Virus record (IMG/VR): IMGVR_UViG_3300042393_000543
Coordinates: 1 to 24,660 of that record
Reading direction: 5' to 3' (one strand)
Source: a virus
Taxonomy: Duplodnaviria > Caudoviricetes
DNA length: 24,660 nucleotides
Part shown: positions 1-24,660 of the stretch, in pieces
How the letters are laid out: each line of letters opens with the position of its first letter
How positions within the stretch are numbered: position 1 is the first letter of the stretch
The notes under the pieces: generated by a model
What the model was told of the DNA's origin: nothing
Seen by the model: only the letters and a program-made list of their open reading frames with translations
Databases searched by the model: none
Position numbers and translations under genes: made by a program

Positions 1-16
1 TAATATACGCCGCGGT

Positions 17-44
17 CGTCCGCAGGATTTTATTCCTGCGGACG
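17..44 (-). terminator. Perfect 11-bp hairpin downstream of leftward gene (possible terminator or processing stem)
   Basis: CGTCCGCAGGA (17-27) / TCCTGCGGACG (34-44), 6-nt loop, 15 nt after the stop of the 60..605 gene; no strong U-tract. Confidence 0.5.
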
Positions 45-59
45 CGCTAGGCGAGTCTG

Positions 60-605
60 TTATTCCGTCAAGAGTGCCAAGATTGCGGCTTGATCAATCT
101 TGGACTGAGCGGCGGCGTGAAGGGCGGCGGAAAGCTTTTCCGGAAGGGCGGAAACGGCGTTAAGGATTGCGTGTTTCCGGTCCGCTGTATCGAGTCCCTT
201 TGACGCGGCAAGGGCCGTGGCAATCGGCTTGAACACGGGATTTTTGCGCGCGTCATATGCCGCGACGTAAAGCGACTCGTCAAAGGCGGACAAGCCGGGC
301 AAGCCGGACTTGGTGCGTGGTGCGGAAAGGACGCCAGTCATTGCCGCGTCAAGGCGAGTGGCAAAGCACGCGGAAACGTCAAAAGGCTTGCCGTCATTGA
401 ACGTTTCGCCTTTGGACTCCGCTTCTTGCGCGGCAAGTTTGAAAGTATGGGCTTGTGCGTTGATGTGGTCTTGGAACCAACGACGGACGCCGTAGGTGAA
501 GATTGCTTCAAGGGCGATTGCCGAAAAAGTGGATGGGTCAACCGTGAAGTCCGCTTTTTGTGCGGCAAGGTCAACGGTGGCAAGATTGAAAGAAAGTTTG
601 GTCAT
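60..605 (-). CDS. Hypothetical phage protein (181 aa, Ala-rich, helical)
   Basis: ORF 60..653 trimmed to ATG at 605 (MTKLSFNLATV...), preceded by GAAAGG RBS-like sequence. Confidence 0.75.
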   Translation of the reverse strand: MTKLSFNLATVDLAAQKADFTVDPSTFSAIALEAIFTYGVRRWFQDHINAQAHTFKLAAQEAESKGETFNDGKPFDVSACFATRLDAAMTGVLSAPRTKSGLPGLSAFDESLYVAAYDARKNPVFKPIATALAASKGLDTADRKHAILNAVSALPEKLSAALHAAAQSKIDQAAILALLTE

Positions 606-671
606 TGGATATGCCTTTCGTAGGATGCGGAATTGCATCGCATTCCGGCCCATTGATAGGGCCGGAAAACG

Positions 672-941
672 TCACAATCCCTTGGCGACGAATTGCGCCA
701 AGAATTTCCGTTTCATGGCGCGGACGGGATAGCCGCGGATTCCGGACATCATGCAAGCGAAGGATAGGGCTTGAATCCATTGCTTTGCGGACTGGTAGCC
801 GATTGTTTGGCCGTCAAAGCGATAGAACGTCGCGTTGATATATTCGGCATGTGCCGGGGAAAGATACGCGAAAACATCTTCAAGGGCTTGCGTGTCCGCA
901 ATGGCGCGGTCGGAAGGATAAGCGATTGTGTAGTGGGTCAT
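672..941 (-). CDS. Hypothetical phage protein (89 aa)
   Basis: ATG at 941 (MTHYTIAYP...) with GGAG upstream; co-oriented with the 60..605 gene and downstream of a predicted promoter. Confidence 0.7.
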   Translation of the reverse strand: MTHYTIAYPSDRAIADTQALEDVFAYLSPAHAEYINATFYRFDGQTIGYQSAKQWIQALSFACMMSGIRGYPVRAMKRKFLAQFVAKGL

Positions 942-983
942 GATGGACTCCAAAAAAGGGTAAAGCTATCGCATGGCCTCGCC

Positions 984-1012
984 AGAATATCCGCGATTTT
1001 TGGGGGATGCAA
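984..1012 (-). promoter_or_regulatory. Sigma70-type promoter for the leftward genes
   Basis: On the minus strand TTGCAT (1012-1007), 17-nt spacer, TATTCT (989-984); about 40 nt upstream of the ATG at 941. Confidence 0.55.
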
Positions 1013-1287
1013 GCGATATGCGCAAGAAAAGCCGAAACCACGGCCAAAACGTAAAGAAAACCGATTGCCGGGCAGATTGGCGCGGGAAAACTCAAAACTG
1101 CCCAAAAAATAGGCAAAAGCTTAAGAAATGGGCAAAACGCGCCTAGCGAGTTTTCCGTATCCGTGCCGCCCAAAAAATTGACCACGTTCCTTGCCCTTCC
1201 TATGAAGCGTGCCGGGCTCATCACGAAATGTTACAAAACTCGGGGAATTGAAACAATTCGGATCGAGCCTTTTCACGCGTTGTAACA

Positions 1288-1531
1288 CGCGAAAGATTAT
1301 TGCGCGCGGGAAAGCTCAAGCAATCGGTTGAGCAATAATCTTGCGCGCAGGAATTGCGCGGGGCAAAACTCGGCATAAACTTTTGATATAGACGAGTTTT
1401 TCACGTGGAAATATTATGTAATTTCGGCGCGAAATAATGTTGCGCGAGGTTTCGGGATAAACTTTTGATATAGACGAGGTTTTGGGATAAACTTTTGGCC
1501 TATGCGAGTTTTCCCGCGAAAGATTATTGCG
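1288..1531. repeat. Cluster of direct and inverted repeats
   Basis: CGCGAAAGATTATTGCG at 1288-1304 and 1515-1531, with inverted core GCAATAATCTT at 1332-1342; ATAAACTTTTGATATAGACGAG at 1375-1396 and 1457-1478; 30-bp tandem period CGAGGTTTYGGGATAAACTTTTG starting at 1445 and 1475. Confidence 0.85.
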
Positions 1532-1602
1532 GGATTGAGCAAGATTGTTTCGTCATTTTTGCCCAGCTTTTCTGCCAAATTTCCGAGCCTTTCCCGCATT
1601 TC

Positions 1603-1682
1603 CGCCAGTGGAATCTGGTTCTTCGCCAGTGGAATCTGGTCTGCCGTCGGTGGAATCCGGTCCCTCGTCGGCGGAGTCCGGT
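1603..1682 (+). repeat. 4 x 21-bp tandem repeat, progressively diverging
   Basis: 17-nt cores at 1603, 1624, 1645, 1666: CGCCAGTGGAATCTGGT, CGCCAGTGGAATCTGGT, CGTCGGTGGAATCCGGT, CGTCGGCGGAGTCCGGT. Confidence 0.9.
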
Positions 1683-1689
1683 GTCGGTG

Positions 1690-2097
1690 TTGGGGGGTAA
1701 GGTATGCTGATGGGGGACGGCTGGGTAGCTGGATTTGGCGGTTTCGTTCATGCCTTCGGCGGGGGGAATGTATGGCTGGTTTCGCGGCCCGGTATGGTCT
1801 TATCATTAAGTGGTAGGACCATACCGGGCTCGCCCAGGTTCTACCTTCCCCCCGAGTCCTTGCTTCCGTTTCCCTTCTTGAGCCTGGACCTTACATTTCC
1901 CGTTCTCCTACTCTCCCCTTTTTTATCTTATATAGAAATTTTTTTTTTTTTAAAAATTGAGCCATACATTAGCCAGCTCACTGAGTCCCGGCCAGTTCGG
2001 ACCCAGCCCCGACCATACAAACCGCCCCAAAACGTATGAACGAAACGCCGTTTTTCAGCTACCCAGACACCCCCCATTGCCATCCCTTACCACCCAA
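1690..2097. repeat. Long imperfect inverted repeat (62-bp arms at 1690-1751 and 2036-2097)
   Basis: Ungapped hand alignment of the left arm with the reverse complement of the right arm gives 47/62 identity; encloses a palindrome, a pyrimidine tract and a T13 run (1939-1951). Confidence 0.8.
1787..1829. promoter_or_regulatory. 35-bp palindromic operator-like element, copy 1
   Basis: GCCCGGTATGGTC / GACCATACCGGGC perfect 13-bp arms around TTATCATTAAGTGGTAG; related copies at 8187 and 14202. Confidence 0.7.
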
Positions 2098-2136
2098 GGC
2101 GGATACCCGCCGCCCGCCGAAAGCTCATCGCCGCCC

Positions 2137-2165
2137 TTGACAATCCCGCCGGGATGTGCGATTGT
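2137..2165 (+). promoter_or_regulatory. Putative sigma70 promoter for the rightward early operon
   Basis: TTGACA (2137-2142), 17-nt spacer ending in TGC, weak -10 GATTGT; about 50 nt before the first rightward ORF. Confidence 0.4.
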
Positions 2166-2214
2166 ACGGGAGCGGGGGGATTATGCCCGCGGAATTTATG
2201 AATGGAGTAAATCA

Positions 2215-2382
2215 ATGCAGATACGTTGCGCGGATGAGGGGCTGGACCTGTTCCCGGACTCGGAATTGCCGGAACTGTTTTACGAGATTCAAGGGCCGTT
2301 GGATCGGCCCGAGGATGAAGAAGCCGAAACGGCAACCCTTTGCCTGTATCTGGTGCGGTCGTGCGGGAGGATTGTGGTATGA
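2215..2382 (+). CDS. Small acidic hypothetical protein (55 aa)
   Basis: ATG 2215 after GGAG; the stop overlaps the next start (ATGA). Confidence 0.55.
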   Translation: MQIRCADEGLDLFPDSELPELFYEIQGPLDRPEDEEAETATLCLYLVRSCGRIVV

Positions 2383-2630
2383 CCAGCAAGCCCCTTTTTG
2401 AGTTCCACGCCGCCTGCCGCGAGGTTGTGGTCTGCCGGGGAAACCCCGCACTGGACTACGCGATCGACTACGCCCAGGCCGGGCTTGCGATGACCGACGC
2501 GGATGAGTGCCGGGTGCAATGTCTGTACCTTTGCGAGAATATCACCAAATGGCGCGGCCCGATCGCTGAGGGCGCCCGCAAGGCTTTCCGCCGCCTCTCG
2601 CTTCCTTCTGCTTGGGAGTCCGAGAGATGA
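2379..2630 (+). CDS. Hypothetical phage protein (83 aa)
   Basis: GGAGG RBS at 2366-2370, ATG 2379 (MTSKPLFEF...), ATGA coupling at both ends. Confidence 0.7.
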   Translation: MTSKPLFEFHAACREVVVCRGNPALDYAIDYAQAGLAMTDADECRVQCLYLCENITKWRGPIAEGARKAFRRLSLPSAWESER

Positions 2631-2740
2631 TCCGCGGCCTTCTTCTCGGCCTCCTCGGCCTTTACTTGGCCGACCTATCACTCAAGGCCACGCAACGTCA
2701 CGCGCATGATCTGTTCATCGCGCAACAAATGGGAGAGTAA
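2627..2740 (+). CDS. Small putative membrane peptide (37 aa, MIRGLLLGLLGLYLADLSLKATQRHAHDLFIAQQMGE)
   Basis: Hand-translated, below the ORF-track cutoff; GGAG RBS, ATGA overlap with the upstream stop, ends 1 nt before the next ATG; hydrophobic N-terminus. Confidence 0.55.
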   Translation: MIRGLLLGLLGLYLADLSLKATQRHAHDLFIAQQMGE

Positions 2741-2741
2741 G

Positions 2742-2960
2742 ATGTTCAAAGTCCGCAAAAAGTATGTGGTGAAAAACCGCCTCTGGGAGTGCCTCGCCAT
2801 CCGTGGAAATTACGCGTGGCTGGTTTCGATTTACGAGGGCGAGAAAGCGCAGAAATCGACCGCGTATGTCTGGAGCCACGACGGCAAGGCGGTTTCCCTC
2901 AGCGACGAATACGACATCGATTTCGCCGTCACGGAACTGGTCGAGGAAGATTTCGTCTGA
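2742..2960 (+). CDS. Hypothetical protein (72 aa)
   Basis: GGAG RBS then ATG 2742 (MFKVRKKY...). Confidence 0.7.
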   Translation: MFKVRKKYVVKNRLWECLAIRGNYAWLVSIYEGEKAQKSTAYVWSHDGKAVSLSDEYDIDFAVTELVEEDFV

Positions 2961-3026
2961 CACCGCATCGACAGTTGGCCGGGGACTTGTTCCGGCCAAT
3001 CTCCATGCGATGTTGCATGAATGGAG
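2960..3026 (+). ncRNA. Structured intergenic RNA motif, copy A1 (unclassified)
   Basis: ACACCGCAT-CGACAG-[TTGGCCGG/CCGGCCAA stem]-TCTCC-ATGCGATGT-TGCATG-AAT-GGAG; covaries with copy A2. Confidence 0.6.
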
Positions 3027-3034
3027 TATAGTTT

Positions 3035-3334
3035 ATGAAAATGCCTGACTCAGCCTTCGACGACCTTCTTCTGCTTTTCCGCGAGTTTGACTTGCTTGAC
3101 ATCGACGCGAGGGCCGCCTGCGAATATCACACGATCGGCCAGAACGCCAAGCGTTACCGCTGGGATCGGCTCTACGCAATCCCCTTTCCGGCCCGGCAGG
3201 CTTGGTTCGACGGCCACGCGATCTACGAGACCATGAACGACGATCACATCGACACGGCCCTGCGGAAAATCTTCTCCCACAACCGAGACATCTTCATCCC
3301 GCAGAAGGCCGCAAAAATGCTTGCAAGCCGATAA
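3035..3334 (+). CDS. Hypothetical phage protein (99 aa)
   Basis: GGAG RBS at 3023-3026; contains RYRWD...NDDHIDTALRKI. Confidence 0.75.
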   Translation: MKMPDSAFDDLLLLFREFDLLDIDARAACEYHTIGQNAKRYRWDRLYAIPFPARQAWFDGHAIYETMNDDHIDTALRKIFSHNRDIFIPQKAAKMLASR

Positions 3335-3335
3335 A

Positions 3336-3407
3336 ACACCACGCCGACAGTCAGGCGGGGCCGACCATCCCGCCTGATCTCCGTGTGATGTTGCACGAAA
3401 TAGGAGG
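3336..3407 (+). ncRNA. Structured intergenic RNA motif, copy A2 (unclassified)
   Basis: ACACCACGC-CGACAG-[TCAGGCGGG/CCCGCCTGA stem]-TCTCC-GTGTGATGT-TGCACG-AAAT-AGGAGG; same layout as A1 with compensatory changes. Confidence 0.6.
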
Positions 3408-3414
3408 CTACCCA

Positions 3415-3732
3415 ATGTTCCCTTTCACTGAGAAATACCCCGAGGCCGCCGGCCTGCTCCCCCAGTTCCTCGACCGCAACGACCCCCGGCCAGCCCGCGA
3501 ACAAATCCACGAGGCCTATGCGCACGGCGGCGGCTGGCATGAGTTCCGGGGCTTCACCCCGCACATCGACTGGGCGGACCCGCTGAAAAGCTACCTCAGC
3601 TACCCGGACGATCCGCCGACGCGAGCCGTTGCTTTCGCCCTATTCGGCGAGGAACTTGTGCTGCTTTTTCAAGGCAGCTGGTGCGCGATTGTCCAGCCCG
3701 ATCTCTCGGCAGAGATCGCCCGCCTAGACTGA
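3415..3732 (+). CDS. Hypothetical phage protein (105 aa)
   Basis: AGGAGG RBS, ATG 3415 (MFPFTEKYPEAAGLLPQFLDRNDPRPAREQI...). Confidence 0.8.
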   Translation: MFPFTEKYPEAAGLLPQFLDRNDPRPAREQIHEAYAHGGGWHEFRGFTPHIDWADPLKSYLSYPDDPPTRAVAFALFGEELVLLFQGSWCAIVQPDLSAEIARLD

Positions 3733-3792
3733 CGAAACGGGGGTCGTTCCCCGTCAGGGAGGTTGGCATCCTTCCTCTGATGAGTCCGCCAA
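3731..3792 (+). ncRNA. Hammerhead ribozyme, type II, with loop I / 3' tail pseudoknot (HH1)
   Basis: GAC-GAAAC-GGGG/CCCC stem III-GTC (predicted cleavage after C3755)-AGGGAGG/CCTTCCT stem I with loop TTGGCAT-CTGATGA-GTC; loop TTGGC pairs with GCCAA (3788-3792); full canonical core. Confidence 0.92.
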
Positions 3793-3805
3793 TAGGAGAA
3801 ATACC

Positions 3806-4255
3806 ATGCAAGATAAACTCAACTTCATGAAGAACTGCCTCAACGCGCTTTCCTTGCGCGGCTGGGATGACTCCCGGATCACTATGCAGGCCGAGATCAC
3901 GGCGGAAGGCAACGTCTGGACCGAGGATTACTTCTACGTCTATCCGGCCTATACTGATGAGGCGGGGGTGTTGCAGAAAGTAGACTCGCTCTACGTCCCC
4001 GTCTATAACCTCGAGACTTCCAAAAACAAAGACGCCTTCGCGGCTCGGCTGCTTGCTGCAACCCCTCCGATCAAGGAACACAAGACCAAGCTTCTCCTCG
4101 AACACGTCGCCAAGATCAGCGAGCTTGCGGCCGCCCTTAACCTTTCCGCCGACTTCATCAACCCGATCACGGCGCTGGCTGATCTGATCCGCACAAACAT
4201 CCTGCCCGCCTCGTCCGGCTTCGCTCCGGTCGAGTCCGACGACATTCCCTTTTAA
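3806..4255 (+). CDS. Hypothetical protein (149 aa) with SSB-like C-terminal DDIPF tail
   Basis: AGGAG RBS, ATG 3806; ends ...PVESDDIPF; lies between two hammerheads. Confidence 0.8.
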   Translation: MQDKLNFMKNCLNALSLRGWDDSRITMQAEITAEGNVWTEDYFYVYPAYTDEAGVLQKVDSLYVPVYNLETSKNKDAFAARLLAATPPIKEHKTKLLLEHVAKISELAAALNLSADFINPITALADLIRTNILPASSGFAPVESDDIPF

Positions 4256-4258
4256 CCT

Positions 4259-4315
4259 GACGAAACGCCTTCGGGCGTCTGGTGCCTTGGCATGGCATCA
4301 CCGATGAGTCTGCCA
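4259..4315 (+). ncRNA. Hammerhead ribozyme, type II, variant core CCGAUGA (HH2)
   Basis: GAC-GAAAC-GCC TTCG GGC-GTC (predicted cleavage after C4279)-TGGTGCC/GGCATCA stem I with identical loop TTGGCAT-CCGATGA-GTC; TGGCA pairs with TGCCA (4311-4315). Confidence 0.82.
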
Positions 4316-4329
4316 CATGGAGTCCAATA

Positions 4330-4677
4330 ATGTCTGAACAAAGTATCGACACCGTCTACCTCACGGCCCGCGGCCTTTCCGCAATGCTCGCCAGCGGCGA
4401 TCACGAGAACCTGCCAGCAAGCGACCTTGCAGAAATCTGGTCTGAGCTTCTCCAATCCATCGCAATCTTGGCCAAGTCTGGCCAATGCCCGCCGGAACTA
4501 ATCGGCCAGCTTATCAAAGAACTGCCCCTGACCGGGCGAGTCGGCGTCATGGGGCCGGATGGCAAACCCCGCTACAAGACAAACCGCCGTGTCGCCCTCG
4601 CGACCGCCGAAGCCCTTGGCGAGGACGCCGCGCAGGACCTCTACCACTTCGCGGTTCTCGTGACAAAGCTTAGCTAA
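4330..4677 (+). CDS. Hypothetical protein (115 aa)
   Basis: GGAG at 4319-4322, ATG 4330 (MSEQSIDTVYL...). Confidence 0.75.
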   Translation: MSEQSIDTVYLTARGLSAMLASGDHENLPASDLAEIWSELLQSIAILAKSGQCPPELIGQLIKELPLTGRVGVMGPDGKPRYKTNRRVALATAEALGEDAAQDLYHFAVLVTKLS

Positions 4678-4678
4678 C

Positions 4679-4912
4679 ATGAGCCCGCGCCACTTCACCC
4701 GCAAACTCTCAGCCGCCGAGGCCTCCGTTTTCCTCGACGAGCTTTACCTTAACACCGGGCTCAAGCCCGAACCGTTCCCGAGCGGCTCAATCATCATTTC
4801 CCCGTCAGGGGAGCCGATGATCCGCGTCTTGGAACTCACTTCCGGCCACGTCCTATTCTACTTCTCAACCGACTTCTACAAGGAGCCCAAAAATGGCCTC
4901 AAGAAAAGATAG
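4679..4912 (+). CDS. Hypothetical protein (77 aa)
   Basis: Starts 1 nt after the upstream stop; C-ending codon bias like its neighbours. Confidence 0.65.
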   Translation: MSPRHFTRKLSAAEASVFLDELYLNTGLKPEPFPSGSIIISPSGEPMIRVLELTSGHVLFYFSTDFYKEPKNGLKKR

Positions 4913-5270
4913 CTCCCCCGCGGCCTACGGCGACGTTAAGTTCATCCTCGAACTCGCCGTCAAAAAGCCCGGCCTGCAGTACGTCCTGAAATCCTCCGGC
5001 GCCGCCGTCAACTTCAAACAGCGCTGCAACAAGTACCGCAACCTTATCCGCGAGATGGCCGCGGAAACGGTGCTGAACATCCCAGGCCACCGGGCCGAAA
5101 CCGCCTATGACGTTCTCGTCATTCGCCAAGTCGGCCCGGACCGCCTTCCCGACCGCCACGGCTGCACGATACTCTTTGAGCATCAGCAACTCAGCGGCTC
5201 GATCATCGACCCCGAGACGGGCGACCTGATCGAAATTCCGGGCCTGACCAACATTCTCCGGGAGTATTAA
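4893..5270 (+). CDS. Hypothetical phage protein (125 aa)
   Basis: AAGGAG RBS, ATG 4893, operon packing. Confidence 0.75.
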   Translation: MASRKDSSPAAYGDVKFILELAVKKPGLQYVLKSSGAAVNFKQRCNKYRNLIREMAAETVLNIPGHRAETAYDVLVIRQVGPDRLPDRHGCTILFEHQQLSGSIIDPETGDLIEIPGLTNILREY

Positions 5271-5271
5271 C

Positions 5272-5505
5272 ATGACCGACTACGCCCCTGAGGCCGCGCC
5301 GTCCGTCGCGCTCTCCCCGATCATCACCCAACGCAACGAGAACATCGCTAAGGCCGCGCTAGGCAACCTCACTGACGGGCAGTTGCAGCTTGTCCTTGAG
5401 GCCTACATGACAAAACGCTACGGCCCGAGGAGGGCCGCCGTTTTGCTTTCGATGATCTCTCGCCAATGCGAGATTGCCCCGTGGGCCGAGGGGGTCCGGA
5501 AATGA
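5272..5505 (+). CDS. Hypothetical protein (77 aa)
   Basis: GGAG RBS, ATG 1 nt after the upstream stop. Confidence 0.7.
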   Translation: MTDYAPEAAPSVALSPIITQRNENIAKAALGNLTDGQLQLVLEAYMTKRYGPRRAAVLLSMISRQCEIAPWAEGVRK

Positions 5506-5696
5506 TCCCCTTCGGCCCCTGGCAATCCTATCACCACGAGGACGCGGCCCGATACGCCGCCATGTCCTACGAGCCCGAATACACCTGCCCATGCCACGGC
5601 ACAGGGCGCGTGACTTACCTGCGGCTGGGATATTCTCAAGCCGATGACCGCACCGTAACTGAGCGGTGTCAAAACGCATTGGAGATCAAACCATGA
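5502..5696 (+). CDS. Small hypothetical protein (64 aa) with CPCHGTG motif, possibly metal-binding
   Basis: ATGA overlap at both ends; GAGG upstream. Confidence 0.6.
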   Translation: MIPFGPWQSYHHEDAARYAAMSYEPEYTCPCHGTGRVTYLRLGYSQADDRTVTERCQNALEIKP

Positions 5697-6091
5697 GCAA
5701 TGGACAAACAACGTGCCGCGGATATCGGCCAGAGGTCAGAACGTCCTATCACAAGCCGTCGATGGTCTCAGGTCAGATCGTGGACTCGGTGTGGCGGCCA
5801 ATCAATTACGAAAACCGCAGCGATCATTTTGGCATACCTGCCGGTTATTTCGACAAGAAACTCACTGAGCATCACCTGCTCAGTCTGGCACAGGCCGAGG
5901 CAATTCGCTGGTGGTTTATTGCAAACGCTGACGCCGAGGGACCAGCAAAGTCCCTTTGCCTAGAGACGCGGCTGCAGGAATACTCCCTGCAGATCACGCA
6001 CTCAGTCAAGCCCGTAGCTGCTCTGCGCGGACTGGATTCTCAAGGCCGCGCATTGCCAGACCCATCTAGCACATTGGAGCCCCAGCCATGA
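5693..6091 (+). CDS. Hypothetical protein (132 aa)
   Basis: GGAG RBS, ATG 5693 (MSNGQTTCRG...), ATGA overlaps. Confidence 0.7.
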   Translation: MSNGQTTCRGYRPEVRTSYHKPSMVSGQIVDSVWRPINYENRSDHFGIPAGYFDKKLTEHHLLSLAQAEAIRWWFIANADAEGPAKSLCLETRLQEYSLQITHSVKPVAALRGLDSQGRALPDPSSTLEPQP

Positions 6092-6306
6092 CCCACTGGA
6101 CCATCATGCTCATCACAATCCTGTCCGGCCCTATGGCCGGAACAGCCACCCCAATCCTGTACCGAACCGAGGCCTTATGCCAAGCGGCCACGGCCAGCGT
6201 CTCTAACTCCCTGAGCGAGTCCTACGACCACAAGCTGGCCTGCCTGCCGACAGTCCGTGCCTCGATCTCCGCCCACCCAAAGGAGCGGCCTGATGCAAAC
6301 CCTTGA
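6088..6306 (+). CDS. Small putative membrane or exported protein (72 aa, two Cys)
   Basis: GGAG RBS; hydrophobic N-terminus WTIMLITILSG. Confidence 0.65.
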   Translation: MTHWTIMLITILSGPMAGTATPILYRTEALCQAATASVSNSLSESYDHKLACLPTVRASISAHPKERPDANP

Positions 6307-6586
6307 CCCCAGGTCCTGGAAATGGGATTGGGCGGACCTGCCCTCAGACGTTCAACGCGCCTTCATCAACCCTTCTGGCTTATCCCAAATCCGCCGCCTT
6401 ACTCCCACGATCTACGCTTTCCGCGAGATTGCCGGGAGCGGAGCCTGGCTGATTGGGGGCCTCGAAGAACTAACCCCCCACCTATCCGGCCTGCCAATCC
6501 CAACTCCCTATTCCCCGCCCGTTCGGCCGCCAGCGGAGTCTGACGTGCTTGACCTGTCCGGGCTCAACATCACCATTGACTTCTAA
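6293..6586 (+). CDS. Hypothetical protein (97 aa)
   Basis: AAGGAG RBS, ATG 6293 (MQTLDPRSWKWDW...). Confidence 0.7.
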   Translation: MQTLDPRSWKWDWADLPSDVQRAFINPSGLSQIRRLTPTIYAFREIAGSGAWLIGGLEELTPHLSGLPIPTPYSPPVRPPAESDVLDLSGLNITIDF

Positions 6587-6604
6587 TCCCCGGTATGGTA
6601 AATA
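6576..6604 (+). promoter_or_regulatory. Putative promoter upstream of the helicase
   Basis: TTGACT, 17-nt spacer ending GGTATGG, TAAATA. Confidence 0.5.
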
Positions 6605-6711
6605 TCCGGTCCGGGCCGCAATCCGTCACAGCATAACCAGCCTTCCTTAAGCCTCTGGTGTTCAGCCTCGCGCAGGCTGGCATCCTGAGTCTTAACCCGA
6701 AAGGAAAATCC

Positions 6712-8166
6712 ATGCCAGACTTTACGCCTACCCCTGAGCAAACCGCGATCATCGAGGCCGCCTCGACCACCACCGAAAACCTCGCAGTAATTGCGCGGGC
6801 CGGGGCGGCCAAAACCTCCACCCTCGTCATGATCGCAGAGGCGCTGCCCGCCGTCTCCATCCTCTGCCTCGCCTTCAACAAGAAGATCGCAGACGAGATG
6901 ACCGCCCGCCTGCCTAAGAACTGCGAGGCCAAAACCCTACACGGCCTCGGCTTCAAAGCCTGGCAATACTTCATCCGCAAATCCTGCAAGGTCAACGACA
7001 AAAAGGTCTTCTTCATCCTCAAGGACAAGATCGACGGCCTGACCGGCGATGACCGCTCCGACGCGTACTCCAGCATGGCCGAAACCCTCGACTGCATAAA
7101 AAAGGCCAAGTCCGCCGGCTGGCTCCCCGAGGCCTACAGCGGCCACTGGAAACCCCTGCTCACCGATGACGAGTTCTTCGAGTCCCTCCCGATGGAACCC
7201 TCGGCGCTTCAAATCGCCCTGATTAAGGCGGTCTGCAACGAAAGCTGGAAACGTGCCCTCACCGGCGAGATCGACTTCGACGACATGATCTTCTGCCCAG
7301 CTATCTGCTCCGTATCTTGGCCCGCCCCTCCGCTAACCCTGATCGACGAGGCCCAGGACCTTTCCCCGATCAACCATCACATCCTCAAACGGATCGTTAA
7401 AACCCGCAGGATCATCGCAGTCGGCGACCCGCTCCAGGCCATCTACGGCTTCCGAGGCGCCGATGTTCACTCCATGCCCAAGCTCATCGAAATGTTCCAG
7501 ATGAAGGAACTCCGCCTGACTATCAGCTTCCGCTGCGCCCGCAAGATCACAGAAAACGCCCGCTGGCTCGCCATGGACATGCGCTTTCCTGAGTGGGCCA
7601 AAGAGGGCGTAGTCCGCCGCCCGGCATCCTGGGCCGCCGCGGAAATCGAGCAAGGAGACGCGATCATCTGCCGGAACAACGCGCCACTCTTCCGCATGGC
7701 GATCCGCATGATCGAGGCCGGGCAACTTCCAGAACTCTCCGGCCGCGACCTCGCCGGGCCGCTCAAAAAGATCCTGACCGCCCTCGGCAAGCCCAACTTC
7801 CTCCAGCTTCAGGCCATCCACGCCCTGAACTCCTGGCGGGACAACGAGAAACGTCGGGCTCGTCCCGGCGCAGTCGGCGCCATCGAGGATAAGTTCGAGT
7901 GCCTTCTCGTCATCCTTGAAAAGACCAAAACCCTTGGGGACGCAATCGCCTACCTCGAGCATCTGCTAACCCGAGAGGGCCGAGTCTACCTCATGACCGG
8001 CCACAAGTCCAAGGGCCTCGAGTTCAACCGCGTTTGGTTCCTCGACCCTGGCCTCTGCCGCATCGACCGAGACCAGGACGCGAACATCAAGTACGTCATT
8101 GAGACCCGCGCGAAGGATTTTCTCGCCTACGTCTCGACCGAGACCTTTGTGGCCGCAGCGGACTGA
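6712..8166 (+). CDS. UvrD/Rep-like superfamily 1 DNA helicase (484 aa)
   Basis: ARAGAAKT (Walker A variant), LAFNK, IDEAQD, VGDPLQAIYGFRGA, SFRC, CRNN, HKSKGLEF, YVIETRA; AAGGA RBS. Confidence 0.93.
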   Translation: MPDFTPTPEQTAIIEAASTTTENLAVIARAGAAKTSTLVMIAEALPAVSILCLAFNKKIADEMTARLPKNCEAKTLHGLGFKAWQYFIRKSCKVNDKKVFFILKDKIDGLTGDDRSDAYSSMAETLDCIKKAKSAGWLPEAYSGHWKPLLTDDEFFESLPMEPSALQIALIKAVCNESWKRALTGEIDFDDMIFCPAICSVSWPAPPLTLIDEAQDLSPINHHILKRIVKTRRIIAVGDPLQAIYGFRGADVHSMPKLIEMFQMKELRLTISFRCARKITENARWLAMDMRFPEWAKEGVVRRPASWAAAEIEQGDAIICRNNAPLFRMAIRMIEAGQLPELSGRDLAGPLKKILTALGKPNFLQLQAIHALNSWRDNEKRRARPGAVGAIEDKFECLLVILEKTKTLGDAIAYLEHLLTREGRVYLMTGHKSKGLEFNRVWFLDPGLCRIDRDQDANIKYVIETRAKDFLAYVSTETFVAAAD

Positions 8167-8186
8167 TTTCCCCGTCGGCGGAGTCT

Positions 8187-8221
8187 GGTATGGTCTTATC
8201 ACTTAATGATAGGGCCATACC
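8187..8221. promoter_or_regulatory. 35-bp palindromic operator-like element, copy 2 (core inverted relative to copies 1 and 3)
   Basis: GGTATGGTCTTATCACTTAATGATAGGGCCATACC, intergenic, 16 nt upstream of a predicted -35 box. Confidence 0.7.
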
Positions 8222-8237
8222 TTACTCAACAAGACCC

Positions 8238-8273
8238 TTTACAAACCGCCCCGCGTATGGTAAAAGACCATAC
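8238..8273 (+). promoter_or_regulatory. Putative promoter overlapped by a short GTATGGT/ACCATAC inverted repeat
   Basis: TTTACA, 17-nt spacer ending GTATGG, TAAAAG; IR arms at 8255-8261 and 8267-8273. Confidence 0.45.
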
Positions 8274-8288
8274 CAACCGGAGTCCGCC

Positions 8289-8528
8289 ATGACCCTTTCA
8301 CCCGCCACAATCATCGCAACAGCCGCTTGCCATACCTGTTGCGCCATGCGGAAACAGCCATGTTCATTCAACCGGACTGAAGACCCCGAAGGCCGCCGCC
8401 ATTCTGCCCGCGACTCACATCCCGACAGAATCCGCCGCGCCATGAAAATAATTCACGATTTCGAGTGCTTGCCAGTTGACACCGCCGCCAAAATTTGGCA
8501 ATATACAAGAACAGAAAACGCGGATTGA
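8289..8528 (+). CDS. Small zinc-finger-like protein (79 aa)
   Basis: GGAG RBS, ATG 8289; CHTC...QPC...H..R pattern. Confidence 0.6.
   Translation: MTLSPATIIATAACHTCCAMRKQPCSFNRTEDPEGRRHSARDSHPDRIRRAMKIIHDFECLPVDTAAKIWQYTRTENAD
8476..8504 (+). promoter_or_regulatory. Putative promoter for the 8578 gene
   Basis: TTGACA, 17-nt spacer ending TGG, CAATAT. Confidence 0.45.
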
Positions 8529-8577
8529 CACAACGTCCACCCCGCAAAAACAAAACCCGGTCAGATAGGAGAATCAA

Positions 8578-9075
8578 ATGACCCAGAAAGAAATCACCGT
8601 TCAAGGCATCGTCGTTTCCGTTTCCGCGCCCTACATCGCGGGCCACGCAATCACGGACGCCGAGGCCAAGGCCCTGAACCAAGTTCGCGCCGAGAACGTC
8701 GCTAACAACGTCCGCAAAGGCGTGCAGGACATTATCGAGGCCGCAGGCGGCAAAGAAGCCCTGACCGCTGAGCATAAAGCTGCGGCCCAGGCCCTCGTCG
8801 CTGAGAAAGATGGCGTGTACGAGTTCACCCTCGCATCCGTCGGCGGCGGGCGCGCTCCGATCGACCCGCTGGTCAAAGAGTGCCGCGCCGTCGCCAAGAC
8901 CTTCCTGACGCTCAAGCTGAAGGAGAAGGGCCTGACCCAGAAGGAATACGCCGCATCCAACGGCGAGGACGCCTTCACAGCCAAGGTCATCGAGCTGGCC
9001 GACAACCCCGAGATCATCAAGATCGCCAAGAAGAACCTGGCGACTCGCGAAGGGCTGGCCAACATCAGCCTGTAA
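8578..9075 (+). CDS. Hypothetical phage protein (165 aa, Ala/Lys-rich, likely abundant)
   Basis: AGGAG RBS, strongly biased codons, own upstream promoter and downstream hairpin. Confidence 0.85.
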   Translation: MTQKEITVQGIVVSVSAPYIAGHAITDAEAKALNQVRAENVANNVRKGVQDIIEAAGGKEALTAEHKAAAQALVAEKDGVYEFTLASVGGGRAPIDPLVKECRAVAKTFLTLKLKEKGLTQKEYAASNGEDAFTAKVIELADNPEIIKIAKKNLATREGLANISL

Positions 9076-9090
9076 GCTGGTCAAAACAAC

Positions 9091-9120
9091 GTGGCCGCCG
9101 AGCGAAATCTTGGCGGCCAC
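9091..9120 (+). terminator. GC-rich hairpin after the 8578 gene (stabiliser or weak terminator)
   Basis: GTGGCCGCCGAG / CTTGGCGGCCAC; no U-tract. Confidence 0.45.
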
Positions 9121-9155
9121 CCGCACCTCAAAACCGCAGCACAAGGGAGCCAACT

Positions 9156-9467
9156 ATGCAATATCCAACCTTCCCCGGAGTTCAAGTCGTCGGTATGCAC
9201 TTCCGCCCTAACGGAAAGGCCATCGTCGAGAGCCTACTCGCGCCCGCCTCCTTCGACCTCGAGCGCGAGCCCGGCAATTCATATGACCCCTACGCCATCA
9301 AGGTCATGTACGACGGCGAGCATATCGGCTACGTCGAGCGCCAGCAGGCCATGTTCATCGCGCCGTGGATGGATCAGGGCGTTGAGTACGCTTGCATCGC
9401 GACTGAGTTCCGCGAACACAACCGCAACCTCTATCCGATTGTCACAATCGAACCAGCGGATGCCTGA
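9156..9467 (+). CDS. HIRAN domain protein (103 aa)
   Basis: VVGMHFR...LEREPGNSYDPYAIKV...HIGYV matches the HIRAN signature; GGAG RBS. Confidence 0.88.
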   Translation: MQYPTFPGVQVVGMHFRPNGKAIVESLLAPASFDLEREPGNSYDPYAIKVMYDGEHIGYVERQQAMFIAPWMDQGVEYACIATEFREHNRNLYPIVTIEPADA

Positions 9468-9657
9468 TCTTCCCCTCATCCACTATCTCTACCAAGCCCT
9501 AAACTCAGAGTCGGGGATCGTCTTATCCACCTCCGACCCTGAGCGGCTTCGGCAGAAACTTTACGCTGAGCGCAAGAAAGACCCCGACCTTTCCTGCATC
9601 TCCATCAACATTTCTCGGTCGCAGCCCGAGTCCCAAATATGGTTGATAAAGAAATGA
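9460..9657 (+). CDS. Hypothetical protein (65 aa)
   Basis: ATG overlaps the end of the HIRAN gene; stop overlaps the next start. Confidence 0.65.
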   Translation: MPDLPLIHYLYQALNSESGIVLSTSDPERLRQKLYAERKKDPDLSCISINISRSQPESQIWLIKK

Positions 9658-9854
9658 AAGCCTCAATCAAGAAACACACACTAAATCTCCGGGACGGCGA
9701 TTGGGACTATCTCGAGTCCATGTATAAGCCAAACGGGATTGCGACTGCCGTGGCCGTCCGCACCATCATCTCAAACTTTGTGGACAAGAAGCGGACTGAG
9801 GAGGCCCGGCGGTCCGGCGCCTCAATCCACGACATGGACGTTGACATTGACTAA
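9654..9854 (+). CDS. Putative ribbon-helix-helix DNA-binding protein (66 aa)
   Basis: KKHTLNL strand followed by two amphipathic helices (DWDYLESMY; AVAVRTIISNFVDK); pattern judged by eye. Confidence 0.55.
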   Translation: MKASIKKHTLNLRDGDWDYLESMYKPNGIATAVAVRTIISNFVDKKRTEEARRSGASIHDMDVDID

Positions 9855-10034
9855 ATTCCCGCCCCTCGTCAAAACAATCTGGCGAAAGAGCGGCTGGGGC
9901 TACAGAACAAGAAACGCCTTTCGCCAGTATGTCACCGTGTTCTCCGGCCCCAACACGCCAGTCACAACTTACCTCACCATAAAAGCGGCCCTCGCTTTTA
10001 TCCGCAAAAACGAGCAAAACCCACTGGAGTCACC

Positions 10035-10250
10035 ATGCCCGACGAGGCCCCCACAGACATCAACGAGCTTTTCTCCCGCGACCCCATGAAGCTATCCGAG
10101 GCCGACATTGACCGGATCATCATGGAGTTCCGCAAGCGCCGCAACATCTTCAACGCGAACCCAGCCGCCATCGCCGCCAAGCCCGCCGGAAAAGTCCTGA
10201 CCGACAAGGAAAAGGCCGTGTCCTCCCTCAAGATCGAGTTTGACCTATGA
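10035..10250 (+). CDS. Hypothetical phage protein (71 aa)
   Basis: GGAG RBS; ATGA overlap with the nuclease gene. Confidence 0.75.
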   Translation: MPDEAPTDINELFSRDPMKLSEADIDRIIMEFRKRRNIFNANPAAIAAKPAGKVLTDKEKAVSSLKIEFDL

Positions 10251-11185
10251 CCGCGCTCACCGCAAAGAAGAAGTCATTCACTAACGGCGTTCAGATATTC
10301 TGGGACGCAACGTCGCTCGACCTCGCGCAATCCTGTCCCCGCAAATACTACTATTCCATGATCCGAGGCATCCGGCCGAAAGAGCAATCCGTTCACCTCC
10401 TATTCGGCGGCCTCTACGCAACGGCCCTCGAACACTTCTACAAATACCGCGCCCTCGGCCAGTCCACCGAGGCGGCCCTTCGGCTCGTAGTCCACGAGGC
10501 CCTCATCGGCTCTTGGGACGCGGAAAGGGGCGGGCCGAAAAGCTTCGATGACCCGAAGAAAACCCGAGCGGCCCTCATCCGCACAATCATCTGGTACGTT
10601 GAGCAATTCGGCGTCGAGACTGAGGCCGGCCTCCGCACCTACCACCTCCAAGACGGCAAGCCCGCCGTTGAGCTTTCCTTCTCCCTCGAGCTCAACGCGG
10701 ATATTGTCTATTGCGGCCACCTCGATCGCGTGGTCCAGATGGGTGACGAGCTTTACGTCATGGACCAAAAGACAACCGGAGGAACTGTTGGCACCTACTA
10801 CTTCAACAACTTCTCCCCGTCGAACCAGATGAGCGGCTACGCCCTAGCCGGACAGATCATCCTAGCCTCCCCTGTCCGCGGGGTCATCATTGACGCGGCC
10901 CAGATCGCCGTGAACTACACCCGGTTCGAGCGCGGCGTTACCTCCCGCTCAAAAGACCAGCTTGAGGAATGGCTTCAAGCCACAATCCAGTCAATCGGCG
11001 CCTTCCAGCAGCAAGTGACTCCGGCGCCCGAGGCCGAGGCAACCTACCCGCAAAACCCGACGGCCTGCGGGAATTACGGTGGCTGCTCCTTCCGCATCCT
11101 TTGCAGCCGCAGCCCCAAGGTCCGCGAGAATTTCATCCAGTCCGACTTCACTTCCCACAACTGGGACCCTGCAACGCCGAGGTAA
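10247..11185 (+). CDS. PD-(D/E)XK Cas4/AddB-like exonuclease with probable Fe-S cluster
   Basis: N-terminal CPRKYYY, GHLD...MDQKT, QMSGY, C-terminal C..YGGC.F..LC. Confidence 0.88.
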   Translation: MTALTAKKKSFTNGVQIFWDATSLDLAQSCPRKYYYSMIRGIRPKEQSVHLLFGGLYATALEHFYKYRALGQSTEAALRLVVHEALIGSWDAERGGPKSFDDPKKTRAALIRTIIWYVEQFGVETEAGLRTYHLQDGKPAVELSFSLELNADIVYCGHLDRVVQMGDELYVMDQKTTGGTVGTYYFNNFSPSNQMSGYALAGQIILASPVRGVIIDAAQIAVNYTRFERGVTSRSKDQLEEWLQATIQSIGAFQQQVTPAPEAEATYPQNPTACGNYGGCSFRILCSRSPKVRENFIQSDFTSHNWDPATPR

Positions 11186-11188
11186 TCC

Positions 11189-11977
11189 ATGACAACTCTA
11201 TCCGATCACAAATCCTCCGATTTCGTGAAACTCCTTTTCATCGGCAATTCTGGCGCAGGAAAGACTGGAGCCCTGACCCCGCTTGTTTCGGCGGGCTACG
11301 AACTCCGCATCATCGACCTCGACTCCGGCCTCGACGCCCTCGTCAATCACATCAAGGAAATCGACCCTAAGCTGCTGGCCGCCGTGCAGTTCGAGTCCTT
11401 CCGCGACAAGATGAAGATGACCGCCTCCGGCCCTGCCGTCATCGGCAGCCCAAAAGCCTACGTCCAGACCCTCAACGCGCTGGAAAAGTGGCCCGCTGAT
11501 AACACTGACCCGGCCAAATGGGGACCGAAGAAAGTCCTCGTCATCGACAGCCTGACCAATCTTGGCCGAGCCGCCTTCCAGTGGGCGCGGGCCGCAAACC
11601 CGATGTCAAAAGACCCTCGCCAATGGTACAAGGCGGCCCAAGACCTGATCGAGGATTTGATTGCCAACGTCACCTCCGACTCATTTGAAACCAACGTCAT
11701 CATCATTTCCCACGTTGAGATGACCGAGACAAACGGCACATTCAAGGGCTTTGCCAGTTCCGTTGGCAAGGCCCTCGGCCCCAAAATTCCGCGCTTCTTC
11801 AACACCCTGCTCCTGTCCGAAACATCCGGCAGCGGCAAGAACGTCAAGCGCAAGATCAAAACCCTGCCAACGGGCTTGATCGACCTGAAAAACCCGGCCC
11901 CGATGAAGATGGAAGCCGAGTATGAGATTTCTGACGGCCTTCTCCAGATATTCAATATCTTGAAGGCACAGAACTGA
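11189..11977 (+). CDS. AAA_24 / Sak4-like P-loop ATPase (putative recombinase)
   Basis: GNSGAGKT Walker A, IIDLD.G, VIDSLT Walker B, IISH; sits between an exonuclease and an SSB-like gene. Confidence 0.82.
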   Translation: MTTLSDHKSSDFVKLLFIGNSGAGKTGALTPLVSAGYELRIIDLDSGLDALVNHIKEIDPKLLAAVQFESFRDKMKMTASGPAVIGSPKAYVQTLNALEKWPADNTDPAKWGPKKVLVIDSLTNLGRAAFQWARAANPMSKDPRQWYKAAQDLIEDLIANVTSDSFETNVIIISHVEMTETNGTFKGFASSVGKALGPKIPRFFNTLLLSETSGSGKNVKRKIKTLPTGLIDLKNPAPMKMEAEYEISDGLLQIFNILKAQN

Positions 11978-12021
11978 CCGCCGGAAAGACGGCACTTTTC
12001 ACAACTTTTGGAGAAACCAAC

Positions 12022-12489
12022 ATGAAGTTTTCAGACGCACTCGACCGCAAACTCGAAGAAATCAAGCGCCCGCCCGTCCTGCCGATCGGCCATTACATCT
12101 GGCAAGTCACCAAGCACCCGGAAATTGATGAGTTCGAGTCCTCGAAAACCGGCACCTCGTTCGAGCGTGTCACGATCAACCTCACCTGCGTCCAGGCCTC
12201 CGACGACGTGGACACTGACGACCTGGCAAACTACGGCAACGTCCAAGGCAGCCAGAACCGGAAAAGCTTCCTGTTCTCAGCCTCGGCCGACGACAAGGCC
12301 AGCTTCGAACGCTCGATGTTCAACCTTCGCCGGTTCCTCGATCATTGCGGCGTGGACGAGACGCTCCCGATGAACGAAGCCCTCGCCGCCGTGGTGGGGA
12401 TGCAGTTCCTGGGCGAGCTTACTCACCGGCCCGACCCGAACGACCCTGAGATCGTTTACGCCGAAGTCGGCCGCACCGCTCAAATCTAA
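12022..12489 (+). CDS. Putative single-stranded DNA-binding protein (DUF669-like)
   Basis: PVLPIGHY N-terminal motif, beta-rich acidic body, position after a Sak4-like ATPase. Confidence 0.6.
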   Translation: MKFSDALDRKLEEIKRPPVLPIGHYIWQVTKHPEIDEFESSKTGTSFERVTINLTCVQASDDVDTDDLANYGNVQGSQNRKSFLFSASADDKASFERSMFNLRRFLDHCGVDETLPMNEALAAVVGMQFLGELTHRPDPNDPEIVYAEVGRTAQI

Positions 12490-12496
12490 GCCAACA

Positions 12497-12530
12497 GGGG
12501 ACGGCGGCTCACGTTGCCGTCCCCATTTTC
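12497..12530 (+). terminator. Intrinsic terminator-like hairpin
   Basis: GGGGACGGCGGC / GTTGCCGTCCCC stem followed by ATTTTC. Confidence 0.6.
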
Positions 12531-12544
12531 ATTGGGAGCAAATC

Positions 12545-12865
12545 ATGGCAGAACAAACCAAACCGCGGAGAGTGCAATTCCTGCACGAGGGCGCAAAACT
12601 TACTAACGGCGATCGGGATATTGAGTACGGAACGCCGTATGAGAACCTGGGAAACTGCGCGGTGCTTTTCACGGCATATCTCGCGGCGAAGTACGGCGAG
12701 CTTCTGCACGGATTTGTGCTGACCGCCGAGGACGTGGCCTGGCTTAACGTCCTCCAGAAAATGGCCCGGACCTTCAACGGCAGCTCCAAGCCTGACACCT
12801 ACATCGATGCTGCAACTTACTCGGCCATCGCCGGTGAGTGCGCCGAAGAAAAGCGGTCAGCATGA
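12545..12865 (+). CDS. DUF6378-like protein
   Basis: GDRDIEYGTPYEN...DVAWLNVLQKMAR...DTYIDAATY. Confidence 0.75.
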   Translation: MAEQTKPRRVQFLHEGAKLTNGDRDIEYGTPYENLGNCAVLFTAYLAAKYGELLHGFVLTAEDVAWLNVLQKMARTFNGSSKPDTYIDAATYSAIAGECAEEKRSA

Positions 12866-14181
12866 CCAGCGGAACCTTCGACTACATCGCCGTTTCCTCC
12901 ATCATCATTGACCGGGAAAATCGCCAGCGGCGCGAACTCACCGGCATCCCCGAGCTTGCCAAATCCATCGCGGATAACGGCCTGATCAATCCAATCGTCA
13001 TCACGCGAGACCTTGTTCTCGTCGCCGGGGAGCGCCGACTCACGGCCCACAAACACCTCGGCTTTGACCTGATCGCCGTGCAATATCTCTCTGATCTCGA
13101 TGATGAACAAACCGCAATCATCGAGCTCGAGGAAAACATTCGGCGGGAAGATCTCCCGTGGCAGGATCACGTCAAGGCCGTTTCTCGCTTTCACGAAATC
13201 CGCTCAAAGCAGGCCGCGGCCACCAACCAAACCTGGAGCCAGGACGCAACGGCCGCCGAACTCGGTATGTCCCAAGCCAACATCGCAAAACATCTCCTCG
13301 TGAAAAAGGCGATGGACCTCGGCATCAAGGACGTGATTGACTCGCCTAAACTCACAACGGCGGCCAACTTTGCCGGGCGGCTCCAAGAGCGGAAGAAAAC
13401 CACCTTGCTCCGAGAATTGCGCCAAGAGCCGTCAGTGGCGTCAGTGGCATCTGACCTCGAGGGTGATCTGATCTCGCCCGATGACGAGCCCCCGGCTACC
13501 TCTGCCCCGACCCGCTACGCCGAGATCATCAACACAAACTTCCTCGCTTGGTCGCTCGAAGTCCGCGAGTTTCCCTACAACGTGATCCACTGCGACTTCC
13601 CCTACGGCATTTCGGCGGGCGATACAATCGGCCAGTCCAGCGCAAAATCCTTCGGCGGCTACTTGGACAGCGCAGATATTTACTGGGAATTGCTCGAAAC
13701 CTTCCTCGCCCGGCAGGACCGCTTCGTTGCCCCCTCGGCCCATATGCTATTTTGGTTCAGTATGAAATACTACACCCCGACCGTCCAGAAATTGCGGGCA
13801 GCGGGCTGGCGTGTCGATGACTTCCCCTTGATATGGCACCGCTCGGACAATGCCGGAATATTGCCCGATGCGCAACGGGGGCCGCGCCGGACGTATGAAA
13901 CGGCCCTATTTTGCACCCGTGGCGACCGAAAAACCGTCAAAGCCGTGGCCAATTCCATCGCCGCCGTGACGACAAAAAACTACCACATGAGCGAGAAGCC
14001 GATGCCGGTCCTCGAGCATTTCTTCCGCATGATTATCGACGAGACTTCCCTCGTCCTCGATCCGACTTGCGGGAGCGGTAATGCGATCAAGGCCGCCGAG
14101 GCCGCCGGTGCAAATTGGGCAACCGGCCTCGAACTATCCCCCGACTACGCCGAGGGCGCCAGACAAAATCTGGGGCTGTAA
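12862..14181 (+). CDS. ParB N-terminal domain / amino-DNA methyltransferase fusion (439 aa)
   Basis: ELAKSIADNGLINPIVI...LVAGERRL...ELEENIRRED (ParB), HTH-like WSQDATAAELGMSQANI, then DFPY, HMSEKP and VLDPTCGSG (beta-class motif order). Confidence 0.88.
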   Translation: MTSGTFDYIAVSSIIIDRENRQRRELTGIPELAKSIADNGLINPIVITRDLVLVAGERRLTAHKHLGFDLIAVQYLSDLDDEQTAIIELEENIRREDLPWQDHVKAVSRFHEIRSKQAAATNQTWSQDATAAELGMSQANIAKHLLVKKAMDLGIKDVIDSPKLTTAANFAGRLQERKKTTLLRELRQEPSVASVASDLEGDLISPDDEPPATSAPTRYAEIINTNFLAWSLEVREFPYNVIHCDFPYGISAGDTIGQSSAKSFGGYLDSADIYWELLETFLARQDRFVAPSAHMLFWFSMKYYTPTVQKLRAAGWRVDDFPLIWHRSDNAGILPDAQRGPRRTYETALFCTRGDRKTVKAVANSIAAVTTKNYHMSEKPMPVLEHFFRMIIDETSLVLDPTCGSGNAIKAAEAAGANWATGLELSPDYAEGARQNLGL

Positions 14182-14188
14182 ATAGACC

Positions 14189-14236
14189 TTGACACTAGCT
14201 CGGTATGGCTTTATCATTAAGTGATAGCGCCATACC
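14189..14236 (+). promoter_or_regulatory. Sigma70 promoter overlapped by 35-bp palindrome copy 3
   Basis: TTGACA (14189-14194), 17 nt, TATCAT (14212-14217), with the -10 inside GGTATGGCTTTATCATTAAGTGATAGCGCCATACC (14202-14236). Confidence 0.75.
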
Positions 14237-14255
14237 GACCTGCGGGAGCCACTAC

Positions 14256-15269
14256 ATGCACAAACCAGTCTTTATTATAGGCGAGGCCCTTGGCGAGGAA
14301 GAAGAACGGCGGAACGAGGCCTTCGCAGGCCCGGCAGGTTCTGTCCTCCACGGCATCCTCCGCCAAGCCGGAATAGCCAAAGACGACTGCTATTTCACAA
14401 ACGTCTTTAACTTCAGGCCGCGCGGGAACCGCCTTGACTCAGTTCTAACCGGCAAGCCCAACGCCATTGCAAACTACCGCCCGATCTCAGCCGGGAAATA
14501 CGTCGACAAACAATACCAGCCTGAGCTCGATCGCCTGCAAGCCGAACTCGATGCGGTCAAGCCCAACGTAATTCTTGCCCTCGGCAACTACGCGCTTTGG
14601 GCCGTCTGCAAAAAGACCGGCATCAAGCGGTACAGGGGCAGCCCGCTTTATTCCCACGACGCTCGCTGGAAAGTCATCCCGACCTGGAGCCCGGCCTCTG
14701 TCCTCAAACAGTGGGAAATCCGCGTAGTCATGCTCGCGGATATTTCTAAGGTCGCCCGCGAGATGACCTTCCCCGAACTTCGGCGGCCCCAGCGTTTCAT
14801 CTACATGGAGCCGACCATGCAGGAGATCGAGGACTTCTACAACCAGTTCCTGCGCAACCAACCCTTTATATCCTGCGACGTGGAAACAAAAGACCGCACG
14901 ATTACTGAGGTCGGCTACGGCACAGCCGACGGCCGCCATTGCCTCGTCATTCCCTTCTGGGATCGCACGAGGAAGGACGGCAACTACTGGCGGACGCACG
15001 AGGAAGAACGCGAGGCCTGGAGATGGGTCCGCCGCATCAACGCCTCGCATCGCCTCATCGGCCAAAACTTCTCCTACGACATGCAGTATTTCTGGCGGAC
15101 TGCGGGCATCCCTTGCCCAGGTTTCCTCGGGGACACTATGCTTCTCCACCACTCCATGCAGCCCGAACTCGAAAAAGGCCTGGGCTTCCTTGGCTCGATC
15201 TACACCGACGAGCCGTCTTGGAAGTTTATGCGTACCGATCACTCAACATTAAAGCAGGCAGACGAATGA
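14256..15269 (+). CDS. Uracil-DNA glycosylase-like domain fused to a partial DnaQ-like 3'-5' exonuclease (337 aa)
   Basis: IIGEALG..E...AFAGPAG, YFTNV, ILALGNYA, TWSPAS (family-4-like UDG); ExoI CDVET, ExoII GQNFSYD, DTML; GGAG RBS. Confidence 0.85.
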   Translation: MHKPVFIIGEALGEEEERRNEAFAGPAGSVLHGILRQAGIAKDDCYFTNVFNFRPRGNRLDSVLTGKPNAIANYRPISAGKYVDKQYQPELDRLQAELDAVKPNVILALGNYALWAVCKKTGIKRYRGSPLYSHDARWKVIPTWSPASVLKQWEIRVVMLADISKVAREMTFPELRRPQRFIYMEPTMQEIEDFYNQFLRNQPFISCDVETKDRTITEVGYGTADGRHCLVIPFWDRTRKDGNYWRTHEEEREAWRWVRRINASHRLIGQNFSYDMQYFWRTAGIPCPGFLGDTMLLHHSMQPELEKGLGFLGSIYTDEPSWKFMRTDHSTLKQADE

Positions 15270-15487
15270 AATATCTCACAGTCATGGCCACGGCGGAGCT
15301 TGGCTCCGCACTAGAACTCTACCACGTTAATCCCGCCAGCATAGTGCATTTGCGGGACATGGGATCATACACAGTAAGAATGGCGTCAAACATCGTCATA
15401 GACTCCCCGATCTGTTTTGTAACTCTATTCAGCGGTGAGCTTTACGTCAGCGGAGTCGCCGAAGAATTGATTGCGAGGATGGCATGA
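15266..15487 (+). CDS. Small hypothetical protein (73 aa)
   Basis: ATGA overlaps at both ends; MKYLTVMATAE... Confidence 0.6.
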   Translation: MKYLTVMATAELGSALELYHVNPASIVHLRDMGSYTVRMASNIVIDSPICFVTLFSGELYVSGVAEELIARMA

Positions 15488-15816
15488 TCTACATTGCATC
15501 ACCGTACACTCACCACAATCTCGACGTGATGACCAGCCGGTATGAAGCCGTCCTCCACTACGCAGGCCGCCTGAAATCCGCGGGCATCCCCTGCTTCTCG
15601 CCGATCGCCTACGGCCACGAGTTCTTCATCCGCGGTTACACTCCGCCATACTTTACCTTCTGGCAGTCCTTCAACGATCACATGATCCTCGCATCCTCGG
15701 AAGTCGTGGTCCTGACCCTCCCAGGCTACAACGAAAGCGTGGGCGTCCAGCATGAGATCGAGTTCGCGCGCAAAAACAATATGCCAGTGAGGTTCGTCGC
15801 CAATGAAGATTTTTGA
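15484..15816 (+). CDS. DUF1937 / nucleoside 2-deoxyribosyltransferase-like fold protein
   Basis: MIYIASPY...FSPI...ESVGVQHEIEFARKNNMPV. Confidence 0.75.
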   Translation: MIYIASPYTHHNLDVMTSRYEAVLHYAGRLKSAGIPCFSPIAYGHEFFIRGYTPPYFTFWQSFNDHMILASSEVVVLTLPGYNESVGVQHEIEFARKNNMPVRFVANEDF

Positions 15817-17413
15817 CACGGCCAACCTCGACGAGAAAACCATGCCGCTTCTTTCCGCCCAGGAGGCCGCATGGATTTACAACGGCCTAGACGTTTGCGT
15901 GACCGCCGAAATCTACAATACTCTCATGGCGCAACTCGACACCGAGCCGCTAAATATCCGGGCAACCTACGAAACCGCGCTGGCCAAACTTGCCCCGATT
16001 ATGGAGATGGGCCTGCGCGGAACCTTGATCGATGAGGAGGCCCGCCAGTTCTCCATCCGCGACCTTGAGTCCGACCTTCGCGGGCTGGACCACAAATTCC
16101 AGCGGATCATGCGGGAAGTATTCAGCGGGGAGGTTAATTGGCGTTCCCCGCTTCAGCTAAAAAACCTGTTCTACGGGATGCTGGGGCTGAAAGAAGTCAA
16201 GAAGCGCAACGCGCAGGGCGTTTTTGCGGCCACCGTAAACCGCGAGGCGCTAGAATACTTCGACCTCTACCTCTACGCCAAGCCCCTCGCCCGCATGATC
16301 CTCGCCATGCGGGATATTCACAAACAGGTCAGCTTTCTAAAGACTGAGATTGACCGAGACCAGCGCATCCGCACCACCTACAACATCGCTGGCACGAACA
16401 CGGGCCGCCTAGCCTCCTCCATGTCCGAGTTCGGCACCGGGACAAACTTGCAGAATGTGAACCGAAAACTCCGCTACCCGTTTACTGCCGACCCAGGAAT
16501 GTATATGGTCAACGTGGACCTTGAGCAGGCCGACGGCCGCAATGTCGGCGCAATCTGCCACAACCTTTTCCTCGACGCAGACGCAAAGCTTCTCGCCCGC
16601 CTCATGGAAGTCCCCGTCTGGAAAGGCCCCTGCGGCCCTGAGTTCGCTTCCGCCTTCCTCGACGCCTGCGAGTCCGGCGATCTCCACACCTACGTTTGCC
16701 GGATGACGTGGCCAGAACTCGACTGGCCCGATGACCCAAAACTCCTGAAGAAGTTCTGCGACGGCCTTATCGCTCACGGCCAGGACAGCTACCGGCAGCT
16801 TGCTAAGAAACTCGGCCACGGCACTAACTACTACGGGACGCCGCGGACAATGGCCAAGCACGCTCACGTCCCGACAAAGATCATCGAGACATTCCAAGAG
16901 CGCTACTTCACCCAGTTCCCGGCAATCAAAGCTTGGCACAACTGGACGATTGGCGAAATTCAAACGCACGGAACTCTTACCACCCCCTTCGGCCGCCGGA
17001 GGATGTTCTTCGGCCGAGGCAACGACGCCAGCACCTGGCGCAAGGCCATCGCCTATTCCCCGCAGTCCATGACCGGAGAACAGATTGACCGCGGCCTGCT
17101 TGAAATCTGGCGCAAGTATCCAAACGTCCAGCTTCTAAACCAAGTCCACGACTCCATCCTTTTCCAGGTCCCCTTCCGCGAAGCTACTCACTTGATCCCT
17201 GAAATATTAAAGACGATGCAGGTCGCCATCGAACTCAAGGGCGGCCGCCAATTCACCGTTCCTCTCGAGGCCTCAGGCGGCTGGAATTGGGGCTACGCGG
17301 ATAATGAAAACAACAAATATGGACTCAAAAAATGGACAGGAAAAGAGGACCGGGATCGGCCTTCGCCCAAAAGTCGGCTCCGCGACTTGCTACAGCCCGC
17401 CCGGACTTCATAG
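15803..17413 (+). CDS. Family A DNA polymerase (ExoIII motif plus polymerase domain)
   Basis: YNGLD, TNTGRLAS, NLQN, motif A DLEQADGR, GDLH, motif B RQLAKKLGHGTNY, TPFGRRR, motif C QVHDSI. Confidence 0.93.
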   Translation: MKIFDTANLDEKTMPLLSAQEAAWIYNGLDVCVTAEIYNTLMAQLDTEPLNIRATYETALAKLAPIMEMGLRGTLIDEEARQFSIRDLESDLRGLDHKFQRIMREVFSGEVNWRSPLQLKNLFYGMLGLKEVKKRNAQGVFAATVNREALEYFDLYLYAKPLARMILAMRDIHKQVSFLKTEIDRDQRIRTTYNIAGTNTGRLASSMSEFGTGTNLQNVNRKLRYPFTADPGMYMVNVDLEQADGRNVGAICHNLFLDADAKLLARLMEVPVWKGPCGPEFASAFLDACESGDLHTYVCRMTWPELDWPDDPKLLKKFCDGLIAHGQDSYRQLAKKLGHGTNYYGTPRTMAKHAHVPTKIIETFQERYFTQFPAIKAWHNWTIGEIQTHGTLTTPFGRRRMFFGRGNDASTWRKAIAYSPQSMTGEQIDRGLLEIWRKYPNVQLLNQVHDSILFQVPFREATHLIPEILKTMQVAIELKGGRQFTVPLEASGGWNWGYADNENNKYGLKKWTGKEDRDRPSPKSRLRDLLQPARTS

Positions 17414-18585
17414 AGGCTTTCTGCGACTTTACTGAGAACATCAGTTCCCCGCCGCTCTTTCGTAAGTGGGCAGCGATAGCGGCGATTGCCGGGGCGCTTG
17501 AGCGCAAGGTTTGGGTCAGAACACTTGGCTCAAACTTGTACCCGAACGTCTATATCATTCTCGTAGGGCCGCCGGGCGTCGGCAAGACTGAGGCAACATG
17601 GCGCGTCCGCAGTCTCTGGAAAGGGATGGAGGATCATTTTGTCGCCTCAACCTCAGTTACGAAAGCATCCCTGATTGACGAACTTGCGGCCGCCAACCGC
17701 CGCTGGATAACTCACTCACCAGAAAACCCCGTCGAGCATTTCAATTCCTTACTGCTCTGCGTCAATGAACTCGGTGTTCTAATCCCGGCCTACGATAATG
17801 AGTTTATGAACGTCCTGACCGACCTTTGGGATTGCAAGGACTACAGCGAGCGGCGCCGGACCGCAAAGATTGAGCATGAGGTAAAGAAAACCCAGCTTAA
17901 TCTTCTCGCGGCCTGCACCCCAGCTTACCTCATGGGAACCCTGCCCGAGAGTGCGTGGGATCAAGGCTTCATGTCCAGGACTATGCTAGTCTTTACCGCC
18001 GAGCGCCAACTCCGTTCCCTGTTCGCGGACGTTACGGTTGACACAGATGAGGAGGAGCGGCTGGGCGTCTACCTTGAGCAGATTGGGAATAACTACGGCG
18101 AGATGAAGTTTACGGAGGAGGCCGCAAAACTCATCGACACATTCCACATGACCGGAGGAGAGCCGAAGCCCGAACACCCAAAACTTATAAGCTACACCAT
18201 CCGCAGAACGGTTCACTTGCTCAAGCTGAGTATGATCTCGGCCATGGCCCGCTCCGACGCCCTTCTCATAACCACAGAAGATTTCCATCGCAGCCTCGGC
18301 TGGATGTTGGAGATTGAGGGACTAATGCCGGACATCTTCAAGGCAATGGCTCAAGGCGGCACCGGCAAAGTCATGGAGGAGGCGTGGTACTACCTTTTCA
18401 CAATCTACGCCAAAGAGCAAAAGCCCGTCATGCTGCATCGGCTTATTCAATTCTTACAGGAGCGTGTCCCGGTTCACAACGTGCAGAATACAATCGACCT
18501 CATGGAGCGGGGAAAGATGATTGACAAGCGGCTGGTGGCGAGCGGTGTGGCGTACATTCCATTGGGAAAGCGGGCCGGACAATGA
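17332..18585 (+). CDS. DUF3987-like P-loop ATPase / putative replicative helicase
   Basis: LYPNVYIILVGPPGVGKT, CVNELG, LTDLWD, GFMSR; start uncertain because it overlaps the 3' end of pol. Confidence 0.75.
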   Translation: MDRKRGPGSAFAQKSAPRLATARPDFIEAFCDFTENISSPPLFRKWAAIAAIAGALERKVWVRTLGSNLYPNVYIILVGPPGVGKTEATWRVRSLWKGMEDHFVASTSVTKASLIDELAAANRRWITHSPENPVEHFNSLLLCVNELGVLIPAYDNEFMNVLTDLWDCKDYSERRRTAKIEHEVKKTQLNLLAACTPAYLMGTLPESAWDQGFMSRTMLVFTAERQLRSLFADVTVDTDEEERLGVYLEQIGNNYGEMKFTEEAAKLIDTFHMTGGEPKPEHPKLISYTIRRTVHLLKLSMISAMARSDALLITTEDFHRSLGWMLEIEGLMPDIFKAMAQGGTGKVMEEAWYYLFTIYAKEQKPVMLHRLIQFLQERVPVHNVQNTIDLMERGKMIDKRLVASGVAYIPLGKRAGQ

Positions 18586-18863
18586 CGGATCATAAAAAGG
18601 CCGCCCTGACTGGCGCCATTGCGGGCAAAGAGCTTTTTGACCGCTTTTGCGCCGACGGCGAGAATTGCACCCATTGCTTCGTCAGTGGAGCCGTTGTGGA
18701 ATTATTGGCGCAAATGCTGGCGGCGTCAGACGCCGCGGAGGAGGAGTTGCTGGATCAGCTTGCCGATATTATAGCGCTGGCCCTAGCACGACGAGATGGC
18801 GTAATAAAAGGGGCGGGCCATGACAGCCCGCCCAAGTTGACAGATCAGAGAAAGCTGAATTAG
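18582..18863 (+). CDS. Hypothetical protein (93 aa)
   Basis: ATGA overlap; last rightward gene before the convergent junction. Confidence 0.6.
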   Translation: MTDHKKAALTGAIAGKELFDRFCADGENCTHCFVSGAVVELLAQMLAASDAAEEELLDQLADIIALALARRDGVIKGAGHDSPPKLTDQRKLN

Positions 18864-18909
18864 GTTCAGCAACCATCCCCGAGGGGATTTCGGTGCGGCG
18901 GTTATTTAT

Positions 18910-19143
18910 CTAGCCCGCCGCCAGAACCAGCCCCATAGCTGCAAGCGCTGCGAGCCCGGCCATGCCGACGATCACATTGACGCGGTCCGCCCGCGCTTGG
19001 ATGGGTTCAGTCGTTGTGTAGCCCTCAAGCAGACCAGACGCCACCTGATAGTCAGTGGTTCCGTCAGTCCAGATTGGCGCGGTGGCCGGGTCAACATTGG
19101 GGTCAGTAAAGCCCGGCGGGCAGGCGATTGTTACAATGTCCAT
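18910..19143 (-). CDS. Small hypothetical protein following the head-fibre gene
   Basis: TGATG coupling to the upstream gene; hydrophobic C-terminus. Confidence 0.65.
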   Translation of the reverse strand: MDIVTIACPPGFTDPNVDPATAPIWTDGTTDYQVASGLLEGYTTTEPIQARADRVNVIVGMAGLAALAAMGLVLAAG

Positions 19144-19955
19144 CAGTATGCCCCTGTCTTTCCGTTTACATAAGCCTCGGTGGATGCGATCTGCCCTGCG
19201 GTCAGGTTAGCCCCAAAACGCACGATCAGACTGTAAATGCGACCGCTGAATGGGTTTGACGCACCGCCGCGCCGCCCGATGTAGAGCGGGTAGGCCAAAT
19301 AGTTTCCCGTGCCCTGATCTGTTACTGCTGAACCAAGCTGAACGCCGTTGACCCGGTAAATTGCGGTATCTGCAGATATTTCCCCGATACCAGCAAGCAC
19401 TTTAGTCTGTGGTGATGCGCCTAGATTTCCATTGCCGCGCGCGCCAGTGCCGGGCAAGGAGCCTTGGCTTGTAAAAAACCCAACCGTACTCGGAGCGCCG
19501 GGTGAAAGAACGAAACCACAAGAACCGGGGTAAGCGGCATTTGTAGGGTTCGCGCTCAACTCTGCAACCGCTTGAACTGTGGCGTCCGACAATTTGTGTA
19601 TCCCGGCAAACATCTGCGCCTTGTCGATGCCCGGTGTGATCGTGCCTGTAACCATGCCGTCGTCCACGCCGTCAAACGATAGGTAGGGGCGACCAGTGCC
19701 GTCAATCTGATAGGTAGGGCGCTGCGCCAGTGTGGCTTGAGTGGCATGATTTCCGCGCCCAGACTTGTCGAGTATCTTTCCGACCGTCTGCCCGGCAGTA
19801 GTTACAGGCGTAACCCCGGCGCTGTCCTGAAACAATGTGGTCAGGTCGGAAGGGTCATACCAAGCGCCTGGCTCTGACGCGGTGAATATAGCTGACGGCA
19901 AAAAGCGAAGCCGCCCCCCGCCGCCGACGCCAATTCCGAGGCTAAATCCGATCAT
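19143..19955 (-). CDS. Head spike fibre-like protein (RcGTA Rcc01080/GhsB-like N-terminus, LamG/ConA-like carbohydrate-binding domain)
   Basis: MIGFSLGIGVGGGG N-terminus; WYDPSDLTTLFQDSAG...DKSGRGNHATQAT..RPTY...FDGVDD; TAATG coupling to the spike-base gene. Confidence 0.7.
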   Translation of the reverse strand: MIGFSLGIGVGGGGRLRFLPSAIFTASEPGAWYDPSDLTTLFQDSAGVTPVTTAGQTVGKILDKSGRGNHATQATLAQRPTYQIDGTGRPYLSFDGVDDGMVTGTITPGIDKAQMFAGIHKLSDATVQAVAELSANPTNAAYPGSCGFVLSPGAPSTVGFFTSQGSLPGTGARGNGNLGASPQTKVLAGIGEISADTAIYRVNGVQLGSAVTDQGTGNYLAYPLYIGRRGGASNPFSGRIYSLIVRFGANLTAGQIASTEAYVNGKTGAY

Positions 19956-20203
19956 TAATACCACCCGATCAGCGTAGCTGTTGCCGCCGTGACTTTGACC
20001 GCGCGAAACGCCAGCACTTCGCCAGCCGCAAGGGTGTAGGTTATGGAAACCCCACCCTCATCCTCTAGGGTTGCGGTGCCAGCCACATCGCAGCGGATTG
20101 CGCGCGGGCGGATTGCCATGTCTGACGGGCCAGCAGTAATTGCGAAGTGCCGCGCGGCCGGGGCCGACAGTCCAGTGGCGTAGCTTGCAAAAGTATCAGC
20201 CAT
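19955..20203 (-). CDS. Head spike base protein (RcGTA Rcc01079/GhsA-like, 82 aa)
   Basis: MADTFASYATGLSAPAARHFAIT...RAIRC..AG...AGEVLAFRAVKV pattern; AGGA RBS. Confidence 0.7.
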   Translation of the reverse strand: MADTFASYATGLSAPAARHFAITAGPSDMAIRPRAIRCDVAGTATLEDEGGVSITYTLAAGEVLAFRAVKVTAATATLIGWY

Positions 20204-20234
20204 TTGTTTTCCTATTCTGGTTAAGTTGTTTTTG

Positions 20235-20582
20235 TCAGGCAGTAATTGCCGCTGCCGCAGCAAACAGCGCATCGATCTCAAGGTCAGTCAGGTTTACCAG
20301 CCAGCCAAAGAAAGCGATGTTTTCCGAATTGCGCCGCCAGTCGCCCGCGTCATCGATCACGACTTGCTCGGCCCATGTTGCCGTAGCGCGGTACTCAAGG
20401 ACAACGGCCCAGCGCGCCTCGCCCAAGGCCAGGATACCCTGCATCCGGGAGCAATGAGCGGTTTCGCGCCATGCGGCGAGAACCGCGTCAGGGTCCGGCG
20501 TCCGGGCCGCAATCTCCTCGGGCGTGAAGTCGCGGATTGTGACCTCGCCCGTCGCCGCGTTTGTGATAATTTCCTGCATCAT
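20235..20582 (-). CDS. Putative tail fibre assembly/chaperone protein
   Basis: NAATGEVTIRDFTPEEIAA...LTDLEIDALFAAAA; directly downstream of a fibre-like gene. Confidence 0.6.
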   Translation of the reverse strand: MMQEIITNAATGEVTIRDFTPEEIAARTPDPDAVLAAWRETAHCSRMQGILALGEARWAVVLEYRATATWAEQVVIDDAGDWRRNSENIAFFGWLVNLTDLEIDALFAAAAAITA

Positions 20583-21088
20583 TTCACCCCGTAAAACTTG
20601 ACAGCGCCAAGGTCAAATGTCCCGCCGCCAACTAAAGTTACAGAAATAGACGTAGTGGCGGAAACAATAGTAGAGTTTCCGGAAAACGTGCCAGCAGCCG
20701 AGCCTGTAACGCCACCCAAAATTGTCGCCGTTCCTGTTCCGAGGTCAATTTCTGCAATGCCATAATGCAGGTCTGTGGTGTTTCCCGTGTTGATTTTAAT
20801 AATACTCGCGCCGACATAAAAGCTCGTGCCGATTCCCGTATAGCTTATCCCGGTGAAAATCACGGAAAGACGGGCAAACGACGAGAGGTCCAGTCCCGAC
20901 AGCGTTTGCACCGCCCCGCTCGTTGTGTTCAACGTCCCGAGCAGCACCCGAGCCCGCAGAGATGTCGGGACGCTCGTATCGCTTTCGGCAATAGCAATCG
21001 GATTATCCCGCAGCGCCGTCATCAGCGGCTGATTGACCGGGCTATCCAGGTCAATGTCTCCATCCGGTATTACAACATAAGTTGTCAT
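20579..21088 (-). CDS. Short tail fibre / tail tip protein (169 aa)
   Basis: MTTYVVIPDGDIDLDSPV...ALRDNPIAIAE anchor-like N-terminus, G/T/S-rich beta body; ATGA overlap with the hub gene. Confidence 0.65.
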   Translation of the reverse strand: MTTYVVIPDGDIDLDSPVNQPLMTALRDNPIAIAESDTSVPTSLRARVLLGTLNTTSGAVQTLSGLDLSSFARLSVIFTGISYTGIGTSFYVGASIIKINTGNTTDLHYGIAEIDLGTGTATILGGVTGSAAGTFSGNSTIVSATTSISVTLVGGGTFDLGAVKFYGVK

Positions 21089-22833
21089 GCGATTCTCCCG
21101 CATTGTGATTTGTCGGAAAGCAAACCATTTGCATCTCCGATGTAGCAGTTTTTGAAGGGCGCAGCCGCCGGGGTAGTATAATCCGCGGCCCCGGCGGCCA
21201 TCACATAATTGATCTTGCCGTACAGCGTTGTGTCCGTAGCGATGCACTCAATCGTCTCGCCCGCCTCAATCTCCTGCGCCGAGGTGATAAACCATTGCCG
21301 GGTGCGTCGAGCGCCAAATTCGTCCACGTCCATCGGGTGGCTGATGTAAACGGTCGAGCCGGTCCAGATTGCGCGGTCCTTCGCATCAAGCCGGAACTGC
21401 GCGGTTGACGGGGTTTGCACATAGCGGGCAATAATCCGCGAGGCCGTGGTGTTGGCAAGCGCCGAAGAAGTCAGAAACGTGCCAAAGATTTTCCGAATAG
21501 ACGGCTCGCCGTACAATTCTTCTTCAACCAGGTCTGCTATGATTACGGCAGACTTAAAATTAGTCTCGTCGCTCTCGCCTGTCGTCTTGTCTCGCTGATC
21601 GTAATAAACCCAGATCTGCGAAACCCGCTCTTTGGGTTGCTCAGTCAGCCGGAACGATCCCGCGATAATGTTTGTCTCTGCCGTCAGCAATGGCGGCTGC
21701 TCGTCAACGCCGCGAATTGCAAGCATTTTGACTTTTGCCGTCTTTTCATCCCACCAGCAATTCACCAGAACCTGCTCTTGTATCATGCTGACAAGATCGT
21801 TTACGCCGGTCGGCTTTGTGATCAGCATATTAAGACGCCAGAAACTCAGGTACGTCTGGCGCTCAACAAGCCAGCCAGCGATGTCCAGATAAGCCGCATC
21901 AATGCCGCCATAGGTATTCATGAGCAGATAAAGCAGATCGTCCACAAGCTGATCTGTAATCCGCAGGCATAGTTGCACCTGCACCGAGACGCCATGCGCC
22001 GCCGCGTCCGAGCCGTCTGTTCCGCGCGTTACGCCCGTGAAGTCGAGGTTATCCCCGGCGGCAGCCCGACCTGTATAGAACAAGATTTCGCTGCCAATCC
22101 GCACCGTGCCGCTGGCCGGATAATCACCGATCAATGCCCCCGCGACCGTGAACGTCGTCGCAGCCGCGCCAATGGCCGCGTATAGGACGCCGGGCGATGC
22201 AACAGGCGCTTGTGCTTTGCGCTCCTCAATCCGGGCCAGCACGTCCTTGCCCTGAATGGTTATGCGCCCGCCATCATCAGGGCCTTGGATCGAGTCAAAG
22301 AAATATGTCCGCTTTGACATTTCCGAAAGCGCCTGGCCGACATAGCCCTCATAAATGAGGATTTCGATATTCTGCCGGTAACGATTTCTGGCCATCCATT
22401 TGGCCCAGAACGAGCCACGAGTCAGCGCGTCATACCCTCGGCCGTCAATGTAGGGGTCCACAACTCGGTCCGTGTGGGTGTGGTCCTGAAACGTCAGGCT
22501 GCACAAGGCCCGGTTGCCAAGGCCCTGCGCGTTGTCATTGGAGCCCGCAAGGTTGATCTTCGTTGGCGATGTTGAGATGCTCACCAGCGATGGGATGATA
22601 TAAGTCGCGCCGCTGATTGACTGGTCCCCGACATTGCCGCGAGAAAAGAATAGGCTCAATGGCGTCCCGAGCAGAAAGTTTGCCGTGTCCTGGCAGGTCG
22701 ATCTCGTGTTGAAGCACTTGCCCGCATCTGGCCCGCTGGCCGTGCAAGGCGCAACGCCGTAAACCCGAGAGCATAGCGGCTGCCGAATTTCGACAATCTG
22801 AACAGGCTCTCTACCGACAGTAAACTCAGTCAT
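21085..22833 (-). CDS. Tail tip / baseplate hub protein (582 aa)
   Basis: Cys-rich N-terminus (CSRVYGVAPC...CFNTRSTC); size and position downstream of the tape measure and distal-tail genes. Confidence 0.7.
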   Translation of the reverse strand: MTEFTVGREPVQIVEIRQPLCSRVYGVAPCTASGPDAGKCFNTRSTCQDTANFLLGTPLSLFFSRGNVGDQSISGATYIIPSLVSISTSPTKINLAGSNDNAQGLGNRALCSLTFQDHTHTDRVVDPYIDGRGYDALTRGSFWAKWMARNRYRQNIEILIYEGYVGQALSEMSKRTYFFDSIQGPDDGGRITIQGKDVLARIEERKAQAPVASPGVLYAAIGAAATTFTVAGALIGDYPASGTVRIGSEILFYTGRAAAGDNLDFTGVTRGTDGSDAAAHGVSVQVQLCLRITDQLVDDLLYLLMNTYGGIDAAYLDIAGWLVERQTYLSFWRLNMLITKPTGVNDLVSMIQEQVLVNCWWDEKTAKVKMLAIRGVDEQPPLLTAETNIIAGSFRLTEQPKERVSQIWVYYDQRDKTTGESDETNFKSAVIIADLVEEELYGEPSIRKIFGTFLTSSALANTTASRIIARYVQTPSTAQFRLDAKDRAIWTGSTVYISHPMDVDEFGARRTRQWFITSAQEIEAGETIECIATDTTLYGKINYVMAAGAADYTTPAAAPFKNCYIGDANGLLSDKSQCGRIA

Positions 22834-23719
22834 AACCGCGCGCCCTCATACTCAATTCCACGTCCATCAAATCCCGCTGCCCGCTGTTCGTCGGGGCTGG
22901 GCTTGCCATTGCCCGGCCAAACGCAGCCTCGCTGTACGACTCAGGCCGCCACGCGATGAAGAAGGGCTCAGTCTCGATCGAGCGTTGCAGCAGCGGCCAG
23001 TTTTCCCTGATCCACGCCGACGTAAGATTGCGCCAGGCGAATGAGGATTGCAGGTAGGTGCGGAATTTTGACCGGCCGAGATATTCGCCGGACTCCGACT
23101 CATTCATTTTCATGACGGTTTGCCGAGCCATCATGATCGGCGTGTGCCCGCCAAAGATTGGCCGCTCCATTTGCAGCGCCCGGCCAAATTTAATCACGCC
23201 AATCTCGGGCGCGGTTCCGCCTGTAATTCTGATCCGCCAACTGCCGAAAGCTTGCAGCGGGAAGATCACGAATATATCGCTGTCATCCGTGATGGCCGTA
23301 TCCGGGATCAGGTCTATCCAAACCGTGTCCTCTAGATACTGCACCTGCAATGTCCAGCCGTTAGTACCAAGCGTGTGCGCGCCAATGCAGCAATAATCGC
23401 AGGCAACGCTGGCGCCAAAATCTATCGCCCAGGTCTGCGTTGTTGCTGTGTTTGGTTTCCAGCGCTCATAGGTCAGCGTATTGTCGGGAGCCGCTGCAAA
23501 ATAGCCGACCGCCGTTGACGAGGCATCGATAACGCCGCCGCTGTGCCAGTTCCCCGAGTGCGCGATCCGCGCGTGAGTCGAGGGTAGGTCCGCAACAGTG
23601 TTGAAATTCAGCAGTATTTTATCGGCGGTTTCAAGCAAGAGCCGATCGGCGGTTTCCATAAGGAGAAAACCGCTGTCAGGCGTGTATGGCGTATAGCCGG
23701 TGGAAAAGATGACGGTCAT
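22826..23719 (-). CDS. Distal tail (Dit-like) virion protein (297 aa)
   Basis: GAGG RBS, ATG 23719 (MTVIFSTGY...); jelly-roll-like middle, PFFIAWRP C-terminal region; position between tape measure and hub. Confidence 0.6.
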   Translation of the reverse strand: MTVIFSTGYTPYTPDSGFLLMETADRLLLETADKILLNFNTVADLPSTHARIAHSGNWHSGGVIDASSTAVGYFAAAPDNTLTYERWKPNTATTQTWAIDFGASVACDYCCIGAHTLGTNGWTLQVQYLEDTVWIDLIPDTAITDDSDIFVIFPLQAFGSWRIRITGGTAPEIGVIKFGRALQMERPIFGGHTPIMMARQTVMKMNESESGEYLGRSKFRTYLQSSFAWRNLTSAWIRENWPLLQRSIETEPFFIAWRPESYSEAAFGRAMASPAPTNSGQRDLMDVELSMRARGYD

Positions 23720-23726
23720 TTGCGCC

Positions 23727-24500
23727 TCACGCCATGCGATAGATGTGGCAGACGCTGGCCGATGTTTTCCGAACACGGAAATGGCCGGACGTGTTAAGCA
23801 AAACCGCGCCTGAGCCCACCAGCGTCACGTCAGTATTTGCCACAATAGTCGCTGTGCCGCTGCCGATATTGATTACCGAGAAGTCAAAAGAGGCGTTGTT
23901 TGACATTGAAGCTGGGAGGCCAGCAATGATGTTTGTGCCAGTTGGGGAGGTAAGGTTTGCCGCTGCCCCGTTATACTGGATCACCTTTGTCAGCAGTTCT
24001 GCGATGGTCAGTGTCGCCGCCGCAGTTTTTGTGGTATGCGTGACCTGCTGAACGTACATAGTCCCGCGCGCCTGGATGTCGCCAATCGCGTCAATGGAGA
24101 CAAGCGGTGCTGCGACTCCCACCCCAAGAAAGCCGTTCGAATGGATGCGCATTTTCTCGCTGCTGGCAGTCCGCCAACTATGCGTGATTACGCCAGTGGC
24201 GTCTGAAATCATCGTGTAGTCAGTTGAAACCACCGTCTCGCCGTCCATCGTCTGGAAGTAAAAAATGTCAACCGATCTGAGTATGCGAGTCGTTTGGAAG
24301 CCTACAGTCCCGTCAGTCTCAATAAACCGCAGGGTCGGGTTTGTGCTCTCAAGCTGAATTTCCGGGCACGACTTGAAGAACTCCGCCCTTGTGACCTTTT
24401 TTGTCTGCGGGATGGAGACATCAACCACCGGAAAAACGTCAGTGTTTGCCAACTCCGACCCGAGCATCGCCGTCAAAGCTGTGATTTTCGTATCGGCCAT
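23727..24500 (-). CDS. Accessory fibre-like virion protein (257 aa)
   Basis: MADTKITALT...DVFPVVDVS..TKKVT anchor-like N-terminus; EKMRIHSNGFLGVG fibre-shaft-like segment. Confidence 0.65.
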   Translation of the reverse strand: MADTKITALTAMLGSELANTDVFPVVDVSIPQTKKVTRAEFFKSCPEIQLESTNPTLRFIETDGTVGFQTTRILRSVDIFYFQTMDGETVVSTDYTMISDATGVITHSWRTASSEKMRIHSNGFLGVGVAAPLVSIDAIGDIQARGTMYVQQVTHTTKTAAATLTIAELLTKVIQYNGAAANLTSPTGTNIIAGLPASMSNNASFDFSVINIGSGTATIVANTDVTLVGSGAVLLNTSGHFRVRKTSASVCHIYRMA

Positions 24501-24515
24501 TTTTTTATCTTTCCC

Positions 24516-24659
24516 TTACCGAAGAAGAATTTGTGCGCCATCTGCCGTGGCAGAGTTGATCGCGTTGATTAGCTGCAAGACCTGATCGCGGCTGTAGAGG
24601 TCGCCGCCGACAAGTTGGAGAGAGACTTGGGTTGAAGTTGTCGCCGCGCCGCTAGTGGC
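24516..24659 (-). CDS. C-terminal fragment of the probable tape measure protein (partial, runs off the window)
   Basis: Hand translation ...ATSGAATTSTQVSLQLVGGDLYSRDQVLQLINAINSATADGAQILLR*; position upstream of the tail-tip genes. Confidence 0.55.
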   Translation of the reverse strand, partial: ATSGAATTSTQVSLQLVGGDLYSRDQVLQLINAINSATADGAQILLR

Positions 24660-24660
24660 A

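What the first reader, a model, noticed from the sequence alone, without database searches (positions are those of the whole stretch)
2960..3407. Unclassified two-copy structured RNA motif with covariation, next to the hammerheads: candidate new ribozyme, switch or processing site
Seen: at 2960-3026 and 3336-3407 the layout is ACACC(GCAT/ACGC)-CGACAG-hairpin-TCTCC-(ATGC/GTGT)GATGT-TGCA(T/C)G-AA..GGAG. The inner hairpin changes sequence but keeps pairing (TTGGCCGG/CCGGCCAA vs TCAGGCGGG/CCCGCCTGA). The outer helix covaries (ACACCGCAT:ATGCGATGT vs ACACCACGC:GTGTGATGT) with the same C-A mismatch. A mutually exclusive hairpin also covaries (CATGCG/TGCATG vs CGTGTG/TGCACG), and the invariant CTCC is complementary to the downstream GGAG RBS. 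I could not match it to hammerhead, twister, pistol, hatchet, HDV or hairpin cores. Inference: a two-state translational switch, an RNase III-type site, or a self-cleaving RNA of unknown class. It occupies the same stop-to-RBS position as the hammerheads, and several ribozyme classes were originally found near known ones.
Basis: partly seen in the sequence, partly recalled or inferred. Interest (0 to 1): 0.82.

Follow-up and report, generated by a model that had tools for sequence, protein, structure and literature searches.

The report
Widespread phage pseudoknot RNA, candidate ribozyme
The two copies belong to a family of small structured RNA elements with no Rfam match, found between a stop codon and the next ribosome-binding site in unrelated tailed and filamentous phages, sometimes where relatives carry a hammerhead ribozyme; they are predicted to fold into a pseudoknot that possibly cuts the phage mRNA itself, which is untested.

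Summary
Window copies W1 (2958-3026) and W2 (3332-3406) are deviant members of a phage RNA motif: 4-nt 5' strand, ~5-nt linker, 8-12-bp hairpin (P3), 4-7-bp hairpin (P4) with a 6-nt RAUNNN loop, then SD and ATG. The 5' strand pairs with the P4 loop, with compensatory changes, so the 'mutually exclusive' hairpin is better read as one stem of an H-type pseudoknot. A long-hairpin state competes with it. A covariance model gave 47 matches in 33 of 50 pre-selected phage records, training copies included. Members lie between early genes of tailed phages and directly before the major coat gene of inoviruses. Behind homologues of one window gene, two phages carry a type II hammerhead and two carry this motif. 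No Rfam match; no pattern match in 401 Pseudomonadota genomes. The CTCC anti-SD idea fails (3 of 48). Most likely function: mRNA processing, by self-cleavage as a new ribozyme class (~0.38) or by RNase III (~0.25); a non-cutting stabiliser or coupling element is ~0.27. No RNA data were available and cleavage is untested.

The parts
2958..3026 (+). Motif copy W1, from the stop codon of ORF 2742-2960 to the SD of ORF 3035-3334
2961..2964 (+). W1 5' strand, predicted to pair with loop positions 3009-3012 (pseudoknot stem; one C-A mismatch)
2965..2973 (+). W1 linker J1 (holds the family's Y-A step at 2966-2967) and a 2-bp extension of P3; first four bases can pair with the 5' arm of P4 in the long-hairpin state
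2974..3000 (+). W1 hairpin P3, 11 bp
3004..3019 (+). W1 hairpin P4, 5 bp, 6-nt loop 3009-3014
3332..3406 (+). Motif copy W2, from the stop codon of ORF 3035-3334 to the SD of ORF 3415-3732
3337..3340 (+). W2 5' strand, predicted to pair with loop positions 3387-3390
3350..3378 (+). W2 hairpin P3, 11 bp
3382..3397 (+). W2 hairpin P4, 5 bp, 6-nt loop 3387-3392
3731..3797 (+). Type II hammerhead HH1 (3-bp stem II; loop I can pair with the 3' tail), next stop-to-SD gap; predicted cut after 3755
   Evidence: architecture as in PMC3088659; Rfam only 14.6 bits
4259..4317 (+). Type II hammerhead HH2 with a C in place of the usual U in the CUGAnGA block; predicted cut after 4279
3415..3732 (+). 105-aa early ORF; its homologues are followed by a hammerhead in two phages and by the motif in two others
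2137..2166 (+). Sigma70-like promoter candidate ahead of the early small-gene run
   Evidence: read from sequence; not scanned, inferred

Best explanation
The two copies are members of a phage RNA family that sits between a stop codon and the next Shine-Dalgarno site, is predicted to fold into a small pseudoknot, and most likely cuts the polycistronic mRNA, probably by itself as a self-cleaving ribozyme of an undescribed class (cleavage untested). Shown: position, family, and covarying stems P3, P4 and 5'-strand:loop. Inferred: during transcription the long hairpin forms first, then the 3' arm of P4 displaces linker J1 while the 5' strand stays paired to the P4 loop, giving an H-type pseudoknot with P3 inserted in loop 1. 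Inferred: the cut would fall in J1 (the conserved Y-A step is the best candidate) or between P3 and P4, leaving the downstream cistron with a 5'-OH and a structured 5' end next to a free SD, as the neighbouring type II hammerheads would. That would stabilise or separately tune downstream messages, including the inovirus major coat message.
For: Same slot as hammerheads: four consecutive gaps in the window hold motif, motif, hammerhead, hammerhead. Interchange: behind 9 distinct homologues of ORF 3415, 2 have a type II hammerhead (window, L221), 2 the motif (L251, L244), 5 neither. Not tied to a gene: downstream ORFs of 29 elements are mostly unrelated; 25 of 29 follow an ORF of 56 aa or more. 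Found in unrelated phages: inoviruses before Phage_Coat_B (L250, L255; Dulem virus 61, reached by protein homology) and a 61.6-kb phage-like contig binned in a Jhaorihella MAG. Pattern hits fixed only 2 bp of P4, yet 30 of 53 distinct hits extend to 4 bp or more and 20 to 5 bp or more (chance about 14% and 5%). 5'-strand:loop pairs hold in 89 of 92 cells while the J1:P4 pairs lying between them and P3 hold in 68 of 92, as expected if the outer pairs form independently. Compensatory swaps at loop position 4 (G-C, C-G, A-U) and 1 (U-A, C-G) occur in copies not picked by the pattern (W1, W2, L029, L278, L302, L310). Two adenines are kept without a partner: loop position 2 (23 of 23) and J1 position 3 (19 of 23, 7 unpaired); Y-A in 18 of 23. 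Size, pseudoknot and conserved positions meet the triage criteria stated in PMC10085705.
Against: No cleavage or RNA-end data. Base rate is poor: ten motifs tested in PMC10085705 did not cleave, and PMC6765202 notes non-cleaving motifs from the near-ribozyme search. The long hairpin is lower in energy than nested P3+P4 in 21 of 23 (median 4.2 kcal/mol, pseudoknot pairs not counted), and J1:P4 pairing exceeds all 500 shuffles, so that state is selected too. P3 is never under 7 bp in 49 descriptor hits, unlike the short peripheral stems of the local hammerheads. Only 2 nt cross the 4-bp pseudoknot stem, which is sterically tight (general knowledge). No unpaired invariant G stands out. The 23 aligned rows were hand-picked for having P4, and 18 carry the searched 10-mer, so much of the apparent conservation is by construction. 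W1 and W2 deviate from the family consensus, and W2 lacks the Y-A step.
Confidence: 0.38

Rival explanations
1. RNase III-type processing site, as in the T7 early transcript: the long irregular hairpin is nicked on its 3' arm just before P4, leaving P3 as a 3' end-protecting hairpin and letting P4 refold as a 5'-terminal hairpin on the downstream message.
For: Long-hairpin state has 20 or more pairs in 19 of 23 rows and is favoured in 21 of 23. Top loop to first base of P4 is 10-14 nt in all 23, near 11 bp plus a 2-nt overhang (PMC1540722). W1, W2 and L033 have U-A at the putative proximal-box position 2. Internal loops limit RNase III to single cuts and T7 early RNA has five such sites (PMC3867540). 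It would also explain sharing a slot with hammerheads.
Against: A-U or U-A at putative proximal-box position 2 in only 10 of 23; P3 is 9 bp or less in 6 of 23 and 8 bp in L278 and L302, while the minimal E. coli substrate loses activity 50-fold at 10 bp and nearly all at 9 bp. It does not explain the fixed 6-nt loop, the kept adenines, or why the outermost four pairs are better kept than those inside them. The E. coli rules may not hold for these hosts.
Confidence: 0.25
2. A non-cutting element: a pseudoknot or two-state structure that blocks 5'-end-dependent decay, or couples translation when the ribosome stopping on the overlapping stop codon unwinds the 5' strand, or binds a host protein and boosts initiation at the downstream SD.
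For: The stop codon overlaps or directly precedes the 5' strand; blocking the first 15 nt in silico switches W2, L033, L034, L023 and L035 to P4 (5 of 8 elements). The two states are close in energy. The position before the most highly expressed inovirus gene fits an enhancer.
Against: The SD is outside both states in most members and anti-SD CTCC occurs in 3 of 48; predicted SD accessibility changed little on switching in 7 of 8 elements. The hammerheads overlap stop codons too, so that overlap may be genome compaction.
Confidence: 0.27
3. A permuted or degenerate member of a known ribozyme class (pistol is the nearest in outline).
For: Pistol also has a short hairpin whose loop forms a pseudoknot and occurs near phage genes (PMC4604425). 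Covariance models miss permuted forms, and Rfam scored even the window's hammerheads below threshold.
Against: No CUGAnGA or GAAA blocks in the motif. Pistol needs a P2 stem and a strictly fixed 2-nt P3-P2 junction, usually GU; here that junction is 0-4 nt, variable, and a P2 equivalent exists in 3 of 48.
Confidence: 0.05
4. A neutral duplicated hairpin.
For: The two window copies share 25 fixed letters and could come from one duplication.
Against: Compensatory changes in three helices and dozens of copies in unrelated phages, always in the same slot.
Confidence: 0.02

Closest known systems
Type II hammerhead ribozymes with a loop I-tail pseudoknot (Rfam RF02276; PMC3088659)
   Same: Same stop-to-SD slot in the same phages, multi-copy in early regions, about 60-75 nt, pseudoknot, interchangeable behind one homologous gene.
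   Different: No hammerhead core blocks; different topology; self-cleavage not shown.
Pistol ribozyme (PMC4604425)
   Same: Short hairpin with a loop that pairs into a pseudoknot; phage-associated; about ten well-kept positions.
   Different: Pseudoknot partner lies 5' of the hairpin; no P2 stem; no fixed 2-nt cleavage junction; no Rfam hit.
RNase III processing signals of phage T7 early mRNA (PMC1540722, PMC3867540)
   Same: Intergenic irregular hairpin of about two helical turns in a phage early operon, upstream of an RBS.
   Different: Carries a second conserved hairpin and a pseudoknot pairing; box rules met in under half of members; upper helix often under 11 bp.
Uncharacterised motifs found near ribozymes (RAGATH series, recalled; HRIMA motifs, PMC10085705; IMG/VR candidate RNAs, PMC10690425)
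   Same: Conserved, covarying, ribozyme-adjacent or phage intergenic RNAs of unknown function.
   Different: No match in Rfam 15 or in the supplement text that could be searched; the large alignment files of PMC5737381 and PMC10690425 could not be read, so an unvalidated earlier listing is not excluded.

Membership tests
Hammerhead ribozyme | CUGAnGA block, GAAA block and cleavage block next to three stems (PMC10085705) | tested here: not met
   Core scan finds them only at 3731 and 4259, not in W1 or W2
Pistol ribozyme | Pseudoknot between P1 loop and the junction of P2 and P3; three stems | tested here: not met
   Loop partner is at the 5' end; a P2-like CTCC:GGAG pairing in 3 of 48
Pistol ribozyme | Strictly 2-nt junction (usually GU) between P3 and P2 | tested here: not met
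   Junction after P3 is 0-4 nt and variable
Any Rfam 15 family (incl. twister, twister-sister, hatchet, HDV-like, hairpin, riboswitches) | Covariance-model match | tested here: not met
   No hit on the motif in the window (E up to 10), 20 member loci (E up to 3) or 17 more (E up to 1)
Permuted forms of twister, twister-sister, hatchet, HDV-like, hairpin | Core nucleotides in a different order | tested here: inconclusive
   Compared by eye with recalled consensus features only, no fit seen; models do not cover permutations
Small self-cleaving ribozymes (as a functional kind) | Protein-free site-specific cleavage to 2',3'-cyclic phosphate and 5'-OH | not testable with these tools
   Needs in vitro assay or end-mapping
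Small self-cleaving ribozymes (as a functional kind) | 50-80 nt, pseudoknot or junction, conserved positions, covariation (criteria in PMC10085705) | tested here: met
   conservation partly inflated by the search pattern
H-type pseudoknot | Two interleaved stems, each kept by compensatory change | tested here: met
   95.2% of 207 cells paired, 5 of 9 pairs changed on both sides, 0 of 500 shuffles (rows hand-picked)
H-type pseudoknot | Loops long enough to cross the stems; both stems present at once | tested here: inconclusive
   2-nt crossing loop is tight; long hairpin favoured in nested folding; needs probing
RNase III substrate (E. coli rules) | About two helical turns | tested here: met
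   20 or more pairs in 19 of 23 in the long-hairpin state
RNase III substrate (E. coli rules) | At least 11-bp helix above the cut | tested here: inconclusive
   P3 11 bp or more in 13 of 23, 9 bp or less in 6 of 23; the cut register is assumed
RNase III substrate (E. coli rules) | A-U or U-A at proximal-box position 2 | tested here: not met
   10 of 23 at the assumed register (met in W1 and W2)
RNase III substrate (E. coli rules) | Cleavage by RNase III | not testable with these tools
   Needs enzyme assay or rnc mutant
Anti-SD translational switch | Conserved sequence that sequesters the SD in one state | tested here: not met
   CTCC in 3 of 48, 4-of-4 pairable in 5 of 48 descriptor hits

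The most novel reading that the evidence does not exclude
A new class of small self-cleaving ribozyme, built on an H-type pseudoknot with an inserted hairpin, used interchangeably with type II hammerheads by tailed phages to split early operons and by filamentous phages to release the major-coat message.
Probability: 0.36. Interest if true: 0.93.

Novelty: categorically new. Interest (0 to 1): 0.8.

Why it matters
Few classes of small self-cleaving ribozyme are known, and why bacteria and phages carry them is open (PMC6765202 says their purpose still needs defining). This family gives a ready test set: dozens of short natural variants with compensatory changes, one assay away from a yes or no. 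It also offers a direct comparison, since one gene is followed by a hammerhead in some phages and by this motif in others. If it does not self-cleave, it is still a new cross-phage element for processing or boosting mRNA, placed before the most abundant inovirus protein, and it would point to a sequence-specific host activity that phages of different families exploit.

Tried and rejected
Exact-core patterns found only this phage or a strain of it: 1 of 12 viral loci, 2 of 64 metagenome loci, plus L033 among 7 loci; a looser 3' pattern gave 7 loci, 4 already known and 3 without the structure. Neighbour proteins as bait returned only the same phage. blastn of the early region against cultured phages: no match; blastn with the L255 motif: two 22-nt chance hits. 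Model R2 found nothing in three cultured rhizobial phages that share early genes and, in 151 genomes of G001's order, only G001 and one hit inside a reading frame with its lowest pairs broken. Pattern search: 0 of 401 Pseudomonadota genomes (that stricter pattern also misses the G001 copy). No RNA holder listed. Four DNA runs showed no substitution inside either motif and a 1-nt deletion in the G run at the top of W2's P3, with patchy cover. A loose descriptor (83 hits) was mostly noise. Integron attC (core triplets resemble it in W2, recalled) was dropped: no integrase among 34 window ORFs scanned and many G-U pairs on the plus strand. Terminator: no U tract. Metabolite riboswitch: downstream genes are unrelated phage genes. 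L236, L246, L215, L232, L217 and L216 matched the pattern but lack a clean architecture and were left out of alignment A8; L035 is a looser relative not recovered by R2 or R3. Literature: nine answered searches listed no paper describing this motif, judged from titles and abstract starts.

Full report
Context. The window is a 24,660-base virus record, 57% complete, with helicase, exonuclease, Sak4-like, split DNA polymerase, primase and tail genes. It is held by lake-water DNA runs. One early ORF has homologues in 16 cultured phage records, all Rhizobium or Sinorhizobium phages, so an alphaproteobacterial host is likely (inference). Small early ORFs run from about 2215 to 6300. Four consecutive stop-to-SD gaps hold W1, W2 and two type II hammerheads.

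Observation. Each copy folds as a 22-bp irregular hairpin. Rfam has no match at E up to 10, although it also scored the local hammerheads poorly (14.6 bits), so its silence is imperfect.

First homologues, found without the motif's sequence. Loci around 22 helicase relatives were folded gap by gap. L033, from a phage with 41% helicase identity, has the same core letters with different stems. L032, L034, L023, L029 and, more loosely, L035 share the outline. A model from W1, W2 and L033 recovered L032 (E 1e-4) and L034 (E 0.012) in 664 kb, and L197 (E 1.5e-5 within 12 kb pre-selected by pattern). L197 lies on a 61.6-kb contig binned in a Jhaorihella MAG, with phage polymerase, helicase and ATPase genes; that genome has only weak partial matches to the window-type helicase. 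All eight elements examined then had a 4-5-bp hairpin with a 6-nt RAUNYY loop before the SD.

The wider family. The last viral scan fixed the common loop, two closing pairs, an SD and a 5' GRTT: 66 loci, 53 distinct matches. In 30 of 53 the two fixed pairs extend to 4 bp or more and in 20 to 5 bp or more, against about 14% and 5% by chance; 16 of 53 do not extend at all and are probably chance. Model R2, built from the six earlier copies, scored 8 further places in these loci at E 0.013 or better, which ties the window copies to the larger set. I hand-picked 23 copies from 20 records for alignment A8. Model R3 gave 47 matches in 33 of 50 records at E up to 0.02, training copies included. Of 14 matches inspected, 10 show the full architecture, several with other loops. 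A descriptor over 311 fetched sequences (1.74 Mb, redundant) gave 49 hits, some false, and added L278 and a second L302 copy. Rfam has no match to the motif in 20 and 17 member loci.

Where it sits. Of 29 elements checked, all have GGAG and an ATG behind them and 25 follow an ORF of 56 aa or more whose stop codon overlaps or precedes the element; downstream proteins are mostly unrelated. Three lie in inoviruses (L250, L252, L255), two of which were scanned and are followed by Phage_Coat_B. Dulem virus 61, reached through the protein upstream of the L252 copy, has a sequence-divergent copy in the same place before Phage_Coat_B (E 1e-10), with a compensatory A-U in the loop pairing. The stricter pattern has no match in 401 Pseudomonadota genomes. 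Behind 9 distinct homologues of ORF 3415, two phages carry a hammerhead, two the motif and five neither (the L308 label there is a regular-expression artefact). Hammerhead and motif also co-occur in the L032, L030 and L260 phages.

Structure. In A8, P4's inner four pairs hold in every row (partly by selection), the four 5'-strand:loop pairs in 89 of 92 cells, and the four J1:P4 pairs in 68 of 92. The pseudoknot reading has 95.2% of cells paired and beats all 500 shuffles; J1:P4 has 73.9% and also beats all shuffles. So both states carry signal, but the outermost pairs are better kept than those inside them. That favours a pseudoknot in which P4 and the 5':loop stem coexist, reached from the long hairpin by strand exchange (inference). 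Nested folding prefers the long hairpin in 21 of 23 by a median 4.2 kcal/mol with no credit for pseudoknot pairs, so the states are probably close. Loop position 2 stays A when its partner is C or A, and J1 position 3 stays A in 19 of 23, 7 times opposite G or A. Loop positions 5-6 vary freely in copies not picked by the pattern.

Mechanism. Riboswitch, terminator and gene-specific operator readings do not fit unrelated downstream genes and a free SD. Sharing and swapping the slot with hammerheads points to mRNA processing (inference). RNase III fits the two-turn size and the 10-14-nt distance from the top loop to P4, but the proximal-box rule is met in 10 of 23, P3 is often 8-9 bp, and the enzyme gives no reason for a fixed loop or kept adenines. 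Self-cleavage fits the pseudoknot, size and distribution, but has a poor base rate, a tight 2-nt crossing loop and no direct evidence. I put self-cleavage at 0.38, RNase III at 0.25, a non-cutting stabiliser or coupling element at 0.27. The gap bound excluded short-P3 variants; the descriptor, which allowed them, found none under 7 bp, but only in loci already held.

What I read. PMC3088659: passages and part 1 of 2 of the Discussion. PMC1540722, PMC3867540, PMC6765202, PMC4604425, PMC5737381, PMC10690425: passages found by term. PMC10085705: abstract, first third of Results, section 17, and its one held supplement searched by term (no match to the 10-mer). The supplement of PMC5737381 could not be read; of PMC10690425 six files were searched without a hit and three were not searched, so an unvalidated earlier listing may exist. 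Twister, twister-sister, hatchet, HDV, hairpin and attC features, the RAGATH name and pseudoknot loop-length rules are recalled.

Verdict. Real, phage-borne, apparently undescribed RNA family; function untested; a new ribozyme class is the single most likely reading but below even odds. Interest 0.8.

Noticed in passing
window 3731-3797 and 4259-4317: Two type II hammerheads with 3-bp stem II and a loop I-tail pseudoknot that Rfam misses; HH2 has a C variant in the CUGAnGA block. Similar ones in L024:992, L030:1598, L031:862, L032:4765, L037, L109, L260, L302.
   Followed up: partly
window 1787-1826, 8183-8222, 14198-14237: Three copies of a ~35-nt palindrome (80-85% alike) in intergenic places, with look-alikes near L033:2318 and 2433; probably operator or promoter sites.
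   Followed up: no
window 1581-1682 and 1370-1513: A degenerate 21-nt tandem repeat and a 32-nt triple repeat in the long non-coding region between divergent operons.
   Followed up: no
L057:676-860; run X19 at window 3332: A strain carries an extra small ORF just before W2, and one run has different sequence directly 5' of W2, so the motif's 5' edge may be a mosaic junction.
   Followed up: partly
L026:493, 740, 1585: A different two-copy long-hairpin element with a shared lower stem in the same stop-to-SD slot; not matched by R2 or R3.
   Followed up: no
L032:5213; L034:1299; L029:3724; L023:3134: Further long intergenic hairpins before SD sites; L029:3724 has a P4-like hairpin with a different 6-nt loop.
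   Followed up: no
window 14205-17413: DNA polymerase in two ORFs with a nucleoside 2-deoxyribosyltransferase-like ORF between them.
   Followed up: no
L207 (G001:C91:41601-61600): Phage-like contig binned in a Jhaorihella MAG; the motif precedes a 441-aa low-complexity ORF with a signal-peptide-like start and no Pfam or PHROG match.
   Followed up: partly
L133:1445 and 1740; L273:420; L307 (G152:820-884): Possible further copies with variant loops, seen only as descriptor or weak model hits.
   Followed up: no

Follow-up and report, generated by a model that had tools for sequence, protein, structure and literature searches.

Two type II hammerhead motifs before consecutive small genes of an uncultured phage as candidate gene-leader cassettes

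The question raised by this locus is what two self-cleaving RNA motifs might do on either side of one small phage gene. Do they form a device that excises this gene, or does each motif serve the gene that follows it? The DNA analysed, hereinafter the window, is the linear virus record IMGVR_UViG_3300042393_000543 with a length of 24,660 bases, which is 57% complete. A preliminary description of its sequence had proposed that two type II hammerhead ribozymes, designated here HH1 and HH2, bracket gene A and would release it as a single-gene RNA, possibly as a circle.

The + strand of the window codes for a helicase, an exonuclease, a Sak4-like protein, a split family A DNA polymerase, and a primase, and the tail genes are on the − strand. 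HH1 and HH2 are located among small + strand genes without known function, upstream of the replication block; this locus is probably the early region. The closest DNA polymerase of a cultured phage is that of the Caulobacter phage Kuura (33.5%), and gene C, located before HH1, matches the Rhizobium phage RHph_X3_2, where the 12-kb region around the match contains no hammerhead descriptor match. The low identity of these cultured phage matches makes them only a hint of an alphaproteobacterial host. The source phage is probably non-integrated.

Gene A belongs to a small, phage-like family of 33 clusters at 50% identity and has seven near homologues. No Pfam or PHROG family was found for it (one family member matches at E 0.004), and neither an atlas match nor a match in cultured phages was found. 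The predicted model is confident (pLDDT 83.7); it has no PDB match at E ≤ 0.001 (best VIA Z 6.3), and no functional name is attached to either of the two viral matches below 0.001. In the alignment of the family, which leaves out two clusters of repetitive long proteins, the last residues are an acidic residue, P, and F/L/Y/S in 17 of the 36 members, and 14/36 end in PF. We take the acidic PF tail to resemble the C-terminal tip of SSB; the assignment of gene A as an SSB from this tail is unsupported by the family and structure searches. Homologues of gene B mainly share a C-terminal stretch of about 31 residues, and gene C has 98 confirmed relatives in IMG/VR.

Anatomy and detection of the two motifs

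When both strands of the window were searched with a stem-II-open hammerhead descriptor, exactly two matches were obtained, and their C17 positions (Table 1) agree with the cuts predicted in the preliminary description. In 100 dinucleotide shuffles, there were 0.03 matches per window and none with equal stem quality. When 16 sibling motifs from other phages, none from the source phage, were used to build a covariance model, HH1 scored 66.1 bits and HH2 64.2 bits, and no further or decayed hammerhead in the window exceeded 8.5 bits. The descriptor, the shuffles, and the covariance model thus bear out two type II hammerhead motifs at the two junctions.

Both motifs have three helices round the core, of which stems I and III end in loops and stem II is open. 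The core-adjacent pairs are intact, and the stems of HH1 and HH2 are unrelated in sequence. The first bases of HH1 overlap the TGA stop codon (3730–3732) of the ORF located at 3415–3732. Pairing between loop I and the 3′ tail, pointed out earlier from the letters, stands up well: it amounts to 5 bp in each motif, with registers offset by one base, and sibling motifs carry a compensatory change in it. Neither pseudoknot overlaps the Shine-Dalgarno (SD) sequence.

The HH1 core matches the consensus C3 U4 G5 A6 N7 G8 A9, G12 A13 A14, A15.1–U16.1, H17 (PMC3088659), and the HH2 core deviates from the strict consensus at position 4 only (C, 4302). The core had been read correctly as C(T/C)GATGA in the preliminary description, without the C being flagged as a core deviation (U4C). 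HH2 is thus classed as a U4C core variant, which probably acts in the manner of a hammerhead. The fragment between the predicted cuts (3756–4279) is 524 nt long, and it follows that an RNA with gene A alone would be released if both motifs cut. The U4C substitution is reported to lower in vitro activity considerably, still permitting viroid infectivity (PMC3088659), so that excision may be incomplete.

Table 1. Coordinates of genes, hammerhead motifs, and junction elements in the window
Feature	Position	Strand	Description	Basis
Junction element 1	2959..3026	+	22-bp irregular hairpin, alternative 5-bp hairpin, SD	repeat, folding
Junction element 2	3335..3406	+	geometry of element 1, compensatory changes	repeat, folding
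Gene C	3415..3732	+	105 aa, widespread small phage gene; stop codon fused to HH1	
HH1	3731..3792	+	type II hammerhead, canonical core, loop I/3′ tail pseudoknot	sequence, descriptor, covariance model
HH1 GAC	3731-3733	+		
HH1 GAAA	3734-3737	+		
HH1 stem III	3737-3754	+	7 bp	
HH1 C17	3755	+	predicted cut directly 3′	
HH1 stem I	3756-3762/3770-3776	+	7 bp	
HH1 loop I	3763-3769	+		
HH1 core	3777-3783	+	CUGAUGA	
HH1 GUC	3784-3786	+		
HH1 pseudoknot strand	3788-3792	+		
Gene A Shine-Dalgarno	3794-3798	+	1 nt 3′ of HH1 pseudoknot strand	sequence
Gene A ATG	3806	+		
Gene A	3806..4255	+	149 aa, no known family, disordered acidic tail ending DDIPF	
HH2	4259..4315	+	type II hammerhead motif, U4C core variant, pseudoknot	sequence, descriptor, covariance model
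HH2 GAC	4259-4261	+		
HH2 GAAA	4262-4265	+		
HH2 stem III	4265-4278	+	5 bp, UUCG loop	
HH2 C17	4279	+	predicted cut directly 3′	
HH2 stem I	4280-4286/4294-4300	+	7 bp	
HH2 loop I	4287-4293	+		
HH2 core	4301-4307	+	CCGAUGA, U4C at 4302	
HH2 GUC	4308-4310	+		
HH2 pseudoknot strand	4311-4315	+		
Gene B Shine-Dalgarno	4319-4322	+	3 nt 3′ of HH2 pseudoknot strand	sequence
Gene B ATG	4330	+		
Gene B	4330..4677	+	115 aa, no known family	

Rfam searches of the whole window and of positions 3650–4400, as well as a genome search with Hammerhead_II (RF02276), gave no type II match. In a local search of HH1 (79 nt), the full RF02276 model was aligned at 32.1 bits and the gathering cut-off of 37 was not reached; the local search of HH2 gave no match. 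The Infernal search with Rfam models, which had been recommended as a check, thus does not return the pair, and standard annotation would miss both motifs. In seven hammerhead-rich loci, only seven motifs in two loci reached the RF02276 cut-off; siblings with the same loop as HH1 and HH2 are among those passing it (40.8 bits in L007 and 38.6–38.8 bits in L010). These results show that type II hammerheads are under-called by Rfam.

Covariation was analysed in 21 distinct motifs chosen for their shared 7-nt loop type, a set that is biased for the pseudoknot by this selection and contains three L010 rows misaligned at the 5′ side. In this set, 98% of the cells pair, and 0/500 shuffles reach the score. 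Two-sided changes are present in 7/7 stem I pairs and 2/3 stem II pairs, and one pseudoknot pair is changed from G–C to A–U in 4/21 siblings. The closest loci are only copies of the source phage (99.96–100% identical), so no covariation comes from them. A loose descriptor match in L028 was dropped due to its long unstructured loops.

Folding without pseudoknots gave −21.1 kcal/mol for the active fold of HH1 vs. a minimum of −24.2 kcal/mol, and −18.5 vs. −22.1 kcal/mol for HH2; in wider context, the stem I pair probabilities are 0.02–0.18. The same calculations predict a competing hairpin over 3729–3757 for HH1 and an alternative hairpin able to bury the core of HH2.

Distribution of type II hammerheads and gene order in related phages

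Pattern scans of IMG/VR (13 loci, and at least 127 loci with wide flanks for 80) together with loci found by homology gave at least 261 matches, corresponding to at least 178 unique type II motifs, which are phylogenetically non-independent and come from patterns favouring GAC/GTC. Among the motifs listed, 139/178 are followed by an SD and a start codon within 40 nt, as compared with 12.6% of random positions and 18/178 in the antisense upstream control, and 87 of the 127 with enough context have the stop codon of an SD-led ORF within 25 nt upstream (control 6%). The SD starts 0–24 nt past the pseudoknot strand in 75/75 scored motifs among those listed; sequestration of the SD by the pseudoknot was rejected, as there is no overlap in these 75 motifs or here. 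Of the 102 motifs listed whose stem I hairpin spans at least 20 nt, 94 can form at least 4 bp of pseudoknot, vs. 31% after swapping of tails; among the 76 motifs listed with shorter stem I hairpins, 15 can do so. The 10.2–11.2 pair is U–A in 143/178 motifs listed, a value inflated by the search pattern. A pattern scan of GTDB revealed 19 loci, mostly in Desulfovibrionaceae and actinobacteria.

The largest array among the matches listed has at least 12 motifs in one contig group. Exactly one SD-led ORF is enclosed by 45/78 adjacent ribozyme pairs listed, which makes one gene between two type II hammerheads an ordinary arrangement.

The most informative relative is G002, a complete genome of 43,105 bases with terminal repeats and the counterpart of G001; both were reached via L157. 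The identity between G002 and the source phage is 72% for the DNA polymerase, 68% for the helicase, and 76% for Sak4. The order in the window is gene C, canonical ribozyme, gene A (3806), U4C ribozyme, and gene B (4330). In G001/G002, the order is U4C ribozyme, gene B homologue, canonical ribozyme, gene A homologue, two other genes, and the gene C homologue. The homology to G001/G002 is partial but significant: gene B reaches 65% over 31 residues, and gene A, whose acidic tail recurs in its homologue, 32% over 66 residues. The only hammerheads in G002 are the two located before the gene B and gene A homologues. In the ribozyme before gene B, the U4C substitution is kept and stem III is identical in the two phages, while two-sided changes affect four of the seven stem I pairs and a single pair of the pseudoknot. 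The HH2 region is also the only DNA-level match to G002 within positions 600–4900 of the window (83% over 65 nt).

As the gene order is swapped and the ribozymes have not moved relative to the genes, the ribozymes follow the downstream gene, and the identity of the bracketed gene is set by the order: gene A here and gene B in G002. The bracketing of gene A, central to the preliminary description, is not retained in the complete G002 genome, which has no ribozyme 3′ of its gene A homologue. This one related phage lineage suggests that each ribozyme belongs to the gene after it.

Homologues of gene B were found in eight distinct phages; three have a ribozyme before the gene and five have none. 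The third ribozyme before a gene B homologue, in L032, is single and has G for A15.1, so that all three deviate in the core. In the 80 gene C loci, a hammerhead directly 3′ of gene C is present only in the source phage, L200, and L235, and in the last two, it precedes genes with no detected homology to gene A. Among the non-identical relatives found by the helicase, several of which have short upstream sequences, 5/19 have a ribozyme, and two near-complete relatives have no hammerheads. Judging by these genomes, the ribozymes are dispensable within the clade. What is new here is small and consists of the retention of U4C while stem I covaries and the core deviation of all three ribozymes before gene B homologues.

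Candidate role and competing explanations

We estimate at roughly 70% the probability that the motifs are gene-leader cassettes, which would cut the early transcript without a protein and protect or uncouple genes A and B. One early transcript would be processed at as many as four junctions in a row, with ribozymes acting at two of these, and each hammerhead is fused between the stop codon of one gene and the SD of the next. A look-up of sequencing runs for positions 3000–5300 listed none, which speaks neither for nor against this reading. The end chemistry established for the hammerhead class would give the upstream product a 3′ stem III hairpin with a 2′,3′-cyclic phosphate. The downstream message would begin with a 5′-OH on the first paired base of a 7-bp stem I hairpin and would keep a free ribosome-binding site, the SD being located 1–3 nt past the pseudoknot strand. 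All of the pseudoknot is within the 3′ product, and the two ends would therefore be held together by the 3 bp of stem II and core contacts only; with such a weak hold, separation of the products is likelier than their re-joining.

The purpose of these cuts would be a standard, protected 5′ end for genes A and B, and the uncoupling of their stability and translation from the upstream genes, as with RNase III in T7. A 5′-OH hairpin end can stabilise or destabilise an mRNA, depending on the host nucleases. The 524-nt gene A RNA would be a by-product of two adjoining cassettes, and U4C may slow the second cut or leave it incomplete, so that both A-only and A–B messages would arise. Unmasking of the SD by cleavage is unsupported, as its predicted accessibility is nearly constant upon cutting (from 0.55 to 0.57 and from 0.47 to 0.48); stability or uncoupling is thus the likelier benefit.

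The other two junctions would be served by the hairpin elements 1 and 2, which share repeated sequence (z −3.2 and −2.7) and which we infer to be RNase III-site-like by analogy. Related elements are present in L033, L035, L192, and L196; the six copies from five phages, when compared together, have 18–22 pairs and z of −2.8 to −5.5. In 6/6 copies, a stretch of five bases, located six nucleotides onward, is an alternative partner for the 3′ arm, a feature partly built into the search pattern; this alternative pairing would place a short hairpin at the 5′ end of the downstream message, ahead of its SD. In L035, the related hairpin is located 3′ of gene B, where G002 has a ribozyme. An Rfam search with the first copy gave only chance-level miRNA-like matches, the exact element pattern was found in IMG/VR in the source phage only, and among the repeat families listed, no long repeat joins HH1 and HH2.

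An unlikely reading, which overlaps the leader-cassette one rather than opposing it, is that cleavage is conditional: HH1 and HH2 would cut only partly, or when an upstream ribosome terminates, and would thereby set the ratio of gene A to gene B products or trigger decay of the downstream mRNA. It is based on U4C and the competing hairpin in HH2, and on the stop codon in stem II and the competing hairpin in HH1. U4C is rare (10/178 motifs listed), and it is common to HH2 and the G002 ribozyme before gene B despite the two-sided changes in stem I and the pseudoknot; the L032 ribozyme deviates elsewhere in the core, and alternative folds are predicted for both HH1 and HH2. However, only three lineages are involved, and the two U4C copies, having an identical stem III, amount to a single event. 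Since U4C is compatible with viroid infectivity (PMC3088659), it may be merely tolerated, and the nearest-neighbour calculations leave out the pseudoknot, an element in favour of the active fold.

Considerably less likely is that the pair excises gene A to form a circular mRNA, closed either by the reverse hammerhead reaction in a chimeric core or by an RtcB-type host ligase. The ends established for the class are chemically compatible with this, the chimera would combine a canonical core with a 3-bp stem II, and the ORF, SD, and stop codon are all inside the fragment. Circles were raised as a possibility for clustered hammerheads (PMC3088659), and the tandem hammerheads of eukaryotic retrozymes do form them (PMC7761336). 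The comparison with G002, where gene A has no ribozyme after it and the two motifs enclose gene B, stands against this, as does the presence of a single ribozyme, within the available context, in 29 of the 53 groups listed with at least 4.5 kb of context. Joining of the ends would give a chimeric stem II of at least 3 bp in 51/78 (65%) adjacent pairs listed, vs. 58% of random pairs, and of less than 2 bp in 24/78 pairs listed, vs. native stems of at least 3 bp in 76/78. The GAC/GTC shared by the two motifs, on which the idea of a rebuilt hammerhead was earlier based, is mostly the family consensus rather than a sign of design for ligation, and the same 24 of the 78 adjacent pairs listed cannot rebuild stem II. 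In the 524-nt fragment, the predicted probability of the chimeric stem is 0.004, with no pseudoknots modelled. Perreault et al. could not detect circles, the data being unshown in their paper (PMC3088659).

A circular mRNA was called conceivable in the preliminary description; the chimeric core can indeed be drawn, but the comparative support is weak and points away from it. The comparative and folding tests bear on ligation by the ribozyme, and ligation catalysed by a protein is possible. The fuller version, in which a circular, translated, exonuclease-proof early mRNA of gene A (gene B in G002) has its yield set by the U4C ribozyme, is slightly less probable again. Rolling-circle translation was rejected because the ORF stops within the 524-nt fragment. 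A circular phage mRNA, if true, would be a real surprise.

It is just as improbable that HH2 at least, if not both motifs, is an inactive relic or a purely structural hairpin: HH2 is not scored by Rfam, the strict consensus has U4, Perreault et al. initially rejected deviants unless activity had been measured, and 4/18 consensus hammerheads assayed by them were inactive (PMC3088659), but the HH1 core is fully canonical, and HH2, the only DNA-level match to G002 in its region, keeps all other core positions while its stems covary relative to that genome.

The locus offers a compact test system for whether early phage messages gain stability, independence, or fine tuning from such cuts. It adds a natural gene-order swap, a conserved U4C with covarying stems, and hairpin and ribozyme junctions side by side.

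Comparison with known systems

The role of bacterial and phage hammerheads has been described as undefined (PMC6765202). The layout of HH1 and HH2 is of a kind known since 2011, when clustered hammerheads flanking single prophage genes were described by Perreault et al., with examples in Azorhizobium caulinodans, Agrobacterium tumefaciens, and Clostridium scindens; three tandem sets were cleaved in vitro, one of them also in E. coli, and spliced or circular products were considered and remained undetected (PMC3088659). Both the layout and the circle hypothesis of the preliminary description were thus already in that paper. The window has the same arrangement of two sense-strand intergenic hammerheads flanking a single gene in a phage genome. 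The likeness extends to the type II fold, the pseudoknot between loop I and the 3′ tail, the short stem II, the occurrence of more than one copy around single small genes that differ from case to case, and the phage context; for the 2011 clusters, processing into single-gene mRNAs was proposed, and circles were also considered. In contrast, the window comes from an uncultured phage that is probably non-integrated and has only two copies, one of them U4C, a variant which the accessible text of PMC3088659 cites for a viroid only. A further difference is the gene-order swap in a relative, which ties each ribozyme to its downstream gene. A literature search, mainly of papers outside subscription journals and with most results judged by title and opening of the abstract, revealed nothing on phage type II clusters or U4C beyond PMC3088659. 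Dataset S1 or Figures S6–S7 of the same paper may include U4C examples of type II.

Insulators of the RiboJ type share with the window a self-cleaving RNA right before the ribosome-binding site and a standard, hairpin-bearing 5′ end. A ribozyme insulator in this position raised mRNA about twofold and protein 2–10-fold (PMC6206723). These insulators are engineered, follow a promoter, and carry an added hairpin, whereas the motifs in the window are natural and intercistronic and use their own stem I hairpin.

Retrozymes resemble the window in having two same-strand hammerheads a few hundred bases apart, but they are eukaryotic, have type I/III hammerheads in repeated copies, and their circles have been detected (PMC7761336). 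Unlike them, the motifs of the window are of type II, have unrelated stems, and are each fused to a ribosome-binding site.

Hammerheads need no host enzyme and leave a 5′-OH and a cyclic phosphate, whereas RNase III leaves a 5′-phosphate and a 3′-OH. In T7, cleavage at five RNase III sites divides the early mRNA into mono- and dicistronic mRNAs (PMC4858673; see also PMC6938266 for this analogy). As in T7, the cuts predicted in the window would fall between probable early genes, and its two upstream junctions carry long irregular hairpins of broadly similar appearance.

Hammerhead context and distribution

The stem II strand of HH1, the type II hammerhead motif upstream of gene A, overlaps the TGA stop codon of the preceding gene (window 3730-3733), and its cut site is covered by a predicted competing hairpin (3729-3757). 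The upstream TGA likewise overlaps the stem II strand in both ribozymes of the complete related phage G002 (1004-1007 and 1514-1517). HH1-type spacing between stop codon and stem II was found in 14 of the 127 census motifs with enough upstream context.

The covariance model gave 46.9 bits to the single hammerhead of locus L032, a motif missed by the GAAA descriptor. The largest array comprises 12 type II hammerheads (L007/L012/L098-L100/L165; one phage group, two contigs), nearly all of which are followed by the same strong SD. Smaller arrays contain six motifs (L010, L043, and L085) or five (L105, L110, and L094/L116). Among cellular genomes (GTDB), 19 loci (L170-L188) match the type II pattern, ten of them in assemblies of Mailhella or other Desulfovibrionaceae. 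Weak blastn matches to the region of HH2, the second motif of the window, were obtained in the Streptomyces phages R4, phiELB20, Spernnie, Paedore, and Loofah. These matches suggest hammerhead-like motifs in cultured phages, which, if so, could be used as test systems.

Intergenic hairpins and other genome features

Features of the window and related loci
Feature	Sequence	Position	Remark
Long intergenic hairpin	window	2959-3026; 3335-3406	conserved
Same hairpin	L033	6826-6892
Same hairpin	L035	462-530
Same hairpin	L192	5825-5897
Same hairpin	L196	650-720
Acidic C-terminal tail	window	4238-4255	end of gene A; DDIPF/DEIPF-type
Single type II hammerhead	L032	871-933	A15.1 -> G; 5' of gene B homologue; covariance model
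DNA polymerase in two ORFs	window	14205-17413	both match phrog_17
ParB-like/methyltransferase ORF	window	12838-14181	upstream of split DNA polymerase
Large non-coding region	window	1288-1540; 1581-1683; 1925-1958	between divergent gene blocks
TTGACA hexamer	window	2137-2142	perfect; 5' of + strand gene block

In the conserved long intergenic hairpins of the window and the four other loci, the upper stem varies, and a 5-bp hairpin can form as an alternative ahead of the SD; no Rfam family was found for them, and by analogy they would resemble RNase III sites. In L035, such a hairpin occupies the junction 3' of gene B, where G002 has a hammerhead.

The non-coding region, possibly an origin or packaging region, contains short direct and inverted repeats, a long T run, and a 21-nt tandem repeat in 4-5 copies. 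The TTGACA hexamer is a possible early promoter; its accompanying -10 is poor, and the promoter scan did not call it.

Replication genes and the acidic tail of gene A

The two DNA polymerase ORFs are separated by a nucleoside 2-deoxyribosyltransferase-like gene. Compared with the window, the exonuclease gene homologue of G002 (10574-12388) carries an interruption of ~890 bases that may represent an intron, an intein, or an inserted endonuclease.

The acidic tail is frequent across the gene A family, and an 80-aa ORF of L032 (2095-2337) also ends in one. The tail is reminiscent of the C-terminal interaction tip of SSB and could mimic a host protein.
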